DNA of 63,733 bases, filler included, from Stramenopiles sp. TOSAG23-2 (Eukaryota), in NCBI GenBank assembly GCA_900128395.1. It is 2 parts of 2 records of this genome, joined end to end, with 100 filler letters (N's around TTAATTAATTAA, not from the genome) between each part and the next. Parts side by side here need not be neighbours in the genome. Positions count along the whole stretch, not along the records: positions 31,938 to 63,733 come from LT649368.1; 1 more part is not named here. One strand, 5' to 3'. Positions 1 through 63,733 of the stretch are shown one piece after another; position 1 is the first letter of the stretch, and each line of letters begins with the position of its first letter. A program made the translations under genes and the position numbers. The notes beneath the pieces were generated by a model that was given only the letters and a program-made list of their open reading frames with translations, searched no databases and was not told where the DNA came from.

Positions 1-142
1 CGCGAGTACACATTACAACAATTACATCACAACCATCTACTTTGATTATTAATATTGTACTTGTATTATTTCTTCCATTCTTACGTTATATAGATAGATA
101 GATATATGTATAGATAGATAAAGTCCTTTATGATATACTAAA

Positions 143-745
143 ATGACTAGTGTAATAGATGAAAAACCATTACCAGGGCGTAGTAAAAAAGTACGTATAG
201 ATAATCCAAAATCAACTGATTTATCGGAATTGGATTTTAATTTCAGTAATAATAATAATCATCAAACAAATGGAGGTGGATACAATGTATTGGAAAAGAA
301 AATATTAACACCAAAAGAAATATCCAAAAATTTACATGATGATGTAGTAGCAAAACAAAATATGATAGAACGTTTAATCAATGAAGCGGATGAATATGCA
401 TTACATATTAAAGAAAGTGGACAAATGATTGTACAATTAAGAAAAGCAAATGCATTAATTAAAGATGAAATTGAAGAGATCAAATTAGAATATGACGACG
501 TTAAGAAACGTGCTGATGTAGTACGTAAAAAGAAATTAAAAGAACAATTTACATTGACTGGTAATGCGGCAACGGAAAAGCGTATTAAAGATTTAATTGT
601 ACTGATCAAAGAACAACGTATTGCAACGGAGAAAATAGTTAGACAAACTGATATCATGGAAGGTGTAAAGTACGAGAAGTGCGTCCATGTTGTTCGGTGT
701 GGGCATAAAATAGAAGAAATAGGACTTTTTGTTTTGTTTTTATAA
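143..745 (+). CDS. hypothetical coiled-coil protein (3' end possibly truncated or spliced)
   Basis: 200-aa ORF, K/E-rich heptad-like central region; the C-terminal ~20 aa look non-coding-like. Confidence 0.5.
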   Translation: MTSVIDEKPLPGRSKKVRIDNPKSTDLSELDFNFSNNNNHQTNGGGYNVLEKKILTPKEISKNLHDDVVAKQNMIERLINEADEYALHIKESGQMIVQLRKANALIKDEIEEIKLEYDDVKKRADVVRKKKLKEQFTLTGNAATEKRIKDLIVLIKEQRIATEKIVRQTDIMEGVKYEKCVHVVRCGHKIEEIGLFVLFL

Positions 746-928
746 ATAAAAAATCACATATCATACGGGATATGCATTAATATTTAAAAAAATTAAAATG
801 ATGTTTAAAAAATACTCTGTGTGGTAAAACTTTTTTTATCATATTTTTTTCCATTTTACCCCACCACACACAACAAAATCTATATTACAACAAGAAATTA
901 GTGTATACGGGGACTTAAAATATATTTT

Positions 929-3037
929 TTACTCATTTGACCCAACAACAACTGATGATGTACGTACCATATTTTTACAATTGTCAGAACAATACCATTT
1001 AAATGATCCATCATCTGGTAGACTGGAAACACTTTCATATCCTAATGCTTTAATATGTATAAAGTTTGGACATAATTCATTTGTATCATCATTAATTTGT
1101 ATATCATTATCACACATAATAATATTTGTTGCATCTTCTTCTAATTCACCAGTATACATATTTGGTAAACAATATTGATTTTTTTGGAGTTCTAACATTG
1201 CTTCTTCCTCCGCAACTTGTTTTGATGCTTCATTACGATATATATTTGTTTGTAATGTAACATCCACTTGATTTGTAACATTTTTGGGTATTGAAAAACT
1301 TGGTTGCAATAAAGTCCAATCCGTACCATATGTTCGTCTATTTAAATATAGTTGCAAGGAAAGGTTCTTATTCTTTTTCTTATCACTATTCGTTTTGCAA
1401 GAAATGTTAAAAATACCTTTTAATTTGCCACTTTTTACACGATTTTTAATTTTAAATATTACCCAATCATCATTTTGTTGTATATCTTTGATGTTTATAG
1501 TATTATTATTATTATTATTATTATTACCACCCTGCTGTTGTTGACTTTGTATCAATGTTTCTATGCAATAAATATTTAAAATAGGTATTAATTCATTCAT
1601 TGTAATCAATGTTATCAAATCATTTTTAACATGTCGAAAGAAACGATATGGTACAGATCTTGGTAATACTTGAAAATATTCGATAGCACGGCTACCTTTC
1701 GTTTTTACATACCACTTTTCTTCTTTTTTCTTATTTTTCTTATTGTGTAAAACGAATTGATACCTAGTACGACCATCACGTGTAGTTGTGTTTGCATTTG
1801 AATTAATAATATTTTTATTAGATATTTGATGATGTATTTTTTGTTTCTTTTTCTTGTGTGTCGATCCAAATGCGGATAAAGATGCCTCTTTCAGTAATTT
1901 TGCTCGTAATTTAACAATTTTTGGATCGATTGTTCCCATAATAAATGGATTTGCTTGGCTATATTTATACAATTGTTCGGAACCAACTTCTGTTTGTTTC
2001 GGTAAATCATATAAATAACATTGAAATCGATCAATCTCTTCCAATCGTTCTTTGCTGTTCATTACTTTTATATTGTTTACAATCCGTTGTGCAGAAATTT
2101 GATGAATGATGCGTAAATATACCCAATAATATATCCAAGTGTTGCAATAAATATCCAATCCTTCATCACCAGCACAATTACCATCTTCTTGAAAATTTAA
2201 TTTATTAATCAAGCTAAATGTTTTACAATTAACTTGCATACGGAAAAAATCTTTTATTTTCTCCAACGATATGTTGCTACCACGACAATCAAAAAATTCA
2301 ACTTTTGTAGTTTTATTCTTAGTACTGGTAGCATTATTCATTGATGATGAAAATTTATTATGGTTGTTTTCATTGTTTCTTTCAGAGCAAGTAGTAGTAA
2401 CCATAGCTGGAAGATTTGAATTATATAAAATAGCTATACTAATATGAAGATCGGAACCAACCAATAGTATAATTGGTTTATTATTTGTTGGTTCTGGAAT
2501 GAATTCAACTTGACATGTTTGTGCATCTGGTGATGGTTCATTTACATTTGTTTTTACCACATTATCGTCGATATTATTATTATTATTATTATTAATATTA
2601 TTATTCATATTGTTCGAATTCGAGGATGTGTGAAATTCATTATGATTGATATTGTTACTACTAGTACTACTACTATTATCACTAGTTACGTTCATTGCTG
2701 TTGGTTCTGATATTATTGTTTTTTTACTTGAAAAAAAAGAACTTTGTGGATGAGTACGATAACTACCATCTAGAAAAAATTTTACATCAGCATCATGCAA
2801 TGGATCAGAATCTGCATATCCCTTGATCGTATCAGGACAATTTAAATGATTCAATTGTGATTGATTTGATGAAGGTAATATAGATAAATTTGCAGCATGT
2901 TGCAATATCCCTTTCATTTGTAAATTCATAAATAATTGCATATCTCTCCATTGCAAATATCCTGATAATGGGGCTGCTTCTTTCCATGCATCCATTTTTT
3001 TAGCACGTATATGTGGACGTGACGATATATTTGACAT
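929..3037 (-). CDS. hypothetical protein with possible cysteine-protease-like domain and degenerate C-terminal PHD-like finger
   Basis: 702-aa ORF; HISIAILY...VEFFDCRG...NFQ...IYCNTWIYYWVYLRI central motif string; C-terminal IMCDND...CPNFIHIKALG...WYCSDNC. Confidence 0.6.
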   Translation of the reverse strand: MSNISSRPHIRAKKMDAWKEAAPLSGYLQWRDMQLFMNLQMKGILQHAANLSILPSSNQSQLNHLNCPDTIKGYADSDPLHDADVKFFLDGSYRTHPQSSFFSSKKTIISEPTAMNVTSDNSSSTSSNNINHNEFHTSSNSNNMNNNINNNNNNNIDDNVVKTNVNEPSPDAQTCQVEFIPEPTNNKPIILLVGSDLHISIAILYNSNLPAMVTTTCSERNNENNHNKFSSSMNNATSTKNKTTKVEFFDCRGSNISLEKIKDFFRMQVNCKTFSLINKLNFQEDGNCAGDEGLDIYCNTWIYYWVYLRIIHQISAQRIVNNIKVMNSKERLEEIDRFQCYLYDLPKQTEVGSEQLYKYSQANPFIMGTIDPKIVKLRAKLLKEASLSAFGSTHKKKKQKIHHQISNKNIINSNANTTTRDGRTRYQFVLHNKKNKKKEEKWYVKTKGSRAIEYFQVLPRSVPYRFFRHVKNDLITLITMNELIPILNIYCIETLIQSQQQQGGNNNNNNNNTINIKDIQQNDDWVIFKIKNRVKSGKLKGIFNISCKTNSDKKKNKNLSLQLYLNRRTYGTDWTLLQPSFSIPKNVTNQVDVTLQTNIYRNEASKQVAEEEAMLELQKNQYCLPNMYTGELEEDATNIIMCDNDIQINDDTNELCPNFIHIKALGYESVSSLPDDGSFKWYCSDNCKNMVRTSSVVVGSNE

Positions 3038-3328
3038 GGCTTCTTTTCTTTTTTCAAACGTATTATGTAAGGAGATATATCTATTGAATATATATATATA
3101 TATGTACTAGTACGTAATATTACAAATACAAATATATATATATATATATCTAGAATATATATGTATATGTATTTTTGATTTTTTATGTTTTATTAATTCA
3201 ATTCAATTCAATTCACAAAAAATAAATTGAAAAACAAAAGAGGTTAAGGTTTATTGTTACAGATATTTTCGACCAACGTGGGACAGTCGACTTTCTCTCT
3301 CTTGCGAAAAAAAAAAAAAAAAAAAAAC

Positions 3329-5698
3329 AGCTGTATGTATAATACAGATATTTTCGACCAACGTGGGACAGTCGACTTTCTCTCTCTTGCGAAAAAAAAA
3401 AAAAAAAAAATACAAACATTTTAAAACTTTTTTAAAACATTTAACACGGTACACTATTGATTTTGTTATGAAAAAACACCATATTTTTGATAAAACTTTG
3501 ATGAAAACTTTTGTTTGTGAATTGAACTTTCGTTCATACATCATCTAAATTTATATAAAAAATACATACAGTACAGATAGATAGATAGGTGTATATATAT
3601 AGATATAGACATATAGATAATACATTTATTTTGTTACTAGTAGAGTCGTATATTTGTATATATACATAACGATATATACGTATATTTATAACCCGGCTGG
3701 CACAATAAAAGTTTAGTACAATATAATTGAAATTATTATTTTATAAATTGATATATAAACCATTCTATCGATAGACACACAGATCAACAACAACTTATAC
3801 CAATAAAATTATAGAGGTTCCAAACAGTTCAACATGGCATTTCCACCCACCAGAGCTGCATACGAAGCACTTATCAATGAAGTCAAATTGCTAAAAGAAG
3901 AAGTCAAACAGTTACGCAGTGAAAACAACAACCCCAGTAGATCTACGTTAGATATTGACTTAGAACCTGAAACGAGAGATCGTAAAGCGAGTCGCAACTC
4001 ATGGGCAGAAATCTACCATAATAACACGGTCCGACGTAAAAACTTGAAATTGTTAGGACAGGATGTTGCAATGGATGAATGGCTGGATTGGCGTGTCAAA
4101 TGGGGACAACGTGGGGCAGGAGTTTTTAGTTTAATTGGTTTGATATGTTTTATTCTTGGTGGTGGAACAAAAATTGGATTAGTAATTGCAGCCGTTGTAT
4201 TTGCTACAATTGCAATAATATGTTTTGGTATATTATATTATAACAATTTATCATTAGTAATTATAAAAAGATTAGTAAAAGAACCAAATGTTGTTGTTAT
4301 TGTTTTATTAAGTTTTTTTAATATCGGTACTGATATTGGAAGACCAGCTACACCATTATCACCAATTTTGGGATTAATATATCTGCTAGGAATAAATGGT
4401 TTTGTATTTGTGGATGCAGTAAAATTGAAAAGTCGTACATTTGTAATTACTGTTGGAATCTTTTTTATATTTTTAAATTTACATGAAATTTACTACTATA
4501 TATTTACAGATTATACCGAAGGTGTAGTTTTATTCAATTATACGATAAACGGCGAAGAACATACAATCATGAAACGCTCAATAAAACGATCTATTTACAT
4601 AGAAATTATGTTATTTAGTATGACGGCTGTGTATACAATGTTTAAAGATAAGAAGATGGAATTAATGATATTTGCTACTGGGCATATTTATCGAGAAACT
4701 GGAACGGCATCAAAAGAGGTGGAAGATAAAACATTTTCAATGGAGATCAAATTAGAGAAGGAAAAACCCATAGACCAAGCCAGAGTGTAAAACACGTTAT
4801 CGTGTACGAATATTTATTTTAAAAATTTATACGTTCGTACGCACACACATTTACACTAACGAGGATATTGTTTGAACCGTCTAGTTGTTCTGTTGAAAAA
4901 GCATTTTAAATATGTATTGGTGTGTATACAGCGCAGTGTACACTTTTTATTTTTATCCGCTTCGTAAACAATTTTAAAACACTCCCTCTCTTGTATTTTT
5001 TTATTTTTTTACACTCTATCTTTTTGGAATGAATAAAACTGATTCGTGTATGATATATTAAAGAGGTAAAACAAAGGAAAGTTACAACTCTTGTATATAC
5101 ACCCTACTGTACATTGAATTGATTACAACATTATCCATTAATTTAGCAAGTCTCATACCCACGCATCAAATGCAAAGAACGATGAACAGACCTTGCAATA
5201 AACTTTACCTTGTCCGCTTGATGTGACTAAAATTTATTTTACTTAATATGATATGTACAAAAAAACATATTACGACGAACGTTGATGTTTCAATTGTTAT
5301 ATATACAAAATATATCTACATAACAAGCATACACTTGTAGAAATACTTGTTCAAAATAAACCACTGTAATTATATATATATATACAAATATACGACTCTA
5401 CTAGTAAGAAATATATGTATTATCTATATCGGCTATCTATATATATATATATAACATATATCTATCTGTACTGTATTATATAATTTTATATATAAATTGA
5501 TGTGTGAAAGTTCAACAAGTTTTCATCAAAGTTTTATCAAAAATATGGTGTTTTTTCATAACAAAATCAATAGTGTGTTGTGTTAAATGTTTTAAAAAAG
5601 TTTTAAAATGTTTGTATTTTTTTTTTTTTTTTTTTCGCAAGAGAGAGAAAGTCGACTGTCCCACGTTGGTCGAAAATATCTGTATTATACATACAGCT
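3329..5698. mobile_element. ~2.4-kb cassette bounded by ~330-bp inverted repeats (3329-3664 / 5377-5698) carrying one membrane-protein gene
   Basis: AGCTGTATGTATAATACAGATATTTTCGACCAACGTGGGACAGTCGAC... at 3329 is the reverse complement of the sequence ending at 5698; similarity continues with indels to CTAGTAGAGTCGTATATTTGTATA; extra tandem copy of the outer part at 3258-3327. Confidence 0.55.
3834..4790 (+). CDS. multi-pass membrane protein of unknown function, paralog of 39236..40966
   Basis: 318-aa ORF with ~6 hydrophobic segments; shares WGQRG.G.F, F.DAVK.K.R.FVI, HTIMKRSIKRS, MFKDKKMELMIFATGHIYRE with 39236..40966. Confidence 0.8.
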   Translation: MAFPPTRAAYEALINEVKLLKEEVKQLRSENNNPSRSTLDIDLEPETRDRKASRNSWAEIYHNNTVRRKNLKLLGQDVAMDEWLDWRVKWGQRGAGVFSLIGLICFILGGGTKIGLVIAAVVFATIAIICFGILYYNNLSLVIIKRLVKEPNVVVIVLLSFFNIGTDIGRPATPLSPILGLIYLLGINGFVFVDAVKLKSRTFVITVGIFFIFLNLHEIYYYIFTDYTEGVVLFNYTINGEEHTIMKRSIKRSIYIEIMLFSMTAVYTMFKDKKMELMIFATGHIYRETGTASKEVEDKTFSMEIKLEKEKPIDQARV

Positions 5699-5963
5699 AT
5701 TGTATGTAGTCTATGATGTTTAACAATTTTTTTATATACATGTTGTACCTGGTAGTAGTGTTGTAGTAGGCAAATAATTATACTTGTATTATTATTATCG
5801 GTTATAATGTTGTTATAATAAAGACTAAAGACATATATTGGTACATTAGCTACACACATGCATATATATACATAACACATCCAAACCATTTTTCTTTCTC
5901 TAAAACATTTAAACAAATAAAGATTAGGACACATTTATTAATTTGTAAAACAAAATAATACAC

Positions 5964-6161
5964 ATGATTCGAACAAAATATAAAGTGTTAGTCCCTCTTG
6001 TGGAATATTATGAAAAGGAGGATGCAAAAAAATTAGAAGAGAACAATGCTTCCATAGATCGTATGATTCGAACAAAATATAAAGTGTTAGTCCCTCTTGT
6101 GGAATATTATGAAAAGGAGGATGCAAAAAAATTAGAAGAGAACAATGCTTCCATAGATCGT
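5964..6161 (+). repeat. exact 99-bp tandem duplication at the ankyrin gene 5' end
   Basis: 5964-6062 equals 6063-6161 (MIRTKYKVLVPLVEYYEKEDAKKLEENNASIDR twice). Confidence 0.9.
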
Positions 6162-6941
6162 GTAGATGATTATGGAAATACTGCTTTACACTTTGCTGCT
6201 CAATTTAATGAGAAAAATACGGATGTGGTTGAGCTACTGTTGAAACATCCATCTATGACCATAGATATTATAAATAAGCAAAATAAAGGTGGGTATACTG
6301 CGCTAGATTATGCGTATGCCAATGAAACAAAAATAAAATTTGACATGATCAAAATTATCAGTAACCACAATGGTAAAAGAGCACTTGAATTAGAAAAAGA
6401 GAAGAAGAAACTTGATGTGGAAGAAGATTTTATGATGAGATCCAATGAAGAATTATTAAATGAATTACATGCATTGAAAACATTGACTGTAAAAGAATTT
6501 GATATAGTGAAGAAACGAGATGCAAAAGAAAAAAGTCCTTTTATTAAAACGAACAATGAATTGCAATTAGAATTGAAAGAATCTAGAGAATTAGGGGCTT
6601 TTATTTACGCTGCAAAGGAGGAAGATATTAAAACGATGCAAGAATTGCTATATAAAGGTGCCAAAATATCGCAAACAACACGCAATTTAAAACGATGGAA
6701 TGCATTACATTACGCAGCTGCATGCAATAAAAGAAATGTAAACACTGTTAAATTTTTGTTAAACCATCCAGATATTCTGGATTTCGAAGTGATCAATAAA
6801 CAAGCAGAAGATGATGGAATGACACCACTAGACGTTGCCATCTCATTTAATAAAAGCATTATTAACCATGATATTATTCGGACTTTGAAAAAAAAAGGTT
6901 GTAAAACAAGTAAAGAGTTACAATCGTTACCTGAAAGTTGA
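5964..6941 (+). CDS. ankyrin-repeat protein
   Basis: GNTALHFAAQ, GYTALDYA, WNALHYAAA, GMTPLDVA ankyrin motifs. Confidence 0.85.
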   Translation: MIRTKYKVLVPLVEYYEKEDAKKLEENNASIDRMIRTKYKVLVPLVEYYEKEDAKKLEENNASIDRVDDYGNTALHFAAQFNEKNTDVVELLLKHPSMTIDIINKQNKGGYTALDYAYANETKIKFDMIKIISNHNGKRALELEKEKKKLDVEEDFMMRSNEELLNELHALKTLTVKEFDIVKKRDAKEKSPFIKTNNELQLELKESRELGAFIYAAKEEDIKTMQELLYKGAKISQTTRNLKRWNALHYAAACNKRNVNTVKFLLNHPDILDFEVINKQAEDDGMTPLDVAISFNKSIINHDIIRTLKKKGCKTSKELQSLPES

Positions 6942-7246
6942 AGATTGAAGAGTGAGGGGAGATTGGAGATTGAATGTTAAAAAATAACCCCAAAAAAATA
7001 CGTTCTATTTTTTACGCGTATAATTTATATTATATTACACAATGTTTAACCATCACTAATATTACAAGATGTTTAACCATCAATATTTACATCATGTTAC
7101 ATTAAAAAATTAGGAATTATCACATTAACATGAGAGTAAAAAAATTTAAAAAAAAATAAATTATAAAAAATATGTATTGCATTGTGCGTAAAATTAAATT
7201 TAAAAATATATTACCATTAATGATAAAATAGAAAAAGTTTTTTTTT

Positions 7247-10200
7247 TTACATCATGTCGTCGTCATCATCATCATCGTCATCATCATCATCGTCAATATC
7301 AAGCATTATTTTTCTTTTCTTTTGTATATGCTTGGTTTTTTGAACAACTTCTAATTCCTCATCTGAATCATCATCGTCGTCATCATCATCATTTGCCCCC
7401 GGTGCTGGTGATCTCTTATTATTAGTAGTGGTGGTGGTGGTTGTTGTTGTTGTTGTTGTACTTTCACTATTTTCGTTATTTTTCTCTCCATCATTGCCAC
7501 CCAAAAATGCACGTGTAAATTCGTCATCAGAATCATCATCATCCGAAGATTCATACAACGAAGCAATTCTATGTTTTTTGGACTTTGAATTATTATTATT
7601 ACTTGAACTATTTGAGGAAGACATCATCATACCATTATCGTCTTCGTCATCATCTTCATCGTCATCATCGTCGTCGCCCCCTGCCTTAGAGACTACAGCA
7701 CGCCACATAGCTGTCGAACCTACCATGGTAGATTTACATTCCACTTTACCATCATCAGTAGCTGAGACGTACATACCACTACGAATATGTTTTAAAAGCA
7801 ATTTGCCCTTCTTGTATTCTAGCGCGAATTTTTCGTTCTTCCCAGGTTTCTGACCAGAACTAGTGCTGCATAGTACTTTTTTTGAATTTACACTAAGATA
7901 ATGGCCATGATGCGATTTAATGACATAGCCACTCCTTTCAAAGACTTCGAAACGGAACGTTTCCCAAATACCAGAACTAATACGATCTGCAGAAACTTTA
8001 CCTTGGATGCTTTCACTTAGCATCATACCCAATGCAGATTCTAAGAAATATTTCTTTTTATTTTGAATTTTAGCCGTTTTTTCATCATCTCCGTCATCGG
8101 CATCATCGTTACCATCAGTTTTGCTTTGAAGTTCATTTGCATCGTATTCTTTCATGCCATCATCATCAAATCCTACTTCCTTGCTTATGGAATCATCTTC
8201 CCTCATTTCAATTTCACGTATAGTACGACGAAGCAATGTCAATCTCTCACGGCACTCTTTCGCATTTAGTGTGCCTGGAATACGCCAAAAGCACTCACCA
8301 GTCGCAGGTTCTCGAAATTTCAATGTACGCAATAGAGAGTGTACCCAACGATTTGAAAGTTGCGCAAACTCATCTTGGGTAACTGGTACTAATGCATAAC
8401 CTACGCCACCAGCCATTGCTAATTCGTCATCCTCGTCGCCGTCACCCATCGCTCTCCTAGTTAAACGCAGTTCTTCTTGTTCCTCGCGAAATTTAGCACA
8501 TGCACTTAAGCGATTATCCAAGGTTTTCAAAGCTTCCCTGCCAGCATTTTCCGTTGCTGCAGCGCCATGCATGACATGCAAATCCAAAATTCTGGTAATT
8601 TGCTTTTTCACTTGCGCATCAGAGATACCAAAGATACCTTCTTGTGCCGTGCGATTGACAGTGCCATCTAATAAACCTAACGATTTCACACGATTTTTTA
8701 TTTGTGCCGGAGTACGATCTTTATCCTGGAGCAACTCTTCGAAGGATAAAATTTCATAGACGGCATCTAGATGTCTTAATTGTGGAAATTTCATTTGAAG
8801 CAATGCATCTTCTTGATGTGTCCAACGACGACTTTGACGTCTACTGCGTTTTTTATCATCGGCTGCTTTTGCCATTGCCTCGGCACGTGTTTTTGCTAAT
8901 TTGCCATATTTCGACGCATCAAATGTAGCTTCCTCTTCTCCATCTAAATCAGCTTCATTCAGTGCATTGGATGATGATTGATTTGGATTATAATCTTTAT
9001 CCTTCTGCCTCTTGCGACGTTCACTACTGCTCATTCCAGCATCTGGATCATACACGCCAATGATAGCCTCGTTTGCGCGTCTCTGTCTATTAAACAGCGC
9101 TTCTACATATAACAATGGATTTTTTTGTGCCAACCGGAAAAAATGCCTTACCGTTGCTTTAGCAAATTCAATTAATTCTTGAAATCCTTTCACCTTTGCA
9201 ATGCGATGGTCATTTAAAATGCGATTAAACACCATCAAAGTAGATAATTGAAACAAAACAGGCTCATGGGATACCACCACATTTTTATCATCTTCATCCT
9301 TCCATTCATCCAAAACCAATTGCGTCAATCGATAAAATAATTTCACGATACAATGATTTACTTTCACACTATTTGTTCGGTATGTATGTAGTAATCGCAA
9401 ATATACTTGATACACAGAGTTTTGCGCAAATTTATTTAAAAACGTATTGAATTTGAATTCACATTCTCGGCGAATACTTTCTTTTTCTTTCTCTTCTTCT
9501 TTCTCTTTCTCTTTCTCCTCATCATCGTCTTCCTCTGCATCTGATGTTATTTCTTTCCCTTCTTTTCTCAATTTTTTTACCATAGAAAGTTTCAATTTTA
9601 ATTCAGCTGCCATGCGCCCTTCCAATACTGGTCCAAAATCAGAACTTTTTAAAATCTTTTCAAATTTTCCTCGTCCATATTTTTTTACACCTTCTTCCAA
9701 GGCAGCAATTTCTTCCGTATTCCATGGCTTCATTTTGATTTTCTTCTTCTTCTTCCTCCTACGTTGAAGAACAAACATTTTATGTTCTGCTAAATGTTCA
9801 GTAATATCTAAAATTACATGTGCGGTTTCAATCAAATCTGTTACAAACCACGATGATACATGTTTGGCTGCGCTATGACAACGTCCCAATAAACGTGGCA
9901 CTAAATCAATAATTTCACGTTCATAAAAGACAACGTTAATTAAAGAATTTGCTATTCGATGCTTTTCTGCATCGCCTGATTTACGCAAGCGGTCTAATAC
10001 GAGAATCATCTCTTTTAATCCAGCAACTGCAACACCAGTAGCCACCCAATCTTTCAATTCAACATAACGATCAATACTTTTCACAATAAAATGAAAAGAC
10101 CATAAATCCATTGTTGCAGCAACTGGCCCCCAATCAAATGAATGTTTATTGTGGTTATCTGCATCATCGCCAATTGAACGTTGAACTCTTCGCTTTGCTT

Positions 10201-11731
10201 TCATCGCTGATACTTTCATATCTTCCATACGTCGATGAAAACTAGTACAAAATGCTGTTAAATAAATGTACTGGATCATATCAGATGGCAATAAACGTGT
10301 ACTTTCACGACGAAAATCTTTTACTAATGATCTCATTAAAGCTGGATATGCTTTCTTAATGAACTGCGAAGCAAATTCCTTTAAAACTAAACGTACATCT
10401 CGTTGTTTTGTTGCTACAGGTGCACTCATAACTTTACCATAACCATATCCAACTGTAAATGCATCAGGTCGAATTCCAGTAATAGCAGCAGTTTTTGCAG
10501 CTGCCATATCAACTTCACGTTGTTTTTGACGTACAGATTTATTTTTTGGTTGGCGTTTTTTCAATGCATCTTCCGTTTTCACCCATGCAGAATGTAAAAC
10601 CATTTTTGGTTGTTTATCTTCCGTCAATGCAAACGCATTGTTTTGATTTAATACATATGCACCACCAAATTTCGAATGCCGTGCACCAATACTACGTTTG
10701 TTTGCAAGGCGCTCTCGCATCTCATGCCCAATCATATTTGCCAATGGATCAAAAGCTTGTCTACTATTACTAGTATTTGGTGGTATTCTTTTATTGTTTC
10801 CAATACGTGATGACGTTTTGTTGCTACTGGAACCGTAATTATTGTTATAATGGCTATTAACAAATTGTCGTTGTCCATTTTCACTTGCAATGCTTGATGG
10901 ACTCTGTCCACGAAAAAGCAAATAAAACAATTCCAATAAAAGCAAATTCCATTCTCTATTTGCTTCGTTTTCAATTAATTGTGCTAACAGTAAAATCGTT
11001 TCAAGTACTAATTCTTTATGTAGCAAAACAATAAAATCTTCTTGAAGATGGGTTAAATGCTCTCCACTTGATGTGTTTGAATATTCTGGATTCGGAACAT
11101 GTAACAAATTGCGGAAAAGTGTTAAAATCAATTCAATCAGCATATTATCATCCTCGGTTCTATCAAACCCGTCGTGCGATAATGGTTCTTCTAGCATTGA
11201 TACAAAAATACCAAGTACTTCTTGTGATAAAAATGCTTCTTTGTATTTCACAAGATCACGCATTTCAATATCTTGTAAAGGTCCATTTTCCTCTGGTGGC
11301 ATTGTTAACATTACTAAAACTTTCGTTACGGAAAAACAAAGCTTTGCATCACTTTGATGATATGTAGTTATTAATGGCAACAACTTTGCTTGCAATACAC
11401 CTAATCCACCACTACCTAAAAAACGGTGCATACTTTTTAAATCATCATCCCTACGTAAATAACGTTGCAAGTCATGTATACACTCTTCACAATCATCACC
11501 TTTCGTGACTACTTTGCGAATTCTGCCATCTGGAAGAATCTCTTCTTCCGTTACACCAATACCAGTGCATATAGCCAATAAATCAGCTGTATATTTACTA
11601 TTTGGAAGTGTTTTACCTAAATTATATCTACGTATCTTATCATCTTCCTCGTCACTATTATAATACGTTGCAGAACTATTTGTTGCTGATTTTAATTGTT
11701 GCGTCTTTGGCAACAAACTTGCAGTAGCCAT
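7247..11731 (-). CDS. TIMELESS: Timeless/Tof1/Swi1 fork-protection protein with inserted Myb domain and C-terminal fascin-like domain
   Basis: N-terminal KGDDCEECIHDLQRYLRRDD, VLVMLTMP, ELILTLFRNLLHVP, RHSKFGG; PARP-binding-domain-like LVPVT...REPATGECFWRIP. Confidence 0.85.
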   Translation of the reverse strand: MATASLLPKTQQLKSATNSSATYYNSDEEDDKIRRYNLGKTLPNSKYTADLLAICTGIGVTEEEILPDGRIRKVVTKGDDCEECIHDLQRYLRRDDDLKSMHRFLGSGGLGVLQAKLLPLITTYHQSDAKLCFSVTKVLVMLTMPPEENGPLQDIEMRDLVKYKEAFLSQEVLGIFVSMLEEPLSHDGFDRTEDDNMLIELILTLFRNLLHVPNPEYSNTSSGEHLTHLQEDFIVLLHKELVLETILLLAQLIENEANREWNLLLLELFYLLFRGQSPSSIASENGQRQFVNSHYNNNYGSSSNKTSSRIGNNKRIPPNTSNSRQAFDPLANMIGHEMRERLANKRSIGARHSKFGGAYVLNQNNAFALTEDKQPKMVLHSAWVKTEDALKKRQPKNKSVRQKQREVDMAAAKTAAITGIRPDAFTVGYGYGKVMSAPVATKQRDVRLVLKEFASQFIKKAYPALMRSLVKDFRRESTRLLPSDMIQYIYLTAFCTSFHRRMEDMKVSAMKAKRRVQRSIGDDADNHNKHSFDWGPVAATMDLWSFHFIVKSIDRYVELKDWVATGVAVAGLKEMILVLDRLRKSGDAEKHRIANSLINVVFYEREIIDLVPRLLGRCHSAAKHVSSWFVTDLIETAHVILDITEHLAEHKMFVLQRRRKKKKKIKMKPWNTEEIAALEEGVKKYGRGKFEKILKSSDFGPVLEGRMAAELKLKLSMVKKLRKEGKEITSDAEEDDDEEKEKEKEEEKEKESIRRECEFKFNTFLNKFAQNSVYQVYLRLLHTYRTNSVKVNHCIVKLFYRLTQLVLDEWKDEDDKNVVVSHEPVLFQLSTLMVFNRILNDHRIAKVKGFQELIEFAKATVRHFFRLAQKNPLLYVEALFNRQRRANEAIIGVYDPDAGMSSSERRKRQKDKDYNPNQSSSNALNEADLDGEEEATFDASKYGKLAKTRAEAMAKAADDKKRSRRQSRRWTHQEDALLQMKFPQLRHLDAVYEILSFEELLQDKDRTPAQIKNRVKSLGLLDGTVNRTAQEGIFGISDAQVKKQITRILDLHVMHGAAATENAGREALKTLDNRLSACAKFREEQEELRLTRRAMGDGDEDDELAMAGGVGYALVPVTQDEFAQLSNRWVHSLLRTLKFREPATGECFWRIPGTLNAKECRERLTLLRRTIREIEMREDDSISKEVGFDDDGMKEYDANELQSKTDGNDDADDGDDEKTAKIQNKKKYFLESALGMMLSESIQGKVSADRISSGIWETFRFEVFERSGYVIKSHHGHYLSVNSKKVLCSTSSGQKPGKNEKFALEYKKGKLLLKHIRSGMYVSATDDGKVECKSTMVGSTAMWRAVVSKAGGDDDDDDEDDDEDDNGMMMSSSNSSSNNNNSKSKKHRIASLYESSDDDDSDDEFTRAFLGGNDGEKNNENSESTTTTTTTTTTTTNNKRSPAPGANDDDDDDDDSDEELEVVQKTKHIQKKRKIMLDIDDDDDDDDDDDDDMM

Positions 11732-12106
11732 GTTCTATTTATTCGTACGATTTAAAAGATATATATTATATGATATTAAATATATATATTGAAATAATTA
11801 AATTATACAATATTCTTTGTTTTCTAATATCCTATAACCACAAATATAAGTACTATCTTTGTAATCACTAGATACATCTTTCTTCTTTTATTTAAATCTA
11901 GTATTTATATATATATATATTAGTTTTTCAATAATAAAGATATATATATTTGGAATCGTATAATGGTATTTGTATGGTAAATAAATTTAAAAAATTATAT
12001 ATTTTTTACATAATTTCAATTTTAGCATTGCATAGTATTGTAATTGTGTGGTTTTTTAATTTATTATTTTTGCCGCTATTTGCCGCCGTGTCTTCTCCCA
12101 TCGCCG

Positions 12107-12290
12107 CCTATCAAATTATTGAGGTTTGTACTTAAATATTCTATTCTTGGTATACTTTTCAACAGGAATCACCGACTATCAAATTATTGAGGTTTGTACT
12201 TAAAATTTATTCGTATACTTCAACAGGAATATCCCTATCAAATTATGATGTTTGTACTTAAATATTCTTATTCGTATACTTTCATCAAAT
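12107..12290. repeat. three imperfect ~62-bp tandem repeats in a divergent promoter region
   Basis: CTATCAAATTATTGAGGTTTGTACTTAAA...TATACTT(T)CAACAGGAAT recurs three times. Confidence 0.8.
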
Positions 12291-12521
12291 TTGGTGTTCT
12301 CGTCGAGAAGAAACACCACATTTTTTTTTTTGTTGTTGCGGTCCAATTCAAAAAACGAAAAAAACTAAATAAATTAAAATATAGAATTCAAAACGAAAAA
12401 CAATTAAAAGAATCAAATGCAATGGGAAATTCAAACGAACAAATATAAATATATTGCCACTCATATTGTATTTTAAATTGCTGTTGTTGTTGTTACACAC
12501 ACACACACAGACACATACGCG

Positions 12522-14297
12522 ATGAAAAAAATTATAACAACAGTTACGGAGAAGAAAATATTTAATATATTGGAAAATATTGTTTCAAACACTCCTATGT
12601 TAAAAAATAAAACTGAATTAAGAGTTGCTGGTGGATGGGTACGTGATAAAATTTTAGGAATAGATAGTGATGATATTGATATAAGCATTACAAATATGAC
12701 TGGAAAAGATTTTGCAACAATTTTGAAAAAACAATTAAATCATGACAATGGCCATTTTCCTGATTCGTACATTGTTAAATTAAATCCAGCAAAATCCAAA
12801 CATTTAGAAACAGCAGCAGTAAAAGTTGATAATGTATGGATTGATTTTGTACATTTAAGAGGTGAAACATATAAGAATGAATTTAGTAGAATACCATCTA
12901 CCACTTTTGCAACGCCGGAGCAGGACGTTAGACGGCGTGATTTTACTATAAATAGTTTATTTTATAATATACATACAAAACATGTAGAAGATTTTAGTGG
13001 ATATGGTTTAAATGACATAAAGAATAAAATTATACGAACAACACCACCTCGTAATTCATCGGATGTATTATTAGAAGATCCGTTGCGTGCTTACCGTGCA
13101 TTACGTTTTGCAAGTACATTGGATTTCTCAATAGCAGATGAATTAGAACATGCATTGTTGGAATCAAATATTCACAATGCAGTTTTAAAAAAAGTTAGTC
13201 GAGAGAGGATCACAATGGAATTAACAAAGACATTATCTTTACCAAAAGAACATGCATTGCGTGGATTGAATATGTTAAATGAATATAATCTTGGTGGTTT
13301 ATTATTTGGAAACGATGATGATGATTTAGAAAATTATAATTACAACAATGAAATTTTTGATATTGTATGTAAAAAAGTTGCATTTATAATTACATTTTTG
13401 CCAATTAAATCAAATGAATCGATATACGATGTATTTCCATACCTATTTGCCTCGTTTTTATCGACAACAACAACAACAAATGATAAAACAGCAATATGTT
13501 TTTTAAGAGGTAATAAAGCATTGTTAAAGGAAAAAATAATTGAAAAGCCAATGTTTGATTATACACATGATCAATTTTTAAAAGTACAAGCTGCCTCTTC
13601 ACCATTATATATTAAAATGACTGATTCTTCCTCGCAATATTTTTCCTACATCAAAAAAACATTCAATTACGATGCATATCTATTTGATAAATTTCGTGGT
13701 ATACGTAAAGATTATATCAAAAAAGCAATAAATACATACAAAGCAAGTCTTGTTTTTCCTGTTGACATTTTAAATCAACATTTAGAAAAGGATAATATTA
13801 TCGATGCAAAAATAGTTTTTGCCTTATGGCTATGTAATGTACGCTTATTTTTAGAAAATGAGCGTGGAAAAGAAGTTACTAATGATAATATAATTGCTGC
13901 AGTATGCCTTGCTAATATTTCAAGTGTGGATACGTATGATTTATCTAGCGAAAAGGAAATTGAAAAGGTACAGAAACGTGTAGAAACAATGATTGATTTT
14001 TATCAAAAACATAATTTGCTTAATTTAACCTTTCCAAATTCACCTATTTTAAATGGAAAAGAAGTTATTGATAATGTAAAAAAGTTAAATGCTAATATCA
14101 ATGAAAAGACAAAATGTAAAAAACAGAAAAGTATAAATAAATCAATTTTAAATGATCGTATTCGTATTATGAAAGATTCATTAACAATGTGGACGGCAAT
14201 TAATAATATATTGAAATGTGATGGATATGTTGTTGAAAGTGAGGAAGATGATAAGGAAGAAGCATATACATTTTTGAGTCGTTTACTTGATGATTGA
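12522..14297 (+). CDS. CCA1: CCA-adding tRNA nucleotidyltransferase (class II NTase)
   Basis: RVAGGWVRDKILG..DDIDI, DFVHLRGETY..SRIP, RRDFTINSLFYN, EDPLR motifs. Confidence 0.85.
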   Translation: MKKIITTVTEKKIFNILENIVSNTPMLKNKTELRVAGGWVRDKILGIDSDDIDISITNMTGKDFATILKKQLNHDNGHFPDSYIVKLNPAKSKHLETAAVKVDNVWIDFVHLRGETYKNEFSRIPSTTFATPEQDVRRRDFTINSLFYNIHTKHVEDFSGYGLNDIKNKIIRTTPPRNSSDVLLEDPLRAYRALRFASTLDFSIADELEHALLESNIHNAVLKKVSRERITMELTKTLSLPKEHALRGLNMLNEYNLGGLLFGNDDDDLENYNYNNEIFDIVCKKVAFIITFLPIKSNESIYDVFPYLFASFLSTTTTTNDKTAICFLRGNKALLKEKIIEKPMFDYTHDQFLKVQAASSPLYIKMTDSSSQYFSYIKKTFNYDAYLFDKFRGIRKDYIKKAINTYKASLVFPVDILNQHLEKDNIIDAKIVFALWLCNVRLFLENERGKEVTNDNIIAAVCLANISSVDTYDLSSEKEIEKVQKRVETMIDFYQKHNLLNLTFPNSPILNGKEVIDNVKKLNANINEKTKCKKQKSINKSILNDRIRIMKDSLTMWTAINNILKCDGYVVESEEDDKEEAYTFLSRLLDD

Positions 14298-14849
14298 AGG
14301 AAGGGTGTGATGTGGTGTGCGAGAAAAATATTTTACGTTTCGTATGATATTTAATCATAAGGAGAGATACACGCTAAAGAAGGGAGAAAGAAGAAAGAAG
14401 AGAAGAGGAGTACGCGTGTAATATATAAATATAATACCGAGAGTGCGTGTATTTTTGTGTATTTATATCTACATCTCTCTGTACTTATAAGCTATTTTGC
14501 AATATATATTGCGTAAATTAAAATACATTTTGTACTAATATACGATATTCGTATATATATATATTAAAATATTATCCTATCATATTTAAAAAATTTTTAT
14601 TATTATAATAAATATAAAAATACCATCTTATAAAAATATTTTATTTTGTTAATTACTACACACAGACATAATAATATATGATATTACATGATTAAATTTA
14701 AAATATATTGATATCTTTGTCATCTTTTTTTTCAATTTTTATCTTTTTCTTCTTCTTTATTTTATTTTTTATTATTTTTACTTTTTTACTTGTTTTTTAT
14801 TTCCAAACAATTTAAAAAAAATTAATGGTGCGTTTATATGAAAAATATA

Positions 14850-16856
14850 TTAGTCAACTTCTTCGATTTTTGGACCATCATCTTCTTCCATTGGTGGGCC
14901 TTGTTGTGGCGCTTGTTGTGCACCTGCACCTGGGAAACCGCCTGGCATACCACCTGGCATACCGCCTGGCATACCACCTGGCATACCACCTGGCATACCG
15001 CCTGGTGCACCACCTTGGGAGTACATCTTTTGCATGATTGGGTTGCATATTTCTTCCAATTCTTTTTGTTTTGCTTCGTATTCTTCTTTCTCGTTTTCTT
15101 GATTTGCATCTAACCATTTGATAGTTTCTTCAACTTTGCCCATGATTGTTGCTTTGTCCTCTTCAGATACTTTACCTTTCAATTTCTCATCATTCATGGT
15201 ATTTTTCATGGAGTAGCAATAATTTTCAAGACCATTCTTTGCTTGGATACGGGATGCATTTGCTTCATCTTCCGCTTTGTATTTTTCTGCTTCAGCAACC
15301 ATACGTTCAACTTCTTCGCTTGATAGACGACCTTTATCGTTGGTGATGGTAATTTTGTTTTCACGTCCAGTGGATTTTTCAACTGCACTTACATTTAAAA
15401 TACCATTTGCATCGATATCGTAGGTAACCTCGATTTGAGGAACACCACGTGGCATTGGTGGGATACCGTCCAAATGGAATTTACCCAACAAGTTACAATC
15501 TTTGGTCATTGCACGTTCACCTTCGAAAACTTGGATCAATACACCAGGTTGGTTGTCTGCATATGTACTGAAAGTTTGACTTTTTTTCGTTGGTACCGTG
15601 GTATTTCTTTTGATCAATGCGGTCATGACACCACCAGCAGTTTCAATACCTAAACTCAATGGAGTAACATCCAACAATAATAAATCATCCAAGTTGGAAT
15701 CTTGTACACCACTTAAAATTGCAGCTTGCACGGTTGCACCGAATGCTACAGCTTCATCTGGGTTGATGCTTCTGTTTGGCTCTTTGCCATTGAAAAATTG
15801 TTTCAACATAGATTGCAATTTTGGGATACGTGTACTACCACCAACCAATACAACTTCATCCACACGATCTTTGGAGATTTTTGCATCACGCAAAACTTTC
15901 TCAACTGGCTCTAAACATTTACGGAAATAATCCATGTTCATCTCTTCGAAACGTGCACGGGTGATGGTGGATTGGAAATCAATGCCGTCAAACAAGGAGT
16001 CAATTTCAATATATGCTTGTGTGGAAGAGGACAACGTTCTCTTTGCTCTTTCACATGAGGTACGTAAACGACGTAATGCACGTTCGTTTTTAGAAAGGTC
16101 TTTTCTATTTTTTCTTTTGAATTCTGTTTTGAAATGATCAACCATACGATTATCGAAATCTTCACCGCCTAAATGGGTATCCCCAGCAGTTGCTTTGACT
16201 TCAAAAATACCATCTTCAATGGTCAACAAGGATACATCAAATGTACCACCACCTAAATCGAAGATCAATACGTTCTTTTCACCACCTTTTTTGTCCAAAC
16301 CATATGCAATCGCTGCTGCTGTAGGTTCGTTAATAATACGTAAAACATTCAGACCGGAAATAGTACCAGCATCTTTTGTTGCTTGCCTTTGGGAGTCATT
16401 GAAATATGCCGGTACGGTAATAACAGCAGAATTAACGTCGGTTCCAAGGTATGCTTCAGCTACGTTCTTCATTTTGGTCAATACCATAGCACTAATTTCT
16501 TCTGCACCAAATTCTTTGCTTTCACCTTTGTATTGGACTTCAATCATTGGTTTTCCACTTGGACCTTTTTTCACTGTAAATGGCCAATGTTTCATATCTT
16601 TTTGTACATCTGGATCATCGAAATTACGTCCAATCAATCGTTTTGCATCGAAAACGGTGTTCAATGGGTTCATTGATACTTGATTTTTTGCTGCATTACC
16701 GATTAAACGTTCAGAGTCAGTGAAAGCAACATATGATGGGGTAGTTCTGGTACCTTGGTCGTTGGCAATAATTTCAACTTGGTTATTTTTCCATGCACCT
16801 ACACATGAATAGGTTGTACCTAAATCAATACCTACAGCAACTTCAGTCTTTGACAT
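14850..16856 (-). CDS. HSP70: cytosolic HSP70
   Basis: [39 protein letters not shown] repeats, terminal GPKIEEVD. Confidence 0.98.
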
Positions 16857-17454
16857 TTTATAAAGGAGTTTCTTTTTTCTTTGTTTTTTTTGTTATTATT
16901 ATTAATATATAATTCGTTTGATGAATCTTTTTTTTTTTCTTTTTTCTGTTTTCAGGTTGACAAAACGTTTGTGTACGTTGTGTTTCACCTTTTGTTCTCT
17001 CTATTTTCAAGAAGATAAATGCCCCTTTCAAAAGTGTTTCCTAGCAGGTAGATATCATTAGAAATACACGGGACATCCAACCATTTTTGTTTTTTTGTGA
17101 ATTTAGAAAGAATCTAGAAGGTAATCTAGAAGGTCTCTGAACCACAAATCTAACAAAATGTTGGTTTTCGATACAATTCTAACAATAGGCTTAAGTGTAT
17201 ATACTAATGAAACGCGTTAATATAAATCTGAACAGGAAATCCAATACTAAATATCAAAATATATGTATGTTGAAATCAAATTTATCATTATATATTCATA
17301 ATTGGAATGTCTTTAAATTACCAATATTTCCATTTTGGGATATATAGGTTTATATATATCCGAAACATTGTTATAATTTTTCTGTCGACAATCCAAAATA
17401 AAACTATTCACTATTGGAAAGGGATGACAGCATAAGCATGTGCTGATACGATGG

Positions 17455-17655
17455 CTCTCGAAACATCTCGGACTGTTCCCACTTTCTTATACTTGTTAGT
17501 ATAAGAACAGCACTACTAACAAATATAAAATTTGGTGAAGGCTGGTCACAGCCGGCCTTCGGCTGTCTTTTCTTTGCTATGTCTATAGTAAAGATAAGAC
17601 TACAGAAAGTTACACTTAACTTTCATAGGCGAAATGGCCCGAGATGTTTCGAGAG
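17455..17655. mobile_element. 201-bp MITE-like element with 17-bp perfect TIRs and 9-bp TSD
   Basis: CTCTCGAAACATCTCGG (17455-17471) / CCGAGATGTTTCGAGAG (17639-17655); ATACGATGG flanks both sides (17446-17454, 17656-17664). Confidence 0.85.
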
Positions 17656-17740
17656 ATACGATGGTGCTGCTGCAAATCCACCTTCGCACCTTCCACCTGA
17701 TTGATGGATCGCACAATAGTCAATATACACAGCAGGCCTT

Positions 17741-17820
17741 AGGGGAATAGACTAGCAACGCCAGGTGCTATTCCCTTGTAAGTTAGCTTCCGCGCTTCGC
17801 TTGATTGAATTGATTCACTT
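17741..17820. repeat. dispersed hairpin repeat, copy 1 (copy 2 at 63282-63349)
   Basis: shares GGTGCTATT(C/T)CCTTGTAAGTTA...CGCT...GATTCACTT with the 63.3-kb copy. Confidence 0.65.
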
Positions 17821-18107
17821 CAATAAAATTTCAATAATATATTTAGAGTGTATACTTAGTACTATACGGTTAGTTGATAGAAGATTTGGATAAAAATAAA
17901 TTAAAATGAATTGAAGTTCGAAGTAGTTCGAAAAAATATTAAAATGTATATAATATCAGATAGATAGATAGATAGATAGATAGACATTAGACGAAGTGTA
18001 CATATACACATATGATATATATATATATATATATATATATATGGATGAAAATACCATTACAATACATAGAGCAATCAAACAAACGAAGAAACAGAGAAAC
18101 ACGAAAC

Positions 18108-19016
18108 ATGACGCATTTATTAAAAACATCAACAGGAAACCATTCCTTACTTCCATCCAATTTTTTAAATGAATATTCACCGATACAGAAAATGTATTTA
18201 ACATCCAACGAAAGGGAAGCATTGGAAAAAAAATATAATATCAATACAGAAACATTATTAAAAAACATTGTACAAAAGGTATGTAAAATTGCTATACCAC
18301 CTATATCCGAATTTTATGTCGGTGTTGCTGGCTTAGGTAAAAGTGGTAATATATATTATGGAATTAATTTAGAATTTCCACAATTACAAATTAATCAAAC
18401 TGTACATGGGGAACAATTTATGATATGTAATGCATATAGCCATGATGAACCTGCAATTACCATGTTAGCAGTAAATGCTGCACCGTGTGGCCATTGCCGT
18501 CAATTTCTAAATGAATTGGTTGCCCCATTCAAAGTTAAAATATGCATTGTAAATTTAAATATATGTGAAACATTGGCCGATTTATTGCCATATTCATTTG
18601 GACCAAGAGATTTAGGCTCCGAGATCAATTTGTTAAGTACGATTAATCATAATTTAAAATATGATAATAATAATGGAAACGATGATCTAACAATACAAGC
18701 TGCATTAAATGCTATCAATCGTTCATATACACCATATACAAATTCACCATCTGGTGTTGCAATATTATCAAAAACAAATAATCAAATATATATAGGTTCG
18801 TATTTAGAAAATGCTGCATTTAATCCAAGTTTAGCACCATTTCAAGCTGCATTAATAAGTATGATTAGTAATGGCAATCGTTTAGATATGGAAAATGAAA
18901 TTATTCAAGTAGTATTGATGGAAAAAAAAACAAATCTTGTAAAACAATATGAAGGGACACAAATGATATTAAATAAATTAGCGCCAAATGCAAGCTTTGT
19001 ATACATAGAGCTGTGA
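18108..19016 (+). CDS. CDA: homodimeric (E. coli/plant-type) cytidine deaminase
   Basis: PPISEFYVG, GINLEFP, VHGEQF, APCGHCRQFLNE, LLPYSFGPRDL; second pseudo-domain SYTPYT..SGVA..GSYLENAAFNPSLAP; start moved past the (TA)n tract (alternative 18045). Confidence 0.9.
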   Translation: MTHLLKTSTGNHSLLPSNFLNEYSPIQKMYLTSNEREALEKKYNINTETLLKNIVQKVCKIAIPPISEFYVGVAGLGKSGNIYYGINLEFPQLQINQTVHGEQFMICNAYSHDEPAITMLAVNAAPCGHCRQFLNELVAPFKVKICIVNLNICETLADLLPYSFGPRDLGSEINLLSTINHNLKYDNNNGNDDLTIQAALNAINRSYTPYTNSPSGVAILSKTNNQIYIGSYLENAAFNPSLAPFQAALISMISNGNRLDMENEIIQVVLMEKKTNLVKQYEGTQMILNKLAPNASFVYIEL

Positions 19017-19312
19017 TCTGATGGGTAGATTTTCTATATTATATATGAGTATATATATCATATATATATATATACATGTACTTTTCATAGAATAATTTTC
19101 ACATACTACTACCTCTGGTTTATGTATGTGTGTGTGTGTGTGATGTGTGTGTGTCCTATAAAAATATCTCCTATCCTAATATAATAATATACTTAAGATA
19201 CAATATAAAATAATATATATTTTACTCTCACCCATGATATAATAATAATACACATAAATCCCAAAAAAAATATGCCAAGATACATTATATAATACATTCG
19301 TACTTTATTAAA

Positions 19313-20848
19313 ATGAGTAGTACCACCACCATCGATACTAATAACTCGCCATCATCATCGTTAAAGCAAAAATTTGCTGGAAAATATATTATTCAATTAT
19401 TTTCATGTTTCTTTTATGGATATACCATTTTATTTGCATGTACAATTGGAAAAATTCTAACAGCCCCAGGCCAATCCCCATGCATTGGAGTTGTTATCAA
19501 TTCCATTGTAGAAGATTTAAATATATCGTTAACAACTGTTACTGGTTTATATTTAGTAGCAACAACGTCTTCATCGATTGCTCTTACATTTATGGGAAGA
19601 ATTATTGATCACGTTGGTGTCAGAATAATGGTTTGTATTATATCTGTCATGTTAGGCGTTGCATGTTTTGTTGCATCCGCTGCACATAACATTGGTGTTT
19701 TATTACTTGCGTTTTTTCTATTGCGTTTTTTTGGACAAGGTTCATTAATGATGGTTTCAAAAACAACGATTAATTATTGGTGGGTTGATTTAAGAGGTAC
19801 TATGATGGGTATTGCAGGTGCATTAGTATCGTTAGGTATGACTGGGATATTTCCAATAATATTAAATGAATCTATAAGTACAATTGGTTGGAGATCTACC
19901 TATGTTCGCTTAGGATTAAATTCAATTTTTTTCATGGCACCATTTGGTTTTTTATTTTATAGAAATCAACCAGAGTTATATGGATTATTACCAGATGGTC
20001 GTATTGATGTACCACTCGATGATGATAGTATTAACAATAACGATTTTGACGACGTAATGAATAAAAATGAATATGATGATAAGAAGAACAGCAACAACGT
20101 ATCTATTGCTAAAAATATTACAAATAAAAATAAAAACAATAATAGTGAAGATGATGCTGATGATTCTAATAATAATAATAATAATATGACAGCTTCAACG
20201 AAAATAGAAATTGATGTTGATGCAAAGGAAGCTTTTAAAACTGGTGCATTTTGGAGTAATGCATTATCACTAGGTTTAGTTGCTGCGACTGGTACAGCTT
20301 TTTGGTTTCATTTAAAAGGAATTATGATTGATAATAATGTGGATAAGACATTAATGCAAAGCATATACCCAGTACTTGCCGTCTCCTCTGTTGTTGGTAG
20401 ATTAATAAGTGGTAGAATGATAGATACGTATGGAAAAAAAGGTTTTTTAGTATTAGTATATGGTCTTTTTGGGCAAACAGTTGCAATGATTTTAATATTA
20501 TCCGTCCAATTTTCTCAATATTTGTTAATTTTAGTTTGTTTTATACAAGCATTATCAGCAGCATTTGTTATGAATGTTGCCTCCGTTGTTTTTGCAAATA
20601 ATTTTGGTCGTAAATATTTAGGTGAAATACAAGGCCTTGCTGATTCAATCGGTGTATTGGGCAGTGCAATTGGTCCATTTCCATTTGGTTTAGTCCGAGA
20701 TATAACAGGTTCATACAATATGGCATTTTTGATTGGTTCCGCTTTGCCATTTTTCATGGCAATTTGGGTTTATATAACATCAAATGCGAGAATGAAAAAG
20801 CAAGAAGAAAGTTATATTGAATTGCAAGTTGTCGATGATGCTATTTGA
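19313..20848 (+). CDS. MFS transporter
   Basis: 6+6 hydrophobic helices around an Asn-rich loop; GRIIDHVGVR and GRMIDTYGKK motif A. Confidence 0.9.
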   Translation: MSSTTTIDTNNSPSSSLKQKFAGKYIIQLFSCFFYGYTILFACTIGKILTAPGQSPCIGVVINSIVEDLNISLTTVTGLYLVATTSSSIALTFMGRIIDHVGVRIMVCIISVMLGVACFVASAAHNIGVLLLAFFLLRFFGQGSLMMVSKTTINYWWVDLRGTMMGIAGALVSLGMTGIFPIILNESISTIGWRSTYVRLGLNSIFFMAPFGFLFYRNQPELYGLLPDGRIDVPLDDDSINNNDFDDVMNKNEYDDKKNSNNVSIAKNITNKNKNNNSEDDADDSNNNNNNMTASTKIEIDVDAKEAFKTGAFWSNALSLGLVAATGTAFWFHLKGIMIDNNVDKTLMQSIYPVLAVSSVVGRLISGRMIDTYGKKGFLVLVYGLFGQTVAMILILSVQFSQYLLILVCFIQALSAAFVMNVASVVFANNFGRKYLGEIQGLADSIGVLGSAIGPFPFGLVRDITGSYNMAFLIGSALPFFMAIWVYITSNARMKKQEESYIELQVVDDAI

Positions 20849-21033
20849 GAGAGTCAGGAATTGTGAGAAAATTTTAAAAAATTTTAAAAATATTCATTAA
20901 TATACTTTCAGTATTAAAAATGATACGAGTATAAAAAGATATATATATATATCAAGTATTAAATATAATATTTTACATCATCAATTTTCATATACTCGTA
21001 TACGAACGGTTCGTATCATACATCACACTCTTT

Positions 21034-24000
21034 TTATGGGTTCGATCTTCGAACGAAAAATTTTAAACTTTCATTTTCAGTACTACTTTGTTCGCTAGAA
21101 TTTGCACTGTTAGTAGAGCTAATATTACTAGCAATACTGATATTACTATTTGAATCATGAGCTTGTTGACTATTATTATTATTACTATTATTATTATTCA
21201 ATGACATTATATTATTTAAAATTGTTAAGCCGGTTGAATTATCAGGAAGAACATTTGCAATGTCGATACTATCAGAACGAAGGCGTTTATTATTAATATT
21301 ATTGTTGGTTATTTCATCATCGTTACTCTTCCTTTTATTGACGTTATTACTAAGATTATTATTATTATTACCATCATCAATATTATCACCGTCCAATTGA
21401 CCACCATTATCAAAACCCAATTCACCACCTTCATCACCTTGCCAGACATTATTACTATTACTACTGAATCCTGCAAATGTGGTAGGTCCATTGATGGGAG
21501 AAGGACTGATCAGACTTGATGACGTTGGGAATCTATTTAAACTGGCTCCATTTTGTGATGAAAAACTTCTTCCTCCGGGTAATGAAGTTTGAAGATTTAT
21601 ACCACCTCCTACTAACGAATTGGTTCTATTTAATTCATTATTAATTCCAGTTAAAGAATTACTGTTGCCTAATAAGGAATTACTGCGCCTTGGTTCTATA
21701 GAGTTTTTTCTACTTAATGGATTAAATGGTGACATACTAATATCGGACGTCGTTTGAGAATTTACTCGCATCATTCCATCTAAACTGTCTATTTCACTTC
21801 TAGATACAAATAAATCTTGACTTAATGAATTTCCCCATTTCGGGCTAATTCCATTTTCAACATTTTGACTCAATATCGGGTTCAACGTTTGACTAAATGA
21901 ACGAGCAAAAACATTACTGCTTGGGTTATTATCATTAATGAACACGTTTAAATTATTGAAACCGGATAGACTACCGCCTTCCATATTTTTATTCCGCTCG
22001 TTGTTTTCAAATTCTGTTGCAAACTCTTGGTTTTCAAATTCCCGTAACGATTCGCGCCTATCAATTGTAGTTCTTTGGCCTTTCGTTTTTCGTTTCTTTT
22101 TCAAGATTTTAGGATTTTGATTGTTATTTTGCAATTGGTTAATTGGGTTGTTAATGGATGATAATGAAGAAGAAGAAGAAGAAATGCTTCCAACTTCTGG
22201 TTTTTGTTTCGTATCTTTTCCAATATCATTCAAATTTTTTGGAATATTGTTTTTCACTCTGTTGAATTTATTTTTAATTGATTTGTTAGTACGTTGTGGA
22301 TGAGTTTGTTGAAATACACTAACGTAATAATCAACACTTTTTGCCTTTTGCGCAGCATTTCCATATAAATAGTAGTAAAATACTTTCTGCAATGAGATCG
22401 TCTCCTCTGGTGACCAACTCTCATGAGCTTTTTTTTTACCAGTGTACCAATCACGTATTTTGCTTTTCGTACTTATAAGCGATTTAGTTTTTGGTTTTGT
22501 TTGGACGATATCCATGAAATATTTCTTAATGCCATTTTTCGTAAAACCAGGTAGAAATTCTTTCTGAATAGATTCAAAATCTGTATGCGTGTATTTTTTC
22601 AACCCTAGGAATAGCAGATCGTCTTCCCATGCCGTAAATGCACGTTGTCTTCTTATTCGTTTTTGGCCTGCTGGTTGGTATGTATCTACAACTGGGTATT
22701 TATCTGCCCTTTTATTTAATTTTGTGTCTTGAGAATTACCATTTATGTTATCACTAGTTACATTGAGCAATATTAATTCATTGTCAATAGCATCTATTTT
22801 ACTTCGAAAACGTAGCGGAAATCCATACACTTCAAATGGTTTGTATTTTGAAAGCCATGCTAAAATCTCTTTTTTACGCGTTTTGACTATCTCAGGTGAT
22901 GATAATACAAACACACATGCTTTTTTACCTCCACGATCGTCCATTGATAGATATTTCGGTGCCTCATCGATCAAGGGTAATTTTGACTTTGGCTTCGGAT
23001 TCGATGATTTAGAAGAAGAAGAAGATTTTTTCTTTTTCTTGGACGAGCGTGATGGAGAAGAGGAACCATTCATGGCTGCTAGCATTTCTGCTTTAGTAGA
23101 TTTTGGACATAGACGTAAAAGTTCTGGGATTAAATGCAAACCAGGAACAGCTAAAACTTTCGCCCGCTTTTTTTCAAGTGATAATCTTCTCGATGCTTTT
23201 TTTCGTTGTTCCCTCACATGTTTTCGTAACAAGGTACGCCGTTTTGATCCACCTGTTTCTACATTATTTGATATCAATCTACCATGGTACATTTTATCAA
23301 GCTCCAATAGATGATCATATAATTGATTATACATCATGACATCGCGATATGTAATGCTACGAGGGCTATGATCCATTTGATACCGACATTTCAAAAAGGA
23401 TTGTATAACTAGATGTAAATACGACCTTGTATTGCTTGTTAACTTTTCTAAATACCGTCTTCCTTCCTCAGTACTCATTTGCTCTTGTCTTCTTCGTTCT
23501 TTATTTGTTACATGTTGAGAGGGTGCCGTGATGGCATTAAGATCTGATAAATCGTTTTCAAAGCAATCTCTAACATCATTTATCAATTCCCTCCATTCCT
23601 TATTGCTTACAGTGCGATTTTCATCTTTTTCATCGTCTGCATCATCGTCTGATTCTCCATCGTGATCTTGATCTTTCTCTGGTGCATAATCATCGTCATC
23701 ACTGGATTCACTTTCCGACAATACAGCACTTTCATCAAACAATTCTGGATCTATTAAAAATGATTTAAAACGTTCGTATTCTTCATCTTCATCGACAATG
23801 CCAAAATCAAAATCTTCCTCTTCTTGCGGTAAATCTCGAACGAGTTGATCGAAAAAAGTATCCTCTTCCACTGCTGCGAGAGGATTTTTTGTCCGTGTCC
23901 TTTTTGCAATTGCATTGTCTATATCTTCTTCCTCATCTTCCTCATCTTCGATTTCCTCCCCATTTTTATCAAGTACTAGATTTATTGTAGTAGCATATAA

Positions 24001-24516
24001 AGCTGAAAATGGATCCGTGTTTGCTTGGTCCTCGGATTCATTTGCATTGTTATTATTATTGTTTTTATCTATTTTCTTTCCTCCTCTTTTTTCCATAACG
24101 ATGGCAGCACCATCCAGATTATTTTCATCATTATCCAAAGTTGCACCAACAACGTCTGGTGGTACATAATCTTCGTCATCATCGTCTTCATCAAAAGAAT
24201 CACTATCAATATCATCATCATCATCATCATCGCCACTATTACTATTATTATTATTATTTTTTACATTATTATTATCAGTATTTTTTTTCTGAGGCGATTC
24301 TGGTACCCACTCTTCTTCATCATCATCTTCATCATTACTACTACCATTTCCATATGGTAGATTGAAGGCACTGTTTCGATTATTATTATTATTATTATCA
24401 TTTGTGGTAGTAGTAGTAGTAGTAGTGGTGGTGCTGGTGCTGGTGGTAGTAGTGGTGGTAAGATTTACATTTTCAGTATCTTTATCAGTAGCATTTTGAG
24501 GTAGTAAGGAAGACAT
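21034..24516 (-). CDS. GON4L/DUO3-like Myb/SANT transcriptional regulator
   Basis: AIAKRTRTKNPL, DEDEEYERF, VSNKEWRELINDV, FTAWEDDLLFLGLKKY..DFESIQKEFLP, WSPEETISL. Confidence 0.65.
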   Translation of the reverse strand: MSSLLPQNATDKDTENVNLTTTTTTSTSTTTTTTTTTTNDNNNNNNRNSAFNLPYGNGSSNDEDDDEEEWVPESPQKKNTDNNNVKNNNNNSNSGDDDDDDDIDSDSFDEDDDDEDYVPPDVVGATLDNDENNLDGAAIVMEKRGGKKIDKNNNNNNANESEDQANTDPFSALYATTINLVLDKNGEEIEDEEDEEEDIDNAIAKRTRTKNPLAAVEEDTFFDQLVRDLPQEEEDFDFGIVDEDEEYERFKSFLIDPELFDESAVLSESESSDDDDYAPEKDQDHDGESDDDADDEKDENRTVSNKEWRELINDVRDCFENDLSDLNAITAPSQHVTNKERRRQEQMSTEEGRRYLEKLTSNTRSYLHLVIQSFLKCRYQMDHSPRSITYRDVMMYNQLYDHLLELDKMYHGRLISNNVETGGSKRRTLLRKHVREQRKKASRRLSLEKKRAKVLAVPGLHLIPELLRLCPKSTKAEMLAAMNGSSSPSRSSKKKKKSSSSSKSSNPKPKSKLPLIDEAPKYLSMDDRGGKKACVFVLSSPEIVKTRKKEILAWLSKYKPFEVYGFPLRFRSKIDAIDNELILLNVTSDNINGNSQDTKLNKRADKYPVVDTYQPAGQKRIRRQRAFTAWEDDLLFLGLKKYTHTDFESIQKEFLPGFTKNGIKKYFMDIVQTKPKTKSLISTKSKIRDWYTGKKKAHESWSPEETISLQKVFYYYLYGNAAQKAKSVDYYVSVFQQTHPQRTNKSIKNKFNRVKNNIPKNLNDIGKDTKQKPEVGSISSSSSSLSSINNPINQLQNNNQNPKILKKKRKTKGQRTTIDRRESLREFENQEFATEFENNERNKNMEGGSLSGFNNLNVFINDNNPSSNVFARSFSQTLNPILSQNVENGISPKWGNSLSQDLFVSRSEIDSLDGMMRVNSQTTSDISMSPFNPLSRKNSIEPRRSNSLLGNSNSLTGINNELNRTNSLVGGGINLQTSLPGGRSFSSQNGASLNRFPTSSSLISPSPINGPTTFAGFSSNSNNVWQGDEGGELGFDNGGQLDGDNIDDGNNNNNLSNNVNKRKSNDDEITNNNINNKRLRSDSIDIANVLPDNSTGLTILNNIMSLNNNNSNNNNSQQAHDSNSNISIASNISSTNSANSSEQSSTENESLKFFVRRSNP

Positions 24517-25229
24517 GTATATTTTGTTTTTGATATCAATTATTTAATCTATTTATTTCGTTGTTGTTATTGTCGTTGTATGTCACGTAGTTTCTTTTGG
24601 TTAATGGGTTGGTTAGAACAGATGGGATTGGGTTCAATTGTTAATTGGACGTAAGTATGTTATTATATAATCAATGTACCATTTATGTTTGTGTTATAGT
24701 GTGTGTTATTCAATATATCTTTTGATTATAAAATATATATTGTTTAGTTAATGTTATTTACCTGATGTATGAGTTTAATGAGAGGGTTTGCTTTTATAAT
24801 ACGACCTATTTTTAGTGTTTATTGGATATTTGGGACCTCAAAGGCTATTTCCATGCTATTGTAATTACAAAATATATGAATACCTTAACCTCTTTTCCTC
24901 GTTTTTTGAGATGAAAAGGAGAATCATCATTTTAATTTGGTGATAAATGCGATATATGCATAACCTTTTTTGATATGCATATCTATACTGTACGAACATT
25001 ATACATACTGTATATTTGTATATATATCATATACATCATACAAATTTTTTTAAAAAATACCACAAGAAATATGCGTGGTGTAATATGAATACAAGAAACT
25101 CTCTACCGCACTCTGGGTAATTTCAAATTTAAAATCTATTTTTACCACGGGGAGTACTCTTGTATTTTTTTTGTTAACAACACACACACACACACACTAT
25201 TATTATACTTTCCCCATCATCAAATAAAT

Positions 25230-26066
25230 TTATAGACCTTGTGGCAATGCTTTACCATAACCACTAGCAAATCGCATTGCATTATCTTTACCAGGATCAG
25301 AACGTTTACTTGGTTCCGCCCAATCAATTTTAAGAATCAAATGATCATAACCATAACCTTGCAATTTTTCCATTGCAAGTTGTGCACCAGCACGATCGAA
25401 AAAACTAACAAATGCAAAGCCTCTTGATAAACGTGTTTCACGATCAAGGGCGATGTATACACGTGTGACACGGCCATAATGTGAAAATAGATTTTTTAAA
25501 TCTTGCTCTGAAGCATCACTTGATAAATTCGTAACACGTAAAGTAGCACTATCGTCCCTAGTTTTCATCTTATCGCCTTCACCGCGCCCACCTCTTAAAC
25601 TTGGTGGTACATATTTCACAGCACCTCCGTCTGCATTTAAATCTCTTTCTACATCTTCCGCACGTGGCATACGTCTTAAACCACCACCCATAGCACGTTT
25701 TATTTGCATTTCCTTTAACCTTTCAATTAAATCATCACTAGCTTCCTTCTTTGGTTCAAATGGACTTTCTACTTTTACTGTATCAAGGGATTGAATGGTA
25801 ACATTCTCATCGATTGTTCCTGGTTCACCTTTTCCTTCCGCGTCGCCAAATTTTGCCCATTTCCTCCTCTCTGCAATTTGTTTGGACACTTCCTTTGTAA
25901 TTTTCTTTACTTGTATTCTTGTTGTTATTTCTACTTTTTTACCGTCATCATTTTTTTTCGTTTCAATGACTGTTTTAATACCATTTTCATCTGGACCTAA
26001 TACTTGCGTTGTTGGTTCAAAGTAGTAATCATCATCATCACCCCAACTGCCTGATATTGCTGCCAT
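25230..26066 (-). CDS. EIF3G: translation initiation factor eIF3 subunit G
   Basis: SWGDDDD, ERRKWAKFGDA, KYVPPSLR, RRM TLRVTNLS...SRGFAFVSF...GYGYDHLILKIDWA. Confidence 0.95.
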   Translation of the reverse strand: MAAISGSWGDDDDYYFEPTTQVLGPDENGIKTVIETKKNDDGKKVEITTRIQVKKITKEVSKQIAERRKWAKFGDAEGKGEPGTIDENVTIQSLDTVKVESPFEPKKEASDDLIERLKEMQIKRAMGGGLRRMPRAEDVERDLNADGGAVKYVPPSLRGGRGEGDKMKTRDDSATLRVTNLSSDASEQDLKNLFSHYGRVTRVYIALDRETRLSRGFAFVSFFDRAGAQLAMEKLQGYGYDHLILKIDWAEPSKRSDPGKDNAMRFASGYGKALPQGL

Positions 26067-26735
26067 CTTTGCTTCTTTATTATTTACTATTAACACTATT
26101 ATATCTTTCTGTATATCTTTTTATATATCTTCTGCTGTCTATCCATTTCTACAATGTCATCGTCTTTGTAGACATATATAGAAGGTATACATTATATATA
26201 CTGACCAGTAATTCATTAACATTAATAAAAATGAATGGAGTTCCGGGTTCCGGCTTTAAACCTTAGGGCTTCATTCCTTAGTATTCTAATTTCCCTTCCA
26301 AGTATAAACTACCTATATATGTGTCATTGATAGTGAAAAGAATATTTATGGTTTTTGGTACTCTAATTTCCATATTCAAGTATAAATTACCTGGTATTGT
26401 TATTTGCTAGCCCGCTAGGAAGAAATCGATGTGGATAATATCAATAAATATATTATATTAATATATTATGTCATATATATCCATGGATATTAATATAAAG
26501 AATTAAATTATTTATATTTAGAAGAAATATATAAGAAACAAGAGAGAGAGAGAGAGAAAGAAGAAGAAGAGATAAAAAGAAAGACAGAGAAAAGCGAAGA
26601 AAAGAGTATAGATATTGGGTAGTTACAATCACCTATTCTTCTGGTAAATTATTTTTTGTAAGAAGTATTGGAATATTAAACATTTACATATCAAAGGCAA
26701 TTACTTTTATTATCGCATATACCCAAAAAGTAAAA

Positions 26736-27515
26736 ATGTCTGCTCTAGCAACTGCTAAAACTTCGAACGAGTTGTTTTTGGACGAGGTACAGACAGGTCA
26801 GCGTAGAGCAGAATCCACTATACATGTTGGAAAACGAGGTAGAGAACGGTATAACAAATTTGAGGATATATACAATCCAAAAAAAGGTGAGTTAATTGTA
26901 CGTAATGGAAAAGCGGTGACTGCCATTTCTGAAACATATAAAATTGGGCAAAAAACTTTATATAAGCAGAGACAACGGAGACGCCATTTTAAATCAGAAA
27001 ATCTTTCCGAAGCTCTTCAAAGAATGCAAATAAAAACCATTGAAAGCAAGCTGAAAAAGAAGCAACCGCTTAATGAAAAAGAGAAAAAATTACATGGATA
27101 TATGCATGCAATGGAACTAAGAGAAAATTGTAAATATTGCGATTCCTGTAAAGGAAAGTGTGCCAGAGATTATTACAATAGTAAGATTAAAGATATGGAC
27201 AAAAAACTAAGCCAGGTAAGCAAAAAATATAAAAAATCTATTTTGAATTCTTACAGCATGGAAATGAAAAAATTACTTGGCTGTGTACGAGTCGTAGATA
27301 AAAAAAAAAAAAGGATAGATTACACACTGACAAAAAAAATAGAAAAAAAATGTGATGCTTTATTGGATACGTATGAAACAAAATGTGATGCTTTATTGGA
27401 TACGTATGCTGCACAGCTTCAAAAATTGAATAAAAACAACAATAACAAGAACAAAAACAAAAACAAAAACAAAAACAAAAACAAAAACAAAAACAAAAAG
27501 AAAGAAAAACCATAG
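26736..27515 (+). CDS. hypothetical Lys-rich protein with CxxCxxCxxxC motif
   Basis: 259-aa ORF; CKYCDSCKGKC; 30-bp internal duplication (KCDALLDTY x2); (AAAAAC)n tail. Confidence 0.55.
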   Translation: MSALATAKTSNELFLDEVQTGQRRAESTIHVGKRGRERYNKFEDIYNPKKGELIVRNGKAVTAISETYKIGQKTLYKQRQRRRHFKSENLSEALQRMQIKTIESKLKKKQPLNEKEKKLHGYMHAMELRENCKYCDSCKGKCARDYYNSKIKDMDKKLSQVSKKYKKSILNSYSMEMKKLLGCVRVVDKKKKRIDYTLTKKIEKKCDALLDTYETKCDALLDTYAAQLQKLNKNNNNKNKNKNKNKNKNKNKNKKKEKP

Positions 27516-28095
27516 CATAGAGATAAATTATATCATGCTTTAAAGTATTAAAAAAATTACGCGAGAAGAATTAATTAAAATTTGATACAAAAAAACGTAG
27601 AACTGTGTGTGCTTGTAAAACCTCTTCAGTCTTAAAATAGTTTTGTAAATTCTTTTGCCCTATCAAAATTTTAGCCTGGCAGGTAGTTTTATACCATAAC
27701 CATAATAAAATATAACGTATCACTATGTAACTTATACACACCTCTTATTGATTATTGAGATCCTTTAAATTTCTATTTTGTACTTAAAGAGGTTATTAGA
27801 ATACAAAAATGAAGTGAAGAAGAAGGTAGAAGGATCACAAAGTTCGTTATAGACACACATTTAGTCAAAGAAAAACATGTAGATTGTAAGTGGGTTGATG
27901 CAGAGAGAGATGACGACAAGAGAAAGTCTATAATATATATTATTCATATCTGAGGTACTGATATACTTCGTAGGTATAATATACAAATTTAACAGTACGT
28001 ATCGCCTTTATTTTCATCTTTCAATAACACTGGTGGTATTCTACAACTATATATATATATATATATAGTTCCGTAAAGAAAAAAAAGTAAGAAAT

Positions 28096-29196
28096 ATGGG
28101 AAAGAGAAAAACATCATCTTCTTCTGCATCATCTTCCCGTAATAATAACAGAAAGAAAAAGAAAATAATATCTACTAATAATTATAAAGATGCATTTTTA
28201 ATAAGAACATATAATCCATCAACTACTGCAATACAAAGAATTTTAAAATGGTGTATTGAAATTAAAAATTATAATAATAATAATAATAATAACCAACAAA
28301 TGGATTTTTGGATAAGTATAGATTGTACATTACCACGTTTAAATACTATCTTAAACGCTAAAAGCAAGGTAGATAACCATGGGAGGAAGAGAATTGAATG
28401 TGGTGTGAATCATGCTGATACAATAGCAAATATAACTGTTAAGGAACAAATCATCGATACAGTAAATACTAATGTCGATTTTAAAAATGATATAAAGATT
28501 GGAACAGATATCTATTTTCACGAATATACAGAATCAGATTTAATTTCATTGTATCCTAAGTTAAATGAAATAAATTCAGACAAAGCATATTCCAATTCAA
28601 GAATTAAGAAAGGGAATCGTTGTTCATTAGCTTGGGGTATGCATTGTGAAGCAATCAATTATTGGTACCGCGATGAAATTATAAACAAGTCAAATAGTAA
28701 TAGTAGTAGTAATCTTGATTTGTATTATAAAAATATTTGGGTATTTGAAGATGATGTAGGGTATTCTGGAAACATTTGTAATCTGCTTTCATATTATAAA
28801 AAGAATGAAGAATATGTAAATGCAGATGTTATAACATCAAATTTAACAAATGTTAAAAAACGTTGGTGTTGGAGAGATACTTGTAGTGAAAATTATAATA
28901 TAAATTATCCAATGAAAATAAGATATCAAACACAAGAACATTGTCAAAGATTTTCTTCAAAATTTTTAAATCATTTACATATGATAGGTATTGAAAAAGG
29001 TTGCCATGCATGGAGTGAATCGTTTGTACCGACTGCTTGTCTAGCAGATGGATTTATATTGAAATTTTTTGAAAAGTCACACATTGGTCCAACCTACGCT
29101 TGGAATGGACGAGTCGAAGCTAAAGAATGGGAGAAAATTATAAATTCCTATTCCAATAGGCCTAGAGATAAATTATATCATGCTTTGAAGTATTAA
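28096..29196 (+). CDS. hypothetical protein, possibly glycosyltransferase-like
   Basis: 366-aa ORF; IWVFEDDVGYSG acidic motif; RFSSKFL..L, ESFVPT.C, KLYHALK. Confidence 0.6.
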   Translation: MGKRKTSSSSASSSRNNNRKKKKIISTNNYKDAFLIRTYNPSTTAIQRILKWCIEIKNYNNNNNNNQQMDFWISIDCTLPRLNTILNAKSKVDNHGRKRIECGVNHADTIANITVKEQIIDTVNTNVDFKNDIKIGTDIYFHEYTESDLISLYPKLNEINSDKAYSNSRIKKGNRCSLAWGMHCEAINYWYRDEIINKSNSNSSSNLDLYYKNIWVFEDDVGYSGNICNLLSYYKKNEEYVNADVITSNLTNVKKRWCWRDTCSENYNINYPMKIRYQTQEHCQRFSSKFLNHLHMIGIEKGCHAWSESFVPTACLADGFILKFFEKSHIGPTYAWNGRVEAKEWEKIINSYSNRPRDKLYHALKY

Positions 29197-29346
29197 AGAA
29201 ATTATGCGAGAAGAATTATATTAAAACAAAGAATTAAAATTTTATACCCAGAGTATCATGTACATATATATATATGCATATTATGTGTGATAATGTACAC
29301 AATATTTTTTTTCATTTTTACGTGCACCACACGCATTTTTTTTTTT

Positions 29347-31637
29347 TTAAATTAAAACTTTACTCTCCTCACAAACCTTTATACTAAAATTTCAAATGGA
29401 ACTACAGGAAGTGCTTCAGATGGAGATCCAGGGCCGTATAAGGAACATGAAAGCAATTCGCATGCATATGATGCCCATAAATAACGTATCAATGTGTTTG
29501 ACGTTGTCATATGCATTTCATTATTGTTCATACTTTTAAGTAAAATTGTAGATGAACGTTTGATTATATGATATATATATTATAATATATATTATATATA
29601 TATACTCTTTTAATAAAGTACGAATCGCGTTGTCATATGCATTTCATTATTGTTCATACTTTTAAGTAAAATTGTAGATGAATTTACTGAAGTAACGGCA
29701 CCAGCAACACATTTAGTAACATTTTTTGGATCACAAATTTCCCAACCAACACTTGCATTACGTACATAGACAGCATTCGTATTCTTAAAAGTCAAAAAAA
29801 ATGATGTTCCATCAAAATGTCTTTCGACAGATGAAAGTATGGGACGCTTGATATTTTCTAATTTAATATCGAAAATAAAATTCAATGCTTGATCTCCTAA
29901 TCTAGCACCAAGTTCTTGTTTATGTCTACTATGAACGGAACCATATGGGCTTGTTTTATCGCCTAAATCAATAGCACTAGACATATATGTATGTGGCATT
30001 TTTTCATTTGGTACGTAGCCATAACCTGCTGTCTGTGCCCATCGTATTCCCGGTACGTCTAAATTAGATATATAGCTAGCTAGTTGAACAAAACCAAAAT
30101 ATTCAAACGATGAAAACTTCTTGCGCCAATCTGATATCATTTCAGGAAATCGACATTTATATAGCAATGCACCATGTTTTTGTCCAGAATTATTTTCTCC
30201 TTGAAACCATATAACACCACGAATAGTCGTTCGTAGCAAGGGTACTATCATACCATTCCATCCTTGTGTAGGTGATTGGGAGTCGTCCTCAGAAGAAGGT
30301 GATGATGGTGGTGAAGGACAAGCTTTCATTGCATCTTCAGACATCCAAAATTCGATTGGAGTTCCACCCCAGTTTGTATTCAAAATTCCTATTGGTATAT
30401 TTGTTGTTTGGTATACTCTACGGGCAAAAGTCCATGCCAACGCTGACATGTACAACCAATTATCATCTTCGACCACTTGCTTTTGCATCACTACGGAAAT
30501 ATTTGAACCAATACTCCATTTTTCTTCTACCTCTGGTTGTTGATTTAATGGTATTTTTGAAGCAATTTTTTTTGATGTAAATAATCTTATATTTGGATAG
30601 TTGTTTGCATCTTGAACTAATACACTGCCATTAAAAGCATTTTTTAATAAAAATGCCATGTTACTTTGTCCACTTGCAACAAAAACATCACCAAATAAAA
30701 TATCTACTAGTTTTATAATTGTAGATGGTGATGGTAACAAGACAGATGATGATGACGACGATTTAGATTGTGATAATAATAGTTGTGCGGTTACAATATA
30801 TGTTTCTGACGCTGATCCTTTTATCGAGGTTGGCAATGTTGCAATCCATTCACCAGAAGATAAATCAATACTTGCATTGACTATATGCAAAGGTTGATTT
30901 TTTTTATTATAACTGGATGTCGTATATAATGATACCATTACAAGTGATGAAGCGATTAAAGATGATGATGTATCATTCATCGTCGCAGTACCCCATATCT
31001 TTGCAACATATGGTTCACGTTGAAGAACCATATGGTCACCAAATGAAGATGCAAATTGAATAGTTCCAACATTATCGTTTATTCTTTCATTTGTCCTTGT
31101 TGTCACAGTTTCCATAGAAGGCCATGCGGGATCAAAAAAAGTTTGAACTTCAAATCGATAACATCCTAAGCCAGTTTCAATATTTTTATCATAAAAATTA
31201 AACGCATAAACAGCATATTTTTCACTACGATCAGGTTTTGTTGTTATTATAGATACTCCATTTTTATTATTATTATTATTGAACCATTCATAATATTCAT
31301 TAACTCGAGAACTGTTTTTTACGACGAGAGTATATGTAACAGGTTGAGCAGATGGACCTTCTGGACCACCATCTTTGCACGAAGGTGCACGACGTGTATT
31401 ACATACACCGCAAAAGTGCCCAACTGCTGTACGAAAGATACGGCATTCATCTTTTTGTTTTAAATTTAAAACTTCCTCTCCAAATACAGTCAAAAACGCA
31501 GCACCATCATCTAAACTATTGGCATAAAACCAAGTAATTTGTTGGTCTGCAATCGTTGGTCGTCTAGATACAACCATATTTACAATATATATTAATATTA
31601 CTAAAATGCAATATTTAAACTGTTGATGATAATTCAT
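29347..31637 (-). CDS. secreted VOC/glyoxalase-domain + sialate O-acetylesterase fusion; C-terminus interrupted by a 126-bp duplication/insertion
   Basis: signal peptide; FGDHMVLQRE, FGDVFVASGQSNM, WGGTPIEFW, GVIWFQGENN, DLGD..SPYGSVHSRHKQ; conserved tail IRYLW..ACE..CSLY..ALPVVPF lies at 29347-29500, beyond the ORF-track stop. Confidence 0.8.
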
Positions 31638-31937
31638 ATTTATAAGACCAAAAATATTTTTATGACGTTTCCGATGAATGTTTTGTAAATGTATGTCTTA
31701 TGTGTGTATATTGAATATATATAGATATGAAATATTTTTATTAATTATTTTTAATTTTGTTAAGTGCTTCTTAAAGGTGTGAGATATGGAGCTATTGCCT
31801 GTATTGGCTGCAAAACCTATTTCTTTTGTAGTCTAAGNNNNNNNNNNNNNNNNNNNNNNNNNNNNNNNNNNNNNNNNNNNNTTAATTAATTAANNNNNNN
31901 NNNNNNNNNNNNNNNNNNNNNNNNNNNNNNNNNNNNN

Positions 31938-32116
31938 TCACCATTTATCTTATCATACTTTCTATGTGTATTATATGTTGCTACGACAATAATAGTAATG
32001 ATTACAACCAGACGTGTCTTGAAAAACCAGGCGTTGTTATTGTTGTTGTTATTATTATTAATTTTTTTTTTTGTATCTTCATTCTTTACTTTTTTTTTAG
32101 AAGAAGAAGCAGGCAT
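31938..32116 (-). CDS. N-terminal fragment of a probable type II membrane protein running into the assembly gap
   Basis: MPASSSKKK...LVVIITIIVVATY followed by Ns. Confidence 0.45.
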
Positions 32117-32875
32117 TATTATTACTAAAAAAAAATTCGTAGATGGTGTCTACTATATATACATCTATATACCAATTCTATCTATTGTATTTGTTAACGA
32201 TGATTTTCTTTTTTTAAATTATATAAAGGTATTATTATTATTCATAAATATAAAACATACATATCTGATTTACTGATGCATACAACATATAATATCTAGA
32301 TAAACACACACAATAAAAATGTTACACAAAAAAGATCTATATCTATTATTACCACCAGATTATTACCAGATTATACACTAATCTCTGGTATCGACACAAA
32401 TCGATACAAAAACCGAAAAATATACGATATATTTTAATAGCACAATAGCACAATACTACAATATAATACTGTGTTCATTTTTTGATAGAAAACCAATCCT
32501 GTGTACTCTGTATTATACTACCTATTCACTACTGATCTTGATCTTGAGATGCCTCTAGCCTCTAGACTTTCCTTGAAAAGTTTTAGCCTCCCATAGTGCT
32601 GATTTTACTATTACAATACTGATAAATAGTCTATTATTTATTGTATTAGCTATTAATATACCATGTGCCATTATATTACTTGAAAAAAAAGAAGGGGCAT
32701 CAATTGATGATAAATATCGTTCTAATAATAAATTAAATAACTGTTTTTTACAAATTGCAACATAGAACAAACAATATAAAAAACTAAAGTAAGTCTTATA
32801 TTATTATCATCTACGATTTCAACACAGTTGTGAAATTCACACTCTTGCATAGATAGATAATCATAAAAAAGAAAA

Positions 32876-33391
32876 ATGAAATCACTTCTGTATATATTAA
32901 TTGTGATTGTATTAATTACCGTTTTTGCAACAACTGGAATAAGTGGTAAAAAGCTTAGAAATAATAAAGCACTATCACCAAAAAAGAAATTAGATCCTAA
33001 TTATGTTGACCCTGACACGTTTGCTAATATGCTAGGAAGGCCAAAAGAGGTAACTCACAGATGTATAGAAAAGGTTGCGTTAGAAACTTGTGATATGTAT
33101 TGTATGTGTCAAATTATGGTAAATCATCAAATTGGTCTTTGGGCTCATGTATTACCACAATCAGATGTCACAGAGTCAGATCCTAAAGACGTAAAAGATA
33201 AATACATAGGAGATAGTACACCTAGGTCTCAATGCGATATTTGGCGACAAAATGAAGATATTACGGATGAAAACTGTTATGCTATGTGTACAATGGCTGA
33301 ACAATATGTCTTAGCAGCTCATGGTTGGGATGCGAAAGTATGTGCACGAGCTGAAGAAGAAGGCAAGGCATATATTTTACATAAAAAATAA
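32876..33391 (+). CDS. secreted cysteine-containing hypothetical protein
   Basis: signal peptide MKSLLYILIVIVLITVFA; 8 Cys. Confidence 0.7.
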   Translation: MKSLLYILIVIVLITVFATTGISGKKLRNNKALSPKKKLDPNYVDPDTFANMLGRPKEVTHRCIEKVALETCDMYCMCQIMVNHQIGLWAHVLPQSDVTESDPKDVKDKYIGDSTPRSQCDIWRQNEDITDENCYAMCTMAEQYVLAAHGWDAKVCARAEEEGKAYILHKK

Positions 33392-33764
33392 ACGATAGAT
33401 GATATTGGTAATCTTTAGAGTAAAAAAAAAAGCGAGGACAAAAAAAATAAATTTTTTATTAAAAAATATTACTCGTATATATAAATACTCGCGTATATAT
33501 TTTTTAAAGATGGTTAAAATCTAAGTTATAATAATTTTACACTTCTCCGTGTTTAAGTAATGTGCTCAAATACTCAATCGCAAGAATTAATAATTCTATC
33601 CTACTATAGTAAAGCTCTAATGCACCTCTGCAAACTAAAAATATATATTATATATAAATACGCGAGTAATAAATATTTTATACGAAGCCGTACGAAAAAA
33701 TACAACTATCATATAACACTGTCTCTACTTCTCGCAATATCGTATGCTTTTATGTGTTCCACTT

Positions 33765-33972
33765 CTAATTTTTATGGTTCTTCATCTTCATCATCTTCAT
33801 CCATTTTTCCTTCCTCAATCTCCTCAGCTAATTCTTCCGCATTCTTTTTTGCTTCTTCCTTAACTTCCCTAATTTTTATGGTTCTTCATCTTCATCATCT
33901 TCATCCATTTTTCCTTCCTCAATCTCCTCAGCTAATTCTTCCGCATTCTTTTTTGCTTCTTCCTTAACTTCC
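33765..33972. repeat. 104-bp tandem duplication of the Rpn3 3' end
   Basis: 33765-33868 matches 33869-33972. Confidence 0.9.
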
Positions 33973-35459
33973 TTTAAGCGATCTTTGTGTGCATTTGGTG
34001 GATATTGCATACCTTTTACTGCATCATTACGAACTTCCAAACAAAACTCAATTCTCGAATTAAAAGCTTGTTGTGGCTGATTTGTGCCATAGGCATTGCC
34101 TGTTTCATTCGAACGCAAAAATCCACCATCATGATCTAATGTAGCATCGATTACACCATCCATAATTGCTTTTGCACAAACATGTTCAGCATCCGTTGCG
34201 CTATCCATTTTCAACTTCTCTGCTACATCGGCAAATGAAATTTTCGAATAAGATAAACTAATATTTCTCAATCCGGTTTTAATAACACTATGTCGCAACC
34301 TTAATACTAACGACAAAGTGCCATCTTGTGCAAAAGAGTCATTGTATTCATTTAAAACTTGTGTAAAAGCAGAAATTTCGCCTTGGCGTACGGATTGTGT
34401 CAATTTCAAATAAGGAATCAATGCTTTACGCATGCCATCTTGATTAAAAACATTACGTTCTGGCACCTCAGCCATTAATAGTTGTACCACAATTGCAAGT
34501 CTTTGAACAGTCAAACGAAATCCAATAGCAGTTGCTTGTGGTGCTTTGCGCAATGCTTGTACTAATTTTTGGTGCGCCTCCGTATATTCCAATTGCACAG
34601 CATCGATCAAACCACGATAGTACAAATGTCTAACGAACTGGTTGTTTGATACGGTTGCAGGAAAATCACTTGAATTTTCAACTAATAATAATGCTTGATC
34701 ATATAAATTATAATTTAAATAATTTCGTAATAATAAATTGACCAACGTTGCTTGTCCCATATCATCATGTCGTAAACATGCTGTTCGATGTGCAGTTAAT
34801 AAAACTTGACGAATGTCAGCAAGTTTACCTAATGCTTCATGCGCAGTTGAAAAGTGTTGATATGCACGTGCACCTAATAAATCAATCGTATGGCGTGGTT
34901 CCATTTCTAACAATCTGTCAACTAAAAGGGCAGATAATCGAGCTCCTAATTCATTAAATGTTGGACTGCGTTTTAATGTAGCAGCAACAACAAGTAAGTG
35001 TAAATATACTTCAACCTCTGGCAATGCGCTTAACGCACTTACATTAGCTTCATCGTCTGGGTCATCATCCTTGTCAGTCTTGACCTCCTCTTCCACTTCC
35101 ATTCCTCCTTCAGTCGTTGTCGTTGTCGTCTCTGCTGGTTCTGCTGCTACCAGTTGATCTAGTGATGATAAAAGTTCATTTTTATTTTTCGCTGTTTTTG
35201 GCATATATGTTTGCAAAGCACGTTGTAAATCAATTGGTTTTAAATTTGCACGCAACGCAGTTGTGCGTCTCAAGACACGGCGAACAATTCGTGGATCTTT
35301 ACGGTCAACGCAACGCTTCAATAATGCAAAATTTTCTTTTAACTGTTCATATGGCGTCACAACTTTTGTAACTTTTGTTTTCTTTGTATTTGCTTTTTTT
35401 GAATCTTCCTTTTTATCTAAAGTTAAGTCTTTCATTTTAACATCATCTACCGAAGACAT
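33876..35459 (-). CDS. PSMD3: 26S proteasome regulatory subunit Rpn3
   Basis: ATLVNLLLRNYL.YNLYDQA, SNNQFVRHLYY, RLRHSVIKTGLRNISLSYSKIS, AKAIMDGVIDA. Confidence 0.95.
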   Translation of the reverse strand: MSSVDDVKMKDLTLDKKEDSKKANTKKTKVTKVVTPYEQLKENFALLKRCVDRKDPRIVRRVLRRTTALRANLKPIDLQRALQTYMPKTAKNKNELLSSLDQLVAAEPAETTTTTTEGGMEVEEEVKTDKDDDPDDEANVSALSALPEVEVYLHLLVVAATLKRSPTFNELGARLSALLVDRLLEMEPRHTIDLLGARAYQHFSTAHEALGKLADIRQVLLTAHRTACLRHDDMGQATLVNLLLRNYLNYNLYDQALLLVENSSDFPATVSNNQFVRHLYYRGLIDAVQLEYTEAHQKLVQALRKAPQATAIGFRLTVQRLAIVVQLLMAEVPERNVFNQDGMRKALIPYLKLTQSVRQGEISAFTQVLNEYNDSFAQDGTLSLVLRLRHSVIKTGLRNISLSYSKISFADVAEKLKMDSATDAEHVCAKAIMDGVIDATLDHDGGFLRSNETGNAYGTNQPQQAFNSRIEFCLEVRNDAVKGMQYPPNAHKDRLKEVKEEAKKNAEELAEEIEEGKMDEDDEDEEP

Positions 35460-36006
35460 GATGGTGTTTATTATGGGTTAGCAATATATATATATATATG
35501 TATGTATTTATTTATATATCTTCACAAAAAAAAATAAACGATATTGTTATATGATCAAAATATAAGTTTTCTTAATCTAACTGGTTTTGTAATTACGATT
35601 GGTTATGATCTTGTAATATATATTCTCTATTTTAGTCTCTACGAATAATAATATAATATCTATATATTCGAATAAATATAAGAACCTAAACCTACTATAA
35701 TTCAAAATATTGAAGGGTGCAAGGAATCAAATTTGCTGCCAATATGGAGTGTTGTCATTCATTTAATAATTCCCGGTAATGCTATGTAGTGCAAATAAAC
35801 AATAACCATGCTATATCCATGCTATCTTAAGATTTATCTCTATTTTGTCCATTCATTCAATTCTTCATAATAATACATTTTAGCTATGATAATGTATAAT
35901 AGTTATAATAGAAAGACAGAAATACATTGACAAACTACATATAGATATACCTGTTTTAACAATTGAAACAAAACGATATAATCATAATAAGAAGAAGAAG
36001 AAGAAC

Positions 36007-36252
36007 ATGGCGCATATGCAAAATCCAAAACCATTTTTGACTGAATTGGTAGATAAAGAAATCATGGTAAAATTAAAATGGGGAATGGAATATAAAGGAA
36101 AATTATTATCGTTTGACTCGTATATGAATTTACAATTAGGTGAAACAGAAGAAATTGTTGAAGGTGAAAGTACTGGTGTATTAGGTGAAGTTTTAATTAG
36201 ATGTAATAATGTTTTGTATATACGAGCAAATCCGGATAGTAAAAGTGCATAA
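36007..36252 (+). CDS. SNRPF: small nuclear ribonucleoprotein SmF
   Basis: NPKPFL..L...[21 protein letters not shown]...[15 protein letters not shown]. Confidence 0.95.
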
Positions 36253-36571
36253 AAAATATTATATACTCATTTATTTGTATATATTTGAAATATCTAATAT
36301 ATAATATTTATAATATATATATAGTAGTTATTAGATGATTTTTAATATGTATTTTTATAAATAAAATTAAATAGTCACTCAAACATACTCTAGAACGAAA
36401 ACTACACATACACACGCGCGCGTCGTATTCATACACAGTGCAAATCTGTGTGTCTCTCGAACACATATGTATTATATATATTAATAGAAAAAACAAATTA
36501 AAAGATACATTTAGTAAGAATCACTCTCTCCCCAGTCATACATTAGATTTAAAATATTAAAAGAAACTTTT

Positions 36572-37222
36572 TCATGGCTTTGCAAATTTCAATATCGTCG
36601 ACGCATTTTTTGTAATATACTCTTGAACAATAGCTAATGCACGGCCACGATGACTAATTTTATTTTTAAATGTTTTATCCATTTCTGCATATGTTTGTTT
36701 TGTTTTTCCATCAGCCATTTCATTTGGTTGAAAAATAGGATCCCATCCAAAATCAGTTGGACCACGTGCTGGAACAATTGTTCCTGGTGTTTGACCAACA
36801 AAAGGCATTGGTTCTTCTTCTGGATTTGTACTTAATGCAAAGATACATTGAGCATAAGCACTTTTATCATCATATGCACTTATTAAATTATTCAAACCAG
36901 TATGTCCAGTTTTCTTTAAAAACCATTTAATGTAGACACCTGGCAATCCACCTAACGCATTGAAACATAATGAGGTATCTTCAACTAATACTAAACCTTC
37001 CACTTCCTTCCTAGCTAATTTACATTTTTCTTTAGCAACATATTCAGGCTCACCTTGTAGTTCTGGTAAGTCTAAAGCTTGACTAACAACACGAAAAGGA
37101 AACGTATCTTTACTAGATTCTAAAATTGCACGAACTTCTTCCAATTTCTTTTTATTCCCAGTCACAAATGTTATAATAGGCCTTCTATCCTCATTGTTGT
37201 TATTATTTGCGACACTGGACAT
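36572..37222 (-). CDS. ITPA: inosine triphosphate pyrophosphatase (HAM1 family)
   Basis: [56 protein letters not shown]. Confidence 0.95.
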
Positions 37223-37492
37223 TCTTTTTCTTTTTCAATCTATTAATTTTGAACTATCAATATGTTTAAGACACTTATATATCTTTATGTGTGTTGAATT
37301 TTATTAACTATATTATCATATATTTTATATTTATAGTTATTTGTATTTAGTATTATATATTGAAATTGTGGATGACAGAGATGATGGCAGTATTTTAATT
37401 TTGTAGTGTATCATGTTAGAAAAATAAAAAAAATAGTACATACATATTGTGTGTGTTAAAAAATATATATTTTAAAATATTTATATAACATA

Positions 37493-38440
37493 TTATTTTC
37501 CACTGATAATCTTACGAAAATTATATTCTTTCAATTCTGTAAATGATGGCAAAATAGATAAAAACGATGTACCTTTTACAATATTCAACATGATGGCAAC
37601 CTTTGGTTTATCTAAATTGACTATATGTTTATTTTCATCAATTTCATCTGCTAATTGTTTCATTGTATTTCGTAATGATTTATCATGATTTCGTCGTTTA
37701 TATACAATCTTAAAGGATGTTTTATTGTTATTATCATTTATCAATGTATCGACTTTGTTTTTCATATTCTTTGATGATGTTATATTTCCGTTTTTATCAT
37801 TTGTTTTTGCATGCAATAAAATGGGCTTACGTAATAATAATGTATTTAATGATTGTATCAATTCTTCTTCATCAGTTGAGCCAGCAATTTCATATGGTTG
37901 TATACGAATTAAAAATCTTGATTTTTGTTGTTTTGTTTGTAACATATCACGACATATCTTTTCAGCAATTGTTACTGGCTGAATCGAATCATTGGTATTT
38001 GTACATACCATCAATATTAAGCCAGTAGCACCACTATCAACTTTTTTAATAAATTTTTGAGATGCTGATGCATTTTTTTTATTTTTCATACTACTCTTTA
38101 CACTGCTTATTTCTTCTTTTAACATTTCACTTATACTTTTTGGTTTTTGTTTCGTATTATTATTATTATTATAAACACCATCATCATTCTTTTTGAGTAA
38201 AGATGGATATAATATTTCTATATATTCATCCAATAAATTGTATGCCTCTCTAACAGCCTCTCTTTGTCTCATTGTGTCACAAGTAAATAAAAACCCTTTA
38301 CTACCAGCAAGCAACAATGGATTCCGTTTATTATACTGTTTTTCTTTATTATCATTGTTTACATTATTACTTTTACTTTTTTTATGATTATTATTGTTGG
38401 ATGATGAATTACTATTGCTTTTATTATTTTTACGTTTCAT
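37493..38440 (-). CDS. THUMP-domain protein (THUMPD1/Tan1-like)
   Basis: GFLFTC...EAVREAYNLLDEY, SRFLIRIQP, FKIVYKRRN, HIVNLDKP, ELKEYN. Confidence 0.8.
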   Translation of the reverse strand: MKRKNNKSNSNSSSNNNNHKKSKSNNVNNDNKEKQYNKRNPLLLAGSKGFLFTCDTMRQREAVREAYNLLDEYIEILYPSLLKKNDDGVYNNNNNTKQKPKSISEMLKEEISSVKSSMKNKKNASASQKFIKKVDSGATGLILMVCTNTNDSIQPVTIAEKICRDMLQTKQQKSRFLIRIQPYEIAGSTDEEELIQSLNTLLLRKPILLHAKTNDKNGNITSSKNMKNKVDTLINDNNNKTSFKIVYKRRNHDKSLRNTMKQLADEIDENKHIVNLDKPKVAIMLNIVKGTSFLSILPSFTELKEYNFRKIISGK

Positions 38441-38688
38441 GAGAGTTATACGTATGCACGTAATAATTTTGTCGTCTTAATTGAAGAAGTAGATTCTAAA
38501 GAATAATGATGGTCGTCTTCTACAAATGTCTATCTAGATTCTTCTGTTATCTTTTAGTTGAAAAATGTATACAGTAACTTGTAAATGAAGAAACTGATGT
38601 GTGTGAAATGAATAATTACAGTATTATTATATTAAGCCTTGTATGTAAATAAATAATAAATAAGACGGAGGAGGATGAAACTCAAATA

Positions 38689-38880
38689 GTGGGGTTTTAA
38701 TAAGTATAGATTTAGTATAGTACAATTATTTGATAGGTTGATCTTGGAAGATAATAAATCCATAAAATCCAAAAATGACCAATGTTATTGAATGAAAATA
38801 TCTAGAATATCCGATTTTTGATATTATCCTATATAAATATATATTTATAGTATACTAAATCTATACTTATTAGACCCCGC
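38689..38880. mobile_element. ~190-bp MITE-like inverted-repeat element
   Basis: perfect 22-bp inverted repeat TAATAAGTATAGATTTAGTATA (38698-38719 / 38851-38872), extending imperfectly to GGGG/CCCC; no clear TSD. Confidence 0.55.
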
Positions 38881-39235
38881 CTGTTTATAATATAAGTGGT
38901 GGCCAGAATAATAAGAAAGAAAAAGATACAGAGTAAATTTAGTAAAAGATACTACAGTATTATTATAAACTGGCACAAACACCACAGCTGGCCTGGCTGG
39001 CCAGGATTAATACAATACCAGGAATACCTGGTACCAGGTAATAACAAATAATGGGTGTCATTACAGGGGAATATACATACATATATATATATAATATATA
39101 TATATACACAAGATATAAAGAATATGTAATTCAGCTTGATACTCTTTTTTCTAATATCATTATATATCATATGCATGTCATACAAAAAAACTGAAATAAT
39201 AATTATATTAGCAAAATCATCCTCACATTATTATT

Positions 39236-40966
39236 ATGGAACAAAAAGTAGAGTTAAAGACAACAGCATTTCAAGAAAATAGTAATGAGAAAAGGAAGTT
39301 TCAAAACTTGAACTCATGGTCTAATCGTCATAACCACAACCGCCACAGTATGATCTTTGGTACGGAAAGACCTGAATTACTAAATGACGAACATATTTCA
39401 AAAAAAATTGTGCAACAATTAATTGGCATTATTTTTGGAATGATAACAATTATATTGTACATATCAAGTTGGTTTTTTGAAGCACAAGAAATTGAATTAT
39501 ATATCGCTTGTTCTGTATTTGGAGCGATAACTGTCTTATGTTTTATAATAATTTTTACCAATAATATTTCGATCGTTGTTACAAAACGATTATTCAAGGA
39601 GTCAAATGTAATTATCATTATAATATTGTGTTTTACCAATTTAATCCTTGATATTGTTGCAGATGTGAATGGTGCCATAGATATCTTTTTAGGCATTATT
39701 TATTTAATGTGTACTATTAATTTTGTATTTTTAGATGCAGTGAAAATAAAAAATCGATATTTTGTAATAATTGTTGGGTTGTGTAATGTATTATTAAATA
39801 TCGTGAATATTTATGGAAATACTCTTGGAAACAGCAATTATCACAAAGTACTATTTACTTATACGATTCAAGGAGAGTCTCATTCTATCATGAAACGTTC
39901 CACTAAACGTAGTTTGTACCTTCAAATTTTGTTATTTATAAGCAGTGGTGTATGGACAATGTTTAAAGATAAAAAGATGGAATTATTAATGTTTGCTACA
40001 AGTCACATTTATCGCGAAAGTGGCGATGGTTCAAAAAATAATGACTCTACCACTACTACTGGAGGTACTGACAATGACGATGATGATAATAATAATAGTA
40101 TCAATATTCATAATACAATAATAAAAAGTAAGAGAAGAAATGCAATAATATTAGGAGGGGAAATGGTTTTACTAGATAAAAACCACAGTTGGCGTACATA
40201 TTGGGGACAACGCGGTATCGGTATATTCGGTATTTTAGGCGTGTTATGTTTCATATGGTCGGATCTGGGAGAAGATGGAACAACATATGTTACATTGACA
40301 ATTTTTGCAGCTTTATTTGGTACGCTTGCTATTGCTTCTGTTGCATCGTTTTTTTATAAAAATATTTCATCAAAAATTGTACGATTGTTGTTAAAAGAAA
40401 CTAGTGTTGCAGTCATCCTATTCCTAGGATTTTGTAATTTAATGATTGATATATTTGTTCCTTCTACATCATTAAGTTGGATATTGGGAACTGTATATTT
40501 ATCTTGCAACGTTACGTTTTTGTTTTTAGATTCATTGAAAATGAGAACAAAAACATTTATTATTTGTATAGGTACCTTTTTCGTCGTAATTAATTTATAC
40601 AATTTGTATGAAGATACATTAGGAGATGCACATGTAGGCACAGTAATTTTTAAATACTCATTGCAAGGTAATGATTATACTATAATGAAACGTTCTGCAA
40701 AGCGAAATATTTATTCTTCAACATTATTATTCAGCGTAAAAAGTTTATATACTCTTGTATATGATAAAAAAATGGAATTGATGATGTTTGCTACAGGTAA
40801 GATTTATCTGCAAAGTGGAACATCATCAAAATATGTTGAACAGGAATCATTTGTCCGCAGCTTAAGTACAGAATCGAACCATTCAAGACATTCTAATAGT
40901 AATGATATTGGCAACAACAATAATAAGAAAAAGAATGCCAATGCCATTGGTCTGGTCGTTGTTTGA
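39236..40966 (+). CDS. multi-pass membrane protein made of two tandem copies of the domain in 3834..4790
   Basis: IMKRS.KR and DKKMEL.MFAT..IY each occur twice; many hydrophobic segments. Confidence 0.8.
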   Translation: MEQKVELKTTAFQENSNEKRKFQNLNSWSNRHNHNRHSMIFGTERPELLNDEHISKKIVQQLIGIIFGMITIILYISSWFFEAQEIELYIACSVFGAITVLCFIIIFTNNISIVVTKRLFKESNVIIIIILCFTNLILDIVADVNGAIDIFLGIIYLMCTINFVFLDAVKIKNRYFVIIVGLCNVLLNIVNIYGNTLGNSNYHKVLFTYTIQGESHSIMKRSTKRSLYLQILLFISSGVWTMFKDKKMELLMFATSHIYRESGDGSKNNDSTTTTGGTDNDDDDNNNSINIHNTIIKSKRRNAIILGGEMVLLDKNHSWRTYWGQRGIGIFGILGVLCFIWSDLGEDGTTYVTLTIFAALFGTLAIASVASFFYKNISSKIVRLLLKETSVAVILFLGFCNLMIDIFVPSTSLSWILGTVYLSCNVTFLFLDSLKMRTKTFIICIGTFFVVINLYNLYEDTLGDAHVGTVIFKYSLQGNDYTIMKRSAKRNIYSSTLLFSVKSLYTLVYDKKMELMMFATGKIYLQSGTSSKYVEQESFVRSLSTESNHSRHSNSNDIGNNNNKKKNANAIGLVVV

Positions 40967-41678
40967 TTTCTTCTCATTGTAATTACGTGTGCAACTTGTG
41001 TTTTAGTACTAGTTTAAATAATTCCAATAATTGTTAAATGTTAAGTAAAGTATTTTGTACATAAAAGTATTATATATAAGAACGTAAGGATGGAAAATTA
41101 AAAGTTAAATTGGATAATGACAACACAAAAACATTTAGATTGATTAAACCATGTGATTTACAACTTTATGAAGGAGTATCTCTTTCGTCTAACTCTGAAT
41201 CACAGACAGAGGAACAATCTTTTGAATACTAAATAATTTTTACTAAACTTTATAAAAAATCATTTTTGATTTAAGATGTTAATGAACGGGAGTAAAAGAA
41301 ATTTATATAATATATGAGTAAGAGAACATTTTATATATAAGAAAGAGTATAAAAAATATTTTTTACCAGCCAGCCAGGTAATAATTCTAATATATTATAT
41401 AATAGTTTCGAAAAAATATTATTATACCAGTAAAAAAAACATCTCACACCTTTTCACCCATATCGACTTTTTTTTAAACGATCTATGTGCACACGCAGCA
41501 ACATTCCTATATTACGAATAAATTTAAATTACTGCTTCTTTAAATATTTCTCGTGTTATATAAAAAGTATATATATATATATATATTTTAATGATTTTAA
41601 ATATATATATATAATATGCCGTTATATATATATGTACACATGTATCATATCAATTTGAGATTTAAACATTTTATAATA

Positions 41679-41756
41679 TTTACATTTCTTTTCATCAAAC
41701 ATATTTAAAAAATGATACTTTTTTTAAAAAATATGTCATCATTTATAGAGTGTAAA
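41679..41756 (-). promoter_or_regulatory. eukaryotic SECIS element in the 3' UTR of the selenoprotein gene
   Basis: minus strand TTTACA-CTCT-ATAA-ATGAT-GACATATTT-TTT-AAAAAAAGTATCATTTTTT-AAATATGTT-TGAT-GAAAAGAAA-TGTAAA: AUGAN/NGAN quartet, paired helix II, A-run 13 nt after ATGA, helix I. Confidence 0.8.
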
Positions 41757-41836
41757 CTATTTTCATTTAATTGATACTTCCAGAGGAAATCTAGATGAAG
41801 GGCTTATATATATATATATATATATATATATAGCTC

Positions 41837-42445
41837 TTACATTTTTGCCTTTTCTGTGACATATGGAAATGTATCTCGAGCCCATTTCGTAGGATATGTT
41901 GCCAGTCCTACGTGACCAAAATCATTACGTTTGATTGCTGCTAAAATATCTTCAGTCGGTGGTCGATAATATACAATCTTGCTATTTTTTTCACCTTTCC
42001 AAGTTGAAACTTTTCCATCCATGGATTCACGATGTTTGATATCACGCCATGTCCATTTGTAAATAATTGTTTTCGTAGTTAGATCTTCAACGACTAGACC
42101 TGGTTGGACCATATTATGACCTTTTCCAATACGGTCTTTTTCATTAGGATAGAAATGTCCCACGAGTTGTTCACGTTCCTCTGTTGTCTTAATTAATTCA
42201 ACACCTTTGGCAATATATTCATCAACTATTTTGAACTCTGGATCTGAATTCATTGTCACATAATTTAAAATACATTTTCTATCCTCCAACCATTTGGTAA
42301 TTGGACCATGTTGTGCAGTAACACCACGTACTTCGCAGCCAAGAGATTGAAATTGTTCTTTAAGAAATTCATACTCTAGCATTTGTACGCGTCAGTAAGG
42401 TCACCACGCGCCACGATAAAATATTGTGATTAAGTATTTCGACAT
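41837..42445 (-). CDS. peroxiredoxin-like (AhpC/TSA thioredoxin-fold) selenoprotein with UxxU motif, 202 aa
   Basis: ATG at 42445 is in frame with the ORF-track product and reads MSKYLITIFYRGAW(TGA)PY(TGA)RVQMLEY; both TGAs align to the Cys of FYRGxWCPYC; downstream SDP, QPGLVV, RPPTEDILAAI; SECIS follows. Confidence 0.85.
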
Positions 42446-43166
42446 CTCAATATTTTATTCTCCCGTATCTTTATATATATGTTTTTGAAGCACGTTGTAT
42501 ATTATTTAACTGTAATATATATGTGTGTGTGTATATATATTCAATTCTTCTATTTTTGTTATTATACATATAAGTTATTATGAGACTTTTGGTATATATA
42601 GTTGGGATATATATTTTACATGCAAGTTTTTGTTCTTCAAGTTGGTTGTTGGTTGTTCATGTGTGTTGGGCATAAGACACATCATGCTGATTTTAGATTT
42701 GAGATATTGCAGGCAAATAACACCAACACAACTCTATCCGCCTGCTATCTGTTTAAGTAGATAATATTCGTATAGTCTAACTATCCTATCAAATCTCAAC
42801 TGATGAGGGACTTTTGCTCGTTATTTTAAATGTACATCTGCGAGAGAGATGAATAAGATGGAAAAAGGAAAGACATCATGTGACTGTTAAAACGCCATGG
42901 AGTCAATTAGTATGGAAATACTGTAGTATTGGGAAACGGAAACATTATATATCCAACTGTTTTATATATGTAGACACAAAGAGAAACATATAATATCAAT
43001 AAACGAATATACTCAATAGAAACAAATAGATATCTGCTTCAACATTGTAAAATAATATATAAGAACAGATTTCCCCACTTATATATATATATACACACAT
43101 ACAGAATAAACAATATATACATCTATATATATTTACGTAAATATATAATATAATAACAATATCATC

Positions 43167-44288
43167 ATGGCGGAAAATACATATTCATTTAATGCTAAAC
43201 CAAAAGCTATTGGCCAACAACGTCGTAGGAAAAAATATCGTCCAGGTATGGAAGATGAAGGTCCAGTCCCAGCAAATATAATGTACGATAGGCGTGTTGT
43301 GCGTGGTAATACATACGCAGCGCAAGTCGTTGCTGCAAATGTACGTGCAGAAGAGATGGCACGTCAACAACAAAATACAGGTGGACAACAAGGTTCACAA
43401 CAAGAACAAGAAATGATGCCTATGAACGATGAAGTAGAAGCAGTGGAAGGTCGTAAACATATTGATGTACAAACGGATAATTACTTAGAAGAGTTGACGG
43501 ACAGGCGACCTGAAGTAAACGAAGAGACGCAAACGGAAGCATTTATGGATAGACCACCACTACCATTGTTCATACCATCAAAAACCGGTTTAGATAAAGA
43601 AACACAAGTGGAAGATGACTTATTTGATTTTGATTTGGAAGTCGAACCTATATTGGAAGTTTTAGTTGGAAAAACGATGGAGCAAAGTATGCAAGAAGTA
43701 TTGGAAGAGGAAGAGCTTGCTATGATAAGACGACGACAAGAAGAGTTCGAACAAACACGTAATGTTGAATTAGCCGAAGTGCAGCGTTTGGAAGCAGAGG
43801 CAAGACGTAGTTTTGATGAGAAAGAACGTAGGAAAATCCAAGAAGGTGAACGCATCGTACGTGAGAAAGAAGTCAGTGAGAAAGTACAAGCACGTGCATA
43901 TGCTAAAGATTATTTGGGTGATTTACATGAAAATGTTTTTGGTAGCTTAATGGAAACTGGACACTTTTACGACCCATTGGCCAAGGAAGTTGAAGAAATC
44001 TTCATGCCATGGGTTAGTGAAGGCGTAGTGGATGAATTAGACCGCGTAGCATTGTCACGTAAATTAACTACTAAAGTTTTGGAAGCTGCTGTACAATTAG
44101 GAAAGGAACAAAGTGAACAAGCTGGTGCTGCATTAAATGCAAGTGCAATTGCTGGTGCAGAACAAGAAAAAACGGCATATGGTCGTTTAGCAGAAATTGA
44201 AAAAAAAGCAGAGGAGGAACGATTAGCTGCAGAAGCAGGTAAAGAAGGTGAAGAAGAAGAAGCAGGTGGTGAGGAAGAAGCTGAATAA
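43167..44288 (+). CDS. RSPH3: flagellar radial spoke protein 3
   Basis: NIMYDRRVVRGNTYA, VEGRKHIDVQTDNYLEEL, LFDFDLEVEPILEVLVGKTMEQSMQEVLEEEEL. Confidence 0.95.
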   Translation: MAENTYSFNAKPKAIGQQRRRKKYRPGMEDEGPVPANIMYDRRVVRGNTYAAQVVAANVRAEEMARQQQNTGGQQGSQQEQEMMPMNDEVEAVEGRKHIDVQTDNYLEELTDRRPEVNEETQTEAFMDRPPLPLFIPSKTGLDKETQVEDDLFDFDLEVEPILEVLVGKTMEQSMQEVLEEEELAMIRRRQEEFEQTRNVELAEVQRLEAEARRSFDEKERRKIQEGERIVREKEVSEKVQARAYAKDYLGDLHENVFGSLMETGHFYDPLAKEVEEIFMPWVSEGVVDELDRVALSRKLTTKVLEAAVQLGKEQSEQAGAALNASAIAGAEQEKTAYGRLAEIEKKAEEERLAAEAGKEGEEEEAGGEEEAE

Positions 44289-44923
44289 ATATAAGATATA
44301 CTTACATTTTTAATCTCTTGATATTTTTATAAAACACCGAAATATATATGACCCGGTTTTTCTTAGAGAGGATCCTCTCTAGTTTTTCTGAGAGAGACCG
44401 TCAGTTGATAAATAAATATTTAGTATACTGATAAGTACAAATTACACATATTTTACTATCAAACCTCGTGCATTATAATTCCTACTATGATATATATTCT
44501 ACGAAAATCATGAATTTTTGGAAAATTTTATGCATTATTTTTCTGAGGCCAAGAAGATGGCATAAACGCACTCTGGAAATTGAGCTATTCGAACGAATTA
44601 AATATTAAATTAATGCATAATTTAAATATATTTTAATATAATGGTTAAAATCTAAGTTATAATATTTTTACACTTCTCGTGTTAAGTAATATGCTACGTA
44701 TTATATTTAATTAAACATATATGTACACATTATACGAGTATATATTATGATACATATATATATTACAACTCTTCCACAAAATTCTCATCTAGCATTCAAT
44801 TGATGTTGTTTATTTGTCAATGGTACATATCGTACACCCATAATAGATAGGGAGTAAAAGAATTTTATATAACATATGAGTAAGAGAAAAACACATATAT
44901 ATTACAACTCTTCCACAAAATTC

Positions 44924-45926
44924 TCATCTAGCATTATTCAATTGATGTTGTTTATTTGTCAATGGTACATATCGTACACCCATAATAAATTGTTTTGTAA
45001 CTGTTTTACCATCTTCACTTTTATCAATTAAATATATTTCTTGTGAACCATTTTCTGGTCCAACTGGATTCAATTGATGTTGTTTATTTGTCAATGGTAC
45101 ATATCGTACACCCATAATAGATTGTTTTGTAACTGTTTTACCATCTTCACTTTTATCAATTAAATATATTTCTTGTGAACCATTTTCTGGTCCAACTGGT
45201 ATAATCATTCTACCACTAGGTGCTAATTGATCAATTAATGCTTCTGGTATATATGCTGCTGCAGCTCCAACATGCTATGTGTACGGGTTGATATTTTGTT
45301 AGAAATGATAAATTATAGCAATACGGTAGATATGTAGAAAATATTTTACATACAATTGCATCGTATGGTGCATTTGATGCTAATCCATCAAAACCACTAA
45401 CAACTTGAAAACTAACTTTACCTGATTTAATTAAATTAATATCATCATTGTTTGCATTTTCAATAGAAAATTTTACCAATTCATCAATATGTTCAATACC
45501 GAACGCTTTTCCATTTGGTGTCATCCGAGCTAAACAAGACGTTAAATACCCACTGCCAGAACCAACATCTAGTATATTGCTTTTATCTTTTATGTGCGGA
45601 GCAAGATATTCTAATGCATATGCATGCATATGTGGAGCTGAAATGGTAGCTCCGTATCCTAAATACAATGGATTATCATCATATGCTTGAGATTTTATTT
45701 CTTGTGGGACGTAGTGAGCACGGTCAGTCAATAACATTGCTTGCTCTCCAATTTTACTTTTCAATATATTATTCTTTACTAAATTTCCAACTAATTCTGC
45801 ATTGGTTTTTCCACCACAACGCCAAGACATGTCGTTGTATACGTATGATACTGGTAATGTACAGTGAACAAAGGAAAACAATAAGAATATTAATTGAATT
45901 GAAAACCAAAAAAGATTTTTTTTCAT
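44924..45926 (-). CDS. PCMT1: protein-L-isoaspartate O-methyltransferase; two exons (intron 45275-45353); C-terminal 44 aa duplicated
   Basis: GATISAPHMHAYALE, LDVGSGSGYLT, APYDAI|HVGAAA..P..LIDQLAPSGRMIIPVG, MGVRYVPLT; intron GTATGT...TTCTAAC...CATAG. Confidence 0.92.
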
Positions 45927-46080
45927 TCAATGTTGAATTGATTAAAAATTTCACAATATAATATAATTTACTACTAAAAAATGATTTCTGGAACAACACA
46001 CAATAATTAAATATGGATATATTTACAATATGAGTATTTTATAATTATAATAATATAATTGTACAGATGTAAATAAAGTT

Positions 46081-47046
46081 TTAGAAGTGTAGTATATTTG
46101 CGCTGTTATTTATGTTCGCAACGTTTTTCTTTTCACCACCACCTGCAGCACCTGCATCAGCTGGTGGTGGTGGTGGATTGCGTGGTAAATTCCAATCACC
46201 TTGCAATGGTGGTGGTGTATAATAATATGGACTTGATACAGGTAAATTATTTCCCATTCCAGGTTGCATCATTCCAAAAGAATCACGTGGTGTTTGATAA
46301 GGTAAGTATGGTGATTTAGATGCACGACTAGCACCATAATAAGAACGACCACGCCACCATGGTTGATTCAATGGATATTTATACGATGGACCACCCCAAT
46401 AATGATGTGCTGTACCGAAACCGCCACCAGGCATTCCGCCGTATCCAAATAAATGGGATGGATACACTTTTTGACTATATCCTTGCAAAAAAGGGTCACT
46501 ACCAACAGGTGGTGGTGGTTGCCACCACGAATTGTCAAACTCATCTGGACCTAAATACATAGATGGTCTTCCAGCACCTCTACCTCTTCCATATGCTTGT
46601 ACACTTGGCAATCCAAGGGCATTCATACGGGCGGTAACTTGAGTCATGAGCATAGCATTTTGATGTGCTTTTGCTCTTGCATGTGCATGTGTTAACGCTT
46701 GTTGGTGCAACATATCTTTTTCAGTTGTTTTACTATTAAGTTCTACTAACGAGGTATGAGTTAACTGCATATGGTGTTTTGGCAACTTTGCTTCTACTAC
46801 ATTTTTTAAACTTGAGGCTTTTGCATGTTGTTTTGCAATATTATGCAACTTTTCAAGTTTAGTATTTGCATGTGCTTTACTATTAATTCCTACTGCTACT
46901 TTATTATGATTATTTGCATGACTATTTATTTGATGGTTCTTATTATGGTGACTATTAATATGTTTCATATTAACACCATATGTAGTAGAAATAGTTGATA
47001 TTATCAACATTGCCACCAATACTATAATTACATTATTCGATACCAT
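46081..47046 (-). CDS. secreted low-complexity protein (His/Ala-rich then Gly/Pro/Tyr-rich)
   Basis: signal peptide; 321-aa ORF. Confidence 0.7.
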   Translation of the reverse strand: MVSNNVIIVLVAMLIISTISTTYGVNMKHINSHHNKNHQINSHANNHNKVAVGINSKAHANTKLEKLHNIAKQHAKASSLKNVVEAKLPKHHMQLTHTSLVELNSKTTEKDMLHQQALTHAHARAKAHQNAMLMTQVTARMNALGLPSVQAYGRGRGAGRPSMYLGPDEFDNSWWQPPPPVGSDPFLQGYSQKVYPSHLFGYGGMPGGGFGTAHHYWGGPSYKYPLNQPWWRGRSYYGASRASKSPYLPYQTPRDSFGMMQPGMGNNLPVSSPYYYTPPPLQGDWNLPRNPPPPPADAGAAGGGEKKNVANINNSANILHF

Positions 47047-47137
47047 TTTGTTTTATATGTATATATGTATACGTATATCTATATATATATATATATATAT
47101 ATATTCACGTAAATATCTATACACCTATCTATCTATA

Positions 47138-47168
<31 letters not shown>

Positions 47169-47673
47169 GACACTCCAATTGGTGTTTGTTGTGTTCCTTT
47201 AGTGTAATGTATGTGTATATTGTTGTTTGCATTTGATTATTTCTAAATCTTACGATCTCCCCCACTTCTTGTAATTTTTTAAATTCTTTCCTTTTTGCCT
47301 TTTTTTTCCTTTTTCAAGATTTACCTTAATAACATGCCTGAGTAGCTAATGGTATTTGTATAGTACTTTATATAGGAGATAGCGGAGTATAATACTAGTA
47401 TACATATTATATATTGGTGTACAGTATAGACATAGCATTAAGCTGTCGTACGAGGCGATAGTACTATATGTAGCCTCTAAGCCCAGCTAATTTTAAATTC
47501 GTTGGATATTATTGGTATAGCTCACACACTACATAAAAATATCAATCCTCTCACATTTATGTTATTTATGTTTCACTCCACTAATATTTGATTTCATATC
47601 TATTATTGAAACATCAGTCATTTTCGAATATAAATATATTATAATATATAATAATATCAAATTAGATTATAGT

Positions 47674-48321
47674 ATGACAAAATTTTGGGAAATTGGTAAG
47701 AAATCAGTCTGTATACTACGTAATTATGTTGCACATGCAAAAGAATTGAATAATCCATTGCCAAAAAAACCAATCTATTTCATTAAGCCAACCACGGCGT
47801 ATTTGCAGGAAAACTCTGGTCCTATATTGTTGCCAAAAGGTTCGGATGTGCATCATGAAGTAGAACTTGGAGTAGTCATTGGTGAAACTTGTACAAATGT
47901 TGATGAAAATGATGCAATGAAATATGTCGATGGATATGCGTTAACTATTGACATGACTGCACGTGATATACAAACTGAAGCAAAAAATAATTCAATGCCA
48001 TGGACAGAGGCAAAGTGTTTTGATACATTTATGCCAATTTCAACATTTATACCAAAATCACAAATAAACGATCCACATGATATTAATTTGTGGTTAAAAG
48101 TAGATGATGAACTACGTCAAGACGATTCAACTAATTTAATGATTTTTTCAATTCCAACATTAATAAGTGAAATTACAAAATGTATGACATTAGAGAAAGG
48201 GGATGTTATTGCAACTGGTACACCACAAGGAGTCGGTCCTGTAGTTGATGGACAAACAATTAGAGCAGGGATTAAAGGAGTAATCGAAATGAAATTTGAT
48301 GTAAAAGATCGTGGGTATTAA
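47674..48321 (+). CDS. FAHD1: fumarylacetoacetate-hydrolase-domain protein 1 (acylpyruvase/oxaloacetate tautomerase)
   Basis: RNYVAHAKEL, FIKPT, HHEVELGVVIG, DMTARDIQ, PWTEAKCFDTF, TLEKGDVIATGTP.GVG. Confidence 0.92.
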   Translation: MTKFWEIGKKSVCILRNYVAHAKELNNPLPKKPIYFIKPTTAYLQENSGPILLPKGSDVHHEVELGVVIGETCTNVDENDAMKYVDGYALTIDMTARDIQTEAKNNSMPWTEAKCFDTFMPISTFIPKSQINDPHDINLWLKVDDELRQDDSTNLMIFSIPTLISEITKCMTLEKGDVIATGTPQGVGPVVDGQTIRAGIKGVIEMKFDVKDRGY

Positions 48322-48429
48322 ATAGTGTACGCTGTTGTAATTATATATACATGTATATATTAAATAAAACACACAATATTTATTTTCATTTTTACGAAAA
48401 TATATAATATATTTAATCGTATTAGTTTT

Positions 48430-49317
48430 TTACAAATTCCCATCACTCAAAACCATTTCCACTCCAGTAATATCAACAAATTGATGCAATGAACTTTCAT
48501 ATTCTGGAACTGTAATATTATATTTATTTCCTATTGTTGGTGGAACAAATCTGCCTCCTAGAAAATGATTTCCATTAAATTTAGATGCAGTAATTTTTGG
48601 CGCCGTTAATGATATCAATGTCTCCGGTTCTAAACATATTGATTTATTTTCAGGTCGACCATTTTCTACATCCCATCCACTTGGTACATCAACGCTTATA
48701 ATTGGCGTATCTTTGACTAATACTAATTCAGACAATACTTTATCAAATGGGGAACGTATACCACCACCAGCTTTAAAGGAAAACCCAAATATACAATCCA
48801 AAACAATATCATATGAGCTTTCGATACCATCATGGTTTGGTAGTGTATCTTTAATACCAATATTGCATTGCTTACATTGTTCAACTAAATTACTAAACAT
48901 TTCTTTTTTATTTAACTTTGGTATAATAATATCAATTTTCTTGTATTGAAATTGATATAAATGTCTCGCGGCAACTAGTCCATCGCCACCATTATTGCCT
49001 GGTCCAGCAACTACTAATACTCTTGGAAATTCTTTTGGGGGATATTTATATGAAATAATCTGTGCTACTGATAAACCAGCCAATTCCATCAAACTTTCCA
49101 CAGGAAATGTTTTAAACAATTCTTGATCTACTGCAATTGCTTCATGTTGTGTTAAAAATTTCATGCTGCGTTTAATAACGTGTGATTTTGACATGATGGA
49201 TGCTAATAATGTTGTGATAAGAGGAGGGAAATGGTCTTTGTAATTATTCTTATAAAAATAATTTGATATGAAAACAATTAGTATAGCAAATAATATATAT
49301 ATTGTATTCTTGTTCAT
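48430..49317 (-). CDS. NAXE: NAD(P)HX epimerase (YjeF_N)
   Basis: LMELAGLSVA, GPGNNGGDGLVAARHL, DCIFGFSF, SVDVPSGWDV, LISLTAPK, HFLGGRFVP; hydrophobic N-terminal extension. Confidence 0.93.
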   Translation of the reverse strand: MNKNTIYILFAILIVFISNYFYKNNYKDHFPPLITTLLASIMSKSHVIKRSMKFLTQHEAIAVDQELFKTFPVESLMELAGLSVAQIISYKYPPKEFPRVLVVAGPGNNGGDGLVAARHLYQFQYKKIDIIIPKLNKKEMFSNLVEQCKQCNIGIKDTLPNHDGIESSYDIVLDCIFGFSFKAGGGIRSPFDKVLSELVLVKDTPIISVDVPSGWDVENGRPENKSICLEPETLISLTAPKITASKFNGNHFLGGRFVPPTIGNKYNITVPEYESSLHQFVDITGVEMVLSDGNL

Positions 49318-49582
49318 TTATGGTTGGTTTTTGGTCGTTATTATTTCGCGTGTATTATTTTTCTTGTTGTTCAATGGTTATATTGTATTTATATTATTAT
49401 ATTATTTGTATTATTATATATATCGTAATATCCACGGTCAATAAATCTTCTAAATCCACGGTCTAACCTTTTCTCCTCCTCTCACTCACATACTTCATGC
49501 ACAAAAATATATTATACACACACGAATACACTCACAACCACAACCAGAAGAAGAATAAAAGAATTGAATATTTATTTCATAA

Positions 49583-50849
49583 ATGGAAGGACCACTATCT
49601 AATATTGTCGTCTTGGATTTGACGAGGATACTTGCTGGACCATGGTGTACACGGTTATTAAAAGATTTAGGCGCTAAAATTATTAAAGTCGAGCCACCAA
49701 ATGGTGGTGATGCTACACGAACTTTTAAACACCGAATAAATAATCCAACGACAAAAAGGACCGCATCAACTTATTTTGCAACTGTAAATAATGGTAAAGA
49801 ATCTATTTGTTTGGATTTAAAAAATGACGAGGATCGAGCAATATTTGAAAAATTATTAGCACGTTCTGATGTTTTAGTTGAGAATTATCGACCAGGAGTT
49901 ATGGAAAGGTTAGGTTATTCATGGGATTTCATTCATGCACAAAACCAACAATTAGTTTATTGCAGAATCTCTGGCTTTGGCCAAACTGGGCCGTTGTCAA
50001 AATATGGTGCTGTTGATACAATTATCCAAGCAGGTTCAGGCATTTTAGCTGCTACAGGTCATGGTAAAGATATGGGTGGAAATGTCCGTGCGGGTGTCGC
50101 CATTTCTGATATATTAGCAGGTGTCTATGCAGCTAATGCAGTCCAAGCTGGAATTATATCAAGACAATCTACTAATGTAGGAACCATGGTAAGTAAACTA
50201 AACCTAAAAAAAAAAGATGTCCTCTTTACTAACACATCACTCATTTATACGCTACACTCTACAGGTGGATATATCTATGTTAGATTGTTCTATTGCATCT
50301 GCATGCATTCCTTTAGCCCAGTATGGCGGGAGTGGGGAAAATCCACAATTAATAGGCAATCGCAATCCAGTATCGGCTCCATTTGATGCATATACATGCA
50401 AAGATGGCAAACAAGTTGTTATTAGCGCTGGTAAACCGAAAGATTGGAATGCATTATGTCAATTATCACAACAGGAACATTTGCTTGAAGATGAAAAATT
50501 TAAAACCTTTAGTGCACGCGTTCAGAATCATGCAGAATTAAGTGATGCATTAGCACCAGGAATGCTATTATATACATGTGATGAATGGTTGGAAAAATGT
50601 CGTAATTTAAATATTCCGTGTGGTCCTGTGAATAAATCTAGTGATATTGCAAAAGATGAACATGTAATTGCTCGAAATATGGCAATTAAAACAGAAGATG
50701 GTAAATTTTTAGTTAGTGGAAACCCATTTAAATTTTCATCGTTTCCAAACATAGTAACTTCAACGCGACCAAATCCACCAGAATTAAACGAAAATAGAAA
50801 TGATATATTGACTTTTATTAAACAGACAAAAGTGAAGAGTAGAATGTAA
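49583..50849 (+). CDS. CaiB/BaiF family III CoA-transferase; two exons (intron 50189-50264)
   Basis: LDLTRILAGP, DLGAKIIKVE, DVLVENYRPG, ISGFGQTGP; intron GTAAGT...TACTAAC...TACAG joins GTM|VDISMLD. Confidence 0.92.
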
Positions 50850-51886
50850 AAATGGTCTTTGAAAATGCGTATATTAATATGCGCTGATACACACAACACA
50901 CTCTTTTGAAAAAATATTCGGTAAGGTATATATATCGTATTACAACACCATATCATAATGTGTGAGATAGATATATGACTGCCTCAGTTATTGTATAATT
51001 GATGGTTAACCTCAGTTATTGTATGTCACCAGTATTCTTAAATACTAATGATATGAGCTTTGCTTTTGATATGTGTAAATCTGAGATAGTGAAAAAAGTC
51101 ATTTCGGCTAAATGGATATTATTTTAAAATGACCACAGAAGCACAAGGAGCAGCCTTCATTTGGTATTCAAAAGTTGATTTTCAGTAAATTAAAAAATAA
51201 ATTAAAATGCGTACAAAGTAAAATTAATAAAACATACTTCTTCTTACACGACGTATATACTCGTATATCACATATATTACAAATCACGTCATATATTTTT
51301 TATACACACTACACTCTACAACTAAAATAATAAATATAATATTGAAATCGTGTTTGCTGGTTTGCATTCATTTTCATGTTTTACAGTATACAAATTTTGA
51401 TATTGCTTAAATATACATACACATGTGCACATCAGGTTGAATTTGGCGATTTGCACATTTTTCATTTTTTTGATCCAGCAGCACATACCTGGTATTAATA
51501 CTGTACCATCAGGTATAGATATATTTCAGGTACTGTATACGTACAATATAATAGTAGTAAGTCTATCAGAATATTATACATGTAAGCTAAGGTGAAAAAA
51601 AAAGATATTGTATTAGTATACGTATTAGCTAATGCTGTGTTAGTGTAGGTTTTGGCAACTACTTCGCTTTGATGATGAAGAATTCTTCTGTACCAGGTAT
51701 AATTTCAAACAATATTAATTAATATATATTCAATACACAGTATGCACGTATATGTGGCATATTTATATCTATATTTTCATTGAGAAGTAGAACAAGAACA
51801 AATTTATATATATAGATATATATTGCATTTGAGACACAGAATAGTAAAAACAAACACACACATACCCACATATATAAAGAAACAAT

Positions 51887-53275
51887 ATGTCCTTTGCACC
51901 AACATCTGCTACGGCAGATAAAAAAGTCGGTTCACCATCTAGTTATGACGACCCCGACGCTGTTTTTTTCCCCTTTGTTGAAGATAAAATAAAATATGAA
52001 GGTCCAACTTCAATTAATCCATTGGCATTCCGTTATTACAACGCATCTGAAGTTGTCATGGGAAGAACAATGGCAGAATGGTGCCGTTTTAGCGTATGTT
52101 TTTGGCATACATTTCGTGGGAAAGGCGCAGACCCATTTGGATTTCCAACAATTGAACGGCCATGGGATGATGAAACAGATACGCTGGAAAATGCATATAG
52201 AAGGGCACGCGCTGCGTTCGAATTTATGTCAAAATTAGGTGTTGAATATTATGCCTTTCATGATCGTGACGTTGCACCGGAAGGTAAAACAATACAAGAG
52301 ACAAATGATAATTTTGATAAAGTTGTCGACTTGCTGGAAAAATTGCAAAATCAAACTGGAATTAAATTGTTATGGGCAACACAAAATATGTTTTCTGCAC
52401 CAAGGTTTATGAATGGTGCAGCTACAAATCCAGATTTCAATGTATATGCATATGCTGCTGCGCAAACGAAAAAAGCATTGGAAGTTGGCAAACGTTTGAA
52501 AGCATCCAATCATGTATTTTGGGGTGGTAGAGAAGGTTATCAATCTGTATTAAATACAAATGTTCGTAGGGAATTGGATCATTTAGCAGAATTCTTTAAA
52601 ATGGTAGTAGCATTTAATGAGAAGATTGGATTCGATGCACAATTATTAATTGAGCCTAAACCAAGAGAACCGACAAAGCATCAATATGATTATGATGCAC
52701 AAACAGTAATTGGTTTTTTAAAGCATTACAAATTGGATCACAAGTTTAAATTAAATATTGAACCAAACCATACAACGTTAGCTGGCCATGATTATGAGCA
52801 TGACATGTTGGTGGCATCAAAATACAATATGCTTGGAAGTGTTGATTCCAATACTGGTGATCCTTTACTTGGATGGGATACAGATCAATTTCCAATGGAT
52901 ATTAAAAAGTGTGCACTTACTATGCAAATTGTTATTGAGCAAGGTGGCTTAGCACCAGGAGGTTTGAACTTTGATTGCAAAGTAAGACGTGAAAGTACTG
53001 ATTTAGAAGATATGTTTATTGCTCATATTGGAGCCATGGATGCATTTGCAAGAGGATTACGTATTGGTGCAAAAATTATGGAAGAAGGTCGTTTACCAAA
53101 AATGGTTGCAAAACGATATGAATCATTTGATAATGTTGAATTAGCAAAAAAAGTTGAACAAGGAAATGCAACGCTTGAAGAGCTTGAAGCATTTGCAATG
53201 AAAGAAGGAAATGAACCTGTTCAAAAAAGTGCTAAACAGGAATATTTTGAAATGGTATTGAATCAATATATGTAA
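51887..53275 (+). CDS. xylA: xylose isomerase (class II)
   Basis: FWHTF, FHDRDVAPEG, VFWGGREGY, IEPKPREPTKHQYD, NIEPNHTTLAGH, GWDTDQF. Confidence 0.96.
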   Translation: MSFAPTSATADKKVGSPSSYDDPDAVFFPFVEDKIKYEGPTSINPLAFRYYNASEVVMGRTMAEWCRFSVCFWHTFRGKGADPFGFPTIERPWDDETDTLENAYRRARAAFEFMSKLGVEYYAFHDRDVAPEGKTIQETNDNFDKVVDLLEKLQNQTGIKLLWATQNMFSAPRFMNGAATNPDFNVYAYAAAQTKKALEVGKRLKASNHVFWGGREGYQSVLNTNVRRELDHLAEFFKMVVAFNEKIGFDAQLLIEPKPREPTKHQYDYDAQTVIGFLKHYKLDHKFKLNIEPNHTTLAGHDYEHDMLVASKYNMLGSVDSNTGDPLLGWDTDQFPMDIKKCALTMQIVIEQGGLAPGGLNFDCKVRRESTDLEDMFIAHIGAMDAFARGLRIGAKIMEEGRLPKMVAKRYESFDNVELAKKVEQGNATLEELEAFAMKEGNEPVQKSAKQEYFEMVLNQYM

Positions 53276-53493
53276 ACATGGTGATTTGACATATATCTAT
53301 CTATCTGTATATATATATGTACACACACACATGTATGATGCATGCATTTATCACATTTCGTACGTTCGTACTTTAATCATATATATTAATATAAAAAATT
53401 CTCTTATTTATATAAGTTAAAGATTTTATTTTACTCATAATGTTATATTCACTATATAAGTGTAGTTACCAGAAATAATTAATACTAATTACC

Positions 53494-53731
53494 TAAACAG
53501 AATTGCATAAAATGAAAAAGTGTGGGAGAATTATTTATATTGTGTAGGTCCCGGGGAATCAGGAGGTTTCTTTTATATATATTAAATATTACGTATATAA
53601 TATAGATATATGTAAACAGAATTGCATAAAATGAAAAAGTGTGGGAGAATTATTTATATTGTGTAGGTCCCGGGGAATCAGGAGGTTTCTTTTATATATA
53701 TTAAATATTACGTATATAATATAGATATATA
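53494..53731. repeat. 119-bp tandem duplication
   Basis: TAAACAGAATTGCATAAAATGAAAAAGTGTGGGAG...GTCCCGGGGAATCAGGAGG... at 53494 and 53613. Confidence 0.9.
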
Positions 53732-54072
53732 TACTGACTTTTTGATACAAAGTATTAATATACGAAGTATGGTATAATTATATTTTTTATTTAATAGGCG
53801 TTTTATTTAACTTGCGCGCGTATAAAATACACTTTACATTTGCACGAAACAATGGTAAAATGATTTTATCATTTGGTACGAAGCGTTCGTACAAATTTTG
53901 GCACTTTTCGTACTCTTCTTTTTTATTTTAATTTAAACTGCTTTGAAATTGAGAGTGTTATCAGATGAAACCAGACGTCACGTGAGATATAATATTTTTT
54001 GATATTTTTTAAATATTAATAAAAACACCGTGTCTATTTCCATCTACAAAATTAATATGAATAAAATTGAAC

Positions 54073-55515
54073 TTATTCATCATCATCATCAATAAGAATA
54101 ATAGCATTTTGTTTGCTACTTCCTTGTGAAGAAAGATCGTCATTTTGACTTTTCTTTGAAATGACTTGAGTAGCTTCATGATCATTATAATTATCATCAT
54201 CAGAAGAGTCACTATCCTCGCTACTGCTTGAACTACTAAGAATATCGTCAGGATCTTTAGCTTTATTAGCATATGTACGACGATGATTTGAGTTTTTCCC
54301 ATCATGATCATTGTTATTGTGATCTGGATGATCTGGTTTGTTGCTTGCGTCACCAGCATCTGGTGCTAAATCATCATCATTATCTTCTTCTTCACTCTCG
54401 TCGTCATCATCGTCATCGTTTAAATCTTGAATATTTTTGTGATTCATTTTCGATTTTACATATCTTTTTGGTACATCATCATCATCATCATCATCTTCGC
54501 TACTGCTCTCATCATTTTCACTATCACCATTACCACCTTCAATTGTAGAATTTTTATGAGATGTTGGCGTTGGCGTTTTCGGAATTACTTGTGTAAGAGA
54601 CGTGTCATCCTCTTCATAAACTGATACGGAATGGTTTGATTCAACTGGAATTGTTTCAATCGTTGTTTCTTTAACAGCTACTGTTGTTTGGGTAGGTACA
54701 GAAGATTGTTCTTTCATATCTTGATCTTCAACTTCACGTTTACGTTTGCATAATAAACGATTTTTTAAAGTTTTATTCTCTTCTTGTATTGTTTTATTCT
54801 CTTCTTGTATTGTTTTATTCTCTTCTTGTAATTTTACAATAACTGCTTCTTTTTCTTCTAATTTTGCGTTTTTTTCTTCAATTTCGGCTAACATTTTTTG
54901 CGTTTTCTCTTGAGCATTTTTAGCTTGAAGAATTACATCAACTCTTTCATGACATTTTTGAACATTTTCAATAGCTTCCTTGGCAATTTTATCACGTTCA
55001 GAATTTAAGATCATGGCAATTTGTTCTTGTTCAGCAGTAGTTGCAATTTTCGTAGTGGTAATGTCGTTGTTGTTGTTGTTGGTAGTAGTAGTAGTAGATG
55101 TTACTTTTGAAACATTACTATTATTATCAGCGGTTAAGTTCGTGCTTTTGAATTGTACCCCTTCGTTAGCTTCGGTGGGAGAAACATTTTCAATTCGTTG
55201 TTTCTTTTTTGCAGGGCCGTTGGTACTTGTTCCCATTGTTTTAGCAACACGACTGGCAGCAAATGCAACGGTGCTAACACCACCAAATACTAATGTAGCA
55301 TTTCTTACGTAGTTACGTGTATCTTCTGGCATGTTGTGATAAAATTCAGAAGCTGAATTTGCACTAGCAATTGCGACAGGCAAGGCATAATCCTTTATAG
55401 CTGTTGCAGTTGTTTGAATCAAACCACATGCATTATTAGCGACCCATTGACCTGCAACAAATGCTTTGTAACCAGCATCTTTGTAAAGTTTTGCATCTGT
55501 TAATGTCTTAAACAT
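54073..55515 (-). CDS. hypothetical protein with coiled coil and acidic tail
   Basis: 480-aa ORF; QEENKTI repeats; D/E-rich C-terminus ending IILIDDDDE. Confidence 0.7.
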   Translation of the reverse strand: MFKTLTDAKLYKDAGYKAFVAGQWVANNACGLIQTTATAIKDYALPVAIASANSASEFYHNMPEDTRNYVRNATLVFGGVSTVAFAASRVAKTMGTSTNGPAKKKQRIENVSPTEANEGVQFKSTNLTADNNSNVSKVTSTTTTTNNNNNDITTTKIATTAEQEQIAMILNSERDKIAKEAIENVQKCHERVDVILQAKNAQEKTQKMLAEIEEKNAKLEEKEAVIVKLQEENKTIQEENKTIQEENKTLKNRLLCKRKREVEDQDMKEQSSVPTQTTVAVKETTIETIPVESNHSVSVYEEDDTSLTQVIPKTPTPTSHKNSTIEGGNGDSENDESSSEDDDDDDDVPKRYVKSKMNHKNIQDLNDDDDDDESEEEDNDDDLAPDAGDASNKPDHPDHNNNDHDGKNSNHRRTYANKAKDPDDILSSSSSSEDSDSSDDDNYNDHEATQVISKKSQNDDLSSQGSSKQNAIILIDDDDE

Positions 55516-55707
55516 GATAATCTTAAATTTTTTTAATATGTCTCTTTTGAAAATGAAAAATTAGTAAATTTTATAAAAAAATATATTTTTCTTTCTAATT
55601 TTTTAATACGAGTTTCTTTTTGATTAAAACTTTTTACAATGTTTACTTGTATTAGACGATTTTGTTATTGAATGTTATATATGATTATATTTATTCTTTC
55701 TTTTTGT

Positions 55708-56706
55708 TTTGTTTTGTTATATCTACTTTCTATATTTCTTTCTGTCGTCTATATTGTAGTATGTATTTGTATATTGTGAGTGATGTCATTCTATGATGGA
55801 CACACTATGGACCTTCCGGTCTTTTCCCTTGTCATGTTAATGTGCTAGACGATTAATGCTAAATACCTGCTAATTAATGACCGCGAAGTAAAAAAAGTTG
55901 CAATGAAAGGCAAAGTGGTACCAGGTAGTTTCAATTCCCTGCCCTGATGTGTGTGTATAGGGGTATTAACGAAGCAAGATAACAAAGAAGAGACTTGAAA
56001 GAAATAAATATTTAAGGAAAATAGTATTAAAATAAATATAGTATAAAAAGTATAAATTATTATATTAGACTCTGTAGCTTTAAATCTATATATGTATAAA
56101 ATATATAACTGTGTGTATACACATCAAAGGGTGGATAAAGATTATTAGAATTAAAACACCATTAGGAAAAGACGATAATTAGTATACGAAAAGTATAACT
56201 GAAAATGTAACGCTGGGCTATATGGAAATACCATTAGCGTTTTGCGGACACTAATTAGGCCGCAATAGCAGGTAAATTGTGGTCAAAATAGTGCTGTGAC
56301 GGCCTAATACAGTGTTAGGCAATGTCGCCACTAATTAGGCCGCAATAGCAGGTAAATTGTGGACAAAATAGTGCTGTGACGGCCTAATAGAAAATGTCGC
56401 CACTAATTAGGCCGCAATAGCAGGTAAAAAGTGGGCAAAATAGTGCTGTGACGGCGTAAAAACGTGTTACCATAGACATAGTATAGGGAAAACTTCCACC
56501 GTAAAAAACGATTCTTACATGATTTGTTTTGTTATATCTACTTTCTATATTTCTTTCTGTCGTCTATATTGTAGTATATGTATTTGTATATTGTGAGTGA
56601 TGTCATTCTATGATGGACACACTATGGACCTTCCGGTCTTTTCCCTTGTCATGTTGTTAATGTGCTAGACGATTAATGCTAAATACCTGCTAATTAAAGA
56701 CCGCGA
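55708..56706. repeat. ~180-bp direct repeats (55708-55886 / 56523-56706) enclosing a hairpin array
   Basis: near-identical TTTGTTTTGTTATATCTAC...GGACCTTCCGGTC...TACCTGCTAATTAA.GACCGCGA with small indels. Confidence 0.9.
56249..56458. repeat. three ~61-bp hairpin-forming units with short linkers
   Basis: CACTAATTAGGCCGCAATAGCAGGTAAA..GTGG.CAAAATAGTGCTGTGACGGC at 56249, 56329, 56401; ATTAGGCCG/CGGCCTAAT closes units 1 and 2. Confidence 0.9.
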
Positions 56707-56934
56707 GTTTAAGTTGCAAAAGAGAATTGGTTCTGAAAATAAAAAGTGGTAGTTTTCAATAAAATCGAAAATGGCTTAGGCTATTGCAAAAACAAATAAT
56801 ATTTCAATTCAATCTTTAGATCTAAAATCTCCTAAAATTTATTTCAATTATTAATAGTAGTTTTTAAGCTTATTTATATGTTAATATTTTTGCAGAGTTG
56901 GATTAAAATTCGATTAAAGAATACCAACATGATG

Positions 56935-57028
56935 TGCGCTACTAATTTATTATTAAGTCTTCACTTAATTTCACTACAATATGCGCTACTAATTTATTAT
57001 TAAGTCTTCACTTAATTTCACTACAATA
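56935..57028. repeat. ~47-bp tandem duplication
   Basis: TGCGCTACTAATTTATTATTAAGTCTTCACTTAATTTCACTACAAT twice. Confidence 0.85.
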
Positions 57029-57165
57029 TTATATACTTATAAGTAAGATGGAAAATACCTATATAAAACTAAAGTGTAAACTATAAATACCACGGTATGA
57101 CGAAAAGTGCAAAACAACTGTAACTCTCTCTTTTTTTCTCACATCTTTACACTCCTTACACAACT

Positions 57166-60100
57166 CTACAACAACATTTTCATATATCCACTGTCTTGTT
57201 TACTAATCCTCGATATATATTTCACGTTTTTAATTTTTTTTTGTGTTGGATTATTGCGATCTTCGTCATTGTTATCATGATTATGATTGTTGTATAACAT
57301 ACTATTCCTACGCATGTATAAAATGTTTTTACCATTGATTATTTGTTCAATCATATCGGATCGTTTATACAAATTGGTGTTAAATTGACCATTTGGATCA
57401 ACTAATAAATATTTATTATAAACATTATTAATATTTATAACAGTTTGCTCTATTAAAAATGGCAAATCGGTAAGAGTATACATCGTATTCGATAGTAATG
57501 GCCCTATTAACAACGAATCTGATGTATCTACTACACTATCTCTGCTGCCATTGTAATTTGCCGTACTATTATTCAATGATTTGTACAATTCATTAATATA
57601 TTTATATTTATCTTGAAAACGATTATTTGCATATACAAAAACAGTACACAAATTGACTACATTGTCTTCCACATTGCTGCCATAATGCAATGGCACTACA
57701 ACTATCGTAACACAATCTCCTTTTTCAATATCATCTTTCTTATTTTGCGATACATATTTCTCATATATGTATTTATTATTACAAGTATATGAGGACATGT
57801 TATTGTTTTTTTTTCCAATGTCTTGTTGGCTAATATATGGTATAATATCAACCATCCTTGTATCATTAATTACAATATCTATATTTACATACGATTTTGG
57901 TGTATCATATGTAACATTGCTTTCGACCTTGTTGTTATTGGATTCTTCTTTTTTTGCTGTTGTGGGGTCTATTTCTTGCAACAAGTAGTCATCAGAACGT
58001 TCATAATAAGAAACAACATTCTTTGTGGTAGCATTATCATCTTTCACTTCAGTATTTCCATCACCAAAACAATCATCATTATTGATATTATTTCTTGATT
58101 TTAAATATGATTCTATTAATGTCTTCCAGAACGGAACCATATAACACAATTTATAACTAGTCTCCGTACTTCGCGATTCCACAATATTTACCAAATCACA
58201 GTGATCTGGCACATCATTACTTAAATATAATTGTTGTTTTCCAACAAAATGATCATATTCACCAACACACGTAGGTTTGCCTAACGATTTCATCATCGTA
58301 TACAACATTTCAACAGTCTGTTCATTATTCTTACCATTTAATATCGCCTCTTTATTTGATAAAATACTCGTATGGACAAAATCCATATTTTCCCCACCTG
58401 TTGACGATGACACGATCTCTTTCTTCGTATTCAAATACATAATGTTAATAAACACAGGTGTATGAATGGTAGTGTTATCTAGCGCTTGAATATTTTTGAT
58501 AAAAACTGGATTGTTACAACACGAATATAACGGTTCAACTGTTCGTGGTGGCGAAGCGTGTGAAATTGAATCTGATATAATACCTATTTGCATTAATAGC
58601 CAACGATTTAAAAGAACATTGTCATAAAAATTATCATTGCTATTGTTACCAACAACTTTTTGCTCTTGTGGTTCATCATCATCATCATCTTCTTCTTCTT
58701 CTTGTTCATTCCTTGTATCAGCACGATTTGTATTGTTTACAATTCTACTATTATCAACACTTTCATTCTTGTAAAATTGTTCTTCCACTGCAATACATTC
58801 ATCAAATATATCATGTTTTCTATTTAAATGGTTTTCATGTATTTTAGAGTAAGCAGAAGTGCTAGTATTAATAATATCTTTCTTTGAATGATAATCCTCA
58901 TATGTACTAATACTTAAATTGCAAAATGATTTTTGACGCTGAAACAATTTGATTGAATTTTCAATATTGGAATTGTCTATTTTATTAATAATTTTATTGC
59001 CATCATCATCATCTTTGGCGTTGTTATTATTATTATTATTATTATCTGTTTTTGCATTTACTACAAATTCTTGAGATTCATTGAGAACTTGAAACATGTT
59101 GTGGACAGGATCCTCATCAATCATTGTATCATTCTTCTCATCAACAGTCGTATTTTCCTTGCTTTCATCAATTTGTGGCATCGATTTTGCACTACTTCTA
59201 AAACCACGTGGACTAGATTTAGCGCCCATTAAAGTATTCTCAGCCTCCTCCATGGTGTTTTTGTCTTTCTTATTCCCATCCATTAGTACCAAATTTTCAT
59301 TATATTTTGTAATCAGATCTTTTATTGTTTGAGAACATTTAGCATAAAGCGCAGAATCATTTTGAAAATGTTCTAGCACTTGCTTTTTAATATTGTCATG
59401 CGATAGAGTCAAAAGATCCCCTTCTTTTTCAGCTCTGTGAATGATACTTTCCGCATATCTTACCATCGCATTTTGCTCAGGTGTTAACAATAAGTGATAT
59501 TTTGAAGGAACATAATTCAATCTACTATTTAAGCGATCGCGACTTAACGATCTCGTTGTCAAATTTTCACCGCCGTTTCTAGAATCTATACAAGCATTTG
59601 CATCTATTATGGCCTTTTGTTCATCCGATTGGGATGGTATACCTTCCCATTCTATTCTCCCATAACTATTTCGAAATGTTAATTGATACATGTTATAGGT
59701 ATTTACATCATCATTACTACCATCTATATTACGTTTTTTTACGCTTACAATAGTATCTTTACCAATTGAATAGTAGTTACAAGATGATAATTCGCTACTT
59801 GGTATTTCAGCATAATTATAAGTGCTTTTACTTTGTTTTTTCCCTATATTGTTACACGCATCCAACAATACAGTGCCGCTTTTTTCAATTCGTAGCAATG
59901 TAATTTTAAAAATCTTTCTGTAATTGGTTGATTGTTTAATAATTGTATTTGATTCTAACAATGTAATAATATGGCAACACTTAATCGATGTCTTAATGAT
60001 TTCATGACCAGCAGTATGATTTGTGATTAACCACGGGGCTTTTTGTACATAGTTTATCACCATGTTATTAATATCAATGATATTCAAGCATGAAATCTCT

Positions 60101-62772
60101 ACGTATTTTACCAACTCATTGGCATTGGAGGTTGCATTGAGAGTATTGCTACTAGTATTTGCATGAGCATGAACGAGACTACTTTCAATTATTTTCTCCT
60201 TCATGCCTTCAAGCGTGTTGGTAACATGGTGACAATATTTCATCAGCATATTTGGAATAGTATGCGTGCCAGAGACATGTATATGATCAACAATGCTCGA
60301 AATTCGATTTAACAACATAATCGCATCGCGTTTCACTAAGTCATTCCATTCATTATCATGGAAAAACTTTGATAAGATGGTAGAAATGGTGACTTGTGCA
60401 ATGCCAGGCACTTTCCTATCTTCATACAATTTTGATGCTAAAATAGAAAATGTATACCGTAAATTATACTCGTTGGATTCCTTCGCTAAAAATGTCATCA
60501 AAACACGCCCTGTGTTTTTACGAATTATTTCGCATATGTCTATTTCCGACGATGTTCCGTTGCTTTTACTGTTCCCATTTTGTTTTGAGAACAATAAATT
60601 GTTTCGATTTCTTCTAGATCTACATATCATATTGTGTATAATCTTTAATATTGATAAACGAACAACCTCATTTTGTAATTTTGTCTTATTATTCTTTTGT
60701 TGGCTAGATTTGTTCTTACTAGAAGCGGTATTATTAATATTATTGTTATTTGCAACATTGTTTTTTGTCCATATTGTATTACCATTTGTCTTATTTGTAT
60801 ACTTCATTACTTTATTAATTCCAAAAATTAAACTTTCAAGCAAAATCTGGTTCTGTTTAACGTTTTTAATCAAAACATTACGCCCATACACTAGAATAGC
60901 TTTTACACAGTCTATGTCAGCCATTTCGTTTAACCCGTTTATCAAAATATTATAAAAGTGGGATACATGCTGCCCTGTAGTCGTGATATTTTTTGAATCC
61001 TCATTTGACATATCAATTCTATTGAAAACTATGCATAATGTCTCTATACATTTAACAATGCCTTCCTTGTATTGTGTTGTAGAAGTGGGACTAATTAATA
61101 AATTAGTTGCATTTTGATACAAACCTACACCAAACAAGTTTAACGCAGTAATAGCATTTGTACTATTAAAATACTTAACACCAAAAGATATTTTTCCTTC
61201 GTAACTTTTTTGCTTCCGCGCCATTATCATCGCATTATTATCTGTTGTATCAGCAATATTAATCAACTTTAACATAATGGCACTAATAATATCGATTGCA
61301 CTGGAAAAATCTAATGAACTATTTATTGCAGTCAATTGGTTAAATCTATCTCCTAATGATTTATGCTTACGATTAAAAAGCATTTCTGTTGTTTGTTTCG
61401 CGCTTAAACCATTTATAAATACCGATGGATCAGGTGTTGACTTTATCAAATTATACCAAAGGTTATAAATAATATCATTACTACGATTGGTTAATAGTGT
61501 ATGTGAAATGGTGATATATGTTTGTTTGTTCCATAATTTAAATATGGAAAAAACTTCAGAATCAACATTGTTTCCAACAGAATGACCCGTTGCTTTTTGT
61601 GTTAACAACCAATTAATTTTAATAATGCTACTATCATCTTGATGCAGTTGGGTATTATTACGTGAACTGCTGTTTATTGGACCATTGTTCTTCTTATTAT
61701 CATCACCACTACTATCCATATCCTTTTCTTGACAATGATTCCATAATTTTTCTTTTACAATAATATTTGTAATTGCCTCTAATACACAATAATGGACGTA
61801 CATGGAATTTGTGCCACCTACTAACCACCATTCTTTGGAATATGTAATGTACAACGCAAAAATATCATTTATCAATGTCATTCCATCATCACTTGGTTTA
61901 TTGCTATTATTATTTGCATCATCGTCCTCATTATTATTATTTGTGAAAAATATTGGAATACTAATAAATAATATTTCGTAAAATGTTCTTATTAAATATG
62001 GTGCTAATCGTCTACTTAAGTATGGATGAGATTTCGATGCAGCAATTGTATTCGCTGCACTTGCCCTTACCATCTTTACCGCATTATCAAGAGATAATAA
62101 TTCATGCTGAATACCTAATATTAACCGTAATATAATATTGTATATCTCTTGTAATTTTAAGACTTTTGCATCATCAAGGTCGTTTAAATTTAATATCACT
62201 GGTATACTTTTCGTCAATAATTTTAATGTTCTGCAACAAAGTTTAAAATGTTTTTCTTTTTGATTTAATGTCAACTGCTTATTATTGCGTCCCATAAATA
62301 ATAATGTAGTACATTTAATTAACGATACATAAAATTCAAATTTATTATCATCATTGATACAATTTAATGCATGCGGAGGTGTAACGACGGTAATGCCATT
62401 TACAATGTGTTTCGCTAAAAATTCTGCTGGTTCTTGCAACCATATAGATAATAACGAAATAGTAGTACTTATTATATTAAAATCAGCATCATCATTAAGT
62501 GGTAAAGCAAATGCTGCACCAATAATTTCAACATTCCATTGCAAGGCTTCATAATTTGGAATTAATGCATTTATATTTGAAATCGAGTGTTGCGGCAATT
62601 GTTGTTGCTGTTTTTTTTGTTTACTATGATCATATTTACATGTTTGATATAAGTTTGGTATACTTGAGGCACATATACCACGTATTGCTTGTGTTGGATA
62701 ATTTTTTAAATGAAAAGTATTTTGTTTTGGTGATGGTAGTAATTTATTCGTAATAATGGATTGAAGGAACAT
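57166..62772 (-). CDS. RalGAP-beta-like / Rap-GAP-fold large protein
   Basis: WNVEIIGAAFALPL...ISLLSIWL, LAPYLIRTFYE, LTFRNSYGRIEW and C-terminal IGPLL...LPFLIEQTVIN...KR resemble recalled RALGAPB blocks. Confidence 0.55.
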   Translation of the reverse strand: MFLQSIITNKLLPSPKQNTFHLKNYPTQAIRGICASSIPNLYQTCKYDHSKQKKQQQQLPQHSISNINALIPNYEALQWNVEIIGAAFALPLNDDADFNIISTTISLLSIWLQEPAEFLAKHIVNGITVVTPPHALNCINDDNKFEFYVSLIKCTTLLFMGRNNKQLTLNQKEKHFKLCCRTLKLLTKSIPVILNLNDLDDAKVLKLQEIYNIILRLILGIQHELLSLDNAVKMVRASAANTIAASKSHPYLSRRLAPYLIRTFYEILFISIPIFFTNNNNEDDDANNNSNKPSDDGMTLINDIFALYITYSKEWWLVGGTNSMYVHYCVLEAITNIIVKEKLWNHCQEKDMDSSGDDNKKNNGPINSSSRNNTQLHQDDSSIIKINWLLTQKATGHSVGNNVDSEVFSIFKLWNKQTYITISHTLLTNRSNDIIYNLWYNLIKSTPDPSVFINGLSAKQTTEMLFNRKHKSLGDRFNQLTAINSSLDFSSAIDIISAIMLKLINIADTTDNNAMIMARKQKSYEGKISFGVKYFNSTNAITALNLFGVGLYQNATNLLISPTSTTQYKEGIVKCIETLCIVFNRIDMSNEDSKNITTTGQHVSHFYNILINGLNEMADIDCVKAILVYGRNVLIKNVKQNQILLESLIFGINKVMKYTNKTNGNTIWTKNNVANNNNINNTASSKNKSSQQKNNKTKLQNEVVRLSILKIIHNMICRSRRNRNNLLFSKQNGNSKSNGTSSEIDICEIIRKNTGRVLMTFLAKESNEYNLRYTFSILASKLYEDRKVPGIAQVTISTILSKFFHDNEWNDLVKRDAIMLLNRISSIVDHIHVSGTHTIPNMLMKYCHHVTNTLEGMKEKIIESSLVHAHANTSSNTLNATSNANELVKYVEISCLNIIDINNMVINYVQKAPWLITNHTAGHEIIKTSIKCCHIITLLESNTIIKQSTNYRKIFKITLLRIEKSGTVLLDACNNIGKKQSKSTYNYAEIPSSELSSCNYYSIGKDTIVSVKKRNIDGSNDDVNTYNMYQLTFRNSYGRIEWEGIPSQSDEQKAIIDANACIDSRNGGENLTTRSLSRDRLNSRLNYVPSKYHLLLTPEQNAMVRYAESIIHRAEKEGDLLTLSHDNIKKQVLEHFQNDSALYAKCSQTIKDLITKYNENLVLMDGNKKDKNTMEEAENTLMGAKSSPRGFRSSAKSMPQIDESKENTTVDEKNDTMIDEDPVHNMFQVLNESQEFVVNAKTDNNNNNNNNAKDDDDGNKIINKIDNSNIENSIKLFQRQKSFCNLSISTYEDYHSKKDIINTSTSAYSKIHENHLNRKHDIFDECIAVEEQFYKNESVDNSRIVNNTNRADTRNEQEEEEDDDDDEPQEQKVVGNNSNDNFYDNVLLNRWLLMQIGIISDSISHASPPRTVEPLYSCCNNPVFIKNIQALDNTTIHTPVFINIMYLNTKKEIVSSSTGGENMDFVHTSILSNKEAILNGKNNEQTVEMLYTMMKSLGKPTCVGEYDHFVGKQQLYLSNDVPDHCDLVNIVESRSTETSYKLCYMVPFWKTLIESYLKSRNNINNDDCFGDGNTEVKDDNATTKNVVSYYERSDDYLLQEIDPTTAKKEESNNNKVESNVTYDTPKSYVNIDIVINDTRMVDIIPYISQQDIGKKNNNMSSYTCNNKYIYEKYVSQNKKDDIEKGDCVTIVVVPLHYGSNVEDNVVNLCTVFVYANNRFQDKYKYINELYKSLNNSTANYNGSRDSVVDTSDSLLIGPLLSNTMYTLTDLPFLIEQTVININNVYNKYLLVDPNGQFNTNLYKRSDMIEQIINGKNILYMRRNSMLYNNHNHDNNDEDRNNPTQKKIKNVKYISRISKQDSGYMKMLL

Positions 62773-63281
62773 TTTCGGATTGTTCTACTATGTGTATATA
62801 TATATATTGCAATGTATGAAAATTGGAACATTTAGTATGAAAATTGGAATATTTATATGATACATATATATATATATATAAACAATAAATGATATGTCAT
62901 CTATAATATCTTTCTTACTTCATAACTTGCACAATTAAATTATGATGAATAATATATATATTATATTGCCAGATGATGGTGCAGATTGCACATCATTCTA
63001 ATAATTGCAGGTTGCAATTCATTTTTTTTGACATACTACCAGGTACTATACTCTATACTACTCATACCAAAATAAATAATAATAGTGATGATAGTAAAGT
63101 AAAATCGTAAAATCAACTGTTCTTAGACTACTATTATATGCTATATTGTCCTATCATATTGAAAAATAAAAAATCTGTGGTGTACTGTGTACTGTGGCCA
63201 TGCCAGTTTGCCCCATTTTAATTATCTCTCTGTCGCTAATAGGTACAGATTTATGAGAGAAGAAGGTACAGATGAGTGTAC

Positions 63282-63349
63282 ACAGGGCGAATAGCACCTG
63301 GCGGTGCTATTTCCTTGTAAGTTAAAAATCGACTACGCTCGATTCACTT
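63282..63349. repeat. dispersed hairpin repeat, copy 2
   Basis: ACAGGG-CG-AATAGCACC-TGGC-GGTGCTATT-T-CCTTGT stem-loop; related to 17741-17820. Confidence 0.65.
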
Positions 63350-63733
63350 TTTCTTCGGAAAGCATTAAGAAGACTTAACTTAGGTTGTACTCCTATTTAG
63401 ATCAATAGCATGGAAATAGCACTGTTTCATGCATATCCTGACTTTTTTGACATTTTGGCACTTTGTATATTTGCATTTTATTGAATTGAAGGTATTATTA
63501 AATATATTCCTCGATCAAAATGGATTTAGATATTCACTTTTAGATTTATCAAAAATTACAATAAAAATACTTTATTATATTACATAAAATATTGCATTAT
63601 GTTAACGAAACATCATTTTAAAAGAATTTTACACACAATATATAACATTTACACACATACATATTAGTCAAATAACTAAAAATACAAATATATCTATATA
63701 AGAGTGATATTTTATAACAATTTATACACGTGG

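What the first reader, a model, noticed from the sequence alone, without database searches (positions are those of the whole stretch)
41837..42445. Hidden double-selenocysteine (UxxU) peroxiredoxin-like selenoprotein
Seen: the ORF track starts at 42382, but the frame extends 21 codons upstream to an ATG at 42445. It reads MSKYLITIFYRGAW-TGA-PY-TGA-RVQM, with the TGAs at 42403-42401 and 42394-42392. Known: FYRGxWCPYC is the redox-active CxxC of AhpC/TSA peroxiredoxin-like thioredoxin-fold proteins, and both TGAs sit exactly on the two Cys. TGA is an ordinary stop in other genes here (ends at 6941, 14297, 19016, 20848), so this is not codon reassignment. UxxU is rare; selenoprotein L is the established example and forms a diselenide. 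Inference: this is a diselenide-capable oxidoreductase, possibly a family distinct from SelL, that standard annotation would truncate. Novelty is untested.
Basis: partly seen in the sequence, partly recalled or inferred. Interest (0 to 1): 0.88.

Follow-up and report, generated by a model that had tools for sequence, protein, structure and literature searches.

The report
Hidden two-selenocysteine peroxiredoxin-like protist gene
A small redox-enzyme gene of a marine protist has two in-frame UGA codons exactly where its relatives have their two active-site cysteines, so it most likely encodes a rare two-selenocysteine protein that public databases hold only as a truncated, unnamed fragment.

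Summary
On the minus strand, ATG 42445 opens a 202-codon frame reading MSKYLITIFYRGAW-TGA-PY-TGA-RVQM. It ends at TAA 41839-41837.

Evidence for a UxxU selenoprotein:
- Read as Cys, the two TGAs fall on the CxxC of the FYRGxWCPYC motif. The 21 extra codons raise the Pfam AhpC-TSA score from 13.6 to 41.7 bits.
- An independent metagenome contig (98% identical) keeps both TGAs.
- TGA is a normal stop here, ending 8 of 29 long ORFs.
- All 20 close homologue clusters begin 2-10 residues after the second TGA position. All 7 more distant Cys/Ser forms keep the motif.
- A SECIS-like hairpin lies 95 nt past the stop. It is the only match to a strict SECIS pattern in the whole window.

Evidence gaps:
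- Rfam's SECIS models do not score the hairpin.
- No genome, RNA reads or homologue DNA could be examined.

The protein ends in AKM. Eight of 14 complete family C-termini fit the peroxisomal PTS1 pattern.

Verdict: very likely a real UxxU Prx-like selenoprotein. It is a new variant of a known kind (SelL, bacterial UxxU Prx-like proteins). Orthology to SelL could not be tested.

The parts
41837..42445 (-). Full coding sequence, 202 codons plus the TAA stop. It encodes a Prx-like thioredoxin-fold protein with UPYU at residues 15-18.
   Evidence: sequence and translation. (AhpC-TSA, 41.7 bits). (AlphaFold2 model, pLDDT 87.3, pTM 0.86).
42443..42445 (-). Proposed true start codon (ATG). An in-frame TAA at 42455-42457 lies 3 codons upstream.
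   Evidence: The Cys-form homologues P0013, P0031 and P0036 have equally short N-termini.
42401..42403 (-). First in-frame TGA (residue 15). It aligns with the first Cys of CxxC, which is the Thr position of the Prx PxxxTxxC motif. It is followed by C.
42392..42394 (-). Second in-frame TGA (residue 18). It aligns with the second Cys of CxxC, which is the peroxidatic-Cys position of Prx. It is followed by C.
42380..42382 (-). Met22, the start of the truncated 181-aa ORF that table-11 gene calling and public databases report.
   Evidence: Sixteen 90%-cluster representatives start at the equivalent Met.
41840..41848 (-). C-terminal tripeptide A-K-M, a PTS1-like peroxisomal targeting signal.
   Evidence: Family C-termini: 8 of 14 fit [SA][KR][LM]. 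The tail is disordered in the model (pLDDT below 50 for residues 198-202).
41682..41757 (-). Candidate type-II SECIS element in the 3'UTR. Its parts are helix I (41757-41751 with 41688-41682), the core AUGA (41742-41739), helix II (G.U at 41737/41698, then ACAUAUUU at 41736-41729 with AAAUAUGU at 41706-41699), a UUUA(A) bulge near 41728-41724, an A6/U6 mini-stem with a 6-nt loop, and the 3' core UGAU (41697-41694).
   Evidence: folds; -12.2 kcal/mol with the quartet held open; the only strict-pattern hit on both strands of the window, and 37 of 2000 shuffled 3' regions give a hit. It is identical in L001. Against: no Rfam SECIS match at E up to 10.

Best explanation
The gene at 42445..41837 (minus strand) lies in an AT-rich, flagellated marine microbial eukaryote. 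It encodes a 202-residue thioredoxin-fold protein of the CxxC-type peroxiredoxin-like group. Both redox-active positions are selenocysteine (W-U-P-Y-U).

Proposed mechanism:
- The two UGA codons, each followed by C, are recoded as Sec by one type-II SECIS hairpin about 95 nt downstream of the TAA stop.
- U15 sits at the N-cap and U18 in the first turn of helix 16-27, as in thioredoxin-like CxxC enzymes.
- The pair would cycle between diselenol and diselenide.
- The enzyme would therefore act as a (seleno)thiol-disulfide oxidoreductase or a peroxide-reducing enzyme.
- It is probably imported into peroxisomes through its C-terminal AKM (PTS1-like).

Shown here: the sequence, the frame, the homology, the fold model, independent confirmation of the TGAs, normal stop use of TGA, systematic truncation of all close homologues at this spot, and a unique SECIS-like hairpin.

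Inferred: Sec insertion itself, the diselenide, the enzymatic reaction and the peroxisomal location.
For: 1. Motif match. The TGAs fall on both Cys of FYRGxWCPYC. The 21 upstream codons add 28 bits to the Pfam score (41.7 against 13.6 bits). P0013 aligns across them. Alignment A5 of 60 sequences has the consensus FYRGxWCPYC.

2. Not an error. L001, an independent metagenome contig 98% identical, keeps both TGAs. All 5 CDS differences are at third codon positions (3 synonymous, 2 not).

3. Not reassignment. TGA ends 8 of 29 long ORFs. Those 8 are followed by A, A, T, G, T, T, A and T, whereas both in-frame TGAs are followed by C.

3b. Gene dense, largely unspliced eukaryotic context.

4. Family signature. 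In a full HMMER scan of 1.84 billion representatives there were 74 hits. A profile search gave 17 hits. Across these, 16 cluster representatives start at the Met aligned to M22: P0002, P0005, P0006, P0008, P0010, P0019 and P0180-P0189. P0045 starts 2 residues after U18, and P0003, P0023 and P0024 start at about residue 28. So 0 of 20 extend over the motif. In contrast, 7 of 7 more distant Cys/Ser forms in the same SH-aLRT 96 clade keep it: P0013, P0025, P0031, P0035, P0036, P0042 and P0047.

5. SECIS. With the pattern [AG]UGA, at least 9 of 10 helix-II pairs, AA 10-15 nt on, then GA, there is 1 hit on both strands of 63.7 kb. It lies in the 870-nt 3' region on the right strand. Only 37 of 2000 dinucleotide shuffles of that region give any hit.

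6. Fold. The AlphaFold2 model has pLDDT 87.3 and places the U positions at the N-terminus of helix 16-27. The nearest solved folds are BCP/Prx and, by sequence profile, BCP/ResA.

7. Precedent. The same FYRGxW-U-xx-U motif is present in 35 open bacterial Prx-like genes. UxxU Prx-like selenoproteins and SelL are in print (PMC2398784 and PMC13188914, passages read).
Against: - Rfam 15 reports no SECIS family match at E up to 10, either in 41000-42500 or in the 101-nt stretch around the hairpin.
- The hairpin is no more stable than shuffles (z = -0.31).
- My strict SECIS pattern was written after I had seen the candidate. A looser version hits 32 times in the window.
- No whole genome is held. 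tRNA-Sec, SPS2, PSTK, SecS, eEFSec, SBP2 and other selenoproteins could therefore not be sought. The window holds no tRNA.
- No RNA evidence. The look-up of sequencing runs was unreachable at all 9 tries (read laying never run).
- No DNA of the divergent homologues could be fetched. Their upstream stop is inferred from where the predicted proteins begin, and it cannot be said whether they carry one or two TGAs.
- PTS1. Five of 14 complete C-termini in the family end in ASL, TSL or AAL, and one in TKL. These do not fit the classical tripeptide.
Confidence: 0.8

Rival explanations
1. The real product starts at Met22. It would be a 181-aa protein without a redox motif, and the upstream 21 codons would be a decayed remnant or 5'UTR of a former CxxC enzyme.
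For: Met22 is what every gene caller uses. The Met is present in 16 homologue clusters. No RNA or protein data contradict it.
Against: - The upstream 21 codons are intact and in frame, and carry 28 bits of family signal.
- The only two defects are TGAs exactly at the two Cys codons.
- Residues 4-9 form the first, central beta strand with pLDDT 96, so a product starting at 22 would lack part of the fold.
- A unique SECIS-like hairpin lies in the 3'UTR.
- That the Met is seen in homologues is partly ascertainment. Homologues without it start elsewhere (P0003, P0023, P0024, P0045).
Confidence: 0.08
2. Both UGAs are read through by near-cognate tRNAs (Cys, Trp or Arg) in the leaky UGA-C context, without selenocysteine.
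For: Both in-frame TGAs are followed by C, whereas none of the 8 terminating TGAs is. UGA-C as a weak terminator is recalled knowledge. Sec machinery was not demonstrated.
Against: - Two successive read-throughs would give very low yield.
- The TGAs sit at the two catalytic positions, where only Cys or Sec work.
- The same motif with two TGAs is a recurrent selenoprotein design in bacteria and in SelL (PMC3316567, passages).
- A SECIS-like hairpin is present.
Confidence: 0.05
3. The gene is a recent pseudogene, or the TGAs are assembly or sequencing errors, or the organism uses a variant code with TGA as a sense codon.
For: None was found beyond the bare presence of in-frame stops.
Against: - The independent contig L001 has the same TGAs, and its substitutions fall only at third codon positions.
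- Members of the query's own 90% cluster are seen on 92, 39 and 29 contigs.
- Related clusters include sequences from metatranscriptome catalogues (P0007, P0152).
- TGA terminates 8 of 29 long ORFs, and ORFs of 1868, 1494 and 1160 aa contain no TGA.
Confidence: 0.03

Closest known systems
Selenoprotein L (SelL/SELENOL) of fish, invertebrates and marine bacteria
   Same: It has a UxxU motif in a thioredoxin-like, Prx-like fold. Two Sec residues two positions apart are served by a single SECIS. It occurs in aquatic organisms (PMC3316567, PMC2397514 and PMC2398784, passages read). That SelL forms a diselenide is stated in PMC2397514. SELENOL is also listed among algal Trx-like selenoprotein families in PMC7539508 (passage).
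   Different: - No SelL sequence was available, so orthology is untested. The defining paper PMC1955791 is not held and supplements are closed.
- The only proxy, NCBIfam NF040769 'SelL-related redox protein', gives 18.1 bits against a cut-off of 120.
- None of the named relatives of the query is called SelL.
- The query has a very short N-terminus (motif at residues 9-18).
- It has a roughly 60-residue C-terminal extension ending in a PTS1-like tripeptide.
- Zebrafish SelL is cytosolic by my recollection of the abstract, which I did not read here.
Bacterial UxxU Prx-like selenoproteins ('Prx-like thiol:disulfide oxidoreductase', UxxC/UxxU; GOS 'Prx-like 2')
   Same: They share the identical local motif FYRGxW-U-xx-U. 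I found 36 downstream-open genes among 101 pattern matches in GTDB species genomes, and 35 of them are Prx-like. They are described in PMC13188914 (table passage) and PMC2398784 (passages).
   Different: - Similarity to the query is only 14.5-24.5 bits.
- In the tree, 0 of 34 bacterial UxxU rows fall inside the query's SH-aLRT 96 clade of 15. They form at least 5 separate groups (quick search only).
- They carry the usual N-terminal Prx hairpin and no PTS1.
- They would use a bacterial SECIS inside the coding region (recalled).
AhpC_b of Thalassiosira oceanica (algal selenoproteome survey, PMC7539508)
   Same: It is a eukaryotic AhpC/TSA-domain selenoprotein with a CxxC-type (UxxC) motif rather than the TGGUT Prx motif. 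Its closest relatives are prokaryotic Cys forms (section 'AhpC_b' read).
   Different: It is reported as UxxC with one Sec, in one diatom. No sequence was available to compare, because the figures and supplements are not held.
Classical peroxiredoxins (BCP/PrxQ, AhpC) and the Prx TxxU selenoproteins
   Same: They are the best structural matches: 3hjp, 5enu and 5epf, with TM-score normalised to the target up to 0.66. They are also the best PDB profile matches: 2ywn, 2cx3 and 3hjp. U18 occupies the peroxidatic-Cys position.
   Different: The Prx catalytic Pro and Thr are replaced (R11, U15). The conserved Arg is replaced by a near-invariant Q114-P115, which resembles the cis-Pro loop of ResA/TlpA-type oxidoreductases.

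Membership tests
Eukaryotic selenoprotein gene | In-frame UGA aligned with Cys (or Sec) in homologues | tested here: met
   Both TGAs align with the CxxC cysteines of P0013 and with the FYRGxWCPYC consensus of 60 sequences.
Eukaryotic selenoprotein gene | SECIS element in the 3'UTR (AUGA...AA...GA kink-turn hairpin) | tested here: inconclusive
   A hand-defined strict pattern gives 1 hit in the whole window, 95 nt past the stop, and 37 of 2000 shuffles give a hit. The folds show helix I, the quartet, helix II, an A bulge and a mini-stem. However, Rfam gives no SECIS match at E up to 10, and SECISearch3 is not available.
Eukaryotic selenoprotein gene | UGA otherwise used as a stop (no code reassignment) | tested here: met
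   Eight of 29 ORFs of 200 aa or more end in TGA. Read-through extensions would add only 3-18 codons.
Eukaryotic selenoprotein gene | Sec machinery in the genome (tRNA-Sec, SPS2, PSTK, SepSecS, eEFSec, SBP2) | not testable with these tools
   No genome is held for this window. There is no tRNA in the window.
Eukaryotic selenoprotein gene | Transcript covers the UGAs and the SECIS; Se is incorporated | not testable with these tools
   The look-up of sequencing runs was unreachable at every try. No wet-lab data exist.
AhpC/TSA (Pfam PF00578) | Score above the Pfam gathering cut-off | tested here: met
   41.7 bits against a cut-off of 26, residues 3-81. This holds only when the 21 upstream codons are included; without them the score is 13.6 bits.
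CxxC-type Prx-like proteins (CDD 'PRX_like2'; name recalled) | FYRGxWCPxC motif with the second Cys at the Prx peroxidatic position, and no Prx Thr or Arg | tested here: met
   Alignment A5. Q114-P115 is near-invariant. CDD itself is not on hand, so the family name is recalled.
Classical peroxiredoxin | PxxxTxxC active site plus the conserved Arg | tested here: not met
   The sequence is FYRGAWUPYU: R stands at the Pro position and U at the Thr position.
SelL (SELENOL) | UxxU in a thioredoxin-like fold | tested here: met
SelL (SELENOL) | Sequence-level orthology to SelL proteins | not testable with these tools
   No SelL sequence or model was obtainable. PMC1955791 is not held and supplements are closed.
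NCBIfam NF040769 SelL-related redox protein | Score above the curated cut-off (120 bits) | tested here: not met
   18.1 bits. Ten bacterial UxxU representatives also fail, with a best score of 69.2 bits.
PTS1-targeted peroxisomal matrix protein | C-terminal tripeptide [SAC][KRH][LM] (consensus recalled) | tested here: met
   The query ends in AKM. Eight of 14 complete family C-termini fit. The other six end in TKL, ASL (twice), TSL and AAL (twice). Import itself is untested.

The most novel reading that the evidence does not exclude
This is the founding, correctly read member of a protist family of peroxisome-targeted diselenide (UxxU) oxidoreductases. The family is evolutionarily separate from animal SelL and from the bacterial UxxU Prx-like proteins. 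It is so far invisible, because every database entry is cut at the second UGA and carries no domain. If true, it would be the first selenoprotein assigned to peroxisomes. It would also be an independent origin of the rare double-Sec redox centre.
Probability: 0.35. Interest if true: 0.75.

Novelty: new variant of a known kind. Interest (0 to 1): 0.62.

Why it matters
UxxU centres are rare. SelL is the only one shown to form a natural diselenide, and their physiological reductants and substrates are unknown. A compact, intron-free protist gene with a simple 3'UTR hairpin offers a tractable second example. It could be used to test how one SECIS serves two UGAs three codons apart, and what a diselenide does in vivo.

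The PTS1-like tail suggests a selenoenzyme working in peroxisomes. My one literature search on this (12 of 21 hits listed by title and abstract) turned up none.

There is also a practical point. At least 20 homologue clusters from marine metagenomes, metatranscriptomes, a Picozoa single-cell genome and other sources are stored as truncated 'hypothetical proteins' without any Pfam domain. Selenium use by small marine eukaryotes is therefore under-counted.

Tried and rejected
- Upstream exon. Pfam aligns from profile position 26, so I looked for a missing N-terminal exon. I rejected this because the Cys forms P0013, P0031 and P0036 have the same short N-terminus, and the model is confident from residue 1.
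- Rfam SECIS. No match.
- First loose SECIS pattern. It was too permissive, with 32 hits, so I replaced it with a stricter one.
- Whole-genome search. None is held.
- The search of earlier findings.
- ESM Atlas.
- Metagenome scan for homologue DNA. Alignment A2 was too divergent. A3 gave 119 pattern matches but only 1 relative, the near-identical L001.
- Viral contigs. There were 0 relatives among 107 pattern matches. All 9 DNA-pattern matches were short chance ORFs.
- Other interrupted genes in the window. A scan of TAA/TAG-delimited frames containing TGA showed no second convincing case (inspected by eye only).
- Word-indexed protein search with the single protein. It found only the protein's own truncated cluster.
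- SelL paper PMC1955791. Not held.
- The Archaeplastida selenoprotein paper. It does not mention SelL, UxxU, AhpC or peroxisomes.
- RNA evidence. The run-finding tool was unreachable at every attempt, so read laying was never used.

Full report
**Observation.** On the minus strand, an ATG at 42445-42443 opens a frame that reads MSKYLITIFYRGAW, TGA (42403-42401), PY, TGA (42394-42392), RVQ, then Met22 (42382-42380). It continues for 181 more codons to TAA at 41839-41837. Table-11 ORF listing starts at 42382. An in-frame TAA lies three codons upstream of the ATG. ATG 42445 is therefore the only unspliced start that includes the motif.

**Context.** The window is nuclear DNA of an AT-rich (about 30% GC), gene-dense eukaryote.
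- The neighbours are radial spoke protein 3, protein-L-isoaspartate methyltransferase, an FAH-family hydrolase, Ham1/ITPase, a THUMP protein and proteasome Rpn3.
- No whole genome is held, and the window has no tRNA gene.
- TGA is an ordinary stop. Of 29 ATG-started ORFs of at least 200 aa, 19 end in TAA, 8 in TGA and 2 in TAG.
- Reading those TGAs through would add only 3-18 codons. ORFs of 1868, 1494 and 1160 aa contain no TGA, while the long ORFs hold 181 ordinary Cys codons.

**Are the upstream codons coding?**
- With TGA read as Cys, the 202-aa product (P0001) matches Pfam AhpC-TSA at 41.7 bits (E 1.3e-10, cut-off 26, residues 3-81).
- The 181-aa ORF alone gets 13.6 bits, below the cut-off.
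- A Cys-form relative, P0013, begins MTTLTIFYRGAWCPVCRAW and aligns from query residue 6 (BLASTP 2e-21).
- In a 60-sequence alignment the consensus is FYRGxWCPYC, and the two TGAs fall on the two Cys.
- An AlphaFold2 model built on that alignment is confident (pLDDT 87.3, pTM 0.86). Residues 4-9 form the first strand, and the two positions sit at the N-cap and in the first turn of helix 16-27.
- The nearest solved folds are BCP/PrxQ-type peroxiredoxins (Foldseek, TM-score normalised to the target up to 0.66). By sequence profile the nearest are BCP and ResA.

**Not an artefact.**
- A scan of metagenome contigs gave 119 pattern matches and 1 relative. This is L001, which is 98% identical.
- L001 keeps both TGAs. 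It differs from the window at 5 CDS positions, all at third codon positions (3 synonymous, 2 not). It is identical across the 3' hairpin.
- Members of the query's own 90% cluster are recorded on 92, 39 and 29 contigs.

**Family evidence.**
- A full HMMER scan of 1.84 billion representatives gave 74 hits at E up to 1e-3. A profile search of the word-indexed database gave 17.
- Sixteen cluster representatives start at the Met that aligns with Met22: P0002, P0005, P0006, P0008, P0010, P0019 and P0180-P0189. Most of them begin MQEF[ED]A.
- P0045 starts two residues after the second TGA position. P0003, P0023 and P0024 start near residue 28.
- So 0 of 20 close homologue clusters extend over the redox motif.
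- All 7 more distant relatives keep it, as Cys forms (P0025 has SxxC): P0013, P0025, P0031, P0035, P0036, P0042 and P0047.
- In a quick maximum-likelihood tree of 79 rows, the query and 7 truncated homologues form a clade (SH-aLRT 88). That clade sits inside a clade of 15 (96) with those 7 Cys/Ser forms. I had left out L066 (not Prx-like), L086 (longer than 330 aa), the multi-domain hits and the short fragments.
- The simplest reading is that the whole close clade carries an in-frame stop at or near the second Sec position.
- I could not fetch the homologues' DNA. Whether they have one or two TGAs therefore remains open.
- Named members of the wider clade include a Picozoa single-cell genome, Amoebidium, an MMETSP transcriptome and marine Rhodobacteraceae.
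- All close homologues are stored as unnamed or 'hypothetical' proteins. Three that I tested have no Pfam domain.

**SECIS.**
- About 95 nt past the stop there is a hairpin. It comprises a 5' AUGA (41742-41739), then U.U and G.U, then eight Watson-Crick pairs (41736-41729 with 41706-41699). A UUUA(A) bulge follows, then an A6/U6 mini-stem with a 6-nt loop, a 3' UGAU (41697-41694) and a 7-bp helix I (41757-41751 with 41688-41682).
- This is the layout of a type-II eukaryotic SECIS as I recall it from the literature.
- A loose pattern hit 32 places in the window.
- A stricter pattern hit only this site on both strands of the 63.7 kb. It required [AG]UGA, at least 9 of 10 helix-II pairs, AA 10-15 nt on, GA, and a 35-95 nt span. 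Thirty-seven of 2000 dinucleotide shuffles of the 870-nt 3' region gave any hit.
- The strict pattern was written after I had seen the site, so these numbers are indicative only.
- Against it, Rfam's models give no SECIS match at E up to 10, and the fold is no more stable than shuffles (z = -0.31).
- Both in-frame TGAs are followed by C, whereas none of the 8 terminating TGAs is.

**What kind of enzyme?**
- The motif W-U-P-Y-U corresponds to the WCxxC of thioredoxin-like oxidoreductases.
- The first Sec replaces the Thr of the peroxiredoxin PxxxTxxC site. The second occupies the peroxidatic-Cys position.
- A near-invariant Q114-P115 stands where peroxiredoxins have their Arg.
- I therefore favour a diselenol/diselenide redox centre of the ResA/TlpA/'Prx-like 2' type rather than a classical peroxidase. 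Peroxide reduction by Sec18, resolved by Sec15, is not excluded.

**Location.** The protein ends in AKM. Among 14 complete C-termini of the close family:
- 8 fit [SA][KR][LM] (AKM, AKL three times, SKL, ARL three times);
- one is TKL;
- five end in ASL, TSL or AAL.

The tail is disordered in the model. Peroxisomal import is thus a reasonable inference for the query's subgroup, but it is not shown.

**Relation to known families.**
- UxxU in a Prx-like fold is the hallmark of SelL (passages in PMC3316567, PMC2397514 and PMC2398784). It is also the hallmark of bacterial 'Prx-like thiol:disulfide oxidoreductases' (PMC13188914).
- Searching 185,579 prokaryotic species genomes for FYRGxW-TGA-xx-TGA gave 101 matches. 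Thirty-six of them have at least 60 open codons downstream, and 35 of those are Prx-like. They come from many phyla.
- These resemble the query only weakly, at 14.5-24.5 bits. None of the 34 placed in the tree falls in the query's clade.
- None of 10 representatives reaches the cut-off of NCBIfam's SelL-related model (best 69.2 against 120 bits). The query scores 18.1.
- I could not obtain a true SelL sequence. Orthology to SelL is therefore untested.
- The algal survey's AhpC_b (UxxC, Thalassiosira oceanica; section read) may be related.
- My literature searches found no description of a UxxU Prx-like protein with a PTS1, and none of a peroxisomal selenoprotein. These searches cover only the held library.

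**Verdict.** This is very probably (about 0.8) a genuine double-Sec, Prx-like oxidoreductase gene that annotation truncates. It represents a protist clade that is hidden in the same way. It is a new variant of a known kind rather than a new kind. The main gaps are the missing check for Sec machinery, the lack of RNA evidence (the run-finding tool was unreachable at every attempt), the unscored SECIS, and the untested relation to SelL.

Noticed in passing
window 44924-45926 (-): The protein-L-isoaspartate methyltransferase ORF (45231-45926) runs into non-homologous sequence after about residue 196. A second ORF piece just downstream (about 45208-45104) encodes a typical PCMT C-terminus (RMIIPVGPENG...). 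The gene therefore probably has a short intron, which would show that this organism does splice.
   Followed up: partly
L002-L102 (genome-contig loci; for example L010:5040-5591, L024:7067-7582, L032:390-1316): At least 35 bacterial Prx-like genes carry FYRGxW-TGA-xx-TGA. One tight clade of 18 (FYRGPWUPKUQVQL) spans Acidobacteriota, Myxococcota, SAR324, Binatia, Latescibacterota and others. None of the 10 tested reaches the cut-off of NCBIfam's SelL-related model, so several UxxU subfamilies seem to lack a curated model.
   Followed up: partly
L003, L015, L021, L026, L072, L097 (Thermodesulfobacteriota bacterium B35): The same 56-codon frame containing FYRGPW-TGA-HR-TGA recurs at six places in one genome. 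It looks like a repeated element that matches the pattern by chance, not a Prx-like gene.
   Followed up: no
window 39236-40966 (+): This 576-aa ORF, convergent with the selenoprotein gene, consists of two similar multi-pass membrane halves (for example KRSTKRSLYLQILLF and KRSAKRNIYSSTLLF, each followed by KKMEL(L/M)MFAT). It has no Pfam match.
   Followed up: no
window 41800-41836, about 41575-41620, and 42520-42560: (TA)n and (CA)n microsatellites flank the gene. The (TA)n just after the stop codon is 8 nt shorter in the independent contig L001. It produces spurious weak miRNA-family matches in Rfam.
   Followed up: partly
window, all TGA stops of ORFs of 200 aa or more: The base after the 8 terminating TGAs is never C (A, A, T, G, T, T, A, T). 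Both in-frame TGAs of the selenoprotein gene are followed by C. The sample is small.
   Followed up: partly
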